From contig JBKBWQ010000001.1 of NCBI GenBank assembly GCA_046314355.1, positions 896,001 to 960,000 of the forward strand: a stretch of DNA of 64,000 bases, written 5' to 3'. The notes beneath the pieces are model-generated. The model was not told the origin of the DNA. It searched no databases and saw nothing but the letters and a program-made list of their open reading frames with translations. The position numbers and the translations under genes were made by a program. Positions 1-64,000 of the stretch are shown here, piece by piece. Numbering within the stretch: position 1 is the first letter of the stretch; every line of letters begins with the position of its first letter. The DNA comes from Candidatus Altimarinota bacterium. Lineage in GTDB: Bacteria > Patescibacteriota > Gracilibacteria > 1-14-2-50-48-13.

Positions 1-90
1 TTCAGAGAGTTGTTCTAAAGTGGTAATACCTATTTCAAGCAATACTCTGTTAGCAGGCTTACTCACTTTAGGGATAGGAGTTTGTGACAT
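1..90 (-). CDS. Partial small DNA-binding protein (RpoA-CTD/HhH-like), runs off window start
   Basis: Manual translation MSQTPIPKVSKPANRVLLEIGITTLEQLSE; 4 nt downstream of the SRPBCC operon. Confidence 0.6.
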   Translation of the reverse strand, partial: MSQTPIPKVSKPANRVLLEIGITTLEQLSE

Positions 91-94
91 ATTT

Positions 95-571
95 TTACTG
101 AAGCGATTCGAGTAAAGCATAAAGGCGATCTGATCCTTCTCTGTCTCCTTCCTCCATACCGGAAGCAAGCATTCCTTCAAGATCTTCTCTACTTGCAAAC
201 TGAGAGATATTTGTCATTCGTGTTCCTCCCTCTGCATCTTCCAAATTCATCGTCTCTACAATAATATGACCGGGCATCATCTCAAACTCGAAGGTCTGAA
301 CGACCCTGTCCATTGGTGTAATTTCTTTATACACACCATTGAAGGCATATACATTTCCATCTTTATCACTTTGTACAAAACGCCATTCTCCACCGACTTT
401 GGTATCCATTTTATCTACTACGGTTGTGAGATAGCCAGGTCCCCACCAATTCGGCACATGTTTTGGATCCAACAGCACTTCCCACATAAGCTTCCTGGGA
501 GCATTGAAGACACGTGATGTTACGATCTGGAGATCTTCCTTTTTTACCGTATGCATCATTTCAGATTTCAT
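95..571 (-). CDS. SRPBCC/AHSA1 (START-like) domain protein
   Basis: SRVFNAPRKLMWEVLLDPKHVPNWWGP ... GGEWRF motif. Confidence 0.9.
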   Translation of the reverse strand: MKSEMMHTVKKEDLQIVTSRVFNAPRKLMWEVLLDPKHVPNWWGPGYLTTVVDKMDTKVGGEWRFVQSDKDGNVYAFNGVYKEITPMDRVVQTFEFEMMPGHIIVETMNLEDAEGGTRMTNISQFASREDLEGMLASGMEEGDREGSDRLYALLESLQ

Positions 572-581
572 AGAGTATATA

Positions 582-1067
582 TTAATTAGTTAAACATTTT
601 TCCATTTTATCCAAAGATGAATTCCATCCGCTCTCAGCATCAGATGACATATATGTTGGATGTCCTTCATGTACTAATGTTACTTTTGTCTTTCCATCAG
701 TATCTTCTTCAAAAGTAACGGTCACGAGCATTTTCAAAGGAAAGCCTTTCATGCCGTATTTTTCAGCAGAAATAATGTTTCCCTTCTCATCTGTGAAAGA
801 ATCTTCATAGACGAGTTTCTTTAAAGGATCAATTTCAAGATAGGTTCCGCCGCTATAAGCATCCTGCCCTTCAGGTGATCTCATCGCCATCAGATATTTT
901 CCACCTACTTTCAGATCGATTTCGCAGAAAGGACAGGAGTAAGTCTCAGGTCCCCACCATTTTTTACACTGTTCAGGATCTGTCCAGGCACCCCAGACTT
1001 TTGCGATAGGTGCATTGAAAGTACGCACAATATGCAGTGTCTTTGGAGTAAGATCTAATTCAGTCAT
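582..1067 (-). CDS. SRPBCC/AHSA1 domain protein
   Basis: RTFNAPIAKVWGAWTDPEQCKKWWGP ... GWNSSLDKM. Confidence 0.9.
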   Translation of the reverse strand: MTELDLTPKTLHIVRTFNAPIAKVWGAWTDPEQCKKWWGPETYSCPFCEIDLKVGGKYLMAMRSPEGQDAYSGGTYLEIDPLKKLVYEDSFTDEKGNIISAEKYGMKGFPLKMLVTVTFEEDTDGKTKVTLVHEGHPTYMSSDAESGWNSSLDKMEKCLTN

Positions 1068-1092
1068 AAGAAAAAATTATAAATTAATATGT

Positions 1093-1545
1093 TTACTTCT
1101 TTTCAGCTAGCTTCTTGATTGTAGCAAATGCCTCATCCCATGCAGCGGACATCATATCGTAGTATTGTTCATCCATATCAGAATAGATATTGAGAAGAGT
1201 CACTCCATCTTTTTCTGTAAGCGTATAACTTTCTCTCGCACCAACCATAGATTTAGCTCCCTCGCTCTCTGTATCTATTTTTCCATTAGACAGCATTCCA
1301 AGATAACTAATCTCCATATATTCAAGAGGCTTATTTGTCTTTATCGTACCTGCAAGTCCCATACTTTCATCTCCGCTAGAAAAGACAACTCCTGTACCCT
1401 CTTTCCAGTCATCTGCCACTTCTGCACGAGATCCTTCTGAAAAAGCACCTGCCCATTTTGGGTAATTATTTACATCAAAAAGCACATTCCAGACCGCTTC
1501 TTTAGATGCATTAATTTCAACTGACTTTTGAATAGGTTTAATCAT
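1093..1545 (-). CDS. SRPBCC domain protein
   Basis: KSVEINASKEAVWNVL ... W; start moved to MIKPIQ to avoid overlap with the upstream gene. Confidence 0.85.
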   Translation of the reverse strand: MIKPIQKSVEINASKEAVWNVLFDVNNYPKWAGAFSEGSRAEVADDWKEGTGVVFSSGDESMGLAGTIKTNKPLEYMEISYLGMLSNGKIDTESEGAKSMVGARESYTLTEKDGVTLLNIYSDMDEQYYDMMSAAWDEAFATIKKLAEKK

Positions 1546-1573
1546 GATATTGTAAGATAAGAAATAAGACTGA

Positions 1574-2023
1574 TTATTGTACCATTGTTTCCAGCAAAGT
1601 ACCAAGCCTAGTGATATTCTGCTCATTTGGCTCACTTACATAAGGCTTCATTCGTGCGCATTCCTCCGGAGTTTCAAAGCCCATGACCCACGTCATCTTT
1701 GTTCCCTCATTCACTTCTTCGAAGAGAGCTGTAATAGTAAAGTAATGTGTAGACAAATGTTCAAAAACTATTTTCTCGTTTTCAACAATCTCGATAAATC
1801 TGCTTTCATTTTTGTAATCGATACCAGTTGGACCATGGAGAATAAATTTCCATTCACCTCCGGGTCGAAAATCAAATTCGTGAAAAGTACTAGTGAAACC
1901 GTCTGGTCCCCACCAGCGCGTCAAAAGTGCCGCGTCTGACCAGGCTTTCCAGACAAGTTCCCTTGAACATAGAAATATTCGTGTATGTACAAGTGATTTC
2001 TCCGGATCAAATTTGTAAGTCAT
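1574..2023 (-). CDS. SRPBCC/AHSA1 domain protein
   Basis: RELVWKAWSD ... WWGPDGF ... DFRPGGEW. Confidence 0.9.
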   Translation of the reverse strand: MTYKFDPEKSLVHTRIFLCSRELVWKAWSDAALLTRWWGPDGFTSTFHEFDFRPGGEWKFILHGPTGIDYKNESRFIEIVENEKIVFEHLSTHYFTITALFEEVNEGTKMTWVMGFETPEECARMKPYVSEPNEQNITRLGTLLETMVQ

Positions 2024-2034
2024 AGAATATTGAA

Positions 2035-2499
2035 TTATGAAAGGTTTTGAAGATACTCTACAAGCTTATTCATTGTCTGATTCTGTCCTTCAATCGCACC
2101 AACTTCTTCTATAACTCTCTTTCTTTCCTCTGCAGTCTGAAAGACCATAGACATAGTCAGGAGAGTTTTTTCTCCCTGTTTTTCAAAGGTAACTGTAACA
2201 TTAAATTTATGAGTATCCTTTGGATCATCAGAACTATGATAATACTCTAGAAGCTCTGGTTCCTTCACTTTAGTATAACGAACTACATTCGGCCAATCAA
2301 CACCGTCAGGTCCATGCATGATAAATCTCCAGCTGCCTCCTTCTTTCACTTCCATACTTTCAATAGTATTTGTGAAGCCATTTGGTCCCCACCACAGAGC
2401 AATATGCTTTGGATCTGTCCAAACTTCCCACACCAATTCTCTTGGTGCATTCAGTAGTCGTGATGATTCAATTGTTCTATTTTCAATATCAGTAGTCAT
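2035..2499 (-). CDS. SRPBCC/AHSA1 domain protein
   Basis: SRLLNAPRELVWEVWTDPKHIALWWGPNGF. Confidence 0.9.
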   Translation of the reverse strand: MTTDIENRTIESSRLLNAPRELVWEVWTDPKHIALWWGPNGFTNTIESMEVKEGGSWRFIMHGPDGVDWPNVVRYTKVKEPELLEYYHSSDDPKDTHKFNVTVTFEKQGEKTLLTMSMVFQTAEERKRVIEEVGAIEGQNQTMNKLVEYLQNLS

Positions 2500-2536
2500 A
2501 GGTTTTAGTAAAAAATAATAATAGTGAGTCTGGTGC

Positions 2537-2665
2537 GTTATCCTGAGTGACAGAAGGGAGTCGAAGGATCTGTCTTTAGCACCTACTTTGAGCTATTTCC
2601 GAATACAGATCCTTCGATGGAGTTTATCCTGATGACAATCAGGACTACGCTTCACTCAGGATGAC
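2537..2665. repeat. REP-like palindromic intergenic element with an internal 27-nt insertion
   Basis: Outer arms GTTATCCTGAGTGA / TCACTCAGGATGAC; inner arms TCGAAGGATCTGT / ACAGATCCTTCGA. Confidence 0.75.
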
Positions 2666-2672
2666 GTGTCAC

Positions 2673-3176
2673 TTACGCCTCCTCCCCAGCCAACAAAGCA
2701 TCGAGCTTATCAAATGTTCCCTTAAATCCTCCATTCATAGACTCAAACATTCCTTCATAGAAAGCCTGCCCTTCAGGAGTCGCATCAACAGGTCCGCCTG
2801 TAAGAGTAAGTGTTGTCTTTCCATCATGCTCTTCAAACTTAAAAACATTTTTTATTCTCAAGGGAAATACATCGCTAAAAGCAGGCTGAGTCACATTCCC
2901 TTCCGGATCTGAAAAAGAGCTTACAAATATAATTGTGTCAGGTTCTTTGATATCTTCATATACAAAAAGTCCCCACATAACATTAGCCCCAGCAGTCATG
3001 GAGTAATGAAATCTACCACCTGGACGAAAATCAAATTCTTTCGCTTCCAGGTCAAACCCCTTCGGTCCCCACCATTTTGCAAACTGCTCTTTTTCAGACC
3101 ATGCTTTCCAAACCACATCGCGAGGCGCATTTAAGGTCCGTGTAATTACTAATTTCTTAGGAGTGTTTTCCATCAT
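2673..3176 (-). CDS. SRPBCC/AHSA1 domain protein
   Basis: TRTLNAPRDVVWKAWSE ... WWGPKGF; start at MMENTP overlapping the ArsR stop. Confidence 0.9.
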   Translation of the reverse strand: MMENTPKKLVITRTLNAPRDVVWKAWSEKEQFAKWWGPKGFDLEAKEFDFRPGGRFHYSMTAGANVMWGLFVYEDIKEPDTIIFVSSFSDPEGNVTQPAFSDVFPLRIKNVFKFEEHDGKTTLTLTGGPVDATPEGQAFYEGMFESMNGGFKGTFDKLDALLAGEEA

Positions 3177-3504
3177 TTTTTTGAATAGAAGATAAATAAT
3201 TTTCAAGTGAATCAAGTCTTTCCTCCCACATCTCTTTGTATTTCTCCAGATACTCGGAGGCTTCCGAAAGAGCTGCAGGTGATAGCTGCACATATTGTTC
3301 CTTTCCACTTCGGCGTTTGAGAATAAGCTTCGCTTTCTCCAATATTTTAAGATGTTTGGAGATGGCAGCGAGACTCATAGAGTACGGCTTCGCGATTTCG
3401 CTCACCGTCAGCTCTTCCTTTGCCACACGTGTGAGAATGTCACGACGGGTTGGATCCGCAAGAGAACCGAAAATAGAATCTAAACTGAGTGTATATTCAA
3501 CCAT
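3157..3504 (-). CDS. ArsR/SmtB family transcriptional regulator
   Basis: LADPTRRDIL ... SLAAISKHLKILEKAKL wHTH; heads the SRPBCC operon. Confidence 0.92.
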   Translation of the reverse strand: MVEYTLSLDSIFGSLADPTRRDILTRVAKEELTVSEIAKPYSMSLAAISKHLKILEKAKLILKRRSGKEQYVQLSPAALSEASEYLEKYKEMWEERLDSLENYLSSIQKNDGKHS

Positions 3505-3541
3505 ATGGTTAAATGATAGATGATGAATATGGATTCGTCAA
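3496..3541 (-). promoter_or_regulatory. Promoter (TTGACG-17-TATCAT) with palindromic operator over the ArsR start codon; near-leaderless
   Basis: AACCATATGGTT palindrome at 3499-3510; -10 at 3513-3518, -35 at 3536-3541. Confidence 0.65.
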
Positions 3542-3607
3542 ATGTTTCTCCTAAATTTTTAAGAAACGAAGCTCTCACTAGCTAACAGTAACCCCGGAAC
3601 AATCCCG

Positions 3608-3862
3608 TTATTGCTGATGGTCACTGATATAAAAGACTATCAAATTCTCTTCTTCAACATAAGAATAGCAGCGATACTTTTGAGAGATTCTAAACTGATA
3701 AATCTTCTTTGATTTAGGCTCTCTTATTTTAAAATCAACACTACCAAAATGACCTCCTAGTATATATGCCTTAGCTTTTTTGTACCTATCTACAAGACTC
3801 CTCTCTTTTAGATATTCTCCAACTTCAACACTTTCCAGGATATTGTGAATAACTAAACTCAT
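3608..3862 (-). CDS. Putative RelE/ParE-superfamily toxin
   Basis: 84 aa, IYQFRISQKYR ... VFYISDHQ; downstream of a Phd-like gene. Confidence 0.65.
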   Translation of the reverse strand: MSLVIHNILESVEVGEYLKERSLVDRYKKAKAYILGGHFGSVDFKIREPKSKKIYQFRISQKYRCYSYVEEENLIVFYISDHQQ

Positions 3863-3869
3863 AAAAGTA

Positions 3870-4130
3870 TTATAGATTGAGCAACTTTGATTGTGGAAGT
3901 TTACTGGTCTTTTCATATGCCTTTTTCGCTTCCTCAGGTAAGTTAGAGAATGTAACCTGTTCTAAGAGTACAGGCGCTTCCAGCTGTTCAAAATAATCTA
4001 CATCTACAAGTACAGCCACAGGCTTATTGTTGCTTAAGATAAACTTATACCCTATTTCTTTCAGACCTTTTAGCGACTTTTTTGTATCCATGCGAAGAGT
4101 AGTAACGGAGAGAAATTTATCCTGAAGCAT
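3870..4130 (-). CDS. Phd/YefM family antitoxin
   Basis: SVTTLR ... FILSNNKPVAVLVDVDYFEQL. Confidence 0.75.
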   Translation of the reverse strand: MLQDKFLSVTTLRMDTKKSLKGLKEIGYKFILSNNKPVAVLVDVDYFEQLEAPVLLEQVTFSNLPEEAKKAYEKTSKLPQSKLLNL

Positions 4131-4149
4131 ACGTACATTTATAACAAAT

Positions 4150-4188
4150 TAGTATCTAAATTATATACTAAATTTATATCTACATCAA
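4150..4188 (-). promoter_or_regulatory. TA promoter TTGATG-17-TATAAT with TAGTAT/ATACTA inverted repeat
   Basis: Seen in sequence upstream of the antitoxin. Confidence 0.55.
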
Positions 4189-4423
4189 GAATCTACTTTA
4201 GTATGAAAGAAAATTAAAGAAATACAATAAAAGTAGAGATGCTTGTGTTGTAGTTCTTTATAAACAGATGCTTTTCATGTTTCTCTTGGTGAGAAAGTAA
4301 AGAATATAAAATAAACTGTCTAATATGTATTTTTTGATACTCAAATAAATTACTTATATATACTATTTGAACTATTTCAAAAATAGACGTATATTTATAG
4401 ATCATCCTCTAACCACAACAATT

Positions 4424-4915
4424 ATGGAAAGATCTGAGGCAGTAAAAACTCTCGCAGAAAAAATAAAAGGAATAAATACGGTTATGTATGCAACCATAGC
4501 AAAAGAACAATACATCCATGCACGTCCTATGGCAGTTCAACAAATGGAATTCGACGGAGACTTCTGGTTTATGACCTCAGAGGAAAGTACAAAGATTCAT
4601 GAAATAGAAAAAGATTCTCACGTAAATCTTACCTTCGTGGATCATGGAAAAAGTACTTATGTCTCAGTTTCAGGAAAAGCTATGATCATAAAAGATCAGC
4701 AGAAAATAGATGAACTCTGGAATGATTTTTATAAAGCCTGGTTTCCAAAAGGAAAAGAAGATCCATCAATCAGGCTTATAAAAGTACAGGTAGATAGTGC
4801 AGAATATTGGGATGTGCCTGGAGGTAAGATGGCAATGATTACAGGATTTATAAAAAGCTTAGTTACCGGAAAACCTGCGGATGATATTGGGGAAAATGAG
4901 GAGTTGAAACTATAA
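4424..4915 (+). CDS. General stress protein, pyridoxamine 5'-phosphate oxidase-like (FMN split barrel)
   Basis: HARPM ... WF ... YVSVSGKA ... AEYWD. Confidence 0.85.
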   Translation: MERSEAVKTLAEKIKGINTVMYATIAKEQYIHARPMAVQQMEFDGDFWFMTSEESTKIHEIEKDSHVNLTFVDHGKSTYVSVSGKAMIIKDQQKIDELWNDFYKAWFPKGKEDPSIRLIKVQVDSAEYWDVPGGKMAMITGFIKSLVTGKPADDIGENEELKL

Positions 4916-4918
4916 CAA

Positions 4919-4954
4919 AAAAAGACTTCTTACATCTATGTGAGAAGTCTTTTT
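4919..4954. terminator. Bidirectional intrinsic terminator
   Basis: AAAAAGACTTCTTACA ... TGTGAGAAGTCTTTTT between convergent genes. Confidence 0.75.
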
Positions 4955-4958
4955 GAAC

Positions 4959-5444
4959 TTACATCATACTCGACGCCTCAATTTCATTGAGTTTGAGTCT
5001 GTAAAAACCTATCATCGCAAGTATCATAATCTCCTGAGAAATTTTTTCTTCTGAGATTACATGCGCTGCAGGCTTCCCTTTTCTCCAGCTCCATAGTGCC
5101 TGGATAGTCATGAGAATGTTTTCCGTAGCTTCATCTTTCCATAGTAATCTTGGATTCCAGAATCCTGCACACTGAAGCGTATACTTTTTTTCATTATATT
5201 CAAACGTATAAATAGGATTCCAGAAACCTGATTTTTTGAGTTCAACTATAGTACCCTTAGGATCTGTCACAATAATCTTTTGCGTATCCCACCCTTGGTA
5301 AGAAAATTTCCATACATCCTCTCCCAACTGAGCTTCTGTATCTTTATAGCTCCATTTATTTTTAAACGTAAATGTACCAATCATACTGAAATCATTTCGC
5401 AGTTCATACTGATTGGCACTAGTGCGGAAAAAGGTAATGTTCAT
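4959..5444 (-). CDS. Hypothetical protein (beta-rich)
   Basis: 161-aa ORF with repeated GFWNP motif. Confidence 0.7.
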   Translation of the reverse strand: MNITFFRTSANQYELRNDFSMIGTFTFKNKWSYKDTEAQLGEDVWKFSYQGWDTQKIIVTDPKGTIVELKKSGFWNPIYTFEYNEKKYTLQCAGFWNPRLLWKDEATENILMTIQALWSWRKGKPAAHVISEEKISQEIMILAMIGFYRLKLNEIEASSMM

Positions 5445-5487
5445 AGGTAAACTATAGCAGATCTTTCCATGCTATAAAAGAGACTTC

Positions 5488-8400
5488 TTACCGCTTGATA
5501 AACTCATCAAGCTTAGTCCTCAGATTATCCAGTATAATTCCCTGAATCTTCACGCGTCGTGCTTCCATATCAGCTGCGATCTGCTTTTCAGAATCACTGG
5601 CATTTGCAGAAAGTGCATGTATATAGATCCCTGCAATTTGAGCCATTATGAAGAGCTTGTGGTCAGTGAGTCCTCCCCCGAATCCATCTCCATTGAGATC
5701 GCCAGCTGCATCAAAATAGTATGGATCAATCACTATTGTCTCAACAATTTTTGAAGGCTGAATAGAAGTATTTGTTGTGACCGGTTCAATAATAAGTGTG
5801 TATGTTCCAAGCGGGAGCTTATTCTGAGTATTGTTGGTAGCAGCCTTTATGATATCTTCCCAGGTTACAGTGGATGTCTTTGGAAGAGTAGCAGAATAAT
5901 TAATTCCATTATCGCCTGTTATAGACGCTTGTACCTGAGTCACTGTTGGGTCATTTTGCCAAGGGATCGAGATCTCTTTTATAAGAGGATTTTGATTGAT
6001 CAGTGCCGCAGAATCTGCGTTTGGATCCTGAAGTATGGTAAAGGTCTCCGTATACGTATTTCCTGCAAAATCCTTAATGTACACCGTTAGTATGTTCAGA
6101 TGGTTTTGCGTCAAAGTAATATTTGTTTTTTGAAACTCATACTGCTTTGACTGATTTGGAACCTGAGTCATAGGCAATGATGAGACCACAGCCATACTTC
6201 CATTTTTAATAGTGACTACAGGTGCATATCCCCACTCGTCTTGGGCATTGATTGTTAAAGCTGCCAGACTTTTATTGGTAATATATTGTCCGTTTGAAGA
6301 TTTTTTGAGCAGAATTTCTGGAAGCGCGGCAAATACTCCATTTGTACCTTCATATATACCAATCATAGATTTACCTGACGTACTATTGGAAGGAAGCACT
6401 GTATCTTTCACGATAAGGTATGCCTTAGAAACAGTATTGCCTGTAGCATCAACTACTGCAATATTATAGGCTATTCTACCATTGGAGTCAGGGAGCGTAA
6501 TAGAAAGTGTCTGCGGTCCTGCAGGAATAGAAGTAAACATTGCAGATTCCGTACCGTTGACCATGACCTTCAGCGGAAAACTCTGCTCATTATAGGTATT
6601 GAAAGCAAAATGGTACTTTAATATAGGAGCATTCGTATAATATTCCTGAGTCTGAGCATCTTGAACGATAGTCTTCGAAGAATCAGCTGCAGAAAGCCCC
6701 AAAGTACCTTCCACAAGCGAAGGATAAATAAGGTCCTCAGTCACGGTAATCGTATTATTATATACTACGTCAGTATTATTTACAGTTACGGTAGCTTTTA
6801 CTGTATAAGTACCCTTTGGAGGCTGCGTGAGAGTAAGTGTCCCAGTAGTACCTGTAATAGTTTGCGGTAAAACCGTATAAGGCATAGGGAGTCCAGTTGG
6901 AGAAGTAACTTCCAATTTCACGCGTGCTGCAGCATTCGCTGGAGAGAGAGTATAAACAAGCGGCACAAGACCATTTACATCGGGAGATCCCTTTGTAAGG
7001 TTGAAGCCGTCTGCAATAGAAATATCCGACAAGCCAGGATTGATCATATCACTCACTGCAAAAACGAATGGTGAAGTTTTTCCTGTGAGACTAATATTAT
7101 TTAATGTAATAGTCCTTGAATTTGCCGTAGGAATAGTAGTCTCTTTTAACGCTTCAGTACCATCAAGCGTAATTCTCACAGGAGAAATATCGTTTACTGT
7201 AAAACTGAGTGTAAGATTCTGTTTATTATTGTTGAATGTATATTGTACATTTGATACTACGGGTGACTTTGTATCGATACGGGTCGGAATTGAAGCGACT
7301 GTAAATTCATTCCCAACGAGATCAGCAAATGTGAGAGATAAGGTTGTACTTGATCCTTCAGGAAAGCCTGGCAGCTGCGTAGAGTCTAGACGCCAATTAC
7401 CTGTCACAGTTCGATTTTCATTTTTGAAAAGCTGATTATCCAGAACGAGAGTAGCTTCTTTTCCGCTAGCATACTTTACCAGTACTCTATTTGAAATACC
7501 CGTATTATCACTGACTGCAAGAGATAAGGTAAGATCGTTCGATGCAGTAAGACCGGCAGGAAGTACCTGAGATACTGCTGTAGATGCGGTTGAAATTTTT
7601 CCTGGTGCAGAGGCATCATGCCAAATATTGATAGTCTGAGGGACACTCTCGTTTCCTGCTGCATCAATAAGAACAAAAGTAATTTTCCCTTCATAACTTC
7701 CTGATACAGTAAGTATGTCACTTACAGGTCCCGTACTTGAGTAGTCCTTTGCAAGGAGCATCTCCGCAGGTGTAACATAACTAAGTGGTCTCGGATCACC
7801 CGTGTATGCTCTAAAAGCAACCGTGCTGTCAGACGTACCGGAGCTACTGCCGATAGTAAAGGATACCGGCATACTTTGAGTTTTAGAGATTACCCAGTCT
7901 TTTCCATCAAGAGATTTTGTCGGAAGCCCAGGGAAAAGAATATTTCCTGAGAAAGATGGAGGTGTAACGTCAAAGGCAATATTAGTAAGCGTCTGAGCCG
8001 TATTGACATTACCGAGGATATCAATGGCTGTTGCTTTCGCACCATACACAAAAGTCGTACCATCTGCATGCTTCTTTGCAATATCAAAAATCACAAGTGT
8101 CGTTGGCCATTTGCCTGAAGCATCGGGTTTGATAATAATTTTTTTATTATCCGCCGGATCTAAAGTAATCTGCGAAGAACCGAAGAACTTTCCATTTACA
8201 TTAAGAGCAACGGAGCCCTCAAGAAGTTGGAATTCTATATGATCAATGGCAATAGTTCCGTCTCCAGCAGTAGCAGCATCTAGTACTTTTGGAAGCTGAA
8301 ATGTCAGTTTATTATTCGGGTTTGGCAGATCAGTTACCGAAACTGTCATTGTATCAGTAAAAAGTGGAGTATTCGGGTCTGAAGTATCCAGGATGATACC

Positions 8401-11400
8401 TGCAGCTTTCACGGCAGAGCAGTTTCCTGCGGCATCACAGAGTTGAGCATAAATGGTTTTTGGACCATCACCTGAAAGAAGAGTCCATGTAAGATTCTCA
8501 TTACAAGACGTAGCCACAGGAGTAAGTGAAGCAGCTGTATTCCCTATTTTACATGAAGCAATATCGATATCTGGCGTTGTTATTTTTACTATCACATCTC
8601 TCGTCGCAGTAGATGTGGCACCATTATTTATACTTACCGTATTTATCACTGGAGCTGCAGTATCAATATTTATTGTATAGACCTGTCCGACGTTTGCACT
8701 AGAAAGTCCTGAAGCATCTACTGCCCGTGCACAAATCTTAGTTGGTTTATCAAAGACCGGGAGCGTAAGAGTATTGGATACGCTAGTTGCAGTATATGAA
8801 GATGTAGCTGTACAAACTGGATCAGGGCTAGAAGCAAGCACGTAGGTAGCTTGTACTCTACATCCTGGATTACTATCAGTACATGTAAGCACTGTAGTGA
8901 CAGGAGTATTTCTCCAAGCCGCCGTGGGTGCACCTGCTGTTCCATTTAATGCCCAGGTAAGTACTGGAGCAGTATTATCCACTACAATCTGTGCAGTTTT
9001 GACCACAGGGTTCCCTGCTCGATCCATATGAGTTATACTCAGATTATTTAATCCTGACTGAAGCGGTACAGTTACGGTACTACCTAGAAAGCTGACAGGT
9101 GTTCCGCTATTTATGATATAGCTGCTTCCATTTGCGTATTCTCCAGAGCCCCCTGTATCTGTGAAGGTGGATTTGACAGTTACTGAACTTGAAGAAGTCG
9201 TTGGTTTACCATTGATGAGCGGCAGTTCCTTTGCTGGTTCTTCTATTCCTATCTGTGAAGTGAGAGTTGAGTTGAGCGTGAAGAGATCTATGGTAGGAGC
9301 AGTAGTATCTAGTATGACCGAAAGTGCATTTGATGTAGCTACAGTGGCACCTGTTGAAGGTTTGAAAAGAGCAGCAGAAAGAGTATACGTACCTTGAGTT
9401 GTTAGTCCCAATGATGCAAGAAATCCGTTTGCACCTGGATTACTGAAAGTACTGCCGGCAACACCTCCCACGAATGCCCTTATAGAGTATGCGCTGAAAT
9501 TTGTAGTACCGTACTGCATCTTAAGGTTGGTATCATTAGAGTACCATTGTCCTCCAATCTCATTTACTGTTTTACCAGCTGTATTTGCTGCAAAGCCCAT
9601 GACTGTAATCGTTGGCTGATTATTAACCGTAAGTGTGACACCATCACTTACGACGGATCCCACAGAATTTATAACTGTACAGGTATATGTATACGCTCCA
9701 TCTGCCAATGTAGTTACCGGAATAGTATAGCCTGCAGCAGTAGCTCCAGGTATATCTACACCATTTCTTTTCCATTGGTACGTAGCGGCAGTTGGACTAG
9801 TAGCCGAGATACTAAATGTAGCACTCTCACCTACAATAACTGTAGCGTTTGCCGGCTGCGCACTAATAGTAGGAAGTGAGTTATCAACGGTAAAAATAAC
9901 AGAACTCGAAGTAGTAGTAAGACCTAAGCCGTCAGTGGCGATAGCTGATACTGTATGCGTACCTTTAGTCGCAGTGGATGCATTCCATACCATTTGGTAC
10001 GGACTTACTGTATCCGGTACACCAATATTTGCTCCATCAACCAGAAACTGTACTCCCGCAACTCCTGCATTATTATCAGTAGCAAGTGCGGAAATAGTTA
10101 CTGCAGGTCCACCAACTGTAGCAAGTGCTGCAGGAGAAATCATGGAAACTACCGGCGACGTAGGATCATACTCAATAGTGATATATGCCTTTGAAGCGTT
10201 ACCTGCGATATCTTCTCCAGTAAGTTCAAATTCATTACTGCCAAGGCTTAGATTATTTACTGGAGTAAAGCTTGTCAGAGTAGTGTGAGCAGTACCTCCA
10301 GGTTCTTTGACCATTACTTTTGAAGTATTGAGACCAGAACCGTTTGTTTCTTCAGTTAACGCAAACTGCAGCTGCGGCTTCGGATCATTTGTATATAATT
10401 TTGCATTATATGTTTTAAATAGTTTTCCTGCTGCCACACTTCCGATCCCCTGAGCTGAATACACAGGAGCTTTTGTATCTATCTGTACTGTAATCGTATT
10501 ACTCGTAGCAAGTACCTCTCCAAGGACATTCACAACTTTTAATGTAAGCGCATGAGTACCATCACTTAAGGCAGTGTATCCTCCGAGTGTACCACTGCTT
10601 CCAGGAGCAGCAAAGGTCTTGACCAAAGTAGTACCGTCAAAGAGCTGAATAGAATTTGTACCAGCTTTTTGAGTTGAAAATTGTATAGTGGGCTTATTAT
10701 CATTACTTAAATACTGGCTTCCAGTATTTACTACTTTCTTTCCGGAAGTTCCAGCACCGAGACCAATACTTGTAATTGTTGGTGCGATATTGATCGTACG
10801 AGGTGTACCATATCCTCCCCATGTTTTTCCAGTACCAAATTCTACTTTTCCTGAAATTACTTCCAGAGATAGATCATCAACAACAATTTCATCTGACCAG
10901 GCTCCCTCATTCCCGACAGATACAGCTATCTGACCAACAGTTGATCTTGGATCATCTGCTTTTGTAAGAGTACCTTCTACTTCTACCAGCTTCCATCCAT
11001 CAGCTTTAGAAAGGGTCACTCTTGTGCCGAAATCCTCATGTGCAGGATCTCCAGCAGGCACAGGATGAGGATTGAATCCAAATCCCAAGTAAAAAGAAGT
11101 TGGAGTATCACTATTATTTCTTGCCCATACACTTGCTTTATAAACATTTCCTCTTTGAAGATTTTTTACATTACCTAGTACCGTTTCTGTATATTTATTC
11201 AAAAGATCAGGAAGTCTCACTCCATAGCTGCCGCTATTTCCTGGACGTGCCTGCAATATTGCTCTTTCAGCAGCAGTTTCTCCATAACGGTACATATAGT
11301 TTGCCGGCTGACCACCCGCCCACATCGTATACGTGGTTGGATAAGCACTTGACCATTGTGGTAAGTAGTTACCAAGCCATTGTTCAAAGTCGGAATTCCA

Positions 11401-12870
11401 CAAAAGATTATTTGCACTGCTGGGCGCAGGTGGATTACTGACCGTGAGCAGCGCGTTGGCACTTGTGACAGAGCCAAGAGTATTACTGACAGTGACAGAA
11501 TAAAGAATTCCATCATCTGCAATAACAGTTGAAGGAATAGTATATGTAGAAGATACTGCCCCATTAATAGTTGCACCGCCTTTTTTCCATTGGTAAGAGA
11601 GATTTGTACCGGTAGCACTCACGCTGAATGCCGCGGGCTGTCCAGTGGTCACAGAAATATTTGCAGGCTGTACCAAAATAGTCGGTGCAACGACATTAGG
11701 ATTTACCGTAAGATATGCAGGCTGTGTACTAGTCACTATTTTAGGAGCTACTCCACCAAGTGTACCTACATTATTCCAAATCTTTACATGATAATAAGTC
11801 CCGCTGTCCGCAGGTGTTGTCGGAGGTGTTTGATATGAGGAAGTGTTTGCACCCTGTATATCTACTCCGTTACGCGTCCACTGATAAAAGTATGGTCCTG
11901 TACCGCTCGCAGCTGCAGTAAACGTAGCTCTTTGCCCCTCATTTACCGTTGTATTCGCAGGCTGCTGACTCACGGAAGCGTACTGATTATTTACACTCAC
12001 AGTTACAGAATTAGCAGAAGAAGCTGCTATCACGCTTCCATTGAGATCCCATGCCTTGGCGCTCAATGTATACGAAGTGACGCCATTAGGAAGTACAGTT
12101 GTATCCCAGCTTTCATTATATCCTGAAGTCCAGTTGTTGTTTCCTCCACCTGCTCCACCATTATAAAAGTATTGTACAAGACCTACCTGACTCTGATTTG
12201 TCACAGAACTCGTCATAGTTACAATCCCAGAGACAGTCTGACCATTTGCCGGGCTAGTTATGGTTACCATGGGTGTCACAGCAGGAGTAGTAAATCCTCC
12301 GCTTCCGATCAAAGATGTGCTGTATCCATTCGTTCCTGGAGGAGGATTACAATAGAATGCCGCTGTTGATCCTGGCGCACAAGTTACCTGTTCTGAAGGA
12401 CCAATAAGACGGTCTACCGTATAGATTGAGTAAGTATAAGTAGTATTAGACTTTAGACCAGTAAGCTGTACTGATTCATAAAGGTAGTTAGAAGTCGTAG
12501 TAGATGAAGTAGTCACATCATGAGAAACCACTCGCCCCACAGAGAGTTTATCCGAAGTATTGGAAGAATAGACCACTACATATCCCTGTTTAGTACTTCT
12601 CCAGTCCCGGTTGATGATTCCTTCATTAATTTCCCACTGTACGATACCTGCACTAGGGCTGGATATATACCACTCACCGCATATATTTCTGACAAAACTT
12701 GTGCTTGTACCTCCTGGGTTAGCACATACTGCCATAGCTCTCGGCAGCATCTCAAATACACTCTCCGGAATACTCTGCATAAAGAGTCCCACAAGTAATA
12801 TACTTGCAGTCAGCCGTTTTATTTTTTGAGTAAAAGTCTTCATGGTATGGATTTTTATATGTGTATTCAT
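5488..12870 (-). CDS. Giant secreted adhesin: FN3-like, multiple Ig/Big repeats, CBM-like domain, C-terminal dockerin-like motif
   Basis: Signal peptide; QPANxTV ... YQWxRNG Ig repeats; DTxAP linkers; NLLWNSDFE CBM-like start; GDLNGDG near C-terminus. Confidence 0.85.
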   Translation of the reverse strand: MNTHIKIHTMKTFTQKIKRLTASILLVGLFMQSIPESVFEMLPRAMAVCANPGGTSTSFVRNICGEWYISSPSAGIVQWEINEGIINRDWRSTKQGYVVVYSSNTSDKLSVGRVVSHDVTTSSTTTSNYLYESVQLTGLKSNTTYTYSIYTVDRLIGPSEQVTCAPGSTAAFYCNPPPGTNGYSTSLIGSGGFTTPAVTPMVTITSPANGQTVSGIVTMTSSVTNQSQVGLVQYFYNGGAGGGNNNWTSGYNESWDTTVLPNGVTSYTLSAKAWDLNGSVIAASSANSVTVSVNNQYASVSQQPANTTVNEGQRATFTAAASGTGPYFYQWTRNGVDIQGANTSSYQTPPTTPADSGTYYHVKIWNNVGTLGGVAPKIVTSTQPAYLTVNPNVVAPTILVQPANISVTTGQPAAFSVSATGTNLSYQWKKGGATINGAVSSTYTIPSTVIADDGILYSVTVSNTLGSVTSANALLTVSNPPAPSSANNLLWNSDFEQWLGNYLPQWSSAYPTTYTMWAGGQPANYMYRYGETAAERAILQARPGNSGSYGVRLPDLLNKYTETVLGNVKNLQRGNVYKASVWARNNSDTPTSFYLGFGFNPHPVPAGDPAHEDFGTRVTLSKADGWKLVEVEGTLTKADDPRSTVGQIAVSVGNEGAWSDEIVVDDLSLEVISGKVEFGTGKTWGGYGTPRTINIAPTITSIGLGAGTSGKKVVNTGSQYLSNDNKPTIQFSTQKAGTNSIQLFDGTTLVKTFAAPGSSGTLGGYTALSDGTHALTLKVVNVLGEVLATSNTITVQIDTKAPVYSAQGIGSVAAGKLFKTYNAKLYTNDPKPQLQFALTEETNGSGLNTSKVMVKEPGGTAHTTLTSFTPVNNLSLGSNEFELTGEDIAGNASKAYITIEYDPTSPVVSMISPAALATVGGPAVTISALATDNNAGVAGVQFLVDGANIGVPDTVSPYQMVWNASTATKGTHTVSAIATDGLGLTTTSSSVIFTVDNSLPTISAQPANATVIVGESATFSISATSPTAATYQWKRNGVDIPGATAAGYTIPVTTLADGAYTYTCTVINSVGSVVSDGVTLTVNNQPTITVMGFAANTAGKTVNEIGGQWYSNDTNLKMQYGTTNFSAYSIRAFVGGVAGSTFSNPGANGFLASLGLTTQGTYTLSAALFKPSTGATVATSNALSVILDTTAPTIDLFTLNSTLTSQIGIEEPAKELPLINGKPTTSSSSVTVKSTFTDTGGSGEYANGSSYIINSGTPVSFLGSTVTVPLQSGLNNLSITHMDRAGNPVVKTAQIVVDNTAPVLTWALNGTAGAPTAAWRNTPVTTVLTCTDSNPGCRVQATYVLASSPDPVCTATSSYTATSVSNTLTLPVFDKPTKICARAVDASGLSSANVGQVYTINIDTAAPVINTVSINNGATSTATRDVIVKITTPDIDIASCKIGNTAASLTPVATSCNENLTWTLLSGDGPKTIYAQLCDAAGNCSAVKAAGIILDTSDPNTPLFTDTMTVSVTDLPNPNNKLTFQLPKVLDAATAGDGTIAIDHIEFQLLEGSVALNVNGKFFGSSQITLDPADNKKIIIKPDASGKWPTTLVIFDIAKKHADGTTFVYGAKATAIDILGNVNTAQTLTNIAFDVTPPSFSGNILFPGLPTKSLDGKDWVISKTQSMPVSFTIGSSSGTSDSTVAFRAYTGDPRPLSYVTPAEMLLAKDYSSTGPVSDILTVSGSYEGKITFVLIDAAGNESVPQTINIWHDASAPGKISTASTAVSQVLPAGLTASNDLTLSLAVSDNTGISNRVLVKYASGKEATLVLDNQLFKNENRTVTGNWRLDSTQLPGFPEGSSTTLSLTFADLVGNEFTVASIPTRIDTKSPVVSNVQYTFNNNKQNLTLSFTVNDISPVRITLDGTEALKETTIPTANSRTITLNNISLTGKTSPFVFAVSDMINPGLSDISIADGFNLTKGSPDVNGLVPLVYTLSPANAAARVKLEVTSPTGLPMPYTVLPQTITGTTGTLTLTQPPKGTYTVKATVTVNNTDVVYNNTITVTEDLIYPSLVEGTLGLSAADSSKTIVQDAQTQEYYTNAPILKYHFAFNTYNEQSFPLKVMVNGTESAMFTSIPAGPQTLSITLPDSNGRIAYNIAVVDATGNTVSKAYLIVKDTVLPSNSTSGKSMIGIYEGTNGVFAALPEILLKKSSNGQYITNKSLAALTINAQDEWGYAPVVTIKNGSMAVVSSLPMTQVPNQSKQYEFQKTNITLTQNHLNILTVYIKDFAGNTYTETFTILQDPNADSAALINQNPLIKEISIPWQNDPTVTQVQASITGDNGINYSATLPKTSTVTWEDIIKAATNNTQNKLPLGTYTLIIEPVTTNTSIQPSKIVETIVIDPYYFDAAGDLNGDGFGGGLTDHKLFIMAQIAGIYIHALSANASDSEKQIAADMEARRVKIQGIILDNLRTKLDEFIKR

Positions 12871-12874
12871 TATT

Positions 12875-15271
12875 TTAGTCAGTTATGGAAGTATCGAGTA
12901 TCTCCATCATTATCTTTACTGCTTCCGCACGGGTGATGTATTGAGCAGGCTTAAAGAACACTAATCCGTTTTCTTTATATCCTTCTACTACTCCCTTATT
13001 TTTTGCATATCCGAGATAAGGCGCATACCAGGCAGATGTATTTGTATCCGAGAACCTGCTGAAATTTGCAAAGTTCTTTGTATCAATATTTCCTGCTCCT
13101 ACCATGATCTTCAGAGCCTCAGCACGGTTGATAAGTGCATTTGGTCTAAAGTTTCCATCTGGATAACCATTAATCATTTTTACTAGTTTTGCTGTTGCTA
13201 CATAAGACGCATGCCAGTCCTGAAGGTTTACATCTCTGAATGGTTTTTCAGTGATGTTTTCTATGATCTTCTTTTTGAAGGCATTTACTGCAACCTTTGT
13301 AAGTTCAGCTCTTGTTATTAATCCGTTCGGCTGGAATACTCCCGGCACTTTTCCATCAATGATACAAGCTAGACGTGCTTTTTCTATATAGTTCTCCGCC
13401 CAATGTCTTTGAATATCCTTAAATACAGCAGCAGGAGTACATACCGAAGCCGATGGTTTAGTTCCTGATACTACAGTAACTTTTCCATCTGAGTATCCGC
13501 CACCACCACCTTTGTAGAGATTTGGCGCAACTGGGACTATACCTCCTTCATAAGTACCCAGTAGTGCATATCTTCCAGGTTTTGCACCAAAAAATACATA
13601 TTTGCCCGACTGTGACTGAATAATGCTTTCACGAGGAATTGCTATCCATTTTCCAGACTGCGGATCAAGATACATAGGTGTCACTTCCAGACGCTTTTTC
13701 CCATTATGTGCTGCTGTAGCTGCATCATCATAGAGTATGGTAATCTCCACAGGTTTTAAAAATACAGTACTTACCTGACCCGTATTCTTATCCTGAGCAC
13801 TGATATCATATCCGTCAGAGACAAAATATCTATTTGCACCATCCATCTGACCTAACATAGCAACTTTAGAGAGTGTCAGACCAATATTCAAAGGTACCGT
13901 TCCTCTTGGTACAAAAACACTAATATTCCCATTATCATTTGTAAGTGTAATATCAGGACCAAAGTTGATCTCATCTTTGATCACTACTATTTTCAATAAT
14001 TTTCCTGCCGCATCGTAGTATCTATCTTCTATGTACTGTTTGTTCTGAGCATTCGTATATTCTGAATGTACGATATATGATCCATCAGTACTATAGGTAA
14101 TAGTTTCTTTAAGCGTAGATGTGTCTGGATACGTGATATGGTGCTTTACAAGCTTGCCTCCCTTATACCACCATTCTTCCACGGTAGCTCTTCCGCCAGT
14201 ATCATACGTAGTGATCCTTTCATATCTATCCCCATTCGGCAGTATTTCTAGAAAACGAATTTCCCTGCCCTGACTATCAAAGTATTGTTCCGTTATCCTG
14301 CCGTCTGCATATTTATGAATAATTAATACAATATTTCCATCTGCATCATAATAAGTTTCAGTGATATTACCCTTCATATCATTTTCGATGATCAGCTTCG
14401 TACCATCAGGGTATTCAATAAGATGTATAGTTTTCGTAGTAATTCCGTTTGGATCCTTATAGGTCTCAAGTGTGTGATCCACATCTTTTCCTTCCTGATC
14501 TTTCTCAGTCCATTTTTCTATTATAAGCTGTGAGCCGTCAGAGAACGTTCTCGTCTCTTTGAGCACAGTTCCTGAATTTGTAGAGTTAATTGTCTCATTC
14601 TTGATCTGCAGTCCTGTCGTTACTATTGGAAGCGGCTTTGATACAAAGTTGCTCTGAGTACCTCCTGTATTTGCGAGATAAAAATGCGTTGTTCCTCTAA
14701 TAGGTGGATTATTGAGGAAGTGAATTGATTTAAGAGATACATTTGTCTGCACCTGTCTTGATGTTGGTACAAAATTTATCTCAGCAACTTTTTCTTTTGC
14801 ATATCCAAAATACGCTGTTTTATCCAGGGAAAAACTGATCACACCTATCTCTTGTCCATTTGAGTTTTTTACAACATTCGTCACTACAGTATCAGGCTTA
14901 TTCCCCGCTATAGGTAAGATTCTATTATTTGAAGCGCTTAAAAGAGCAGGATCATATTGGATCAATCCGCTTAGAGAATTTACGGGAAGACCGCCTCCCA
15001 GAGCATAGACATTGACGGTTACTTCCCCAAATTCATTTAAATTATTATCAGTTTCAAGGACACTGCCAGTGCCTGCCACAACTATATTCCCTGAACCCGT
15101 TGTTTGTATCCCGCCTAAATAAAGACCTTTTTCCTGCGAAATAGTATCAGCTCCGAAGAGATCACTACGCAGGAAATTTCCAAGAGGTGTAAAGTACAGG
15201 AGCAGAGAAGCAGATATAGCGATCACTAGACCCAGCATACCATATGCTTTGTGTTTTTTTGAAACGTACAT
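12875..15271 (-). CDS. Surface anchor protein: N-terminal TM, cohesin-like domain, YD-like repeats, three C-terminal SLH domains
   Basis: IQYDPALL ... VAEINF; YYDADGN/YFDSQGR/YYDAAGK; FKDIQRHWA, ITRAE, INRAEA. Confidence 0.8.
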   Translation of the reverse strand: MYVSKKHKAYGMLGLVIAISASLLLYFTPLGNFLRSDLFGADTISQEKGLYLGGIQTTGSGNIVVAGTGSVLETDNNLNEFGEVTVNVYALGGGLPVNSLSGLIQYDPALLSASNNRILPIAGNKPDTVVTNVVKNSNGQEIGVISFSLDKTAYFGYAKEKVAEINFVPTSRQVQTNVSLKSIHFLNNPPIRGTTHFYLANTGGTQSNFVSKPLPIVTTGLQIKNETINSTNSGTVLKETRTFSDGSQLIIEKWTEKDQEGKDVDHTLETYKDPNGITTKTIHLIEYPDGTKLIIENDMKGNITETYYDADGNIVLIIHKYADGRITEQYFDSQGREIRFLEILPNGDRYERITTYDTGGRATVEEWWYKGGKLVKHHITYPDTSTLKETITYSTDGSYIVHSEYTNAQNKQYIEDRYYDAAGKLLKIVVIKDEINFGPDITLTNDNGNISVFVPRGTVPLNIGLTLSKVAMLGQMDGANRYFVSDGYDISAQDKNTGQVSTVFLKPVEITILYDDAATAAHNGKKRLEVTPMYLDPQSGKWIAIPRESIIQSQSGKYVFFGAKPGRYALLGTYEGGIVPVAPNLYKGGGGGYSDGKVTVVSGTKPSASVCTPAAVFKDIQRHWAENYIEKARLACIIDGKVPGVFQPNGLITRAELTKVAVNAFKKKIIENITEKPFRDVNLQDWHASYVATAKLVKMINGYPDGNFRPNALINRAEALKIMVGAGNIDTKNFANFSRFSDTNTSAWYAPYLGYAKNKGVVEGYKENGLVFFKPAQYITRAEAVKIMMEILDTSITD

Positions 15272-15342
15272 ACAAGAGGGATGAGTATTTGGAGGTATTC
15301 CTCTGATTATACCACACCAGACTCATTTTTAGCAAAATCCCC

Positions 15343-16251
15343 CTAGAACTCCTCCTGGATCAATTGATTATTGATAAGTACACCTGCCTGATTTCCTGAA
15401 GCCATACTCACTACCACCGCCCGGAAAGATGCGGTATTATCCCCTGCGCCATAGACACCCTTTACGGTAGTCTCCTGCTGCTCATTTACTTGAAGCTGAT
15501 TTTCCTTAGTGAGCATGCAGCCGAGCTTCTCGGGCAGATCTGTACTTTGTACAGTTACTGGAGCAGAAAAGAGAAAATTAATCTCATCACTTGTACCATC
15601 TTCAAACACAATACGTTCAAGCATACCGTCAGTATGTTCAAACTTCACTACTTTTTTTTCACACATAAATATCCCTTTGTCTCTGAGTTTTTCTAGTTCC
15701 TCAGGTGCAAGGTATGCAGCTTCATTTGTGTAAAATCTTAGATCCGGTGCCCAATGATGAATGAGCCGCACAAAGGCAAAAGCTTTTGGTCCGTTTGAAA
15801 GTACTCCGACCTTCTGCCCTCTTGTTTCATACCCATGACAATAAGGACAATGCACAATAGATTTCCCCCAACATTCCCGGTAGCCTTCTATTTCAGGCAG
15901 CTCATCTTTCAATCCTGAAGCAAAAAGTATTTTTCTACACTCAATCCTTTCACCTGAATGAAGATATACTACAAATTTTCCATCTTCACCCTTGATGTCA
16001 TCTACCATATCACAGACCTGCTCTATAGTTTCGTATTGTAAGACATTTTTTAAAGCTGTTTTTCTTATACCATCCGGAGCTTCGCCGTCCTGAGTAATGA
16101 TATTATGAGCTTCTTTTACTCCTTTATTACAGGGCTTACCTGCATCTATGATCAGTACATCTCTCATGGATCTGCCGAGAGACATAGCAGCAGAGAGTCC
16201 AGCAAAGCTTCCCCCAATAATGACAACATCATATTTTGCTTTCTTTACCAT
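15343..16251 (-). CDS. NAD(P)/FAD-dependent oxidoreductase (thioredoxin reductase-like)
   Basis: IIGGSFAGLSAA, HCPYCHGYE, GVYGAGD. Confidence 0.9.
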   Translation of the reverse strand: MVKKAKYDVVIIGGSFAGLSAAMSLGRSMRDVLIIDAGKPCNKGVKEAHNIITQDGEAPDGIRKTALKNVLQYETIEQVCDMVDDIKGEDGKFVVYLHSGERIECRKILFASGLKDELPEIEGYRECWGKSIVHCPYCHGYETRGQKVGVLSNGPKAFAFVRLIHHWAPDLRFYTNEAAYLAPEELEKLRDKGIFMCEKKVVKFEHTDGMLERIVFEDGTSDEINFLFSAPVTVQSTDLPEKLGCMLTKENQLQVNEQQETTVKGVYGAGDNTASFRAVVVSMASGNQAGVLINNQLIQEEF

Positions 16252-16412
16252 GTTTCAACTGTTAGGAAAATAAGAGTATCCATTATCTTAAAACATCAAT
16301 GCAAATATGCAAATAATTCATCCTGCTACATTATAAATCTCTTGGCTGCTTGCAATAATTTTCCTAAAGAATATACTTTCTTATTGTCTCTATTTACTGA
16401 CTTTCTTCCATT

Positions 16413-16790
16413 ATGAAAAAGCAAAATATGTGGAGCAAATACAGCTATCTCTGGATAACACTTATACTTTTTACTGGAAGTTTACTTGGACATTGGATCT
16501 TCGCATGGTTTGCATTTGTGAGTGAACAGACAGCGCATAATCAGCCCATACTTTTTTCTGAATACTTTGTACAGGTCATGAGAGATACTCTTGAGAACTG
16601 GCAGTCAGAGTTTCTGCAGCTCATCTGGCAGGTAGCAGGTCTTTCCTTTCTTCTCTATGTTGGGTCACCACAATCTAAGGAAAGCGAAGAACGCATTGAA
16701 GAAAAGCTCGATCATATTCTAAAAATAGTTGATGCAAAAAATGCAGAGAAAATGATCAAAGATCTCGATAAGAAATATCCGAAAAAGTAA
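16413..16790 (+). CDS. Small membrane protein (DUF6766-like)
   Basis: TLENWQSEFLQL ... GSPQSK motif. Confidence 0.7.
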   Translation: MKKQNMWSKYSYLWITLILFTGSLLGHWIFAWFAFVSEQTAHNQPILFSEYFVQVMRDTLENWQSEFLQLIWQVAGLSFLLYVGSPQSKESEERIEEKLDHILKIVDAKNAEKMIKDLDKKYPKK

Positions 16791-16801
16791 TATATTTTTC
16801 T

Positions 16802-17287
16802 ATGAGAACATTACTTATTATTGACCTTCAAAAAGGCTTTATTAAGGAAGAATCAAAAGATATTCCTAAAAAAATCCGAAGTTATATCCAAAAAGAAAAG
16901 TATGATTTCATTCTTTTTAGCAAATTTATCAACAAGCAGAACACAAACTTTGTGAAACTCCTTCATTGGAAAAAATGTTTTGCTGAACCAGAAATAGATA
17001 TCGTTCCAGAACTCTCTGAATATGCAAAATCTGATACTGTATTTGAAAAAAATACTTATTCCATTTTTAAATCAGAGAAATTCCTAGAATTTTTAAAGGA
17101 AAAGAATATTACAAAAATGGATATCTGCGGACTTGAATCAGATGGGTGTGTACTTGCAAGCGCTTACGAAGGATTTGATCTTGGATATGAGATGATTGTA
17201 CTTAGGGAACTGATGAGGAGTACAACATCTCTGAATAAAGCGACAGAAGAAATTATTAATCGCAATATTCACCGTGTGTACGAATAA
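16802..17287 (+). CDS. Isochorismatase/cysteine hydrolase family
   Basis: LLIIDLQKGF, EKNTYSIF, GLESDGCV. Confidence 0.85.
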   Translation: MRTLLIIDLQKGFIKEESKDIPKKIRSYIQKEKYDFILFSKFINKQNTNFVKLLHWKKCFAEPEIDIVPELSEYAKSDTVFEKNTYSIFKSEKFLEFLKEKNITKMDICGLESDGCVLASAYEGFDLGYEMIVLRELMRSTTSLNKATEEIINRNIHRVYE

Positions 17288-17293
17288 TAAAAA

Positions 17294-17669
17294 TTATTTC
17301 TTATTCTTTTTTCCAGAGCTTTCTCTTTATTTTCTTCCACTCGATACTTCACGATTTTGGTTATCAAATCCAAAGGCATTGGTGCGTCTATAGGAAACTG
17401 CACGGAGCCTTTTCCAGATTTGTATTTGGAAAGTTCTTTTTTAAATGCTGCACCTCCTGATGGTGTCGAATAAAATCCTATATGATGAGTAAAAGCTGCA
17501 AAGTGAACCAGATTCCCTTCTAGAAAAAAGTCGGCATTCCATAACTGATTTTCTCACTGACTTCAGGTGCAGCTTTTTTAATAGTTTCACGGATTTCTTT
17601 CAAAATTTTCTGAGTACTTTCAGGAAATCCTGCGATATATTCATCAATATTTTTTACTGAAATATCCAT
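17294..17669 (-). pseudogene. DUF1801 (YdhG-like) gene with homopolymer frameshift
   Basis: MDISVKNIDEYIAGFP ... SYGMPTF then shifted frame LEGNLVHFAAFTHHIGFY ... GSVQFP; run at ~17524-17529 is one base short. Confidence 0.75.
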
Positions 17670-17810
17670 ATATTGAAAGAAAAGATATGATTTCTATTAT
17701 ACACAATTCTCCATGAATTACAAAAAACTTCTTTTCTTAAAATCCAAAACATAGCTCTCACAAATATTTTAATTAGAAAATTTGACATTTTAATACTATA
17801 TTTTTATAAA

Positions 17811-17831
17811 GTACCTTGCAAAACATAGTAC
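17811..17831 (+). promoter_or_regulatory. Probable PadR operator (GTAC-N13-GTAC) upstream of the DoxX-PadR-PspC operon
   Basis: GTACCTTGCAAAACATAGTAC, downstream of TTGACA at ~17782. Confidence 0.45.
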
Positions 17832-17872
17832 CGTGTACTACACTATAGTCGAACTATTCTTCTACTGACCAT

Positions 17873-18304
17873 ATGTTGAAGCTTGAATACTATACATATT
17901 GGCTGATGCGTCTTTCCCTATCCATTCTATTTATTTGGTTCGGAGCCATCAAGATACTCGGAGAATGTCCACTAAATGAAACGATCTCACGGATCATTGA
18001 AATCTTTACACCGTGGATTCCCTTCTCCACCTTTATAGTGCTGATGGGATCTGCAGAGATAGCACTTGGAGTATTATTTCTTATTACTCCGATGCTCGAG
18101 ACGGCTTTGATTATCTTAGCTTTCCATCTCTGTTCCACATTCATACCTCTTTTTATACTGCCTGAACTTACATGGAATGGATTTCCTATTCCCACTCTTG
18201 AAGGTCAGTTTATAGTAAAAAATATTACGCTCTTTGCACTGGGACTATCCCTCTGGATAACCCATAAAAGACAGCAACTCCATTTATTTACATCATGCTT
18301 ATGA
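17873..18304 (+). CDS. DoxX-like membrane protein
   Basis: RLSLSILFIWFGAIK ... EGQFIVKN. Confidence 0.75.
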   Translation: MLKLEYYTYWLMRLSLSILFIWFGAIKILGECPLNETISRIIEIFTPWIPFSTFIVLMGSAEIALGVLFLITPMLETALIILAFHLCSTFIPLFILPELTWNGFPIPTLEGQFIVKNITLFALGLSLWITHKRQQLHLFTSCL

Positions 18305-18633
18305 AAGAAATATCGATTGAACAAACAAAAGCAAGTATGAGAAAAGGAATGCTTGAGTACTGCATACTACTCACCATTTCTCAGGGAAAAATATACGCAA
18401 GTGATATCCTCAAAAAGCTCAAAGAAGCAGATCTCCTGGTCGTAGAAGGCACACTCTATCCCCTTCTCAACAGACTCCGCACAGAAGAACTTCTCGATTA
18501 CAGCTGGGAAGAATCCAAGTCAGGTCCTCCAAGAAAATATTATTCTCTTACAGAAAAAGGAACTGAAAATCTCATACAGCTCAAAGCCACATGGAAATCC
18601 CTCGTCGAATCAATTACTACTTTAATGAACTAA
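18295..18633 (+). CDS. PadR family transcriptional regulator
   Basis: MRKGMLEYCIL ... EGTLYPLL ... GPPRKYY. Confidence 0.92.
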   Translation: MLMKEISIEQTKASMRKGMLEYCILLTISQGKIYASDILKKLKEADLLVVEGTLYPLLNRLRTEELLDYSWEESKSGPPRKYYSLTEKGTENLIQLKATWKSLVESITTLMN

Positions 18634-18637
18634 ACTT

Positions 18638-20323
18638 ATGAAAAAAGCACTTCAAATAAGCATAGCAAAGTCTCTCTTCAACATTGAAGAAGATGCATAC
18701 GGGGTATTAAATAAGTACCTGGATTCTGTAAGAACACATTTTGCAAATACAGAAGAAAAAGACGAGATTATCTCTGATATTGAAGCACGGATTGCAGAAC
18801 AGTTTATTGAAACTGGGCATACAGTCATCAGTATCAATGATGTTGAGCAGGTAATTGCATCTATGGGGAAAGTAGAGGATTTCGGAGATGAGCAAGTTAT
18901 CTCTGCAGAACCTACACAAGGTTCGACAAAACAGAAAAAACTCTACAGAAGTACTGATGATGTTATGGTAGGAGGTGTGTGTGCAGGGCTTGCTGCATAC
19001 TTCGGAATGGATGTACTTTGGGTACGAATAATATTTCTGGTGCTGCTTTTCTTCACAGGATTTGGAGCAGGACTATACATAGTTTTCTGGATATTAATAC
19101 CTGAAGCAAAGACCGCTTCTCAGAAGATTGAGATGACAGGAAGTCCCATCAACCTTGAAAGTCTGAGTGAGAATGTCACTGAAAGAGTGAATAACTTCAC
19201 AAAAGAAAATCGCTCTAAAATAGAACAGACTATTGCCATTCCTTTTGAGTTCCTGCAAAGAATATTTCCTCTCTTTTGGCCTGTAATACGGGTAACATGC
19301 GGAATATTATTAGCATTTGTCGCATTCTGTATTATTTTCGCACTTACATTTGCCGTACCATTTATCCTCATAAATGCTCCTGAGAGATTTGTAGATTTCC
19401 CTTTTAGAGAAATCATTTCCATGAGTCTTGTCTATCTCATAATAGCTAGCGGATATCTTGTTATCATCATTCCTTCAGTCATAATATTTATCTTTGGAAT
19501 TGGTTTTTTGAGAAATAAAAATCTCATGAACGGCACTCTTGGATTCACTCTTCTCGGTATCTGGTCTATCGCTCTTATAGTTGCAGGCGTAAGCACTTCA
19601 AAAGCAGTGATCAGCTACAAAGAATTTGTAGAAACGAGTCCTCTCTTTGAAACCGTGTCTCAGAATCTTCCGCTTCCAGCAGGAGCAATCACAAACCTTG
19701 ATCTTACGAATGGCCAGCATGTGACTCTTATACAGGGTGATACTCCTGCTCTCAGCATCAAAGGACAAAGAATGTATCTTGAAAATACAACAACTACCTT
19801 AGAAAATGGGACATTGAAACTTTCGACAAAACTCATAAAAGGTCCATGCATTTTCTGTGATCACAGTAAATCCGAACTCACACTTACGGTCCCTTCTCTT
19901 TCAAGTATAAAAGTCAATCAGGGGTCACGGATAACTACTGAGAGTTTTAAAAGCACAGATCCGATGAATATTTCACTCTCTATGGGATCTCGTGCTGATG
20001 TGAATATTGAGACACCTGAATTCCAAAGCAGAATTGAAAACGGATCCCGGATGGAACTTCAGGGAACTGCGTCTGGTGCAACATTCGTTACGACCTATGG
20101 CAGTGATCTTCACGCAGGAAGCTTTCAGGCAGATATCATAAAAGCAAATGCAAGCTTTGGATCAAGTATGGATATTTACCCGACGAAAAGTCTGAATGCG
20201 ACAGCAGAGACAGGGTCAAGCATCAACTATACCGGCACTCCAACAACTACTCTCAGTGAGCAGACAGGAGGGAGTATACATAATGATTCCGAAGACCATG
20301 ATGTAGGTAATGAAGAGTATTAA
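18638..20323 (+). CDS. PspC-domain membrane protein with C-terminal DUF2807/GIN-like beta domain
   Basis: DIEARIAE; KKLYRS ... GGVCAGLAAYFG; C-terminal GS-repeat solenoid. Confidence 0.85.
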   Translation: MKKALQISIAKSLFNIEEDAYGVLNKYLDSVRTHFANTEEKDEIISDIEARIAEQFIETGHTVISINDVEQVIASMGKVEDFGDEQVISAEPTQGSTKQKKLYRSTDDVMVGGVCAGLAAYFGMDVLWVRIIFLVLLFFTGFGAGLYIVFWILIPEAKTASQKIEMTGSPINLESLSENVTERVNNFTKENRSKIEQTIAIPFEFLQRIFPLFWPVIRVTCGILLAFVAFCIIFALTFAVPFILINAPERFVDFPFREIISMSLVYLIIASGYLVIIIPSVIIFIFGIGFLRNKNLMNGTLGFTLLGIWSIALIVAGVSTSKAVISYKEFVETSPLFETVSQNLPLPAGAITNLDLTNGQHVTLIQGDTPALSIKGQRMYLENTTTTLENGTLKLSTKLIKGPCIFCDHSKSELTLTVPSLSSIKVNQGSRITTESFKSTDPMNISLSMGSRADVNIETPEFQSRIENGSRMELQGTASGATFVTTYGSDLHAGSFQADIIKANASFGSSMDIYPTKSLNATAETGSSINYTGTPTTTLSEQTGGSIHNDSEDHDVGNEEY

Positions 20324-20328
20324 GTGTT

Positions 20329-20363
20329 AAAAAAGCCCTACTAAACTTGAGTAGGGCTTTTTT
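20329..20363. terminator. Bidirectional intrinsic terminator
   Basis: AAAAAAGCCCTACT ... AGTAGGGCTTTTTT. Confidence 0.8.
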
Positions 20364-20378
20364 ATATGAAAAGAATTC

Positions 20379-20402
20379 TTACACCTCCTGATATCTGTTA
20401 AA
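20379..20402 (-). repeat. Displaced duplicate of the MFS gene 3' end
   Basis: 21/24 identical to 22360-22383; encodes FNRYQEV* vs FNRYEEV*. Confidence 0.75.
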
Positions 20403-20622
20403 TAAGCCCTCAAGTGAATAAGAATAAAAAAATTACAAGTGAAGATCTTGTTTATGAAAATTATCTCAGGCAAATACAATCTCTTATTAAACGCAGAAAT
20501 CTATATTAAATAGCATTTACTATAAATAAAAATACCGCGCAATAAGATTAATCGTTTAAATCCCGTTTGACTTTAAACAAGATAACGGTATATTAGACGC
20601 ATAATATATCCTAGTTATTTAT

Positions 20623-21393
20623 ATGACAGAAACATCCACCCCAACATCAGCACCCAGAGAAAGAAGCAATGCTTATCCAGCTATAACCTTGGAAGAAGCA
20701 ATTGAACATAGCAAGAAATTACTCTTAGCTTATCCAAAATCAAATTTTGATAGACAAACAGCTGCACTTGCTCTTGGTTATGACAATCTAAATGGAACAT
20801 CAACGCCCCGCATTGCTGCACTAGTTCATTATGGATTAATAGAAAGAACAGGTACTGTATGTAAGAACTCAGATATTGCACAACGCATCCATAACTTTAC
20901 AAGCAATGAAGAAAAAGAAGAAGCAATTATAGAAGCAGCACTTAATCCAAAAATCTTTAAAGCATTAATAGAGGAATATGAAGGCAAAGCGCTTCCCCCG
21001 ACGTTAAATAATATATTAGTGCGTAGCCATGGAATTAATCAAAAAGTTTCTGAAAAGGTAGTAAGAATTTTTAAGAATACCATGGAATATGCCAAAATTT
21101 ATGCAAATGGCATTATTAATACTCAGGAACTGAAGAAAGATCTTCCAAAAGCATTTAATGATAATCAAATAACTACAATACCAACCAACCCTTCTCCTTC
21201 TCAGATAACACCAGTAAAAGCGAAAATATCAACAGAACAAAATGACATGATAAGCATAAAGCTACCAAGTGGTGCAGTCCTTTACTATCCTCAGCATTTA
21301 GCTTATTTACTACAAACAGATACAGATTTCGGCAAAACACTCACTCAACTAGAACACATTATAAGTAAAGCTCTTAATAACGAAGTAAATTAA
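20623..21393 (+). CDS. Hypothetical protein, probable winged-helix (DUF5343-like)
   Basis: YPAITLEEAI ... IAALVHYGLIE ... NPKIFKALIEEY. Confidence 0.65.
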   Translation: MTETSTPTSAPRERSNAYPAITLEEAIEHSKKLLLAYPKSNFDRQTAALALGYDNLNGTSTPRIAALVHYGLIERTGTVCKNSDIAQRIHNFTSNEEKEEAIIEAALNPKIFKALIEEYEGKALPPTLNNILVRSHGINQKVSEKVVRIFKNTMEYAKIYANGIINTQELKKDLPKAFNDNQITTIPTNPSPSQITPVKAKISTEQNDMISIKLPSGAVLYYPQHLAYLLQTDTDFGKTLTQLEHIISKALNNEVN

Positions 21394-22330
21394 TGGAGCA
21401 TCAACTACGCTTAATAGAACATCCTTGGCAAAAAGTACTACCAATGATTAAGCTTGCCGGAGAGAATCACTACTTCAACACAAATCTTTTAGAGGATTAT
21501 CAGTTTTGGGAAGATTTAGGGGTATTTAGTAGAGACAATTTAGGGACACTTAGTCCTATAGGACAAGCCTTATTTGAAACACTCTTTATTAGACAGGACA
21601 AAAGAGAACAAGAGATTCTAAAAAAACAATTACTTACGTATCCTCCTACAATTGCAATACAGCAATATCTATGGGGGGGGGTTCAGAAATTACAATACCT
21701 CAAGTAATGACAGTCATAAAAATGACAGGATTTTGGAAAGATTCAACAAAAAAAGTACCTACACATTTTCTCGATTTCTTGAATTATGCTGGAGTTATCT
21801 CTTATCAAAAAAAATTAAAACAAATAAAAATACTCGTTTCTCCTGATCTACCACAAATTCCAAAGAATATTTATATTGATCCTGCACGACCTTTTTCAAA
21901 TATAATTTGGATAAAGAGAGTTTTAAGTGAGTGCTCAGATTTTATATATTGGATGGATAAGCATTTTCATAAAGTTGCGCTTGACTGGCTCTGGTCGACA
22001 GCTGATTCAAATAGAATTAGGAAAATTAGAATACTATCGCTTTCCTCTACAGGTAATAACAATGTTAACAAGGATACAAAAAAGACCTATCTACACTTTA
22101 AGCAAGAAATGAAGAACAAAGGCATCGAGGTTATCTGGTCAGTTATTGACAGTACGGAAATGAGAGATAGTCATGATCGCTGGATAATTGGTGGAAATAA
22201 TTATTTACTCAACCTACCAAACGTAAATGCTATCGCATCTGGACAACGATCTGAAATAAATCATTCTGACAATTACAAAGACTCATTGAGAGCTTTTGAG
22301 ACTTATTGGACAAAAAGTCAAGAACTCTAA
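21393..22330 (+). pseudogene. Frameshifted gene: N-terminal wHTH-like region plus C-terminal PLD-like (HDR) domain, split at a G9 tract
   Basis: ORFs 21393-21707 and 21671-22330 join if G9 at 21673-21681 were G7 or G10; IYWMDKHF, IRILS, SHDRWII. Confidence 0.65.
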
Positions 22331-22359
22331 ATGTACATTAGTTTTTATTTACAAATCTT

Positions 22360-23652
22360 TTACACCTCCTCATACCTATTAAAAAGCAGCTTATAAGACT
22401 TTGATCTAAACGCCAAAAGCGTCACGATCAACCCAATAACTCCGGCAATGATAAACACTAACGCAAGCCCTCTCCCCTCACCCACACCGAACCATCCTCC
22501 TATGAGATCCACGCCTTTTCCCGTAGTCATAAAAGGAATAAATATATACTGAGCTATCGGACCGATCAAAAATGCAGTAATCGGCATAGCAGACCACTCG
22601 ACACTTTGCGCAAAACCGAATACTCTTCCCTGTCTTTCCTGTGGCACCACCTTCTGAATAATAGTCTGCTCAGATGCTTCAATAAAAGGCATAAGAGACA
22701 TGCTAATTAGCATACAGATAAGGAGTAATAAAATCCAAGGCTGAACAGCAAAAAGCATACTCAGAGTCCATGATGCCATATTTACCAAAAACATTGTCCG
22801 TACAGGATTTTTTCCCAGTCCGAATTTGGAAATAAGAGTACCTCCAATAATAAATCCTATGCTAATCACACCCCAAACAGTTCCCCAGGTCTGTACTGAA
22901 ACAAGAGAGAGTCCATAGGCGTCCATGAGCGACATGTACACTCCGCCTAAGAAATTATTGAACATAGTAAAGAAAAGAAGCGGCAGCAGACCCGGTATTT
23001 TTCTGATCACTTTCAATGTTCCTTTGATATCCACTTTCTTTGGATGATCATCACTTGAGACAATCTTTTCCTCTCCAACAGGAATAAGCAGAAGATGAAT
23101 AATAGAGAGTACAGTCACCGCAATCACAGATGCAAGTACCCAAAACATACCTCCATACGCAAGCAGAAATCCACTTATGACAGATGTAAATAAAAACGAT
23201 ACACCAAAGATCATTCCCGAGAAACCATTTGCCTTATCTCTACTTTTTTCATCTACCAAGATACCGACAAGAGTAGGTATGGCGATGGAGCGTATATTCC
23301 CTGGTATTACACCAAAGAGTAGAAGAGTAATAAATGTCCAAAGTACTGGATTTGTAAGCACTCTAAACGATTCATCAGGTGTATTTAAAAATAATAATAG
23401 AGCAAGAATATAACAAATAAGTGACAAAGTTGTCCCTGCCAGAATCACATTTTTCTTTCTATGATGATCCACGAGAGACCCCAGCCAGAACCCTGAAAGT
23501 GTAGAGATAACAAGATAAATTCCGCCAATCAATGATGTAGCTACTACAGATCTAGTCTCGAGATAGATCCAGAATGTCACCGCAAACCAGACAGTATTAT
23601 TCGCTATAGACACAAAGAGCGAATTGAAAAGAATATTATAAAAAGTTTTCAT
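22360..23652 (-). CDS. MFS transporter (DHA3-like)
   Basis: ~12 hydrophobic segments; GSLVDHHRKK; QGRVFG. Confidence 0.9.
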   Translation of the reverse strand: MKTFYNILFNSLFVSIANNTVWFAVTFWIYLETRSVVATSLIGGIYLVISTLSGFWLGSLVDHHRKKNVILAGTTLSLICYILALLLFLNTPDESFRVLTNPVLWTFITLLLFGVIPGNIRSIAIPTLVGILVDEKSRDKANGFSGMIFGVSFLFTSVISGFLLAYGGMFWVLASVIAVTVLSIIHLLLIPVGEEKIVSSDDHPKKVDIKGTLKVIRKIPGLLPLLFFTMFNNFLGGVYMSLMDAYGLSLVSVQTWGTVWGVISIGFIIGGTLISKFGLGKNPVRTMFLVNMASWTLSMLFAVQPWILLLLICMLISMSLMPFIEASEQTIIQKVVPQERQGRVFGFAQSVEWSAMPITAFLIGPIAQYIFIPFMTTGKGVDLIGGWFGVGEGRGLALVFIIAGVIGLIVTLLAFRSKSYKLLFNRYEEV

Positions 23653-23690
23653 AGAAGAAGATAATTGCAAAATCATCTATTACAATAACA

Positions 23691-23724
23691 AAAGAGAGAG
23701 TATTTACAACTCTCTCTTTTTTTT
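23691..23724 (-). terminator. Intrinsic terminator-like hairpin
   Basis: AAAGAGAGAGT ... ACTCTCTCTTT. Confidence 0.55.
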
Positions 23725-23741
23725 CATGATATCTATTCTAT

Positions 23742-24119
23742 TTATTTAGCATTCTCATCAGGCTGATAGAGTCCAAATGTATTCCCCTCAGTATCAGCAA
23801 AATATCCCTGCCAGCAGAGTCCAGGTACCGCAAATTTAGGTAATACCACCATACCACCAAGAGTAGTAATTTTTTCAGATACAGCATTAAAGTCATCTAC
23901 AACCATAGAACATACAAAAGCATTTGCCCCCGTGTGATTAGCCGGCTTGGACATAGGTCTTTTCATCATACCTCCATGTGTTCCATCAGTCTGGATACGC
24001 CAATACTCCATAGGTATATGCTCGTCCTTATGGAATTTCCATCCAAAGACTTCTGTATAAAAACTCATAGCTCTCTCCGGTTCATCCACCTGTACTTCAA
24101 AGTAAGAAGGTCCGTTCAT
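23742..24119 (-). CDS. VOC/glyoxalase family protein
   Basis: FEVQVDEPERAMSFY ... DTEGNTFGL. Confidence 0.88.
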   Translation of the reverse strand: MNGPSYFEVQVDEPERAMSFYTEVFGWKFHKDEHIPMEYWRIQTDGTHGGMMKRPMSKPANHTGANAFVCSMVVDDFNAVSEKITTLGGMVVLPKFAVPGLCWQGYFADTEGNTFGLYQPDENAK

Positions 24120-24138
24120 AGTAAAAGTAATTAGTAAT

Positions 24139-25092
24139 TTAAGGACGTGAATAGTTCGTGTAGCGAGAAAGAATACCTTTTAGTAGTTCCTTTCTCAACA
24201 TAAGCTCTGGTGTAACTGCATGCAGCTTTTCTTCATTATATTCAAAATCTAGGAATACTTCTCTTAAGTAGCTGAGAGATTCTATATCTCTAAATACAAT
24301 AGTGTTTCTTTTAGCGTTCAGTTCTACAAGATTCAAAAAAGCATAGTCCTCTTCCCTAGTACAAAGATACTCCATTGCTTTACTCTTTTCTTTCTCCAAG
24401 AATCCCTCTGCCTGAAAGAGCTCAAGCTGTGAGATAAAAATTAATTTATCTGCAACTTCAATACTTTTAGAATCAAGCCTCAGTGCATTAGGAATATTTT
24501 GAGAAATATTTTTTACTACCTCAGAAAAATACTGTGCTTCGAAACCATCATCATAATCAAAGAATTTTTTTAAAGTTTCGTATGCATCCTTATCTTCCTG
24601 AGTAGTCATACTCATTTGAAAGATAAGGGTATTCGAAAGAATAGCAGCAGCTAAGAATTCAGCACTTTTTTTAGATATTTTCTCCAGTAAGTTGTGTTTT
24701 TCAAATTCCCGGACTACAAGCGTTGCAGCAGCGCCTATGGATTCTATGACAGCACGCTCGCCTATCTTTCCCCAGTATTTCTCAAATCCGGGATGGTGAT
24801 CCAAGATATGGATTATCTTATCTTCTTCCACACAAGATTCAAAAAACTTAGGATCTGAAAGATCGAGAATCACATATTCCTTCTCATCATACTGATCCAG
24901 AACGCTGTCATCTTTTTCATAGATACTTCTATCGATATATCCCTTTGGGACACTACTATTCATATGGGCAGTCATCAACGGCACTGCAGTTTTACCTTGG
25001 AGAGTAAGGAGCTCTGCATACGCAATCACACATGCAAAGCCGTCTATATCAATAAATTTATTTCCTGACGTCACCACTATAGCTTTCTTCAT
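24139..25092 (-). CDS. DHH family phosphoesterase (Mn-dependent inorganic pyrophosphatase-like)
   Basis: DIDG, ILDHH, GAAATLV, ILSNT. Confidence 0.8.
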   Translation of the reverse strand: MKKAIVVTSGNKFIDIDGFACVIAYAELLTLQGKTAVPLMTAHMNSSVPKGYIDRSIYEKDDSVLDQYDEKEYVILDLSDPKFFESCVEEDKIIHILDHHPGFEKYWGKIGERAVIESIGAAATLVVREFEKHNLLEKISKKSAEFLAAAILSNTLIFQMSMTTQEDKDAYETLKKFFDYDDGFEAQYFSEVVKNISQNIPNALRLDSKSIEVADKLIFISQLELFQAEGFLEKEKSKAMEYLCTREEDYAFLNLVELNAKRNTIVFRDIESLSYLREVFLDFEYNEEKLHAVTPELMLRKELLKGILSRYTNYSRP

Positions 25093-25115
25093 CGAATAAT
25101 ACTCAAAAATAGAAA

Positions 25116-25580
25116 TTATGAATTTGCAGCATCTTCAATCTTCTGAAGATCAATCTTTTTCATAGTCATCATTACAGGCATCACTTTACTTGCCTTAGGA
25201 CCAGAGATAAGCTCAAGAAGTCTTGTCGGTGCTATCTGCCAAGAAAGACCAAATTTATCCTTCAGCCACCCGCACTGTGACTCCTCTCCTCCATCTTTTG
25301 TAAATGCATCCCAGAAGTAATCCACCTCTTCCTGATCCTTACACTCAACTACGAAAGAAATGGATTCATTAAATTTAAAGGCAGGTCCAGCATTGATCAC
25401 TGTAAACTGAAGACCTTCAAGTTCAAAAGCACCAGTCATGAAAGTACCTGCAGGCATAGGACCTCCATTTGGATATCGGCTTTTACTAATTTCTTTTGCA
25501 TTTTTAAAGACAGACATATAAAAGTCCATAGCTTCTTCTGCATTATCATCGAACCAGAGAAACGGTGTGATCTTTTGCAT
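25116..25580 (-). CDS. VOC family, PhnB/3-demethylubiquinone-9 3-methyltransferase-like
   Basis: KITPFLWFD ... CGWLKDKFGLSWQI. Confidence 0.9.
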   Translation of the reverse strand: MQKITPFLWFDDNAEEAMDFYMSVFKNAKEISKSRYPNGGPMPAGTFMTGAFELEGLQFTVINAGPAFKFNESISFVVECKDQEEVDYFWDAFTKDGGEESQCGWLKDKFGLSWQIAPTRLLELISGPKASKVMPVMMTMKKIDLQKIEDAANS

Positions 25581-25720
25581 GATATATAGTTTTGAATAAT
25601 AAATTCGAGGAATAACCTATGGTAGCAAAGGTAGTGTTTTTTTGCAATGAGGTAAATGAGATGAGACCTTACTTTACTTTGACTTTAATAAAAAACGGGC
25701 TTAAGCTATTTTATTATTTT

Positions 25721-25912
25721 ATGACCGCATCTACTATGGATTCAAACAATGGAAACAACGCTGCCACAACAATAATTGCAGTAATTGCAATCGTTGTGCT
25801 TGTCATAGCTCTCCTGTTCTTTTTCAAAAATGGAGCAACCCCAGGGTCATCAACTACAAATGTCCAAGTACCTTCTCCAAGTGTAAATGTACCAGGCACA
25901 ACAGGACAGTAA
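25721..25912 (+). CDS. Small single-TM protein
   Basis: TM IIAVIAIVVLVIALLFFF, Pro/Thr tail, followed by a terminator. Confidence 0.6.
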   Translation: MTASTMDSNNGNNAATTIIAVIAIVVLVIALLFFFKNGATPGSSTTNVQVPSPSVNVPGTTGQ

Positions 25913-25930
25913 TTCAATTATGATCTCAAT

Positions 25931-25958
25931 AAAAAGCCGCCCATGTGGGCTGCTTTTT
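25931..25958 (+). terminator. Intrinsic terminator
   Basis: AAAAAGCCGCCCA-TG-TGGGCTGCTTTTT. Confidence 0.6.
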
Positions 25959-26080
25959 ATATAATATTTCCTGCAATTTCAATCTACTGACTTTATATAA
26001 ATCAATTCATCTAAATAAATAACTTGTAATTTTGCTCAGTATTTCTAAACTTAAAAGTATTACTGCATAATCACTTCTCT

Positions 26081-26335
26081 ATGAATTGTCCTGTCTGCAA
26101 TGTTGCTTTAGTTATGTCAGAGCGTCAGGGAGTAGAAATAGATTACTGCCCACAGTGTAGGGGTGTATGGCTTGATAGAGGCGAACTGGATAAGATTATA
26201 GAAAAATCTGCACAGCAACCCTCATATGATGCTCCACGCCCTCAGGAGAGAACTCAGCCGTCTCACTCACAAGAGACTTATCATAAAAAACCGCATAAAA
26301 AAGAATCCTTTTTTAGCGAGTTATTTGATTTTTAA
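26081..26335 (+). CDS. zf-TFIIB zinc-ribbon protein
   Basis: CPVC ... EIDYCPQCRGVWLDRGELDKI ... ELFDF. Confidence 0.9.
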   Translation: MNCPVCNVALVMSERQGVEIDYCPQCRGVWLDRGELDKIIEKSAQQPSYDAPRPQERTQPSHSQETYHKKPHKKESFFSELFDF

Positions 26336-26749
26336 TTCAGTCTCTAAAAAATAATCCGCAATTTCGCGGCAGTCATCAAAAAGAGCAATTGCTTTTAGTT
26401 CCTCTTTTGAGATCCATCTTATCTCTTCGACTTCATCTTTATCCAAGATACATATATCTGTATCAGCATAAGCATGATATCCAATAAGGATTCTTTTGGT
26501 ATTGCTTTTAACGTGCAGTGAAAATATCACATGCAAAGCTCTAATATTCTTAATACAAATACTCAGTTCCTCAGTTACTTCTCTCTCAAGATTTTCGTAA
26601 GGTGTTCCCTCATTGTTCAAACGCCCTCCAGGAAATTCCCATAAAGAGTCCTTTGTTGGACGACAGACAAGGAATTTATCCTGGTATTCAATAATTGCTT
26701 TCTGGGCGATTTTTCCTACAAAGTGCTGGGCTTCGTCTTCGATCATCAA
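26321..26749 (-). CDS. NUDIX hydrolase
   Basis: WEFPGG ... LEREVTEE Nudix box. Confidence 0.8.
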   Translation of the reverse strand: MMIEDEAQHFVGKIAQKAIIEYQDKFLVCRPTKDSLWEFPGGRLNNEGTPYENLEREVTEELSICIKNIRALHVIFSLHVKSNTKRILIGYHAYADTDICILDKDEVEEIRWISKEELKAIALFDDCREIADYFLETELKIK

Positions 26750-26911
26750 GATTGAGAGTAAGTTATTTTAACTACTTTTATCCAGAAATATATAAGTGTC
26801 AATAATTAGACTCTCTTTTAAATAGATATCTTGTCAAATAAACTAACCTATTACTCAGCTTCATATTACAGCATCAGGCACATGAGCTGTACAAGATAAT
26901 GATGCAGTAAT

Positions 26912-27190
26912 TATTTAACAACGTAGTAAGGCAGTGAACCACTCGCTATCGTTCGGGTACACTGCATGAACCCATTCGCTTTCTAGGTGAAATAAACCAA
27001 CATACTTGTAGCTTAACGTTTGGCGTGCCATGATGAAAAACATTCTGCAACTATTTAACGATGTAGTAAGGCAGTAAACCATTCACTAGCGCTCAGGTAT
27101 ACTGCATGAACCACATACTTCATTAAAGTACGTGAATTGATTTATGTGCATTGGCGTGCCATGTACCCGAGGCGATAGCCGAGTGGTTCA
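26912..27190. repeat. Structured repeat cluster 3' of tRNA-Gln (two 61-nt direct copies plus one inverted hairpin copy)
   Basis: 26912-26972 vs 27052-27112 (52/61 identical); TTGGCGTGCCATG at 27020 and 27151. Confidence 0.8.
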
Positions 27191-27264
27191 TGGCTCGGGA
27201 AGAAGGAATCGAACCTTCATTGGCGGAGTCAAAGTCCGATGTCCTACCATTAGACGATTCCCGA
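27191..27264 (-). tRNA. tRNA-Gln (TTG)
   Basis: TCGGGAA acceptor stem, CT-TTG-AC loop, GGTTCGATTCC T arm, encoded CCA. Confidence 0.95.
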
Positions 27265-27404
27265 ATATTGCTTACTTAACTCGTATATCTTATCGATTTA
27301 CCTCGTATCCGCAAGCATTTTTAGAAAGTAGAGAGTATTTCTTAGAAAAATCGATGACAAATATGAAAACAGAGTTACTATAAAATATAGAATTATTTTC
27401 ATCT

Positions 27405-28061
27405 ATGTTTCATTCCCCTGTATTAGACATCCAGAATACTGCTGCGCAAATAGCTTTTCTTAGGTCAAAAAGACTTAGGAAAGATTTTTATAAAAGAGAC
27501 ACACTTGAAGTGTTGTCAAAATGTCTTGGTAAGCTTCTTGTAACCTATATAGATGGAGAACTTACCGTAGGAAGGATCACAGAGGCTGAAGCATATCTTG
27601 GACATGAAGATAAGGCTGCTCATTCCTACAACGGCAGACGTACGGCACGTACCGCTATCATGTTTGAAGAAGGAGGATACTCATATGTCTTTGTAGTGCA
27701 TACTCATATGCAGTTCAACTTTGTCACTCAGGAAAAAGAAATTCCACAGGCTATACTTGTACGAGGCATAGAGCCAGTTATTGGAACAGATATCATGCAG
27801 AGACGCAGGCAAAAAGATGACCTTCTCTCTCTCGGGACAGGACCAGGCAAGCTCACAAAAAGTTTAGGAATTACAAAAAACCTTCATTATGGAGTTGATC
27901 TCACCACCAATGATTCACTTTTTTTGGCTGATGACGACTTTCAGGTATCAGATAAAGATATTATGAAAACAACTCGAGTGGGTATTGATTATGCAGAAGA
28001 CTATAGAGAAAAACCATGGAGATATTATATTAAAAATTCAAAATTTATCAGTAAGAAGTAG
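27405..28061 (+). CDS. mpg: DNA-3-methyladenine glycosylase (MPG/AAG family)
   Basis: GRITEAEAYLG ... AAHS ... GPGKL ... RVGI ... PWRY. Confidence 0.9.
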   Translation: MFHSPVLDIQNTAAQIAFLRSKRLRKDFYKRDTLEVLSKCLGKLLVTYIDGELTVGRITEAEAYLGHEDKAAHSYNGRRTARTAIMFEEGGYSYVFVVHTHMQFNFVTQEKEIPQAILVRGIEPVIGTDIMQRRRQKDDLLSLGTGPGKLTKSLGITKNLHYGVDLTTNDSLFLADDDFQVSDKDIMKTTRVGIDYAEDYREKPWRYYIKNSKFISKK

Positions 28062-28103
28062 GCTTTCTATGGTATAATAGATAGATAATTTTAAGAATAC
28101 TTC

Positions 28104-30878
28104 ATGCCAAAAACAAAAACACAAAAAGCCGCTATTGTACTTGCCGTACTTCTAATAACTACGGCAGTTTCTTATGTGGTATCAAATCGAGATCAGTTCG
28201 CCAGTTCACTTCTAAGTCAGGCAGATATTGAAAAAAGTACGAAAGTAGATTGGTCACAAAATACTGCATCCAGCGGATCTCTCATTTTAGAAAAAGAGGC
28301 AGTCATGCAGCAAAGCTGGAATACACTCATCTTAAATAAGATATCTAGTTTTACCCCCGAACAAAAGAACGGTCTTCAGGAGGTCTTAAAAAGTATTCTT
28401 TTTCAAAATAATACTCCCTTCTCAGTCAATCATTCTAGTTCAAGTAACAATGGCTCAACTATTTTAGGTAAAACTTCCAGCGGACAAAGTATCGGAATGC
28501 TTTTTAATAATACGGATAGTCCACAGACATACACTCTGATAAATTCCCCGAAGGAAGTGAAAAGTGTCCTCCTTACAAAACGAACACAAACAGGAGCTCT
28601 CCTTGAAGAAAAAATCCTATCAGCTACAAATTCAGGCGCACTCATTAGTGCCAGCAGCAGTATGCTTGCTACGCCCTTTGAATGGGGTGTAAATGGACAT
28701 CCTCTCGGCACTTACCCATATCTTGATATTAGTATTGATGAACAGCTACAAAAAGTGAGAGATCTCGGTATGGATTGGTACCGCTTTGACTACGCTGGGG
28801 GAGGAAGACCAGGGTGTGATGCGAATTGTCTTGTAAGAGAGCTTATTCAAAAACGAGGTAATCTTAAACTCTCAATACCTATTTTTCCCAACGATCTTGT
28901 CTTTCAGGGAAATAAAATAAGACTTAAAGACGGTATCGTTGTATACCGCCGTGACGATGGTGTGATTATAAAAGAAGATGGCACCCCCTACACTGGCTCA
29001 GAAAATATCAATGAAGGAACCGCCTTAACAAAACCAGATGGTACCGCAGTCTATGCCTATTCCAGAGAACAGGTAAAAGCAAATGCGGCGTGGTATGGAG
29101 AAGCAATTGCCAGTTCATATAAGAGTCAGGTTGCAGTATGGGAAATGAATAATGAGCTCAATGCTTTTACCTTTGCACGCACTCTGTCACTGACAAATTG
29201 GAAGAATCTACCTCCAGAACAGCATGATCCTACAAAAATATGGAATGATCTAGTTACCGGTATATCGCAAGATTATAATTCTGCACTCTACAATGAAGAA
29301 CGCTACCAGCGTGTACTTGCACAGCTTTCAGGTCTCTCAGAAGGTATCAGAAAAGGTGATCCCTCGGCAAGGATTGCAATCAGCAGTGCTGGAGTATCTC
29401 CCTCATTCTTTGAAAAACTTATCGGAGATGGAGTAGATTTTGACATTATCCAGTACCACAACTATGGAAATAAGGATTCTACTGATCTAGAAAAAGAAAT
29501 TATTATCGATGGTCTTAAAAGAGCCAGTAAGTTTGGAAAGGAAATCTATATAGGTGAAGGTAACCGTGCTCACGGCAGCTATACTGCATCCGGCAATGAG
29601 CAAGAAGAGTATCTCAAAGAGATTCTTCCCTTTATCCAGAAATTCTATCCTCTCGTCAGAGGCTACTTCTTTTATGAACTTCTTGATGAGCCATATGCAG
29701 CGGTACCTTGGGAAAAAGAATATGGTCTTTATACAGTGAAAAAAGATCAGAATGAAAAGTTTGTGATTGATCAGAAGAAGGCATTTCTTCCTGCAGTTGA
29801 AAATGTTATGAAAGAGCTCCATCAACATTCTATAAGTAATATTCCTGCGCTTGTATCAGAGATTTCTTCTCTTCCAGAATTAGCAGTACAAGTACATACA
29901 GCCAATTCTGAAAATATGATTTCCATTACTCTCCCTGCCAATAGTACAGCAGTAGTTTCTGACACTTCACTGCTCATCAATCATGTTCAGCTTTTAAAAA
30001 ATTCTTATCAGTATTTTGATTATCTTCTACAAACCTACCCAGAGCTTCAGACATATCTCCTTCCAAAAACTTTAACCGCATCATTTACTCCTGAACTTGA
30101 AAAAGTAACAGTAGTTTCAAATACTAATACGATTACCACTAATACCCCTCTTCCCTCTCAACCGGATGTTTCTCTTCCTCCAATACAGACTATAACTCCA
30201 GCACCTACTCAGATCTTTAATAATTCTTCTGGAGCTTCATATTACAGGGCACCAAGCACTACTAATACGACACCTCTACCTAGTCCTCTTAAGGCGAGTG
30301 CCCCCAAAGAAATTCCATTTAAGGATATTAAAGGACATTTTGCTGAAAGTGCCATTATCAGTCTTTTTGAAAAAGGTATTATTACTGGTCAGACACCAGT
30401 ACTTTTCAATCCGAATGCTCAGCTCAACCGTGCTGAAGCAGCTACCTTGATCACTAAAGCATATTTTAAAGAAAAAAATCCTCAAGAATTTCTGAATTCT
30501 TTTCGCAAACAGCATCCTGCATATACGTACCTTTTCTTTAAAGATGTACTCCTTCAATCATGGTTTGCACCTTATGTAGGTATAATCAAAGAAGAAGGCA
30601 TTATACGAGGTACTTCCCCAACACACTATGAACCTGTGCGAAGCATTACGAGAGCTGAGTATTTAAAAATTGTACTAGAAGCACGGAAAAAATTTATAGA
30701 AGCAAGCACTATCCCTTCAAACCTTCCGCGGGATGTAAAGCCTACCGACTGGTTTGCTCCTTATGTATCTCAAGGTTTTCATCAGGGTATTATCGATCAA
30801 AAATTATTTTTTGAACCTAATAGATTTATTACAAGAGCTGAAGCTGTGAAGATACTCTCTATTGCTTTAAATAAGTAA
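28104..30878 (+). CDS. SLH-anchored glycoside hydrolase (clan GH-A TIM barrel)
   Basis: WGVNGH, WEMNNE (acid/base), YIGEG (nucleophile), YELLDE; Pro/Thr linker; three SLH repeats. Confidence 0.8.
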   Translation: MPKTKTQKAAIVLAVLLITTAVSYVVSNRDQFASSLLSQADIEKSTKVDWSQNTASSGSLILEKEAVMQQSWNTLILNKISSFTPEQKNGLQEVLKSILFQNNTPFSVNHSSSSNNGSTILGKTSSGQSIGMLFNNTDSPQTYTLINSPKEVKSVLLTKRTQTGALLEEKILSATNSGALISASSSMLATPFEWGVNGHPLGTYPYLDISIDEQLQKVRDLGMDWYRFDYAGGGRPGCDANCLVRELIQKRGNLKLSIPIFPNDLVFQGNKIRLKDGIVVYRRDDGVIIKEDGTPYTGSENINEGTALTKPDGTAVYAYSREQVKANAAWYGEAIASSYKSQVAVWEMNNELNAFTFARTLSLTNWKNLPPEQHDPTKIWNDLVTGISQDYNSALYNEERYQRVLAQLSGLSEGIRKGDPSARIAISSAGVSPSFFEKLIGDGVDFDIIQYHNYGNKDSTDLEKEIIIDGLKRASKFGKEIYIGEGNRAHGSYTASGNEQEEYLKEILPFIQKFYPLVRGYFFYELLDEPYAAVPWEKEYGLYTVKKDQNEKFVIDQKKAFLPAVENVMKELHQHSISNIPALVSEISSLPELAVQVHTANSENMISITLPANSTAVVSDTSLLINHVQLLKNSYQYFDYLLQTYPELQTYLLPKTLTASFTPELEKVTVVSNTNTITTNTPLPSQPDVSLPPIQTITPAPTQIFNNSSGASYYRAPSTTNTTPLPSPLKASAPKEIPFKDIKGHFAESAIISLFEKGIITGQTPVLFNPNAQLNRAEAATLITKAYFKEKNPQEFLNSFRKQHPAYTYLFFKDVLLQSWFAPYVGIIKEEGIIRGTSPTHYEPVRSITRAEYLKIVLEARKKFIEASTIPSNLPRDVKPTDWFAPYVSQGFHQGIIDQKLFFEPNRFITRAEAVKILSIALNK

Positions 30879-30949
30879 TCTTCACCGTATTGACATATAA
30901 CGCCTTATTTGTATATTACTTTTGTATACAAAAACAGAAAGGAAACAAA

Positions 30950-31318
30950 ATGATAAAACATTTTAAAAAAACAGCAGTTGTTTTACTGACATTGATACCA
31001 GTGTCATGCTCACCTCCTAAGGTAGTAGATATCTCAATTGCACCTGCTGCAGTTAGATTAGAAAAGATCAAAGATATTACCGAAAAAAGTGCTATTGTCT
31101 CATGGATCAGTAATACTAAAGAAATAACTTATGACGTGCTTGTGTCTCCAAATGCAAGCCAACTGCAAGTCGTATATAGTGGCATTAAGAGTACAAATGT
31201 TACTATTAACAATCTTAATAAAGGAACTACTTATTATTTCACAGTAGTTGGCAGGACTGCATTAGGGTCAACTATTACAGCTCAAAACGGACCGCTAAGT
31301 TTTACAACCGCACCATAA
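30950..31318 (+). CDS. FN3-domain lipoprotein
   Basis: Lipobox-like IPVSC; VSW ... LNKGTTYYFTV. Confidence 0.75.
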   Translation: MIKHFKKTAVVLLTLIPVSCSPPKVVDISIAPAAVRLEKIKDITEKSAIVSWISNTKEITYDVLVSPNASQLQVVYSGIKSTNVTINNLNKGTTYYFTVVGRTALGSTITAQNGPLSFTTAP

Positions 31319-31333
31319 CAAAAAATTTAAACT

Positions 31334-31363
31334 GAGCTTCTAAAAATCTTTAGAAGCTCTTTT
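31334..31363 (+). terminator. Intrinsic terminator
   Basis: GAGCTTCTAAA ... TTTAGAAGCTC followed by T run. Confidence 0.7.
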
Positions 31364-31436
31364 ATTATATATGTGTATAATTTGTTATTTAAAGCATTCT
31401 ATTGTATAATATCATATTAACCTTATTTATTCTTCA

Positions 31437-32198
31437 ATGCCCCTCCCAGAAGAATACCAAAATACGGAATACAATATCTCCGATAGAAGCGAGAGGTTTA
31501 TGCTTGGGACAGGTATCATACTGGCTCTTTTTATTGGAGTCGGTGTAGGATTGATGCTATATAATCCTCTAGGTATCGGTATGCTGACCGGATTTATTGC
31601 AAAGGATAACTCATGTAGAGCAGAAAGTACTGAGCTCCTTAAAGAACAGGAAGTGTTTATTACTGCACAGGATACTGTCTCTCAGACTCAAGACAAATTA
31701 AATGCACTTACTCAAAAAATAGACAGTGCCTGGAATAATTCTCAAAAAAATACTCTGCAGGGAAAATCAAATAAGGAAGATCTTCTTTTACTGCAGGATT
31801 ATTACAGACAAAAGACTTCTCTGGAGAAAAATCTTTTCTCCGCAAAAGAGAGTGTTTATGATTCAAAGAACGATCTCTCACAAGCACAGGAAAATATAAA
31901 ACGCTGTATAGATATGTCTGCCGCAACAGCTCGAACAACCTCTCTTGAACAAGTGGCATCTCATGCTGTATCAGTAAATGATACAAACACACTCCAGAGT
32001 AATCTTTTAGGCAGTAAATCAACTACATCTTCAGTAACTCATTCTTCAGCAAAACCTCAGATCACATGTAAGGTGCCAGGATCAGTAAAAAGCTGCGCAC
32101 CACTTACTCAAAATGGAAAAACTTGTAAAGCATATCAGGAATGCGGGACTGATCTTATACTTAGCGGCTGTAAGGTAAGTCCCGTGACATGTCAGTAG
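31437..32198 (+). CDS. Membrane-anchored coiled-coil protein with Cys-rich C-terminus
   Basis: N-terminal TM, heptad-rich middle, six Cys at the C-terminus. Confidence 0.7.
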   Translation: MPLPEEYQNTEYNISDRSERFMLGTGIILALFIGVGVGLMLYNPLGIGMLTGFIAKDNSCRAESTELLKEQEVFITAQDTVSQTQDKLNALTQKIDSAWNNSQKNTLQGKSNKEDLLLLQDYYRQKTSLEKNLFSAKESVYDSKNDLSQAQENIKRCIDMSAATARTTSLEQVASHAVSVNDTNTLQSNLLGSKSTTSSVTHSSAKPQITCKVPGSVKSCAPLTQNGKTCKAYQECGTDLILSGCKVSPVTCQ

Positions 32199-35100
32199 TC
32201 TTTCACCTCCACAGCACTTCCCGTCTCATACACTACTCCAGTATCCATATCCTGAAATCTCAGAGGATATCTTCCCTTCTCAGCATTCTTTAGATCAAAG
32301 ATACATCTAGCTTCAGCTACAGACACACCGCAAAGGCTACTTTGAATACTGGATCCAAGACTTGCTTTCATGGACTTTGGAAAATTTGTTCCAGAGATCA
32401 TTAATGTATTTGCAGCAGCTGTAAGTACTGTCGGAGTGACCTTTGTAATCACAGGCTGTACAAAATTCAGTCTCTTTTTAATCTCAAAAGCATTTAAAAG
32501 CGTAGTGTGCTTTCCTTCAGTATTTTCAACATCAATAGTATATAAGCCTTCTTTAAAATCACGAGGAATTACAAAGTATGCTTCTAGTTCATCTGCATTT
32601 ATTATCTTGATACTTGATGAACTAAGAGTTCCTATCTTTACTTTCCTTATCGTATTCATTCCTTTTCCAAGAATTTTCACAGCAACAGTATCACCCTGAG
32701 AAGCAAAGGAAGGAGCAAATCGCGAAATTACAACATTTCTCTGAAGTAGAGATCCAGTATTTATAACCATTGGCAGTGGATCAGATGCTATTTCTACACC
32801 ATTCATATCCACAAGGTGAACAATATACGTCCCATTATCTGGAAGAAGAATACTTGAAGAAATATTGTTTCCAGAAATTGTAGTAGAGAAAAGAGCACTA
32901 AAACTATCTGAGGAAATCTCCAGCTGGTAATTCCCAGACAATGTACCTCCCGAATATATATAATTTACAGTACTTATATTCCTTGCAGCTGGAAGCTTCC
33001 CTGTTCTGCTTATCGATGGTAGCGTCGCAGGATCAGCAATTCTGATTGTCCCTATTTCAAAGCTTCTTTCAGCTGTCCTGATTTCAACAATGTATTCTCC
33101 TAGTGCTGATATTACTGGGGACTTAACCGTGAGCGCAGTAATGTCAGCATTTAGATTTCTTCTAGTTTGGAAAATCTCAAGAGCGATAAGGATTTTTTCT
33201 TTTTTGAGATAGATCTTTGAGTTTTCAGGAATATTTTCTCCTGTAACCGTAATAAATCCACTTACTCCAGCAGGCAGCACAGAGCGTGAAAAATGTATGT
33301 TCTCAGGAGCGGTAATACTCTTTACCTCAATAGTACCAGGTATTTTCAGAAATGCTCCTTGTGAAAGATCTTCTAAGGTAGCGTTCATCATTCCAGCGGC
33401 AGAGAAAGTCACAGGAATATGCATCTCATTTGGACTGATGATTTCTATTCCGTCTCTAAAAATGTCATCTCCTACATGAAGAGCATACTCATGATACGGA
33501 CTAAATCCTGTGCCGTGGACTGTGAGAATAGTTTTTTTATTCTGCGTGAGAAGCATAGGACTTACATCTTTGACCGTTAGATTATCTATCCGCTGAATAT
33601 CTACACTAAAGAGGTCAGGCAAAGAATAGTATCCGGCGACATTGTCACCTATCTGCACTTCATAGATTCCTTCAGAAAAATACAGAGGAAGAGTAAATTC
33701 AAAGGATTTTATATCTTTTCTTAAGAGAGAGATCTCGTAAGGATCAGATACAGCAGTTCTAGAGATGAACCTTATCTTGGGACTCTCTTTAAAGTCTGGA
33801 AGATCTGAGTACTGTACGGTGAATATTCTTTGCTCATTTACAGTACGGTTTAATACGACTGCAGCTGTACCTTGCCCGCTTGCCTTCACCACTTTATTGA
33901 GAACTACAGGCAAAGCAATATTTGCATGAGCATTATTATTTCTATAAATATTGTATCCCGCGTATGGCTGAATACTTTTTATATTCGTAAGTCCTGTAAA
34001 TATTTTTGTACCTACTCCCGAAGAAGATTGGAAGATAACCGCAGGAGTACATCCTTCCGGAGCATCAATACATAGAGGAATATCCCTGTTTTCTATATCC
34101 TTCGCCTTTGGAAGACTTCCAAGAACAGTGGCACTTGTACTCCCGGAACTTATCATTAATGCCTGATCTTCATTTCTTACAAGTACCGATAAGCTCTTTT
34201 TAGAATCCATCAGACCGAGCATTGGTCCAAATGATGTATGACCAGTGGTATTAGATACCTGTGCAATAAATTTACCACTAGTTTCCAAGAACATGATCTT
34301 ACTCTGAATCTGCAAAGGACTGAATCCATTAATAGCAATAGCAAGCATACGTTCATCCAAAATTCTGAGCGCTCCACCCGCAGGGACAAGTCCGCTGAAT
34401 TCCTGATCTCCCTGTGCATATACAGTTCCAGCAGCATTCAAAAGATAGAGACCAATTTTTGGACTTTTATCCTCTCCTTGATACTGCGTTAGTACTAAGA
34501 TTTCAAGCTTACCATCTTTATTAAGATCACTCATTTGTAATTCCATTACCTTACCTCTTACCTGTCTTGGCCAGCCTGATATGGATTTTCCCTGCAGTGA
34601 GAACCCATAGATTATCCCGAGATCATCACCAAAGAATATTTCCTGACTCCCATCTCCATTAGTATCTCCGATCGCAGCACTACGGAGACCGTTATATGTA
34701 CTCGTATATGGCCATCCTGTAAGAAAGACACCTTGTGAATCAAACATTCCGATATTACCTCCAATATTTTTTGAAATCAGGAAAAACTCTGCATTTCCAT
34801 CATTATCCCTATCAAGCGCACTGAGGTAGCCACCACCTTTATTTACTTCTTTTCCATCTAAAGGCGATATAGTATTTCCATTTATGTCCCAAGCATGTAT
34901 TTTTCCCTGTTCATCTAAAAGCACAAATGCTGGTACCTTTTGTCCCTGAGTATTTTTTATAGATACAAAAAGCGGTGCCTGAGAAATATAATTTGTAATT
35001 TTTTTCGGCCATCCAGGAAGTTTTTCTCCCTTCGCATTCAGGAGATATACTTCAGAGTGATTCGCAAATACCATAATCTTTTCTTTTTGTATTCCATACT

Positions 35101-37906
35101 CAATAATATAGCCATTTTCTGGAACATTCTTACAAGAGAAGTTTACACTGCAGGATTTACTCCCATCCGAAAAAGTAAAAGCAGAATTCGTACCGCTGAC
35201 TTTTCGTTTTATTTCCTTCTTCATCAGTAAGCCTGAAGTAGTAGTAAAGTTAAGATGAAAAGTCACTGTATCCCCTATTTTTACTTTATTGCTCGCATCA
35301 AAATGTATTACAAATCCTTGAGTAGAGATTACAGTAGAAATGCCGTCATTTTTTTCTTCACTGCCCGTACTCCATGTGACATCTATCTTTGAGATAGGTA
35401 AAGCCGATGTGCCGCTCAGCATAGTTACCCCCGAAGAGGTCATGGCTGTATCGTTTTCTCTTAGAGCAATGTTTTCTATAGTATATGAAGCCTCACTCTT
35501 TAATATTGCTCCATCAGTCAGTGAAGCCTCAAGAGAAAGTTTTACAGGACCATCAAGTACTTTCTTTGTGTCAAATGAAGTAAGCTTCAATGTAGGTGAG
35601 ACAGCCTTCCCTTCTGCGAGTACAGAAGTCATCCCGCCCGCTGTAAGAAATAACCGCCATGAAGATACAGTACGTTCTGTTGCAAATGCAGCAGTGATAT
35701 CCTGTACACCCGAGAGTGTACTTTCTTTTTCAGGACTAACTAAACTTACAAACCCGCTCTGTTCAAGAATACCTGGAGCTATCTCAAGTGCCTTCCTTGC
35801 ATCAAGTCTTCCTGTACCGGTTTGAATATCAAATCCAGGTGTATCAATATCCTGAGCTGAGAGTCTTAGTATACTTCGTACAGTCTCGGGCTGAAGCGAA
35901 GGATACTTTGATAGGAGAAGTGATACCGTTCCTGTGACGTATCCTGCAGCCATCGATGTTCCTTGTAGGACCGCGTATTTTTTTCCCTCGAGGGTTGGAG
36001 TATATGGTGTAGACAAAAACACCTGAGACTGCATATTCCCAAGCTTTCCTAGATACCCGTCTGGGGCAAATGTAGACAAAATATCTGCACCTGGAGCGCT
36101 AATATCTATCTTCTTTCCAAAATTTGAAAAGATCTCAGCGGGAGTATCGTACGGCTCCGTCGCAGCAACCGCCATTGTATATGGATAATTCGCTGGCGAT
36201 ACATCTGTAATGTCTATAGCCTGATTTCCTGCTGCACTGATGATACTGACTCCTTTTTGATATGCGTAGAGTAGCATTTGCTCATCGTAGGACATTTTGC
36301 CTGAAGCAGACTTTGTACTTTCTCCAGCAAGACTTAAGTTTATTATTTTTGCACCGCTATCCGCTGCATACTTTATAGCTTTTGCTGTAGTAAGTGAATT
36401 TCCTGCCCCCTCTTCATCAAATACTTTCAGGATCATTAATTTAGACTTCGTATTTACACCTGCTATCCCCACAGCATTATCGCTTTCCGCACCAATGATT
36501 CCTGCAATATGTGTACCATGACCGTTTTCATCCTGAATATTATTATTGTTATCAATAAAGTTCCATCCGTCCACATCATCAATAAATCCGTTCTGATCAT
36601 CATCAATACCGTTATTTGGTATATCTTTTGTATTATGCCATATTCTGTTTTTAAGTTCAGGATGATTCTTTTCTATACCCGTATCAATAATGGCAACAAT
36701 TAGTTCCGGAGATCCAGTGGTGTTTTCCCATGCGGCAGGTGCATTGATTTTTTTCAGTCCCCACTGATCATCATATCCATTATAGCTCCACCATGTCCCC
36801 TTCGAATGGATATAGGGATCATTTGTAAGAACAAGAGGAGTCTGATTGGTATTTACAGAGGCATTTAAGACACTTGGAAGATTCAGGAGTTCAAATACAA
36901 ACGCACTTGTATCTGTACCGGCTGCAGCATGAATTTCAAACATTGTTCCAGAACCAAATCCTGAATTCTGAATAGAAGTTAGGCTTCGCACCTGATATTT
37001 TTGAAAAATCGTCAGCAGACTAGGATCCATTTTCTGTTTAAGATCTTCAAAGGATACTGTTTTTTTGATTGAAAAAGCAGCTGTTGAGATATTTCCTGAA
37101 GCAAGCTCAACAACGACTTTTTCTTCTACTGCAGGACCTTGTATCAGCGATGCACCTCCTAGAGTAAAAAGTGTATACGCGTCAGCAATAGGTCTAGATA
37201 CTGCAGATAGACTTGAAGGCAGCTGTCCGCTTCTTTGAGTAATCTTTACAGGCAGAAGTGCAAACTCTGTATTTGCAAACTGCAGCTGATATATAAGATA
37301 AGCTGCCTCTGCACGTGTAAGCGCCTGTCCTGGTAATGATTCTCTAGATGATGTAAGCAGCTGATCTATGATATGATATTTCATTGCAGCATTTATATAT
37401 GGACCATACCAGCTTTTTTCATCAGCATCTTTCACCTGCAGTGATCCTGTTGAATCAAAAGAGTATGCATCCATATCAAGCTTAAGACGAAGCAGCATCT
37501 TTAATGCCTCTGCTCTATTTACACTTGCTTCTGGTCTAAATTTTCCATCATCATATCCTCTCGCAATATTACTTACGACAGCGGTCTCCACATAAGGAGC
37601 ATACCAGGCATTTTTATCGGTATCAGGGAACGGAATACTTTTTCCATCTCCGAGTTTTAGATTAGTCGCCGCAACAAGCAGCTTTAGAAATTCAGCACGG
37701 TTCACCTCCTTATTAGGCTGAAATGTACCATCAGCATACCCTTTTATAATACCCTTGTCAGAAAGAGTATTGATATAATTTACTCCCCAGAAGTTGGAAG
37801 CCACATCCTTGTATGCCGCGAGACTCTGAAAAGTAGTAGGAAAACTTATACAGAAAAGAAGAGAAATAACAGCAATCGAAGCAACTTTAGGAAGGCGGAG
37901 GTTCAT
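32192..37906 (-). CDS. SLH-anchored S8 subtilisin-like protease with FG-GAP and IPT/TIG-like domains
   Basis: N-terminal SLH x3; IIDTG, HGTHIAG, GTSMAA triad; DTNGDG/DLNKDG repeats, GWP motifs. Confidence 0.9.
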   Translation of the reverse strand: MNLRLPKVASIAVISLLFCISFPTTFQSLAAYKDVASNFWGVNYINTLSDKGIIKGYADGTFQPNKEVNRAEFLKLLVAATNLKLGDGKSIPFPDTDKNAWYAPYVETAVVSNIARGYDDGKFRPEASVNRAEALKMLLRLKLDMDAYSFDSTGSLQVKDADEKSWYGPYINAAMKYHIIDQLLTSSRESLPGQALTRAEAAYLIYQLQFANTEFALLPVKITQRSGQLPSSLSAVSRPIADAYTLFTLGGASLIQGPAVEEKVVVELASGNISTAAFSIKKTVSFEDLKQKMDPSLLTIFQKYQVRSLTSIQNSGFGSGTMFEIHAAAGTDTSAFVFELLNLPSVLNASVNTNQTPLVLTNDPYIHSKGTWWSYNGYDDQWGLKKINAPAAWENTTGSPELIVAIIDTGIEKNHPELKNRIWHNTKDIPNNGIDDDQNGFIDDVDGWNFIDNNNNIQDENGHGTHIAGIIGAESDNAVGIAGVNTKSKLMILKVFDEEGAGNSLTTAKAIKYAADSGAKIINLSLAGESTKSASGKMSYDEQMLLYAYQKGVSIISAAGNQAIDITDVSPANYPYTMAVAATEPYDTPAEIFSNFGKKIDISAPGADILSTFAPDGYLGKLGNMQSQVFLSTPYTPTLEGKKYAVLQGTSMAAGYVTGTVSLLLSKYPSLQPETVRSILRLSAQDIDTPGFDIQTGTGRLDARKALEIAPGILEQSGFVSLVSPEKESTLSGVQDITAAFATERTVSSWRLFLTAGGMTSVLAEGKAVSPTLKLTSFDTKKVLDGPVKLSLEASLTDGAILKSEASYTIENIALRENDTAMTSSGVTMLSGTSALPISKIDVTWSTGSEEKNDGISTVISTQGFVIHFDASNKVKIGDTVTFHLNFTTTSGLLMKKEIKRKVSGTNSAFTFSDGSKSCSVNFSCKNVPENGYIIEYGIQKEKIMVFANHSEVYLLNAKGEKLPGWPKKITNYISQAPLFVSIKNTQGQKVPAFVLLDEQGKIHAWDINGNTISPLDGKEVNKGGGYLSALDRDNDGNAEFFLISKNIGGNIGMFDSQGVFLTGWPYTSTYNGLRSAAIGDTNGDGSQEIFFGDDLGIIYGFSLQGKSISGWPRQVRGKVMELQMSDLNKDGKLEILVLTQYQGEDKSPKIGLYLLNAAGTVYAQGDQEFSGLVPAGGALRILDERMLAIAINGFSPLQIQSKIMFLETSGKFIAQVSNTTGHTSFGPMLGLMDSKKSLSVLVRNEDQALMISSGSTSATVLGSLPKAKDIENRDIPLCIDAPEGCTPAVIFQSSSGVGTKIFTGLTNIKSIQPYAGYNIYRNNNAHANIALPVVLNKVVKASGQGTAAVVLNRTVNEQRIFTVQYSDLPDFKESPKIRFISRTAVSDPYEISLLRKDIKSFEFTLPLYFSEGIYEVQIGDNVAGYYSLPDLFSVDIQRIDNLTVKDVSPMLLTQNKKTILTVHGTGFSPYHEYALHVGDDIFRDGIEIISPNEMHIPVTFSAAGMMNATLEDLSQGAFLKIPGTIEVKSITAPENIHFSRSVLPAGVSGFITVTGENIPENSKIYLKKEKILIALEIFQTRRNLNADITALTVKSPVISALGEYIVEIRTAERSFEIGTIRIADPATLPSISRTGKLPAARNISTVNYIYSGGTLSGNYQLEISSDSFSALFSTTISGNNISSSILLPDNGTYIVHLVDMNGVEIASDPLPMVINTGSLLQRNVVISRFAPSFASQGDTVAVKILGKGMNTIRKVKIGTLSSSSIKIINADELEAYFVIPRDFKEGLYTIDVENTEGKHTTLLNAFEIKKRLNFVQPVITKVTPTVLTAAANTLMISGTNFPKSMKASLGSSIQSSLCGVSVAEARCIFDLKNAEKGRYPLRFQDMDTGVVYETGSAVEVKDY

Positions 37907-38058
37907 ACCAAAAAAGTAACAGTAAAATTACTAACAGTATGCTCTTAATCCTTAAAAAATACAGGAAATAAACATGACAGAAACAGGAAGAATGAGAGAG
38001 TGACATCTAGTAGCTTGATACAGCACAAATATGTACGCTAATTACATAACACGTCTCG

Positions 38059-38086
38059 TTGACATATAACTATACACATATATAAT
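38059..38086 (+). promoter_or_regulatory. Sigma70 promoter TTGACA-16-TATAAT of the XRE gene
   Basis: Consensus hexamers seen directly. Confidence 0.7.
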
Positions 38087-38113
38087 ATCAAAAAATATTA
38101 ACTTTTTTACATT

Positions 38114-38596
38114 ATGCCGTTTAGCTATAGTTCTTTTGGAGGGAATGATTCCTATTCTCCACTTAATTTAGAAAAATTTCTTTTAAACGAAAGTAATGCA
38201 GTAGAAGATTTGAAAGATAAGGAGGTCAATGTTCAATCAATTGAAAATCTCGCCTTTAATGAAATTATAAAAGCAGTAAGAAAAGCTAAGAAAATAACGC
38301 AACATGATTTAGCAATACAAGTGGATGTACATCAAAGTTTCATTGCTCATATAGAACAAGGTAAAAATTTTCCTAGTGATGATCTTACAATATTACTTGC
38401 TCAAACCTTGAAGATTCCACAAGATATACTTTTAGAAAAAGTTGAATATCAACGAGAGATCTTTGATGCGACACAGCTTGTAAGAAAATTATTAAAGAAG
38501 AAACATATTGATATTGACACATTATTAAATACTATTAAAAAAGAAATTAGTGAAGAAAAAACCCAGCAAGTAAGTACTAAGATTACTTTTAAATAG
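38114..38596 (+). CDS. XRE family HTH regulator
   Basis: IKAVRKAKKITQHDLA ... QSFIAHIEQGKNFPS. Confidence 0.8.
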   Translation: MPFSYSSFGGNDSYSPLNLEKFLLNESNAVEDLKDKEVNVQSIENLAFNEIIKAVRKAKKITQHDLAIQVDVHQSFIAHIEQGKNFPSDDLTILLAQTLKIPQDILLEKVEYQREIFDATQLVRKLLKKKHIDIDTLLNTIKKEISEEKTQQVSTKITFK

Positions 38597-38640
38597 TCTG
38601 ATGTGCTTTTAAAGATTTTTCAGATATTTCTTTAGCAAAA

Positions 38641-38703
38641 TCATCACTACAACTAAAAAGAATATAGTTAATAATACTATATTCTTTTTAGTTGTAGTGA
38701 TGA
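38641..38703. repeat. Perfect 28-bp inverted repeat with 7-nt loop
   Basis: TCATCACTACAACTAAAAAGAATATAGT-taataat-ACTATATTCTTTTTAGTTGTAGTGATGA. Confidence 0.9.
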
Positions 38704-38710
38704 CTTCCGA

Positions 38711-40312
38711 TTAATTCTTCTTCATTACCACCAATGTCACGTCATCTGCCTGTGGATATCCAGCCATAAATTTGTATACATCCTCGAGGATTCCATCATA
38801 GATTTCCTTTGCAGTTGCCTTATGAATATGCTTTTTCATAGACTCTTCAAGACGGTCAAAGCCGTACATCTGTCTTTCACTATTCCATGCCTCAGGGATT
38901 CCGTCTGTATACTGCACGATTACGTCACCATTATCGATCATGATACTTTCCTTTTTCAATATTTTATCTACGTGATCTACCATACCTAAAGCAATTCCTT
39001 CTTTTTTCAGCATTTGCACCACGTCCGCATTTTTCTTAAATACATAGGTAGGTTCGTGTCCGCATGGTGTATAGGTAAGCATATTTGTTTTCGCATCCCA
39101 GATGGCTATAAACATAGTGATGAACATGTCTGGTCTAGTCTTGGCACGAAGTACTTTATTAAGCGCGATAGACACCTCTCTCGGGTCATTCGAGTCCATC
39201 GTAAAAGACAGTGAATACACAAGGCTGTTCGCAATAGCCGTAATTAGTCCCGCTGACACTCCATGACCTGTTACGTCTCCTATATAAAACAGAAGCTTAT
39301 CGTCTGAGAGTTTAATAAAGTCATAACAGTCACCTCCTACTGCATCCGCCGGGATAACTCCCGCATGGATATCAAGATTACCCATATTCGGAATCACTTT
39401 TGGAAGGAATTCATCCTGGATTTTACTCGCAAGCTCTATCTCTTTCGCAAGTCGCTCTTTCTGGACTAGCTGATCAGTAGCAGCCTTCAGCTCCAAAGAC
39501 ATTTTATTAAAAGACTTAGCAAGTGTACCTACCTCATCCTTTGAGTTAATACTGATTACCTGTCCAAAACGTCCCTTTGAAATATTCAGTGCACTGGCTG
39601 TCAGTTTCTTGATCGGCTGTACAATTCTCGATGCGAAGAGAAATGCAATTAGGATACCAAGAAGGATATACGCTACCGTAAGAAATATCGTAGAAAGAGT
39701 CGTGTCTGCAATACGCTGATTGAGCGTATCATATGAAATCTCATAGAAAAGAGAGGTCGAGTCATTTTTTGGGAGCGGATACACGAGATTTTCTATCTGC
39801 TGACCTTCGTTATATCCTTCATTAAGTACTTTTCCATTTGCATCCTGGAATTTCAGTCTGCCATCATCGGCCTGCTCTATATAGACTACTTGTCCTGTAG
39901 TGGTCTGAATAGATGGGAGATTTGCCTGAATACGGTCAAAGAGAAGTTTGTTTTCTTTTACATCACGAGCTGCAGGTTCATTATATTTTTGGGTTTTTTC
40001 CTGCTGAAAATCATATGTGATTGTACCATCATAGCTTATAATCTTCACATTCTTAATATCTGAATTTAACTCTAGAAGACTTTTTATTTCTCCAGGTACC
40101 TTTAGAAAGGAATTCGCTTCATTTACCTGATATCTTTCAAGCAGCGCACTAGATTCAATACGTGCAAAACTCAATGCTCCACGGAATGTATCCTGATTCA
40201 ACTCCTGATATTTCTGCTTCAATACGATCATTGTATTCGTCGTAAGAACGAGAATGATAATAAGCGAGATAAGCAGTGTAAATTTTGTACGAAGTGATGT
40301 TATCTGAAACAT
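38711..40312 (-). CDS. Membrane sensor: extracytoplasmic domain, HAMP, SpoIIE/PP2C phosphatase
   Basis: Two TMs; DEVGTLAKSFNKM; VGGDCYD, GDVTGHG, YTDGI, DDVT. Confidence 0.9.
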   Translation of the reverse strand: MFQITSLRTKFTLLISLIIILVLTTNTMIVLKQKYQELNQDTFRGALSFARIESSALLERYQVNEANSFLKVPGEIKSLLELNSDIKNVKIISYDGTITYDFQQEKTQKYNEPAARDVKENKLLFDRIQANLPSIQTTTGQVVYIEQADDGRLKFQDANGKVLNEGYNEGQQIENLVYPLPKNDSTSLFYEISYDTLNQRIADTTLSTIFLTVAYILLGILIAFLFASRIVQPIKKLTASALNISKGRFGQVISINSKDEVGTLAKSFNKMSLELKAATDQLVQKERLAKEIELASKIQDEFLPKVIPNMGNLDIHAGVIPADAVGGDCYDFIKLSDDKLLFYIGDVTGHGVSAGLITAIANSLVYSLSFTMDSNDPREVSIALNKVLRAKTRPDMFITMFIAIWDAKTNMLTYTPCGHEPTYVFKKNADVVQMLKKEGIALGMVDHVDKILKKESIMIDNGDVIVQYTDGIPEAWNSERQMYGFDRLEESMKKHIHKATAKEIYDGILEDVYKFMAGYPQADDVTLVVMKKN

Positions 40313-40315
40313 GGT

Positions 40316-41872
40316 TTAGTAAACTTCATTAAACAATATAAGACCATCCAGGCGTGGTTCCCACTGAACAGTTTTTTTCTTTACGAATAAATGTTCCGTT
40401 TCGAAAAGAGGAACACCTATACTATCTCTCTGAAGAATTGTCTGAATATTCTGAAGGATACGAAGACGAATACCGTCATCGAGCTCCTGTTCTGCATCCT
40501 CGATCAGTTTATCTACTTCAAGATTTTTATAATTATTGGCATTGTACTGACCATACTGTCCTACTGTGGAGTGAATATGCGTCTTAAAGAACTCCAGTGA
40601 ATCACCAAAGTCGAAACGCCATCCAAGAATATAAGACTGCATTTCTTTTTTCTCCAGCTTTTTCATAAATTCATCCTCTTCAAGCTGAGTATGCTCTACA
40701 TTCACCCCAAGCGGCTCTAGCTGTACACGAAGGTACTCTGCGATAATCTTAAAGTCCTTCGTGGTAAAAAGTTTAATAGTAAAACGTCTATCCCCAAATT
40801 CTTCCTTTGCTTGTGCTAAAGAGAATATTTTCTTTGGAAGCTCTCTATTATAACCAAAGATACCGCTTGCTATGTATTGATTGACTGGATTTGCAAATCC
40901 TTCACCAAAGGATACGATATCATCCTGGTTAAGCGCAAGAGATACTGCTTTTCGTACTACAGGTTCAGAGAGTGGATTAAAAGCACCAGCTACTTTTGCA
41001 TCTAGATGAAACATAAGATACACAAGCTCCAAACTTGGAAGAGACAAAAGATCCAGTGTAGGAGACGTCTTAAGCTCAGCTATATTCTCTGTAGATGCAG
41101 GTACTGCAGCTAGAATATCAATATTCCCTTTAACCACTTCAGTAAAACGGTCAAATTTATCAGGAAGCGCACGCAGGGCAATTTGCTGATGTACAGGAAG
41201 TTCTCCCCAGTATTCATCAAACCTTTCAAGATTTGCAGCACCCTCTGAGGTCTGTCCCATCTGATAAGGTCCTGTTCCTGCATAATAGCCCGTTTCAGGA
41301 TTTTTCTTTTCAGAGGTCACTGAAAGAAAACTTAGTTTCGTAAGCAACAACGGATCAGGAAGCTTCGTTTTTATTCTTAGCGTATAGTCATCTACAATAT
41401 CCACAGAAACAATATTCTCGATGATACCAATAAGTTCAGGATCTCCCTTCTCTTTTGCACGCTGGAATGAACTCGTAATATTTTTTGTAGTCAGTTCCTC
41501 GCCATTATGAAACTTTACCTGCTTTCTCAGCTTAAACTCCCACGTATTTTCATTAATATTTCCCCATGAAAGTGCGAGAGCTGATTTTGGTCTATAGAGA
41601 CGATCAATCTGCGTCAGACCATCAAAGATATTTGCTGTAATCTGTCTTCTTTGTACATTTAGTGTATATGGGTCGATATCCTTTGGGATAACATCATACA
41701 CTACGAGCAATTTCTCCCGCCCAATGCTTGAGGAAAAAGGAAGATTGAAAATATCCAAAGAGACATTGAGAGAAATATTGAGGTACTTCATAATTGCAAT
41801 TGCACTAAAAGCAAGCATTATGGTAACTACACTTATGATAGCCAGTTTTTTTCTGATCTGTCTTACTTGCAT
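40316..41872 (-). CDS. ABC substrate-binding protein family 5 (Opp/Dpp-like)
   Basis: IFDGLT ... WEFKLR ... VKFHNG; GTGPY; VRKAVSLA. Confidence 0.88.
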   Translation of the reverse strand: MQVRQIRKKLAIISVVTIMLAFSAIAIMKYLNISLNVSLDIFNLPFSSSIGREKLLVVYDVIPKDIDPYTLNVQRRQITANIFDGLTQIDRLYRPKSALALSWGNINENTWEFKLRKQVKFHNGEELTTKNITSSFQRAKEKGDPELIGIIENIVSVDIVDDYTLRIKTKLPDPLLLTKLSFLSVTSEKKNPETGYYAGTGPYQMGQTSEGAANLERFDEYWGELPVHQQIALRALPDKFDRFTEVVKGNIDILAAVPASTENIAELKTSPTLDLLSLPSLELVYLMFHLDAKVAGAFNPLSEPVVRKAVSLALNQDDIVSFGEGFANPVNQYIASGIFGYNRELPKKIFSLAQAKEEFGDRRFTIKLFTTKDFKIIAEYLRVQLEPLGVNVEHTQLEEDEFMKKLEKKEMQSYILGWRFDFGDSLEFFKTHIHSTVGQYGQYNANNYKNLEVDKLIEDAEQELDDGIRLRILQNIQTILQRDSIGVPLFETEHLFVKKKTVQWEPRLDGLILFNEVY

Positions 41873-41906
41873 GGCACGAATAGAAATAAATTAAAGGTAG
41901 GAAGAT

Positions 41907-42863
41907 TTATGACTTCCTTTTTCTTCTGAAAATCTGGCGTACAACTATTGCTGCTACTCCCATACTTATGACAATCAGGATATAGTACTTGGCATCTCCT
42001 GTTGCGATCAATTCTTCCATTCTACTCATCTTGCCTGCTACGTCAGAGGATGGATAAAGACTTCCAGTATCTGGATAGAATACTATTTCTTTTACAACTT
42101 TGTTCGGCACTTTATTATTATCGCAGGCTTCAATTCTTACCTTTGTCTCTGCACCTATAGGATCTACAGGCTTATATGTGACTGTGTACTCCTTATCTGT
42201 ACCCGTAATAACCGGCACTACTTCCTTTCCATTTACAAACATTTTCAAACAATCTCTATTCAATCCTTTAATGGTTGGATCCCCTGTCTTCACAGTAAAC
42301 TGGATAGTCGGAAAAAGATTTTTTACCTTTGAATTTGGGATAGGAAAAATATCTGTTACTTCAGGAGGAGAAGTACATTCAGAACTAATAGATCCATCTG
42401 GATTTACAAATAATACTGAGTCGCCGCTTATATTCTGCGCCTGTGCATCATCGGAAGAGAGCATCGGCATGTTCGCAGAGATTGTCGGCATATTTACATA
42501 AAAGTATCCTCCGCTTCCATTCTGTCCGCCTGTCTGAGTCAAAACACTTTTCAAGTATCCGTCCATTTCTACTTCCAGACGGTATACTGCTGGATATACA
42601 GAAAAACTATAGCCGCCATCTGCACCAGTAGTCTGAGGATTTGATCCGTTCTGTACTTCTGCAAGCTGCTGATCAAGCGTATAAAGACTTACCTTTGCCC
42701 CAGCAAGAGGTGCACTCGTCCCCTGATCCATGACGGCACCTGTAATAATACGGACCGGAATAGTCTGGTCTGATGGAGTCTGTGCATCTGCGGGATTCAC
42801 TATAAAAAGCGACATTCCTAAGATAATTGCCGTAGCTGTAAAAAATCGTTCGATGAGTGACAT
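41907..42863 (-). CDS. Secreted protein: carboxypeptidase-regulatory-like and Ig-like domains, C-terminal anchor
   Basis: GAVMDQGTSAPLAGAKVSL ... TGADGGYSF; LIATGD-TM-RRKRKS tail. Confidence 0.75.
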   Translation of the reverse strand: MSLIERFFTATAIILGMSLFIVNPADAQTPSDQTIPVRIITGAVMDQGTSAPLAGAKVSLYTLDQQLAEVQNGSNPQTTGADGGYSFSVYPAVYRLEVEMDGYLKSVLTQTGGQNGSGGYFYVNMPTISANMPMLSSDDAQAQNISGDSVLFVNPDGSISSECTSPPEVTDIFPIPNSKVKNLFPTIQFTVKTGDPTIKGLNRDCLKMFVNGKEVVPVITGTDKEYTVTYKPVDPIGAETKVRIEACDNNKVPNKVVKEIVFYPDTGSLYPSSDVAGKMSRMEELIATGDAKYYILIVISMGVAAIVVRQIFRRKRKS

Positions 42864-42945
42864 AGTTTTTGTGTAATTGTGTTTTTGTATTTCATATAGT
42901 ATTATACCGCATACTTACCGTTTCTTACAACTATCCGGCAAAGAG

Positions 42946-43644
42946 ATGCTCTTCCCAAAACCTCTAATTGAGGGTGTACTACAAAAACGTTATAAACGCT
43001 TTTTGGGTGATCTTCTCTTAAATAATGAGACAGTTGTAGGAGTACATTGTACCAATACTGGTAGTATGAAAGGAATACTCGCAACTCCTCAAAGAGCCTG
43101 GGTACTTAAAAGTGACAATCTCAAACGTAAACTTCCCTATACTCTCGAGATACTAGAAATCCCTCAAGGAAACATAGGAGTCAATACTCACCGGACAAAT
43201 TATTTAGCTCTTGAAGCATTACAAAATAAACTTATTCCAGAACTAGCGGACATAAACATTTTTCAAACGGAGAAAAAATACGGAACAAATTCAAGAATAG
43301 ACATTCTGGGAATTACCGAAGACAATCAGGAAGTATACATTGAAGTAAAGAATGTGAGTCTCGCAGAAGGAAGAAAAGCACTTTTCCCAGATAGTGTTAC
43401 AGAACGCGGCACAAAACATCTCGAAGAACTCATAAAGATTATTCATGCTGGGAAACGGGCAGTGATGCTTTTTATTGCACAGAGAGAAGATGTCGAGAAC
43501 TTTTCACCTGAATCAGAGATAGATCCTCTTTATGCTGCTACTTTAAAGAAAGCCTTTGATGCAGGCGTAGAAGTCTACGCATATAATTGTAAAGTGACCC
43601 CTTTGGAGATTGTAGTCAGTAAGAGACTCCAAGTGATACTCTAA
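42946..43644 (+). CDS. sfsA: DNA/RNA nuclease SfsA
   Basis: RYKRFL, HCTNTGSM, SRID, EVKNV, FPDSVTERGTKHL. Confidence 0.93.
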   Translation: MLFPKPLIEGVLQKRYKRFLGDLLLNNETVVGVHCTNTGSMKGILATPQRAWVLKSDNLKRKLPYTLEILEIPQGNIGVNTHRTNYLALEALQNKLIPELADINIFQTEKKYGTNSRIDILGITEDNQEVYIEVKNVSLAEGRKALFPDSVTERGTKHLEELIKIIHAGKRAVMLFIAQREDVENFSPESEIDPLYAATLKKAFDAGVEVYAYNCKVTPLEIVVSKRLQVIL

Positions 43645-43651
43645 GCTATTC

Positions 43652-44182
43652 CTACCCAAGAAATATTCTCATAGTGGACTGCACAACTTGTAATAGAGTA
43701 AATAGCTTCTGATAGAGTTTGTGATACATAGTAGTCTGTACCGGATTTTCAGCTAAATACTCCTCAGCCTTCCTAGTTATATAATTACTTAGCTCAGCGC
43801 ACTCTTTTTCGCTAGCCTGCTTCGCATAACGAGAGAGCTCCCTTGCCTTCCAGTCGTAATATCCTTCTTCATTCATAAACTCACTATCTCCATCTGGGTA
43901 CAATGTCACTGTAGATGCCTCAATCATGTCAGCTATGTCCTGATATGTTCTATCATGGTCTTTGTGCTTAAACGTACTGTTTATGACTGCTAGAGCAATT
44001 CTTATCTCATTCTTAGTTTCATTGCAGGTCATGAATATCTCTGCATGACCATTATCTCCTCCCATAACGTATTCCTCAAAGTATGCGTGCCCAACGGCAG
44101 ACGTAAGATACCCCTGATGCATATCATAAATATCATCTGAGCTTAGCGCTCTATGTGACTGAATGTTTCCTCTTGGATCCAT
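43652..44182 (-). CDS. Hypothetical protein
   Basis: 176-aa ORF, no recognised motif. Confidence 0.6.
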   Translation of the reverse strand: MDPRGNIQSHRALSSDDIYDMHQGYLTSAVGHAYFEEYVMGGDNGHAEIFMTCNETKNEIRIALAVINSTFKHKDHDRTYQDIADMIEASTVTLYPDGDSEFMNEEGYYDWKARELSRYAKQASEKECAELSNYITRKAEEYLAENPVQTTMYHKLYQKLFTLLQVVQSTMRIFLG

Positions 44183-44326
44183 AATAAAACTTAAAATTTT
44201 AGTATGTATATAACTTCCAAGCAGCTACGTCAATATCTCTTTATTTTTCATTTATGAAATTTACTGACAACTCTTGCAAAATTTATAATAAATTATATTA
44301 TACGCAAAACAATTTATTATAAAAAA

Positions 44327-46048
44327 ATGATTTTTAATAAAGTCTATCGTGGAAAATTCTTTAGAATTCTCATCCTACTTGTAAGTTTATTTTGTGTACA
44401 AGTCATTTCAGAATCCTATCCTAAAGTGCATGCGCAATCTATAGTTACTTCTGATCAAATACAGTCATTTTACGCAAATGGTATTCTTAGCTATGAAAAT
44501 GTAGCATTCAAATTTATTCCTGAGGATGCAAGAAAAATACAACGACCCGATATTCTTATACAGAGAGTTCAAAGATTCTACAGTGCTTATAAGGATATGA
44601 TGGGAGACACTCCCTTTAACGGACAGCAGATTTCTTTTGTGGAGAGATGTGACGCAAAGGAAGGAAAAAATGATAATAGCATTACCAATGAATGCCCTTA
44701 CGGCTACGCTATAGGATATTGGGGATATTTTGTAGGTACACCTGACATTACTATTACAAAAGGCGGTATACAGAATGTCATCGAAGATGCCAATAATGAT
44801 GCTGTGACATTTGGAATCGCACATGAACTCTCGCACGCTTTTGACTTCTGGGATAACGCACAATACGTCTACAATTCTACATCCGCGGAAGCATTAGCAA
44901 ATATCAAGCTTGTACACGCCATAGATCAGACTGGTATAAAGATCCGCCTCGGAAGTACGACATATGCTTCTACCGGAGAGTTTCTGAATAATTTCTATAT
45001 GCCTTTTTTTGATAAATATACAAATAACCGCTATTCCTATTCAGATCTAGATGATGATAATCCAGTTGTGGGAAATAAGGCGGATATGTATCTGGCTCTT
45101 TTAGAAAAAGGTATTCAAAAAACCTCTTCCACATGTTTTTTTGATACTTTAAAAAGATATCCTGAAAACAGCAATCTCGAAGAGTATAGCTCCACAAATA
45201 AACTCGCAAAATTAAATCAATTCCTCTCTCTTTGGTCTGAGCAATGCCAAAGCAGTGCGATCATAGATGTTTTTGTAAACGCCAATTTTCTCATTGATGA
45301 TACACTCAAAGATCAAGTGGCAAGATTTAGACAGCCTACTGTGATAGTCTCAAATCCTGCTCCTATAGTACCTATACCAGTAGTAATTCCTGAAAAAATC
45401 CCTGAAGTACCTCCAGTAATTACTACTCCTGAAGCAGTACCAACAATACAGGATATTCCCGCTTTAATTGTTATACCTTTTACGGATATTAGAAATCATT
45501 TTGCCGAAAACGCCATTCTGAGCCTTACCTATAGAGGAATTGTCTCAGGAAAATCTGCATCTACATTTGCGCCGGATGCTCCGCTTACTCGAGCAGAAGC
45601 CTCAAAAATTATAGCAAAAGCATTTATTACATCTGAGTCTGCAGACTCTTTTGTCACTGCACTTCGTGCACAGTATCCAAATTATACGTATGTATTTTTT
45701 AAAGATGTTGATATTAGGTCATGGTTTTCCGGCTATGTAGGCATTATGCAGACTCATGGCATCATTCAGAAAAGCACAGGAGACACATTTAGACCCAATC
45801 AGGCAATAACTAGAGCCGAGTTCCTTAAGATGATTCTACGGGCACGCGGAGATAATATTGAGAACCTAAGTACCCAATACCTATCAGAGTCCAATAGAAA
45901 GTTCTCAGATGTATCTGAAAATGCATGGTACTACCCTATCGTCTATGCCGGAGCAAGACTGCATATTATAGATACTCAAAACTCTTTTGCGCCTAATAGA
46001 GCAATCACGAGAGGAGAGGCGGCCATCATGCTTCAAAGAAGTTTATAA
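44327..46048 (+). CDS. SLH-anchored zinc metallopeptidase (gluzincin/M60-like)
   Basis: AHELSH ... EALAN; Pro-rich linker; three SLH repeats. Confidence 0.78.
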   Translation: MIFNKVYRGKFFRILILLVSLFCVQVISESYPKVHAQSIVTSDQIQSFYANGILSYENVAFKFIPEDARKIQRPDILIQRVQRFYSAYKDMMGDTPFNGQQISFVERCDAKEGKNDNSITNECPYGYAIGYWGYFVGTPDITITKGGIQNVIEDANNDAVTFGIAHELSHAFDFWDNAQYVYNSTSAEALANIKLVHAIDQTGIKIRLGSTTYASTGEFLNNFYMPFFDKYTNNRYSYSDLDDDNPVVGNKADMYLALLEKGIQKTSSTCFFDTLKRYPENSNLEEYSSTNKLAKLNQFLSLWSEQCQSSAIIDVFVNANFLIDDTLKDQVARFRQPTVIVSNPAPIVPIPVVIPEKIPEVPPVITTPEAVPTIQDIPALIVIPFTDIRNHFAENAILSLTYRGIVSGKSASTFAPDAPLTRAEASKIIAKAFITSESADSFVTALRAQYPNYTYVFFKDVDIRSWFSGYVGIMQTHGIIQKSTGDTFRPNQAITRAEFLKMILRARGDNIENLSTQYLSESNRKFSDVSENAWYYPIVYAGARLHIIDTQNSFAPNRAITRGEAAIMLQRSL

Positions 46049-46063
46049 ATTTCTTTTACCTAA

Positions 46064-46112
46064 AAGAACAGTATTAAAAATATACTGAGGATATATTTTT
46101 AATACTGTTCTT
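46064..46112. repeat. Perfect 21-bp inverted repeat abutting the NUDIX start codon
   Basis: AAGAACAGTATTAAAAATATA-ctgagga-TATATTTTTAATACTGTTCTT then ATG. Confidence 0.85.
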
Positions 46113-46553
46113 ATGCGTGCCCCCCATCTCTTTGGAGCTGTCTATATTATTCTTTTACAAGATAAGAAAGTCCTCCTTGCCCGAAGATTCAATACAGGTT
46201 TTGAAGATGGAAAGTATTCATTGCCTTCAGGTCATATAGAACCAGGGGAGTCTTATAAAGATGCCGTCATCCATGAGGCTAAAGAAGAGTTAGGTATTGA
46301 GATTCTGCCGGAAGACTTAGAAATCACCCACTTGTACCACAACAATAATAAAGATGATAAGAGAGAATACATGGCTCTTTACTTTAAAATAAAAAAATGG
46401 AAGGGCGAACCGCGCAATGCTGAACCGGAAAAATGTGACGATATATGCTGGTTTCCACTAGATGCCATTCCTGAGAATACGATATCTACTGTAAAAGATG
46501 TATTAAAAAACGTCTCCTCTAAATTTTGCATTGGAGAGATTGGATATAAATAA
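46113..46553 (+). CDS. NUDIX hydrolase
   Basis: PSGHIEPGE ... HEAKEELG; NAEPEKC. Confidence 0.9.
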   Translation: MRAPHLFGAVYIILLQDKKVLLARRFNTGFEDGKYSLPSGHIEPGESYKDAVIHEAKEELGIEILPEDLEITHLYHNNNKDDKREYMALYFKIKKWKGEPRNAEPEKCDDICWFPLDAIPENTISTVKDVLKNVSSKFCIGEIGYK

Positions 46554-46560
46554 AAACTTC

Positions 46561-46597
46561 TTGAAGGATAAAGGTATGTACATTATAATGTACATAC
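46561..46597 (+). promoter_or_regulatory. TA promoter TTGAAG-17-TATAAT with perfect 24-bp palindromic operator
   Basis: GTATGTACATTATAATGTACATAC at 46574-46597 covers the -10. Confidence 0.8.
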
Positions 46598-46612
46598 ATT
46601 TACACCAAATTT

Positions 46613-46978
46613 ATGAAAACTATAGCTGTATCAATCACAGAAGGCAGAAAAAGAATATTTGAACTTGCTGATGAAGTACAAACTCCAGGAAACTTTGTCA
46701 TACTTACTCAAAATGGTGCTCCTAAGGCAGTGCTATTAGGTATAGATGAATTTGAATCATTAGTTGAGACCATTGAAGTTCTGCAACAAGATCCAAACAT
46801 TATTTCACGTATTGAAAAAATCGATGAAGATATGACACAAAATAAATATGATACTTATATCCCTTTTGAAGAGATGCTCTCAGGTGCCCTACTAGTTTCT
46901 GAACCTAAAAAAACTTATGAAGTTTCAAATACTCTTCGAAGCAAAAAGCCAAAAATATCTAAAAAGCCTTCGAAGTAA
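46613..46978 (+). CDS. Phd/YefM family antitoxin
   Basis: SITEGRKRIFEL ... LTQNGAPKAVLL ... FESLVETIEVL. Confidence 0.88.
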   Translation: MKTIAVSITEGRKRIFELADEVQTPGNFVILTQNGAPKAVLLGIDEFESLVETIEVLQQDPNIISRIEKIDEDMTQNKYDTYIPFEEMLSGALLVSEPKKTYEVSNTLRSKKPKISKKPSK

Positions 46979-47171
46979 GGATCAGCAAAGAATTTTACAG
47001 GCCATTGGAGACCTTCTCAATTCCCCTTTTAGCGGTAAGGCTCTTCAGGGAACATTAAAAGGCACATATTCATTAAGAATATGGCCATATCGTGTGCTCT
47101 ATAAAATATATAAAGCAAAACTTATCATTATTATCATTGATATTGGTCATAGGCAGAGCATCTACAAGTGA
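46917..47171 (+). CDS. RelE/ParE family toxin
   Basis: GKALQG ... YSLRIWPYRVLY ... IGHRQSIYK. Confidence 0.88.
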   Translation: MKFQILFEAKSQKYLKSLRSKDQQRILQAIGDLLNSPFSGKALQGTLKGTYSLRIWPYRVLYKIYKAKLIIIIIDIGHRQSIYK

Positions 47172-47187
47172 ACCTACTCTCAAAACA

Positions 47188-49026
47188 TTACTCCTTCTTC
47201 AAAATACTCAAGAACGCCTCCTGCGGGATACTCACCTTCCCCATCAACTTCATTCGCTTCTTACCTTCCTTCTGTTTCTTCAAAAGCTTCATCTTTCGTG
47301 AAATATCTCCACCATACAGTTTTGCAGTTACGTCTTTTCTCATGGCTGAGATATCTTCTCGTGCGAGAATCTTTGCGCCAACCGCAGCCTGAATCGCAAT
47401 AGTAAACTGAGCTTTTGGGATGATATCCTTGAGCTTCTTACACACTACCCGTCCCTGACTCTCCGCATTCATTTTATGTACGATAGTCGCGAGTGGATCA
47501 ATGATATCTCCAGCTACCATCACATCAAGCTTCACGAGATCTCCTTCTCTATAATCTATAAACTCGTAGTTCATAGAAGCATAGCCAGCAGTGAGACTCT
47601 TTAGCTTATCATAAAACTCTATCACGATTTCCATCAAAGGAATTTCGTATAATAGAAGCACGCGGTCAGCATTTAAGTACGTCATATTTTTCTGTATACC
47701 TCTATTCTTCTGACACAGATCCATGATTGGACCTACGTATTCCTTAGGAGTCACGAGTTCCATTTTTACATATGGCTCAAGGATCGTATCTATAAACTCC
47801 CGAGGTGGAAGTTCTGACGGACTTGCTACAAGCATCACTCCATTCTCATCAATCTTTGTTTCATCAAGTCCTTTTCTAGAAGAAAGCTTCACTTTAAAGG
47901 AAACACTTGGTGAAGATACGATAATATCTGCATTATATTCTCTCTCTAGTCTCTCCTGTACGATATCCATATGCAAAAGACCAAGGAATCCGCATCTGAA
48001 CCCCTGCCCCAGAGCACTAGAACTTTCCGCTTCGTATACTAATGATGAATCATTAAGCGTTAATTTTTCTAATGAATCACGAAGCTCAGGATAATCCTCT
48101 GCATCTATTGGAAATATCGAAGCAAACACTACCGGTTTTACCTTTGCATATCCCTGTAGCGCTTCAGGCTGCGCAGAGTCAGGCTGCTGACCTCTCATGT
48201 TTTTCCAAAGAGTATCTCCCACTCTCGCTTCAGAGGTAGTCTTGAGACCAGTGATCACATATCCGATCTCTCCAGCTAGCAACTCTTTATCAGCTATATA
48301 CTTAGGTGAAAAATGCCCCACTTCGAGCACATCCATGTCTTTTTTTGCATTCAAAAGATAGAGTTTATCTCCTCTTTTGATAGATCCTTCCATGACTTTT
48401 ACATAAGTTACTACTCCGCGATAAGAATCAAATACTGAGTCAAATATCAATGCTCTCGTCTGATCTGCCACTTCCATAGCCTTCGGTGCATGCATTTTTT
48501 CAATAATAGCATCCAGGACCTTTTCTACATTTGTTCCATCTTTCGCAGACACCGCGATGATCTCATCACGTCCGATACCGATCACATTTTCTATCTCTTC
48601 AGCTACCTTCTCAGGATCAGCCGCAGGAAGATCTATTTTATTCAACACAGGAATAATCGTAAGATCATGCTCTAGGGCAAAATAGAGATTCGTAAGGGTC
48701 TGAGCCTCGATTCCCTGAGATGCATCGACTACGAGAATAGCTCCCTCTACCGCAGCAAGAGAACGAGATACTTCATAAGAAAAGTCCACATGTCCCGGAG
48801 TATCGATGAGATTGAGCTGATATCCCTTCCATTCCATTCGTACAGGCTGAAGTTTGATAGTGATACCTCTCTCCTGCTCCAGCTCCATAGTATCGAGCAT
48901 CTGCTGATTCTTCATCTCACGCTTCTGGAGCGTACCGGTAATCTCAATAAAACGATCAGCCAGCGTAGATTTGCCGTGATCAATATGCGCAATAATACAA
49001 AAATTTCTTATTTTTTCTCTATCCAT
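47188..49026 (-). CDS. lepA: Elongation factor 4
   Basis: IRNFCIIAHIDHGKSTLADR ... GFRCGFLGLLH ... KQKEGKKRMK. Confidence 0.98.
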   Translation of the reverse strand: MDREKIRNFCIIAHIDHGKSTLADRFIEITGTLQKREMKNQQMLDTMELEQERGITIKLQPVRMEWKGYQLNLIDTPGHVDFSYEVSRSLAAVEGAILVVDASQGIEAQTLTNLYFALEHDLTIIPVLNKIDLPAADPEKVAEEIENVIGIGRDEIIAVSAKDGTNVEKVLDAIIEKMHAPKAMEVADQTRALIFDSVFDSYRGVVTYVKVMEGSIKRGDKLYLLNAKKDMDVLEVGHFSPKYIADKELLAGEIGYVITGLKTTSEARVGDTLWKNMRGQQPDSAQPEALQGYAKVKPVVFASIFPIDAEDYPELRDSLEKLTLNDSSLVYEAESSSALGQGFRCGFLGLLHMDIVQERLEREYNADIIVSSPSVSFKVKLSSRKGLDETKIDENGVMLVASPSELPPREFIDTILEPYVKMELVTPKEYVGPIMDLCQKNRGIQKNMTYLNADRVLLLYEIPLMEIVIEFYDKLKSLTAGYASMNYEFIDYREGDLVKLDVMVAGDIIDPLATIVHKMNAESQGRVVCKKLKDIIPKAQFTIAIQAAVGAKILAREDISAMRKDVTAKLYGGDISRKMKLLKKQKEGKKRMKLMGKVSIPQEAFLSILKKE

Positions 49027-49114
49027 TGAAAAGATGTGTTTTTACAAGTGCAAAAGTATCAGAAAGGTACACTGGAAAAGGGGAAAATGCAAGGGCTCGA
49101 GGAATAAGATCATT

Positions 49115-50179
49115 CTATAAGCTTTCTTGGGTTTCTTCTTCAGGTAAATTTAAAGTATTCATCACCTTTTCAAATATAAGAAGCATTAATTCTTCTTCAT
49201 TTTCTTCAAACTCATTCATTTTTTCCTGAAAGATTGTATCTTTTTCTTTCATATTTGCATGAAGCATTTCAGTAATCAGATACTTAAGGTGTCTCACATC
49301 CTCTATATTAGTTTTTTTAATAAGTTCTTGGGAAGAAATATTATAAAACGTACGAAGTGTATGAGCGATACTCTGTCTAATCTGAGATATTTTAATGTCG
49401 GGATAGAGCTTATCAAATATCTTCTCAAATACTTCTCTTTTTTGTACTGAAAAAGTTTGTATATCAAAAAGAAAGTGACATAGGTCCTCAGCAAAACTCT
49501 CTTTAAAGTAGAGAAGATATTTACTTTCATCAATAAGCTGTTCGAGAAGTAGAGAATCTTTTAATTGATCTCTAAGATACTTCTCTCGTTCCTCATCGCT
49601 TTTATATGCGACTGCATAAGATGAATGAGTTGGTTCATAGAGATAATTTCTTAAAATATATTCATCCAGATAAGCGGTCCCTTCCTCAGACTCACCTAGA
49701 TGCTTTTCTATTGCGTGTGCCAGTTCATGAAATAAAAGAACTATCTTTTCAGCTTTTTCTTCATTAGTTGTATTTCCTTCTTCAACATATATGGTTAATA
49801 CACCGGTATCAGGAACAAAGCTGCCTTGTTCAAATACTGCCCCATTCTTCTTTATTTCAATTTCATCTATTACTCCTGCTGTTAAGACAGAAAAAAGTGT
49901 GGATTGAAATATATCAATGAATTCTTGTTTTTCTCGAACAGATAGTTGATCATCAATAGAAAGCTTAGATATATTACTATCATTTCTTTCAATATGTATC
50001 GTATAGTCTTTAAATGGTGAGTGCGTCACACGGTAAAGCTTTTTAAGTTCCTTTACTTGATCAGAATCCTCCAGAATTTTTTTAAAATCCACCCCAGAGA
50101 CTTTCGTCAAAGTTTTCAGAAATTCAGGAGAAAACTCAGATTCTAAATTTATTCTTTCTGCAGAAGGTATTATATTCAT
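49115..50179 (-). CDS. Hypothetical protein with HExxH zinc-metallopeptidase motif
   Basis: FHELAHAIE ... KESFAE. Confidence 0.6.
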   Translation of the reverse strand: MNIIPSAERINLESEFSPEFLKTLTKVSGVDFKKILEDSDQVKELKKLYRVTHSPFKDYTIHIERNDSNISKLSIDDQLSVREKQEFIDIFQSTLFSVLTAGVIDEIEIKKNGAVFEQGSFVPDTGVLTIYVEEGNTTNEEKAEKIVLLFHELAHAIEKHLGESEEGTAYLDEYILRNYLYEPTHSSYAVAYKSDEEREKYLRDQLKDSLLLEQLIDESKYLLYFKESFAEDLCHFLFDIQTFSVQKREVFEKIFDKLYPDIKISQIRQSIAHTLRTFYNISSQELIKKTNIEDVRHLKYLITEMLHANMKEKDTIFQEKMNEFEENEEELMLLIFEKVMNTLNLPEEETQESL

Positions 50180-50187
50180 ATTATTTA

Positions 50188-53100
50188 TTATTGATTCTTC
50201 ACCTTCATACTTCGAGCAAGCATAAAGATAATCTCAGACTTCAACGCCTTATCATTCGGTCTAAAAAGCTTAGATTCAGATACGGTTACGATTCCCTTTT
50301 CAACCGCATAAGAAAGATATCCTTTGTACCAAGTATTCTCATCTTTCCAGCTTACATCCGTGAAAGGTTCAGCGCTGCCTGAGAAAGTAAATTTACCATC
50401 ACTCAGCGTCATCTCAAGGATTATCTTCAAAGCTTCGGCTCTTGTAATAGAATTATCAGGCTTGAAAGTACCATCATGGATATAACCCCGTACAATACTT
50501 CGAAGTTTTGCGAGATAAATAAAGAGTGCATCCTGATGAGTAATTGCTACATCTGAGAACGGTGCAGGAAATTCGGAATAGTTTCTAAAATCTTCACAGT
50601 TTCCCTGGATAATATAGCGAAGCATCTCAGATCTATTCACAGAAGCAGCTGGATCAAACACTTCTCCCTGTCTCTGGAAGGCTACTCCTTTTTTCAAAAG
50701 ATTTTCTATAAATATTTTCAGATCTTCCTGTGAAATACTCTCTGCAATCGCAGGATCCTGTGACTTCATCGGAGCACAGATAGTATCTTTGAACGGAATA
50801 TTAAATCTTCCCACTGGAGTATTTGGATTTACTACTTCAGGAGCGCTTGGTCTTGTAGGTGCAGTATTTCCATTTGTATTTCTTCCAGGAACAGAAGAAT
50901 TAGTATTAGCATTTTCACCTCTAGGTTCTACATTGGAATTCTGATTAGTAGTCGGCTGAATATTTGTATTCACATTCAGCTGCGCTACAGGAGTATATCC
51001 TCCACCTCCGCCGCCTGTCGTAGGTGCAGGACCAGCAGGAGGTACTGGAATAACAGTGTCTTCAATAGTAACCGTCAGATCCGGAATGCTCACTGTTGCA
51101 TATCCTTCATCCGTAGTAGTCAGCACATGTGAAATAGTCGCAGTACGGTTTCCATTCGCAGTATTATCATTTGTTATATTTAGAGTGACTATCTGCGGAA
51201 CATTCCAGTTACTTGAAGTAAAGGTAAGAGTTGCAGTATCTGCAATAATACCACCAGTAGTATTGATAGCTACTTCTACATCCGCAGTAGGAGCTTCAGT
51301 AAGAACAATACTATACGTATCTGTTCCCCCATCCTCTGTGATCAGAGTTGTACCTGATGTTTCAGTTATAACTGCATTAAGGTTATAAATAGCAGAAGTA
51401 GTCCATTGCTCTGTGCTTAGTCTTGAACTCTGGAGTGAAGATGGAAATGTTCCATACTCCTGCATCCAGACAAGTCCATCTCCTAATGATCCTGATGTAA
51501 GACTTGGCGCAGAGGCTGTAGAATCAGTCTGATATGCAATCCAGTAATCACCCGCTGGAAGTGAAGTTAGCGTCGTAGGGCTTCCATTAGCAACCGGTAC
51601 TGTTACCCATCCATTAGTTTTATTATTTGGTACTGATCCGCTTTCCCATAAAAGCTGCTTCTGATCGTCATAGAGTGCAAGTTCAATATTTCCGGCAGCA
51701 CTATGAGAATAAAATCGCAACGCATTTACAATACTTGCCGGTTGTGAAAGCGTCATTTTAGTAGCATGCACCATTCCCTTCTGAGAAAGTCCTATTCGAG
51801 TCACAAAAGCCGGATACGTATATGTACCTCCATAGATAAATCCACGCTCAGTATCTAACTGTAGATTATCAAGGGACTCAAGTTTAGGATCAAAGGAGAG
51901 TTCATTGATCTGCGTAAAATCACTAGTTTGTACTGTATGTAATTTTGCGGGCCAACCGGCTGCAAAATAAAGAAGTCCTTTCGCCGCATCTAAGGCTCCC
52001 ATGTATACAGGATTCTGAGGTTCACTGAGACGAATACTTGCGACCTTCGTAAAAGTTGCGAGGTCAATCTTGGCAACTTCACTTCCCAGATTTGTCCAGT
52101 GCTCTCCGGAAATGTATGCAATATTATTTGCCTCATCTATGACTACCGTATTTGTAGACTCCGTCGCTGCAGACAGAGTATCATCTATTTGTAGGGTATC
52201 TGCATCTACCTGGATAAAATCTCCTGAATCCTCATCTCCAAAATAGAGTTTCCCCGTTGTATTATTAATTCCTCCTCCGGTCCATCCCCATTGAGGTGTA
52301 TCTACAGTATCTACAACCGTAAATGTCTGAAGATCAATTTTTCCAATCCGTCCTACACTCTGATTCCATACATTATCTCTCGTTGCTCCATAGAGATAAG
52401 AGGTAGTACTGTCAAAGACAAGTCCATTTGTAAAGGCAGCATCTCCTGTATCCAAAACGGCTTCCTCCGTCATTGTCGCAGCATCTATTTTCAGCATCAC
52501 ATTCGGATATCCTGACCCATTAAAATTACGTCCCGCGATGTAAAGCTTATTTCTTATCGGATCAAAGATAATATTTGCATCAGAAGATGATCCAGGTGTT
52601 GTTCCGATAAACTGGTCAACATATTCAAAGGTCTTAGCATCGACCTTCATAATAGTAATATCCGAATCATTGTGATTGGTTTCTGTCACCACATAAAGAA
52701 ATCCTCCAACAGGATCATATGTACTAAATTTAGCAGCACCATCAGAAAGACCTATTTCATAGTGATCTTCGACAATAAGAGTATCAAGATCGATTATATC
52801 GAGATTATTACCTAATTGTACGTCTCCAGCAGTAAACATATGAATTGTCTTTGCTTGAGGTGCTTGAAAATATGAAATAAGACTCTGATCAAGTAATTCG
52901 ACATTCCCTATTGCATTCATGGCATCCACATCGATACCATATATTGCTGTCTCTTCAGGACTATTAAAAAACTGGGCAGTAACCAGATATATATTTTTGT
53001 CATCTTCTCCCTTAATAAAACTATTATAATAATGATCCGGAAGAGGATTAAAGTTAATTGTTCCTGCTTCTGTAAAGCTTCCAAGATCAATGACAGTGAC

Positions 53101-54216
53101 TTCACTAAAAAGACTACCTGTAGCGTATACGATACTCTGGTTATTATTTGCTAATGTAAAGATACCACTCGTGAACGCTTGGTAGTCTTGTGTAAGAGTG
53201 AGCGTATCTAGCACACTCATTGTATCAAGATCTATTGATTCCAGTTTTGTAGGAGCTGATCCACTCATGATGTATGCTTTTCCCTGCGTAAAATCAAATT
53301 CTGAATCTGCGTATGCACCATAGATATTTACACTTTGATCGACCGTCATTGTTGCAAGGTCCAGCTTCATCATGACAGGAACAGCATCATCAACCACAAT
53401 ATACATTTTCTGATCAGCAATATCGAAATCATAGGTTGTTGTAGCAGCAAATGCTGGACCAATAGGTAGAGTGGCAGTTACAGTAAAGTCAGAAAGACGA
53501 ATCTGCTTTAAGTAGACCTGATTACCCCAGGTAAAGTTTGCCGCATAGGCATATCCATTTGCTTCATCAAGAGTGTACTGTGAAAAACTGTTGCTGCCGT
53601 TGGGTACAGCTACTTGAGACTCAATAACCATGTCTGATAAACGTATTTTTAAAAATCTTCCTGTTGAGTTATTCACAGCAACATACGCATAAAGACCGTC
53701 TGCACTTATAGATGACTTTGAACTATATGAGGCAGCATTACTTATAGTAATGTTTGATACAAGCTCTAGATCAGAGAGTCGAATTTTTATAAAAGTTGTT
53801 TTACTGTTATTACCACCTACATAATATGCATACTCTTTCGCACTATCCATGAATCCAGAAATAAAATTTGACTCCGCATTATTATAATCATAGCTTTGTC
53901 TCTGGAGAATTTTTCCATCACTAATACGCATCTTAAGAATAGATGCAGGATTTGAGCCTGTAGCATAGTAGGCGGTATCATTATTTTCATCAAACAGTGC
54001 ACCTTCCATCTCTTCCCAGTATCCATTACTACTCATATAGTCAGTCTGACGAATACCTAAATTAGGATAGGTGTTCACACCGGGACTGAGCAATCCCTCT
54101 TCACTCGCTTGGACTAAAGAAAATGAACTGGGAGATATCATCAAAACAAGCAGTACCATACTGATGATCTTTTTTGCTTTCCCTAGAAAAAAGCTATGCG
54201 TGTTGGAGTTGTGCAT
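50188..54216 (-). CDS. Large surface protein: beta-propeller repeats, beta-sandwich, Calx-beta-like domain, C-terminal SLH
   Basis: Repeated KIxL.(D/T)F motifs; TEDGGTDTYSIVL ... WNVPQIVT; ITRAEALK. Confidence 0.8.
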   Translation of the reverse strand: MHNSNTHSFFLGKAKKIISMVLLVLMISPSSFSLVQASEEGLLSPGVNTYPNLGIRQTDYMSSNGYWEEMEGALFDENNDTAYYATGSNPASILKMRISDGKILQRQSYDYNNAESNFISGFMDSAKEYAYYVGGNNSKTTFIKIRLSDLELVSNITISNAASYSSKSSISADGLYAYVAVNNSTGRFLKIRLSDMVIESQVAVPNGSNSFSQYTLDEANGYAYAANFTWGNQVYLKQIRLSDFTVTATLPIGPAFAATTTYDFDIADQKMYIVVDDAVPVMMKLDLATMTVDQSVNIYGAYADSEFDFTQGKAYIMSGSAPTKLESIDLDTMSVLDTLTLTQDYQAFTSGIFTLANNNQSIVYATGSLFSEVTVIDLGSFTEAGTINFNPLPDHYYNSFIKGEDDKNIYLVTAQFFNSPEETAIYGIDVDAMNAIGNVELLDQSLISYFQAPQAKTIHMFTAGDVQLGNNLDIIDLDTLIVEDHYEIGLSDGAAKFSTYDPVGGFLYVVTETNHNDSDITIMKVDAKTFEYVDQFIGTTPGSSSDANIIFDPIRNKLYIAGRNFNGSGYPNVMLKIDAATMTEEAVLDTGDAAFTNGLVFDSTTSYLYGATRDNVWNQSVGRIGKIDLQTFTVVDTVDTPQWGWTGGGINNTTGKLYFGDEDSGDFIQVDADTLQIDDTLSAATESTNTVVIDEANNIAYISGEHWTNLGSEVAKIDLATFTKVASIRLSEPQNPVYMGALDAAKGLLYFAAGWPAKLHTVQTSDFTQINELSFDPKLESLDNLQLDTERGFIYGGTYTYPAFVTRIGLSQKGMVHATKMTLSQPASIVNALRFYSHSAAGNIELALYDDQKQLLWESGSVPNNKTNGWVTVPVANGSPTTLTSLPAGDYWIAYQTDSTASAPSLTSGSLGDGLVWMQEYGTFPSSLQSSRLSTEQWTTSAIYNLNAVITETSGTTLITEDGGTDTYSIVLTEAPTADVEVAINTTGGIIADTATLTFTSSNWNVPQIVTLNITNDNTANGNRTATISHVLTTTDEGYATVSIPDLTVTIEDTVIPVPPAGPAPTTGGGGGGYTPVAQLNVNTNIQPTTNQNSNVEPRGENANTNSSVPGRNTNGNTAPTRPSAPEVVNPNTPVGRFNIPFKDTICAPMKSQDPAIAESISQEDLKIFIENLLKKGVAFQRQGEVFDPAASVNRSEMLRYIIQGNCEDFRNYSEFPAPFSDVAITHQDALFIYLAKLRSIVRGYIHDGTFKPDNSITRAEALKIILEMTLSDGKFTFSGSAEPFTDVSWKDENTWYKGYLSYAVEKGIVTVSESKLFRPNDKALKSEIIFMLARSMKVKNQ

Positions 54217-54301
54217 GTGGTATTTTTATTTTTGTATAAGCGGCTAACTTGCCTAATTAATATTTAACGTTTTAATTATACTTCAAATAACCAAATAATA
54301 C

Positions 54302-54337
54302 AAAAAAAGCACCTACCGTTTGATAGATGCTTTTTTT
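54302..54337 (-). terminator. Intrinsic terminator after rpsO
   Basis: AAAAAAAGCACCTA ... TAGATGCTTTTTTT. Confidence 0.65.
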
Positions 54338-54340
54338 ACT

Positions 54341-54610
54341 TTATGCAGATGCTCTTAGTCCAAGCTCCTCTACAAGTTTCTTGTATGCCTCAACATCATT
54401 ATTCTTAAGATAGTTGAGAAGTCTTCGTCTCTTACCTACAAGCATATACAATCCTCTTCGAGAATGATTATCCTTCTTATGCATCTTAAGATGCTCAGTA
54501 AGGTGAGAAATTCGGTGGCTGATAATAGCTACCTGTACTTCAGCAGACCCGGTATCCTTCGCGTGCTGCTGATGCTTTTCAATAATAGATTTTTTCTGTG
54601 GCCTCTTCAT
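54341..54610 (-). CDS. rpsO: 30S ribosomal protein S15
   Basis: [10 protein letters not shown] ... [11 protein letters not shown] ... RRRLLNYL. Confidence 0.98.
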
Positions 54611-54893
54611 AGGGCTGACAAATTTAAAAAATAGAGATACGGGAATCGCAAGAATCTTACAGGAGAAAGCGTGAATTGCAAGATGAAGTAATAGAGAGTA
54701 ATTGAGTAAATAAGTAATTAGTAATTAAGCGAGGGCTCATGACCGAGTTCCCTATTTCCTATTTCTCATGTCCTAATCCTATTTCCTCTTTAATTCTCCA
54801 TACCTACCCCCAATTACTAGTTACTCTCTTACTTATCACTTGAGCCCCTTCTCTTTTTTCACTATACTCTCTTCGTTCTCTTAAAAATCGTGC

Positions 54894-55841
54894 ATGAAAC
54901 AAAGAAACAGCATTTTCAAAAAAGCATGGGAAATCACTACTGATGAGCATAATGCCCGTCTTTTCTGGTACGGTTTTATTCCTGCACTTCTTACTACAAT
55001 AATAAGCTCTCTCACTTATTCTTTCCAAGGATATAGATATTGGACTGAATTTGTCGTCCAGGGAGATGTCCGGTCAGCAGTCCTCAACCTCTTTGGGTCA
55101 TTTTTCGGATATCTTGGAGCAAATCTTGGAATGGGGATTATCCTGATTTTTCTTGGCATCATATTTTTTCTTGCATACTATTTTCTGCCTATCATATTTC
55201 ACGGAGGGCTTATAAAGATCCTGCCAAAAGTACTAGATAGAGAGGCAGTGAAATTTCGAATGGGATTAGTCTATGGAGGAAGATACTTTTTCAAATTATT
55301 TGAATACAAGACTCTCTTCTCTCCCTTTAAAATTACATGGGTACTGCTTACCTACAGTATACTTAAAATATTCAGCCCGGAACTTTTAGGTCCCATGGCT
55401 ATTCCCCTTATCGTCTGGTTTATTATCAATGTTCTGATAAACCTGCTCTTTGTGTTTGTAGAATACTTTATCGTATTAAAGGATAAGCTTGTTCTAGACT
55501 CCATAAGAGCAAGTATGAAAATGGTATTTCTGCACATGGAAGATGTACTTCTCATGATCGGACTGATTCTACTTATGGAAGTCCGAATACTCATAAATGT
55601 TCTCTTCCTTGTAGGTATCCCACTTCTTTTCTTCTTCCTATTAAGCTTTATTACAAACACTCTTCTGATTAGTATTGGAACAGGATTCATTGTCATTCTA
55701 GCCATCGCACTTCTCCTCTTCATTTCGTATTTAAACGCTCACATCACAGTATTTATTACAAGCGCCTGGCTTCTCACATTCATGTACTTTCAAAATGAGC
55801 TTCCTGTTGAAAATGAAACTATAGAGCCAGTTACCTCATAA
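54894..55841 (+). CDS. Multi-pass membrane protein
   Basis: ~6 hydrophobic segments, FKKAW start. Confidence 0.75.
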   Translation: MKQRNSIFKKAWEITTDEHNARLFWYGFIPALLTTIISSLTYSFQGYRYWTEFVVQGDVRSAVLNLFGSFFGYLGANLGMGIILIFLGIIFFLAYYFLPIIFHGGLIKILPKVLDREAVKFRMGLVYGGRYFFKLFEYKTLFSPFKITWVLLTYSILKIFSPELLGPMAIPLIVWFIINVLINLLFVFVEYFIVLKDKLVLDSIRASMKMVFLHMEDVLLMIGLILLMEVRILINVLFLVGIPLLFFFLLSFITNTLLISIGTGFIVILAIALLLFISYLNAHITVFITSAWLLTFMYFQNELPVENETIEPVTS

Positions 55842-55917
55842 AATAGGACTTTTTCGAAAAATTCCCTTGTGATTTAGCGAAAATCTCGTACATTATACAC
55901 TGTCCATAGAAAACTAT

Positions 55918-55992
55918 GGCCCCATCATCTAATGGTTAGGATAGAGCCCTCTCACGGCTCAAATCGGGGTTCGAATCCCCGTGGGGTCACCA
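55918..55992 (+). tRNA. tRNA-Glu (CTC)
   Basis: GGCCCCA acceptor stem, GAGCC-CT-CTC-AC-GGCTC anticodon arm, GGTTCGAATCC, CCA. Confidence 0.95.
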
Positions 55993-57634
55993 ACTGTGAC
56001 ACATTAGAACTAGAAATGTCCTTAAGCCTGAAGTATGGCTTTATTTTTGGTGTTCGAAACTGTATTTCCTGATATGTGGGAGGTGATGAAAACAAAACCT
56101 TAAATAATGGACCGTAGAGAGGCGCATTTTCTTTTTGGGCAAAGATATTAGGAAGGTGTTCGAAGAATTTGTTAGAGAAAGAAATAAGCTCATCTAATTC
56201 CCTCTCACTTAAGTGATCTTCCTCTTTTTGTTTGATAAGGGATTTTTTTTGATTATCTATCTCTTCTATTTTATCTTCAATCATCTTTAGTACAGTAGGA
56301 TTTGAAAGATTCATAAGTTTATTAAATAAACTAACCCGAGTAAGTTCTAACTCCTGTTGGGTATTCTCATAATATTCTTTACTCTTACGTGAGTCTTCAG
56401 TCTTACGTTTCCATACCTTACGCAGTGAGTAATTAAGTACCATAAAATCTATCTTAGTAAAGTTAAGAGATTCAAAGTACTTAAGGATTTCTTTTTCAAA
56501 TGTATCTTTAGAAATACGGAGGAGTTTATGATTTCTATTACAATGATATGCTGGATACCTTGTTCCTGATTTACCTGTTGATGCACTTGCATGAAAAGGT
56601 TTCTGGCACTCAGGACATAAAACTATATTCTTATAGGGATATAGCTCATTTTCTCGCGTCTTTTTCTTAGGAAAGAATTTTGGATCAGTGATAAGTTCAA
56701 TAGTCTTATCTTCATGTAATACTAATATTCTTTTTCCATCCTGTGCAGTATTCCATTGCTCTATACTAATTAGTCCTTCAAATTGAGCTAATACAGGTTT
56801 GTACCATGTCCATTGCTCACATATAATTCCTGCATAAATAGGACGAGAAAGGTATCTTTGAAGTTGTTTAACTTTTAGTTTTGCACCCCCTCTTTGTCCT
56901 TTAATAGTACCTGTTTGCTTATCTCTCACATAGAAGATTCTGCTCTTGTATCCAAGATTATTTACTATTTCTACAATTTGCTTATCCGTATTAATTCCCG
57001 TAGTTTTTAAGTCAAAAATTTTTTTGATGTAATAAGCTTCTGATTCAAGTGGAATAAGTATTGTAACCTTCTGTCCATATTCGTTATATTTTTTTGTAGA
57101 TGCTAAACCATAAGGAGGATTTCTCATCCATAAACCTGATTTTGTTGCAGCAATTTCCGCACCAATAGTACGACATAGTATATTTTTTCTTTCATTTTCA
57201 CTTTCAATAGCTTTTTGTACCTCAGCAGTTTGGCTTGGAGAAATAAGACTCCACGAATAAGACGTACCCAAATGAGCTAGTGCATTTACTTCAGGTTGAA
57301 CAATACTAGTGACGTCAATAATAACTATACCCATTTCTTTGAGCTGATCTTTTATCCTTGTATATCCTCCAACCCCCTCTCTACTCAATCTATCTATAGC
57401 TCTTACAAAAACAGCACTAATATTGTTTTCTTTATTTTTACAAAAAGTTAAAAGATCATTTAGTCGTGGGCGGTCTGATATAGTACCTGTAATAACATCT
57501 GCAAATATAGACTTTATTTCGTATTCTAATTCTTTTGCCTTATAATTACATGCGTTTATTTGATCATTAGTAGAATTCCCTTCCTGATTCTGCTTATCTG
57601 TAGAAACCCGTGCATAGATAACAGCATTTTTCAT
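55952..57634 (-). CDS. Large serine recombinase (resolvase, recombinase, zinc ribbon, coiled coil); C-terminus read antisense through tRNA-Glu
   Basis: YARVST, DRLSR, PPYG, CPEC ... YHC; ends SQLVTPRGFEPRFEP*. Confidence 0.92.
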   Translation of the reverse strand: MKNAVIYARVSTDKQNQEGNSTNDQINACNYKAKELEYEIKSIFADVITGTISDRPRLNDLLTFCKNKENNISAVFVRAIDRLSREGVGGYTRIKDQLKEMGIVIIDVTSIVQPEVNALAHLGTSYSWSLISPSQTAEVQKAIESENERKNILCRTIGAEIAATKSGLWMRNPPYGLASTKKYNEYGQKVTILIPLESEAYYIKKIFDLKTTGINTDKQIVEIVNNLGYKSRIFYVRDKQTGTIKGQRGGAKLKVKQLQRYLSRPIYAGIICEQWTWYKPVLAQFEGLISIEQWNTAQDGKRILVLHEDKTIELITDPKFFPKKKTRENELYPYKNIVLCPECQKPFHASASTGKSGTRYPAYHCNRNHKLLRISKDTFEKEILKYFESLNFTKIDFMVLNYSLRKVWKRKTEDSRKSKEYYENTQQELELTRVSLFNKLMNLSNPTVLKMIEDKIEEIDNQKKSLIKQKEEDHLSERELDELISFSNKFFEHLPNIFAQKENAPLYGPLFKVLFSSPPTYQEIQFRTPKIKPYFRLKDISSSNVSQLVTPRGFEPRFEP

Positions 57635-57649
57635 ACTCAAAGTACAATA

Positions 57650-57787
57650 TTATGATTTCTTAAAAGCCTCATAAACAATTTCAGCCAATACTTCAAAATC
57701 ACTTAGCATAAGTGAAATTTGTTCCTCTGTAAGTCCCTTCTTTGTTAAATAATCCTTTATAAGGATTTCTTCATTCATGTGTTCCAT
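57650..57787 (-). CDS. 45-aa small protein upstream of the recombinase (not in ORF track)
   Basis: MEHMNEEILIKDYLTKKGLTEEQISLMLSDFEVLAEIVYEAFKKS*. Confidence 0.55.
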   Translation of the reverse strand: MEHMNEEILIKDYLTKKGLTEEQISLMLSDFEVLAEIVYEAFKKS

Positions 57788-57869
57788 AGTTCAGGTAAGA
57801 TTCACCTGAACTATAGAGAAGACTTTTACAGAAGTTTCAGAACTTTAGATTTAATCTAAAAAATAATAA

Positions 57870-58553
57870 CTACATTAACTTCTTATTAACGAGCGTTGAA
57901 TAAAGCCTAATACTGTTAATCTGTTTCTCAATTTCCTTCACTTCTTTATAAATTATTGTTTCAATACTTGAATAATTCTTTTTAATTTCAAACTCCTTAT
58001 AAATATATTCCAATGCAGTCTTCATAGTCATTCCACCATTCTTTAATTGATATGCACGCAATGCAATATCAAAGCTTCTTCCTTTATCCCATATACGAGT
58101 ATCAAAGAAAAAATGCTGTATGAGTTTTTTCTGCTCATCAATCTCTTTCCACATTTTCCTAAATTCTACACTTGTAATATCGTATGGTACTTGAAGTGTC
58201 ACATAAGGGACCATAGAGGCTACAGGGGCAATAGAAGCTGTACCATTGCCATTGTAACTTGTAGTAGTGAGATGAGTTACAGTATTCAGCACTATTCTTT
58301 CTGGATATTCAGCAATCCTTTTACTCAATAGAGAATAAAAGAACTTGGGTATGTAAAACTCTTTAGCTAACTCAAGAAAAGCTGAAGAAGTTTGATCTAT
58401 CATAAGAGCCTGATCTACTAACCTAAAGTTATACAGTTCCCTATTTTTGAAGCACTTATTCATAGCACTCTCAAAGAGCTTACTCTTATAGAAGAGAGTT
58501 TTGAGATAGATGAATGCACTTCCTCGGGAAACAGATACTATTTTCTTAGACAT
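57870..58553 (-). CDS. Hypothetical protein, possible C-terminal HTH
   Basis: DIALRAYQLKNGGMTMKTALEYI. Confidence 0.6.
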   Translation of the reverse strand: MSKKIVSVSRGSAFIYLKTLFYKSKLFESAMNKCFKNRELYNFRLVDQALMIDQTSSAFLELAKEFYIPKFFYSLLSKRIAEYPERIVLNTVTHLTTTSYNGNGTASIAPVASMVPYVTLQVPYDITSVEFRKMWKEIDEQKKLIQHFFFDTRIWDKGRSFDIALRAYQLKNGGMTMKTALEYIYKEFEIKKNYSSIETIIYKEVKEIEKQINSIRLYSTLVNKKLM

Positions 58554-58598
58554 AAAGATAAGTCAAATGAAGCTGTATTAAATAATTATACATTATTA

Positions 58599-58907
58599 CT
58601 AAAATTTACATTGATAAACCTTTGCATCTTTAGGTTTCTCACAAGAAAAAGAATTTGATTTTTCTATTCCTAAATCAGTCTTGGAATAAAAATTACCTTT
58701 TCTTATTTCAGTATCACCTGACTTTGATGAAGAACAAGCACCCATTCTAAGAGTACTAGGATTTTTTACGACCATATTTATTTGAAACATTACTGGCTCA
58801 CAAGGATTCCCTAGTTTATTTGGTAGGAAGAAAATACCCAGTGATACACAAAGAAATAAGGCAAGAATACCCATACCCACTAATGGGTCCGCAAAGTTGA
58901 TTTTCAT
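58599..58907 (-). CDS. Small secreted/membrane protein with four Cys
   Basis: MKINFADPLVG-TM; follows a structured leader/ncRNA. Confidence 0.55.
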   Translation of the reverse strand: MKINFADPLVGMGILALFLCVSLGIFFLPNKLGNPCEPVMFQINMVVKNPSTLRMGACSSSKSGDTEIRKGNFYSKTDLGIEKSNSFSCEKPKDAKVYQCKF

Positions 58908-58941
58908 GTTAGAGAATGTAACATAAATAAATAGAGAACTG

Positions 58942-59091
58942 CAAAAAGGGACAACCCTCAACAGATTCTCCCAACTCTAGGTCCCATTTCGGGCTATGAT
59001 GCTGGCTGATGAGAGGTGCCCCTCAGTGTTCAGCATGCACAGCCAATAACTACAAAAGTAGTATTTTAATGGTTTCCTAGTTGGGAGAATA
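58942..59091 (-). ncRNA. Candidate structured ncRNA or leader (~150 nt)
   Basis: Closing stem 58965-58981/59076-59090, internal hairpins, promoter TTGATC-16-TATACT, terminator-like AGGG-TTGT-CCCT-TTTT. Confidence 0.55.
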
Positions 59092-59224
59092 CTTGGAGTA
59101 TATAGAAAAACCTATCAAGATCAAGCCTAGAGTCAATCACTATAATTCTAAGGAATTTGATAGTCTTTTTTCTGTCACACGTTACAATTCAAATATTATC
59201 TATGATTCATATTAAAAATTATCT

Positions 59225-60172
59225 ATGAAACTTACAGCAAAACTACCTATTAATTTATCTATTCTCGAAGGAAGTACTTATAAAAAAGATATCTACATGG
59301 ATTTTATAAATAGAAAAGTTTTGGTAACGACTACCATAAATTTTGAGCTTAATAAAGAACATACTCAGGAAGCATATAATGTAGGCTTCTTTAATGATGA
59401 TAAAAGCCTAATGGGACAAACAATATTTGAGATAGATGTCGACTTAACAGAAGAGGAAGAAAAATTATTTGAAACTGAGAGATTCAATAAGATAGGATTT
59501 GATGCAAAAATATTTACTTCAGTAGTGAATGAATTAATTGATTTATATAGGTATAAATCTAAACATTGGTGGATTGAACGTATTTATGAAGATCATATAA
59601 AAGATATATTAGTATCATATAAATATAGTAACTTTATGACCGAGGGAGGTTTTGAAGGAGTATACTCTTCAGACCCTAAAGAAAGAGATAGACTTAAAAA
59701 TAGTATCTCTAATGCCTACCTTCAGAATCAGGAAATTCCTATATTCCTTGAATATCTATTACTTGCTAATAAATATCTCCATTACAAACGGTATGACTTA
59801 GTATCTGTTAATATAAATATTGCACTGGAGAGCTTAATTTACTTAATTTCAAAAGAAGTATTAGGTGATGAACGACATGAAAAATTAGTAGAAGGAGAGC
59901 TATGTAAATGCTGTGAAAGACGAATATACCCAAACTTAAATAAGATTACATCAGAAATAGATACGATACTTCATTATGATCACGATGTTAATAAAGATTT
60001 ATTAAAGAAGATTCAACGACCAAAGGATAGTACACTTAGAAATGATATTACACACGGGCATGTAGTATTTTTAAGCAGGAGTCTGAAGTATGAAGAACAT
60101 GCAAATTTACAGTATGACTCTTTTATAAAGCTTATGAAAATTTACAAGATACAAATAAGTGAATACCTCTAA
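59225..60172 (+). CDS. Putative HEPN-domain (ApeA-like) protein
   Basis: IALES helix and C-terminal RNDITH (R-x4-H). Confidence 0.6.
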   Translation: MKLTAKLPINLSILEGSTYKKDIYMDFINRKVLVTTTINFELNKEHTQEAYNVGFFNDDKSLMGQTIFEIDVDLTEEEEKLFETERFNKIGFDAKIFTSVVNELIDLYRYKSKHWWIERIYEDHIKDILVSYKYSNFMTEGGFEGVYSSDPKERDRLKNSISNAYLQNQEIPIFLEYLLLANKYLHYKRYDLVSVNINIALESLIYLISKEVLGDERHEKLVEGELCKCCERRIYPNLNKITSEIDTILHYDHDVNKDLLKKIQRPKDSTLRNDITHGHVVFLSRSLKYEEHANLQYDSFIKLMKIYKIQISEYL

Positions 60173-60240
60173 TTATTCAAATATAGAATTCAGTACTTAA
60201 ATTTCTTTCTATCATTGATGTAGTATGTTTATATAAAACA

Positions 60241-61020
60241 TTATTCATTAAGCTTATACTTAGTTTGAAGCCGAAAAGTACCAAAAAATTTAATAAATTC
60301 TTCTTTATTTGTATCTATTAATGTGAATAGAGATATTTTCTCATCACTTTTGCATGTTAGTACCTGAATAGTATTTTCTAACATATTTAGAAGAAATACT
60401 GATTTTTGCATTATTCTTTCCCAATTAAAATAAATATAATTTTGAATAATCAGATTTTTTTTGAAATCCTTAGAATAGTACGAAAAAGATGAATTAAAAT
60501 TATTTAACTGAAATGATTCACCCTTATCAGATTGTAGATTTATCACTCCTCCTTGTGAACTTACCATCCTAAATCCATGCTTAAATGCATTGAGTAATTC
60601 AAAGTCTTTTAAATAATCATGAGATATTTCTGATAAGATTGAAAAGTATAAACTTTTCTTTCGATCAAAGTTTTCAATTAGACTTTTATCATTTACACCA
60701 AACACCCAGTTATTAAAGAAATATTTTGTAAATTTATAATAGTTCTTTCTTTCAAGTACTAAATTCAATCTCTTTCTTAGTTGGTTATTACTTAAAAAAA
60801 GATTATTCCACAAATCATTTTCAGTAATAGTAAAAATGTTAATCCAAAAGACTTCTACTAGCTGTAGATGCGTAGTATAAAGTCTTACAGTCCATATCTT
60901 ACGATCTTTTTCGGAGCATGTTTGGAGCTTTTCACTATATAAGTCTAGTGATTCATTCCAACTGGAGAGATCAAAATGTTCGTAATACTCCTTAATACTC
61001 ATTGGAAGCAATTCATCCAT
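60241..61020 (-). CDS. Hypothetical protein, weak HEPN-like motif
   Basis: LNAFKHG. Confidence 0.55.
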   Translation of the reverse strand: MDELLPMSIKEYYEHFDLSSWNESLDLYSEKLQTCSEKDRKIWTVRLYTTHLQLVEVFWINIFTITENDLWNNLFLSNNQLRKRLNLVLERKNYYKFTKYFFNNWVFGVNDKSLIENFDRKKSLYFSILSEISHDYLKDFELLNAFKHGFRMVSSQGGVINLQSDKGESFQLNNFNSSFSYYSKDFKKNLIIQNYIYFNWERIMQKSVFLLNMLENTIQVLTCKSDEKISLFTLIDTNKEEFIKFFGTFRLQTKYKLNE

Positions 61021-61028
61021 AATTTTCG

Positions 61029-61832
61029 TTAGTTTGTCTGAAGTAATATCTGTCCTGAACCATTTAGTTGAGTATTCATTAATAGACTCTTTATCTTTAT
61101 TTGCTCTTGTTTCAGAGCCTCATTCTCTACTTTTAGTTCGTTCATTTCTAAACTAGTAGAATTTTTCATTTGTTCTAATGTCTTAATTCTATTTTGTTGT
61201 TCAATAAATGAAGCGTTATTCTCAATAACAGCTGGATTATTTTTATCTCCAAATGCTAATATAACTGCCCCTAGTAGGATTAACAACAGAGCACCAAATA
61301 AAAATTTAATAATTTCTTCAGGTATCTTAGCCAGTTTCTTACCTTTAATCCAAAACTCAGTTATTAATAGCGATAGTAATACTAGAAAAACTATCCCCCC
61401 AAGCATGATAATAGTTAATCCTCCAATACGCCAAAAATCTGTTACTGCTTTCAGTATCTGAACTTCTATGGAAAAAAATGTAAAGATTGCTACAAAAATA
61501 CCAAGCAGTTCAATCACTCGAATTTTATCATTTTCAATACTATCTTTTTGCTTTTTTAATTCTTGCTTAAATTTTTTATCTTGTATTATTAGAGCTTTGT
61601 CTAATTCAGCTTTAACTTCATTTAGTCTATCTTCTAAATCTCTAATTGCTTTAAGTTTTTCCTGAGTAAGTTGACCAAAAACTGCTTCAATCTTTAATAA
61701 GCTATCTCTCTCAGTTGTAGAAAGAAGAACTCCTGAAGCAATCAGCGTAGGATTTGCAGAATTACCAGAAATCAAGCGATTAGGAGAATTAGGAGATGTG
61801 CCTGCACCAATTATAGGATTGAGCTGAGTCAT
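61029..61832 (-). CDS. Coiled-coil plus 3-TM membrane protein
   Basis: IELLGIFVAIFTFFS TM cluster flanked by coiled coils. Confidence 0.65.
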   Translation of the reverse strand: MTQLNPIIGAGTSPNSPNRLISGNSANPTLIASGVLLSTTERDSLLKIEAVFGQLTQEKLKAIRDLEDRLNEVKAELDKALIIQDKKFKQELKKQKDSIENDKIRVIELLGIFVAIFTFFSIEVQILKAVTDFWRIGGLTIIMLGGIVFLVLLSLLITEFWIKGKKLAKIPEEIIKFLFGALLLILLGAVILAFGDKNNPAVIENNASFIEQQNRIKTLEQMKNSTSLEMNELKVENEALKQEQIKIKSLLMNTQLNGSGQILLQTN

Positions 61833-61837
61833 AATTG

Positions 61838-62635
61838 CTATACTGTTAAATCAGAAGCTGACACTTTATCGGCGGTCTCGGTAGTTGTAGAAGAGTTTTG
61901 AATTGCTTTAACAAAATCAATACTTTCTTTATCTGTATTATCTAGGAAAGTTAAAAATTCTTTTTCTAAAGTAAGCTTTAGATCATCAGTTGGGAAAGTA
62001 TTTATATCAGTAGATAACAACATCAATCTTTTATTATCAGTTGCTGATACAATCCCAGTATTAACTAAATGAGATTTATTAATAAGAACTTCTTTATCAC
62101 CCCAATTAGTTTTACTCTTAGTTAGAAAGTTTAAGGAAATCTCAGAGTCATCATCAAAAGTTATTGGAAGGTTACTATCGTTAAAGATAAATTTTATTCT
62201 TTCATTTCTATTTTGTATATTATGAGAAATATAAGATGAAATGTAACCTAAATTTTTTATACTTAATTCTTGTTTATTTATAAAATTGAACAGTAACGTA
62301 ACTTTATCACGAAAGTCTTTTTTATAATTTGTTTCATTATCAGGTTGATCTTTTACTGTACTGATATTTTCTTCTAACTCTAGTTTATTACTACTATAAG
62401 TAAAAAAATAATTTATATCTAATCTATCCCTTGTTACCTTAAATTCAAAAGTATTTGGTTTGCTAATTATTAACCGAGGAACTTCAGGTGCAACATCATC
62501 AGGTAGAGGTAATAATAATGGTTTCATCTCATCAAATATAGAGATAAAGTCTGATATATATCTGTCAATTGGAAGAGAGTATATATCTAAAAAGAAAATT
62601 AGTTGTAATGAGGCTAGTCGAAATTCTTCCTTCAT
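61838..62635 (-). CDS. Hypothetical protein (TIGR04255-like)
   Basis: LPLPDDVAPEVPRLII ... RLDI ... DINT. Confidence 0.55.
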   Translation of the reverse strand: MKEEFRLASLQLIFFLDIYSLPIDRYISDFISIFDEMKPLLLPLPDDVAPEVPRLIISKPNTFEFKVTRDRLDINYFFTYSSNKLELEENISTVKDQPDNETNYKKDFRDKVTLLFNFINKQELSIKNLGYISSYISHNIQNRNERIKFIFNDSNLPITFDDDSEISLNFLTKSKTNWGDKEVLINKSHLVNTGIVSATDNKRLMLLSTDINTFPTDDLKLTLEKEFLTFLDNTDKESIDFVKAIQNSSTTTETADKVSASDLTV

Positions 62636-62801
62636 AATATATAGCTTTATATAATTGCATTTATTGAGAACACCCTAGCATAAGAATATATAAATTCATA
62701 CAGAATTTTAGCTATGAGAATGTAAATCTATACATATCTAATATGACCTATTGCTCTCATATCCTCAACAAAAGAGTTCCAACTTACATCCAGTTGGCTC
62801 A

Positions 62802-62950
62802 CCATTCTTCGCTTCTCACGAAGCTACGAATGGCACGGCCAGAATGGAATGAATCTTCGCAAGCGAAGATTTTATAATATATAGCGAAGAATGTCCCTCG
62901 TAGCCTACTCAAAACTGTAAGTTGCTTGTTCATTGTGGCGTAGAGGGATG
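62802..62950 (+). repeat. Multi-hairpin element, likely the native tRNA-Glu trailer displaced by the island
   Basis: CCATTC ... GAATGG-CACGGCC; AATCTTCGC-AA-GCGAAGATT; TCCCTC ... GAGGGA. Confidence 0.6.
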
Positions 62951-63215
62951 CCCAATCATAAAGCATTGATGTATTTTTGTACCCTGATGAGTCTATCACA
63001 GTTCTTTTTATAATATACACCGTAAAAAAATTTATCCCTAACTACTAAGTACCCCCACTATCACTCACACTCTGAGCCCTCAGAACACTACTCCCCACAC
63101 GTCCCCTCTTTTAAAAACTCCTTTGTTTTTAATCTGGCTATGCTATACTTCCCCTGTCAAGATACAAACAAATGGTAGAGAAATACCCTCTTACGTTCTC
63201 ACGCCATACTACTAC

Positions 63216-63443
63216 ATGATAGATATCCTCGTTCTATTCATTGCATGGATTGCAGCTATTATCGGCTGTGTTTTTTCACTGCATCGCGTCAACCAATACA
63301 TCACAAAATACCGTTTGTTGGAGACTCAAAGGTCTCTTCTTTTTGGTAAAGTGCATCTTAGACATATTAAAAAAATTTATGTAGGCTTTCTGATACTTAT
63401 TGGCATATTCATCTGTCTTTATTTCATCCTCTTTTTGTTTTAA
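63216..63443 (+). CDS. Small 2-TM protein
   Basis: MIDILVLFIAW ... two hydrophobic segments. Confidence 0.55.
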   Translation: MIDILVLFIAWIAAIIGCVFSLHRVNQYITKYRLLETQRSLLFGKVHLRHIKKIYVGFLILIGIFICLYFILFLF

Positions 63444-63445
63444 TT

Positions 63446-64000
63446 ATGTCTGAAAATATTACGTACCCTATAAAGCATTTTAGAGGTCAGACCCAGGATG
63501 AGAGGGTTATTCTTTTTTTTAGAAAACACTGGATTGTACTCCTGAAGTACTTCTTTTACGGATTACTTGCGGTATTTGTCTTCATAGCAAATGTAGTCAT
63601 AGTCTTTGTAACTATAAGTAATGCAAATCTTGAGACCGCATATCCTATCCGTATCTATCTGACCATCTCGACACTTCTTCTTTTAATCTTTGCTGCATAT
63701 ATTTTTACAAATCTTATCAACTATTATCTCGATATTGTCATTATTACAAATATGCGGGTAGTGGAAGTACATAAGACTATTTTCTTTCAGAATAAGGTCT
63801 CCGGCGTAGATCTGAGTAATATTCATGATATTAGAGCAGAAAAAGAAGGCTTTATCTCAAATAGTCTTAGTTTTGGAAATATCATCCTCTCCTCTCACAC
63901 TACCAATTTTGAGAAAACACTTACAGCGATACCCACTCCCCATTATTATGCGGATATTCTTTCAAAACTAAAACATGGGAATATTGTCATAGATAGTATA
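63446..64000 (+). CDS. Membrane protein with bacterial PH (bPH_2) domain, truncated by window end
   Basis: MSENITYP ... FRKHWIVL ... IITNMRVV ... FGNIIL. Confidence 0.75.
   Translation, partial: MSENITYPIKHFRGQTQDERVILFFRKHWIVLLKYFFYGLLAVFVFIANVVIVFVTISNANLETAYPIRIYLTISTLLLLIFAAYIFTNLINYYLDIVIITNMRVVEVHKTIFFQNKVSGVDLSNIHDIRAEKEGFISNSLSFGNIILSSHTTNFEKTLTAIPTPHYYADILSKLKHGNIVIDSI

What the first reader, a model, noticed from the sequence alone, without database searches (positions are those of the whole stretch)
55952..62804. Serine integrase whose att site lies inside its own gene: integration swaps its C-terminal tail
Seen: the recombinase ORF runs across attL into the antisense strand of tRNA-Glu and ends SQLV-TPRGFEPRFEP*. 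A second TCACCA core lies 6812 nt away at 62799. Joining the two ends gives an attP with dyad symmetry, CAGTTGG-c-TC-a-CCAACTG, plus outer AGTTCnAA half-sites. The join keeps the frame, giving a different 23-aa tail, SQLV-SQLDVSWNSFVEDMRAIGHIRYV* (stop at 62728-62730). Known: att-within-gene arrangements occur for tyrosine integrases (Mx8, SSV1) and the BPs repressor, while large serine integrases usually need a separate RDF. Inference: the integrated and excised states make two isoforms, one with a tail encoded by host tRNA antisense. This could be a built-in directionality or stability switch.
Basis: partly seen in the sequence, partly recalled or inferred. Interest (0 to 1): 0.85.

Follow-up and report, generated by a model that had tools for sequence, protein, structure and literature searches.

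The report
Serine integrase split by its own integration
A 6.8-kb mobile element sits at the end of a tRNA-Glu gene, and its serine integrase gene contains its own attachment site, so that insertion replaces the enzyme's conserved C-terminal helix with a few residues read from the tRNA's opposite strand; the same layout recurs in most relatives of this integrase that I examined, nearly all from candidate-phyla-radiation bacteria.

Summary
Window 55993-62804 is a 6812-bp, low-GC island inserted at the CCA end of tRNA-Glu(CTC). The right boundary has independent support. The DNA from 62805 on belongs to a ~280-nt repeat that directly follows the CCA of 12 other tRNA genes in this genome, so the ancestral site was tRNA-Glu plus this repeat.

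The island's 562-aa large serine recombinase (LSR) reads 41 nt into the tRNA's antisense strand. Joining the two TCACCA cores restores a 574-aa protein. Its 23-aa tail carries the W-N motif found in uninterrupted relatives.

- In 68 of 80 genome loci and 65 of 80 metagenome loci, the homologous ORF also ends inside an antisense tRNA.
- In 13 loci I found the far end of the element, and the join recreates a W-N tail.
- One integrase lineage is seen in both states: L035 is intact and L014 is integrated, with 97.6% identity up to the junction.

The functional reading, a built-in directionality switch, is untested and now has a rival. A conserved 45-aa ORF just upstream of int is predicted to bind the integrase at the coiled-coil base, where known directionality factors bind.

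This is a new variant of a known kind: attP-in-int is known for tyrosine integrases such as Mx8.

The parts
55918..55992 (+). tRNA-Glu(CTC), intact, CCA encoded. This is the attB-derived side of attL.
   Evidence: ARAGORN; Rfam RF00005 at 59.4 bits
55987..55992 (.). attL core TCACCA: the last two acceptor-stem bases, the discriminator A and CCA. The inferred crossover dinucleotide is TC at 55987-55988.
   Evidence: Sequence. The dyad centre of the reconstructed attP falls between the G and A of TGGTGA in int orientation. The dinucleotide is inferred, not shown.
55952..57640 (-). int, integrated isoform, 562 aa. A large serine recombinase. Residues 552-562 and the stop codon are read from the antisense strand of the tRNA.
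   Evidence: ORF. Pfam Resolvase E 2.9e-17; Zn_ribbon_recom 21.4 bits, below its 25.3 cut-off. phrog_95 integrase E 1.2e-44. S13, R11, C342, C345 and C367 are invariant in alignment A1.
55993..56013 (.). P' arm of attP. It is also the coding DNA for about residues 544-551 of Int.
   Evidence: Inverted repeat with 62775-62798
56024..56051 (+). Terminator-like hairpin plus T-run, 32 nt after the tRNA and inside int on the antisense strand. It may end tRNA transcription.
   Evidence: 1 found against 1.1 expected, so not significant on its own
57650..57787 (-). 45-aa ORF directly upstream of int. It belongs to a small helical protein family that travels with this integrase and is a candidate recombination directionality factor.
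   Evidence: Family search, alignment A2, complex model. No Pfam, PHROG or PADLOC family.
57870..62635 (.). Cargo of five larger ORFs: 57870-58553 (-), 59225-60172 (+), 60241-61020 (-), 61029-61832 (-) and 61838-62635 (-). No family was recognised for any of them.
62728..62798 (-). Orphan tail stub. It holds the last 23 codons of the excised-form int, with the W-N motif, and the stop at 62728-62730. It has no start codon of its own in that frame.
62775..62798 (.). P arm of attP
62799..62804 (.). attR core TCACCA
62805..63085 (+). Host tRNA-trailer repeat. This is the 13th copy in the genome and the only one cut off from its tRNA. It marks the old downstream flank of tRNA-Glu.

Best explanation
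Shown: window 55993-62804 is an integrative element that a large serine recombinase placed at the 3' end of tRNA-Glu(CTC). The element's attachment site attP lies inside the 3' end of the recombinase gene. The P' arm is the coding DNA for the last conserved residues, the core TCACCA mimics the tRNA's acceptor end plus CCA, and the P arm encodes a C-terminal helix that starts with a conserved W-N.

Integration therefore cuts the gene after codon 551. The body gains 11 codons from the tRNA's antisense strand and stops at a TGA made by the anticodon loop. The helix-coding stub is left 6.8 kb away at attR. The element supplies the tRNA's ACCA end, so the tRNA gene stays whole. Excision would rejoin body and helix into a 574-aa protein. 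The layout is a family trait of this mostly CPR-borne integrase clade.

Inferred: the two isoforms differ in activity. My preferred mechanism is that the full-length form carries out attP x attB integration. The tail-less form, which the integrated element makes, works with the 45-aa protein encoded just upstream. That protein is predicted to bind at the coiled-coil base next to the C-terminus, and together they would carry out attL x attR excision. The gene's own state would then help set the direction.
For: Boundaries: in 12 of 12 other copies, the repeat that begins at 62805 follows a tRNA's CCA directly. 12 of the 39 tRNAs in G000 carry it. The paralogous tRNA-Glu(TTC) and tRNA-Arg(CCT) read ggTCACCA followed by the repeat, the form expected for an empty site. 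GC drops inside the island.

Enzyme. An AF2 model of the natural relative P0028 aligns with SPbeta integrase 9dxh_A (Z 14.9, rmsd 15.9, 462 aligned, model 6-548) and with Bxb1 9iu2_A (Z 14.7, rmsd 20.1, 424 aligned, model 8-553). The tail therefore lies beyond the usual LSR C-terminus.

Family trait: the int ORF ends in an antisense tRNA in 68 of 80 genome loci and 65 of 80 metagenome loci.

Tail:
- The profile used came from 8 natural uninterrupted tails.
- Joins at the tRNA end reach 10 bits or more in 9 of 951 upstream same-strand joins (8 loci). Controls give 0 of 990, 2 of 1374 and 0 of 1488.
- Two further loci were solved after fetching more DNA: L045, a complete genome with a ~22.6-kb element, and L037.
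- The window's rejoined protein aligns with P0002 to residue 568 and with P0004 to residue 566 of 574, past the junction at 551.

Both states in one lineage: L035 (intact, W-N tail) and L014 (in tRNA-Glu) are 97.6% identical over 553 aa. Their DNA is 92.4% identical over 3814 nt, and the match ends at the core.

Selection: the orphan stubs of L045 and L037 give dN 0.128 and dS 1.03 over 43 codons. The body gives 0.075 and 1.94.

Cofactor (complex model):
- Score 0.65 against a best of 3 controls of 0.06.
- That mark was reached by 58 of 80 solved complexes and 2 of 110 mismatched pairs. These counts hold only roughly here because my own alignments were used.
- The runs agree in at least 83% of contacts, and the partner's pLDDT is at least 73.
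- The interface covers Int 397-413, 475-516, 534 and 536.

Precedent: in SPbeta integrase the extreme C-terminus contacts the RDF. Abe et al. 2021 called it part of a 'toggle switch'. I read this only as passages of bioRxiv 10.1101/2025.01.03.631226.
Against: - No activity data exist for either isoform.
- Three relatives on long chromosomal contigs (L059 172 kb, L074 264 kb, L081 5.9 Mb) keep the W-N tail and have no tRNA at the ORF end. The tail is therefore compatible with residence in a chromosome, unless those copies are fixed or integrated by another route.
- The window's own tail is a weak match to the tail profile, at 9.9 bits. Shuffle tests against single natural tails are mixed: 0, 13, 7, 21, 60, 65, 467 and 933 of 2000 shuffles reach the observed score.
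- In 56 of 67 loci no far end was found in the upstream DNA held, which was at most 10 kb. Only 2 of these were followed further.
- The W-N invariance in alignment A3 is partly by construction, because its rows were picked for such tails.
- A clear dyad centred as in the window was seen in only one other reconstructed attP, L090, of 11 others scored. The crossover dinucleotide is thus inferred for the window only.
- The complex pass may owe something to LSR-RDF complexes solved in 2026 (one search lists them). It does not show binding.
Confidence: 0.6

Rival explanations
1. By-product of compaction. attP overlaps the int 3' end only because the element must carry a copy of the tRNA's end close to int. 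The tail matters for the free form, for folding or stability, but its loss has no regulatory meaning. Direction is set wholly by the small cofactor, as in ordinary serine integrases.
For: - A conserved, Int-binding candidate cofactor exists.
- Chromosomal relatives with intact tails exist.
- The residues gained from the tRNA are dictated by the tRNA sequence, and the stop falls in the anticodon loop in most tRNA-Glu cases: 12 codons after the tRNA end in 41 of the 67 genome loci where could count them.
Against: - The junction sits at the same alignment position across tRNA-Glu, Lys, Arg, Trp and other targets.
- The layout persists in 133 of 160 loci.
- The tail is kept under purifying selection even as an orphan stub.
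- The tail lies at the position where the SPbeta integrase C-terminus touches its RDF.
Confidence: 0.25
2. Lock-in. The tail is required for any recombination, so integration inactivates the enzyme and stabilises the insertion. Excision is rare or needs read-through, a helper element or a second integrase.
For: - The Mx8 precedent: integration changes the 3' end of int and alters the enzyme's properties (PMC6070905, passage read).
- Integrated forms far outnumber intact forms among relatives.
Against: - Orphan stubs stay open and conserved in 13 reconstructed elements. That fits lineages that keep cycling through the excised form.
- The small cofactor gene is kept next to int in integrated copies.
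- The truncated protein still spans everything that aligns with full-length solved LSRs.
Confidence: 0.12
3. Not a real element. The TCACCA pair and the open frame are chance, and the ORF's run into the tRNA has no meaning.
For: The hexamer is not enriched in the window: 17 matches against 26.5 expected.
Against: The repeat-family boundary, the GC drop, the family-wide recurrence, the L035/L014 pair and the control joins.
Confidence: 0.02

Closest known systems
Myxophage Mx8 integrase (IntP/IntX), a tyrosine recombinase
   Same: attP lies inside the int coding sequence, and integration creates a recombinant gene with a new 3' end and altered properties (PMC6070905, passage read). That Mx8 targets a tRNA-Asp gene is my recollection; it is not in the passage.
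   Different: Mx8 uses a tyrosine recombinase with large arm-type att sites. Here the enzyme is a large serine recombinase with a short core of 5-8 nt and a small conserved helix that is swapped. The layout here is also shown across a whole clade, not one phage.
SSV1-type fusellovirus integrase (recalled, no call)
   Same: attP lies within int, and integration at a tRNA gene splits the gene.
   Different: SSV1 uses a tyrosine recombinase, is archaeal, and has its gene split near the N-terminus rather than losing a short C-terminal tail.
Integration-dependent immunity of mycobacteriophages (BPs and relatives)
   Same: attP lies inside a gene, so that integration at a tRNA removes a C-terminal part and changes the protein's behaviour (PMC9934374, passages read).
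   Different: There the gene affected is the repressor, not the integrase. The tail removed is a degradation tag, and the integrases are tyrosine type.
Canonical large serine integrases (phiC31, Bxb1, SPbeta SprA, A118/LI)
   Same: Domain order matches: catalytic domain, recombinase domain, then zinc ribbon with an inserted coiled coil. Both also use a small cofactor that binds near the coiled-coil base. In SPbeta the extreme C-terminus touches the RDF.
   Different: To my knowledge (recalled), those attP sites lie outside the int ORF and the targets are protein-coding genes, not tRNA ends. By sequence only the catalytic domain matches solved chains; the best is TP901-1 at E 5.5e-15. The nearest phage records are about 25% identical, and there were no plasmid hits.
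Tn4451/Tn4453 TnpX (recalled, no call)
   Same: It is a large serine recombinase whose expression depends on the element's state, because the circular junction creates its promoter.
   Different: There the promoter is changed, not the protein.

Membership tests
Large serine recombinase (serine integrase) | N-terminal resolvase-type catalytic domain with the nucleophilic serine | tested here: met
   PF00239 at E 2.9e-17, residues 6-112. R11, S13 and Q17 are invariant in 12 sequences. TP901-1 catalytic domain at E 5.5e-15.
Large serine recombinase (serine integrase) | Recombinase domain (DBD1) after helix E | tested here: met
   PF07508 was not reported for the window protein at E 0.01 or better. 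It is precomputed for 5 of 11 close homologs. phrog_95 integrase covers residues 147-482 at E 1.2e-44. The model of relative P0028 aligns with SPbeta and Bxb1 integrases over residues 6-548 and 8-553.
Large serine recombinase (serine integrase) | Zinc-ribbon domain (DBD2) with an inserted antiparallel coiled coil | tested here: met
   PF13408 scores 21.4 bits, below its 25.3 cut-off. C342, C345 and C367 are invariant and H366 nearly so. The P0028 model has long paired helices at 405-453 and 457-481.
Large serine recombinase (serine integrase) | Short att sites with imperfect dyad symmetry and a 2-bp crossover shared by attP and attB | tested here: inconclusive
   The window's attP has a 7-bp perfect inverted repeat around a 4-nt spacer, and attL and attR share a 6-nt core. 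Cores of 5-8 nt are seen in other elements. A dyad with the same centre was clear in only 1 of 11 other attPs. Cleavage positions cannot be tested here.
Large serine recombinase (serine integrase) | Catalyses attP x attB, with reversal by a directionality factor | not testable with these tools
   Needs recombination assays.
attP-within-int elements of the Mx8 / SSV1 kind | attP inside the integrase ORF, so that integration changes the protein | tested here: met
attP-within-int elements of the Mx8 / SSV1 kind | Tyrosine recombinase chemistry | tested here: not met
   The enzyme has a serine-recombinase catalytic domain. It works like these elements but is not a member.
Recombination directionality factor of a serine integrase (for the 45-aa ORF) | Small element-encoded protein that binds the integrase at DBD2 and the coiled-coil hinge | tested here: inconclusive
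   The model supports binding at Int 397-413, 475-516, 534 and 536. The score is 0.65 against a best control of 0.06. That mark was reached by 58 of 80 solved complexes and 2 of 110 mismatched pairs, counts that hold only roughly with my own alignments. This is a prediction, not a measurement.
Recombination directionality factor of a serine integrase (for the 45-aa ORF) | Stimulates attL x attR and inhibits attP x attB | not testable with these tools
   Needs assays.

The most novel reading that the evidence does not exclude
The W-N helix is a cis-acting part of the direction switch. In the free element it would sit on or beside the surface at the coiled-coil base where the 45-aa cofactor binds. 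That would keep the enzyme in integration mode even when the cofactor is present. Integration physically removes the helix from the gene, so the prophage-state enzyme can respond to the cofactor and excise. The integrase gene would then store the element's state in its own reading frame. That would be a self-resetting, DNA-encoded memory controlling a serine integrase, conserved across a large clade of CPR mobile elements.
Probability: 0.25. Interest if true: 0.85.

Novelty: new variant of a known kind. Interest (0 to 1): 0.72.

Why it matters
How serine integrases choose between integration and excision is a central question for these enzymes and for their use as genome-writing tools. This clade offers natural pairs of isoforms, with and without a short C-terminal helix, that the element makes in its two states, together with a 45-aa candidate cofactor. 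That makes the role of the extreme C-terminus directly testable with four short DNA sites and three small constructs.

The finding also does three other things:
- It shows serine integrases that target the CCA end of tRNA genes.
- It identifies a widespread family of small integrative elements in candidate-phyla-radiation bacteria.
- It gives a simple rule for finding both ends of such elements: tRNA 3' end, then in-frame W-N stub.

In the four literature searches that returned results I found no report of attP inside a serine integrase gene.

Tried and rejected
Reads. One run (X1, probably the source sample, kept as contigs) holds the stretch. Its contigs show only the integrated form, at even depth, with no contig for a circle junction or an empty site. 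Contigs drop rare variants, so this says nothing either way.

Orthologous empty site. DNA of the right flank finds no usable match in 40 related genomes, so the boundary rests on paralogous tRNA-repeat junctions in the same genome.

Circular forms.
- No relative was found in viral contigs.
- None of the 6 W-N-type metagenome contigs held whole (L103, L104, L105, L108, L125, L163) has a terminal overlap.
- L103, L104 and L105 are the same linear stretch, not circular permutations.
- The 28.6-kb contig of L035 has no terminal overlap and no tRNA.
- Whether the natural W-N forms are free elements therefore stays open.

Far ends by DNA similarity. The post-junction DNA of L035 finds nothing useful in four related genomes. 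The stubs were found by protein profile instead.

Dyad centres across reconstructed attPs gave no consistent result.

The first tail profile was trained on joins picked by a W-[NKWD] pattern and included one doubtful row (L067). I replaced it with a profile from natural tails only.

Protein census.
- Of 120 proteins of 535 aa or more, 57 matched my ad hoc pattern for tRNA-antisense tails, 18 scored 8 bits or more on the natural-tail profile, 1 matched both and 44 matched neither.
- Five of the 18 are training rows or their copies.
- Many of the 44 look by eye like tRNA antisense in another frame or like weaker W-N tails.
- I use this census only as a rough picture.

Cargo genes have no Pfam, PHROG or PADLOC family. 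The tRNA-trailer repeat matches no Rfam family. Its predicted fold shows almost no covariation: 1 of 49 pairs across 5 copies.

jackhmmer seeded with the window's 45-aa ORF alone found only itself. A profile of five relatives found the family, with the window ORF at E 4.9e-3.

Full report
What is there.

The window is G000:C1:896001-960000, from a 1.69-Mb genome in 28 contigs. Its only holder among sequencing runs is a hot-spring metagenome. ARAGORN and Rfam place an intact tRNA-Glu(CTC) at 55918-55992 on the + strand. On the - strand an ORF runs from 57640 to 55952 (562 aa). It has a resolvase catalytic domain (PF00239, E 2.9e-17) and a sub-threshold recombinase zinc ribbon. It also matches the phage integrase family phrog_95 (E 1.2e-44). 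The last 41 nt of the ORF, stop codon included, are the antisense strand of the tRNA's 3' half. The hexamer TCACCA closes the tRNA at 55987-55992 and recurs once downstream, at 62799-62804.

The boundaries.

A 6-nt repeat proves nothing by itself: there are 17 in the window against 26.5 expected. The decisive evidence came from the host genome.
- The DNA from 62805 on belongs to a repeat of about 280 nt with at least 13 copies in G000.
- In all 12 other copies the repeat starts directly after the CCA of a tRNA gene. 12 of the genome's 39 tRNA genes carry it.
- The copy at 62805 is the only one without a tRNA, and tRNA-Glu(CTC) lacks the repeat even though its Glu(TTC) paralogue has it.
- The paralogous tRNA-Glu(TTC) and tRNA-Arg(CCT) read ggTCACCA followed by the repeat, which is what an empty site should look like.
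- GC falls to 0.24-0.35 between the cores, against 0.36-0.41 outside.

The join.

Joining the cores in silico gives an attP with a perfect 7-bp inverted repeat around a 4-nt spacer, plus the outer AGTTCnAA half-sites. The frame is kept. The protein becomes 574 aa with a 23-aa tail that stops at 62728-62730. The symmetry centre puts the likely 2-bp crossover at the TC of the core, tRNA positions 71-72. The element would then supply the tRNA's discriminator base and CCA (inference).

Relatives.

A protein search gave 11 full-length homologs at 27-39% identity. In their alignment, conservation runs to a common point and then splits. Some have short tails that look like translated tRNA antisense. 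Others have longer tails that share a W-N motif.

I then fetched DNA.
- In genome contigs, 279 of 312 pattern matches encode relatives. The best 80 were kept, nearly all from CPR/Patescibacteria MAGs.
- In metagenome contigs, 403 of 441 encode relatives, and the best 80 were kept.
- Some metagenome loci duplicate genome loci, for example L106/L014, L107/L035, L117/L024 and L175/L074. The two sets are therefore not independent.

| Class | Genome set (of 80) | Metagenome set (of 80) |
|---|---|---|
| ORF crosses the 3' end of an antisense tRNA | 68 | 65 |
| Contig ends at the ORF end | 5 | 4 |
| W-N tail and no tRNA | 4 | 8 |
| Other | 3 | 3 |

The tRNA targets in the genome set are Glu 49, Lys 6, Arg 5, Leu 3, and one each of Gln, Trp, Phe, Gly and Val.

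Does rejoining restore the tail elsewhere?

I built a profile from 8 natural, uninterrupted tails. I then scored every in-frame join between the tRNA end and any 5-mer match in the DNA held.
- Upstream on the same strand, 9 of 951 joins reached 10 bits, in 8 loci: L024, L040, L060, L064, L068, L079, L088 and L090.
- Three more loci scored 8-9 bits: L057, L019 and L026.
- Controls on the wrong strand or the wrong side gave 0 of 990, 2 of 1374 and 0 of 1488.
- The cores are 5-8 nt and start at the tRNA's 3' end. The elements measure 3.2-11 kb.
- In 56 of 67 loci nothing was found within the 10 kb or less that I held.
- I extended two of those 56, and both resolved. L045 lies in a complete Saccharibacteria genome and has an element of about 22.6 kb across the record's origin. 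L037 has an element of about 17.7 kb.
- The window's own tail scores 9.9 bits.

One lineage in both states.

L035 carries an uninterrupted int with a W-N tail and no tRNA on its contig. L014 carries an int that is 97.6% identical over 553 residues and then runs into tRNA-Glu. Their DNA is 92.4% identical over 3814 nt, and the match ends at the shared core.

The orphan stubs of L045 and L037 differ with dN 0.128 and dS 1.03 over 43 codons. The body gives 0.075 and 1.94. The stub has therefore been kept as coding sequence.

Where the tail sits.

An AF2 model of the natural relative P0028 (mean pLDDT 87.1, pTM 0.51) predicts a helix at 567-583 that begins at the W-N. Mean pLDDT is 72 for residues 561-570 and 88 for 571-580. 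The model aligns with full-length SPbeta, Bxb1 and phiC31 integrases only up to about residue 548-553. The tail is thus an extension beyond the usual C-terminus. In SPbeta integrase that C-terminus contacts the RDF. Abe et al. 2021 tied it to direction control. I read this only as passages of the preprint 10.1101/2025.01.03.631226.

A candidate cofactor.

Directly upstream of int lies a 45-aa ORF (57650-57787). A profile of five such ORFs finds clear relatives directly upstream of int in 13 loci, those five included. The window's ORF matches it at E 4.9e-3. Many other loci have a related short ORF with a similar acidic helix motif, which I judged by eye.

A complex model supports binding:
- The score is 0.65 against a best of 3 controls of 0.06.
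- That mark was reached by 58 of 80 solved complexes and 2 of 110 mismatched pairs. These counts hold only roughly, because my own alignments were used.
- The runs agree in at least 83% of contacts, and the partner's pLDDT is at least 73.
- The interface is Int 397-413, 475-516, 534 and 536, that is, the base of the coiled coil and the helices after it, a few residues before the junction at 551.
- LSR-RDF complexes were solved in 2026, so likeness may contribute to the score.
The premise that there is no separate RDF is therefore not safe.

Mechanism.

Shown: the anatomy, its recurrence, and the two encoded isoforms.

Inferred: that the isoforms differ in function. I favour a model in which the full-length enzyme integrates and the tail-less enzyme excises together with the small protein.

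Points against or open:
- L059, L074 and L081 keep the tail on long chromosomal contigs.
- No free circular form was seen.
- The crossover dinucleotide is inferred for the window alone.

Comparison and novelty.

attP inside int with a changed C-terminus is known for Mx8 (PMC6070905, passage read). It is also known for SSV1, which I recall without a call. attP inside a repressor gene is known in mycobacteriophages (PMC9934374, passages read). All of these use tyrosine integrases.

The four literature searches that returned results found no such case for a serine integrase. The phage and plasmid collections hold no close relative. I class this as a new variant of a known kind, found here as a trait of a whole clade.

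Noticed in passing
window 62805-63085; G000 C1 copies at 92102, 206251, 366219, 403184, 540980, 602111, 726826, 1107328, 1170611, 1311873, 1354435, 1483919: A repeat of about 280 nt starts right after the CCA of 12 of 39 tRNA genes. CCA+TTC can pair with a downstream GAATGG. A hairpin with a T-run follows, then about 200 conserved nt. It matches no Rfam family, and the copies are too alike to show covariation. It could be a tRNA trailer or co-transcribed RNA, or a tRNA-targeting mobile repeat.
   Followed up: partly
G000 C1, downstream of about 10 other tRNA genes (for example 527955, 586823, 692535, 721743, 1009005, 1085917, 1142579, 1224310): A second family of tRNA trailers has an A/T hairpin followed by a GAGTA..TTAGTA..TAGTACTT motif. 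Partial matches to the 3' part of the 280-nt repeat lie near some of them.
   Followed up: no
window 57650-57787 (-) and the position directly upstream of int in L012-L091: A small helical protein family of 45-77 aa always sits next to this integrase. It has no Pfam, PHROG or PADLOC family and is predicted to bind the integrase.
   Followed up: partly
L040:4640-4670; L059:6440-6560; L125:5402-5477: Signs of tandem or remnant elements. The attR flank of L040 reads like the end of another int. L059 has an intact int plus an orphan W-N stub 3.5 kb upstream. L125 has a 76-nt copy of the int 3' end 1.3 kb downstream of int.
   Followed up: no
L035 / G041:C6 (28.6 kb; the same DNA lies on a 74-kb metagenome contig, L107): The intact-attP form lies among genes that I judged from the start of their translations alone to be type IV secretion-like, cytochrome bd oxidase and P-type ATPase genes. 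There is no tRNA on the contig. It may be a larger conjugative element or a plasmid.
   Followed up: partly
L079:7516-9807: One element carries a 763-aa ORF whose N-terminus I judged by eye to look like a primase-polymerase with a helicase part. This suggests that some of these elements replicate on their own.
   Followed up: no
window 50188-54216 (-): A 1342-aa protein has many beta-propeller-like repeats and C-terminal repeats that I judged by eye to look like S-layer homology domains. It lies just left of the rpsO-like gene at 54341-54610.
   Followed up: no
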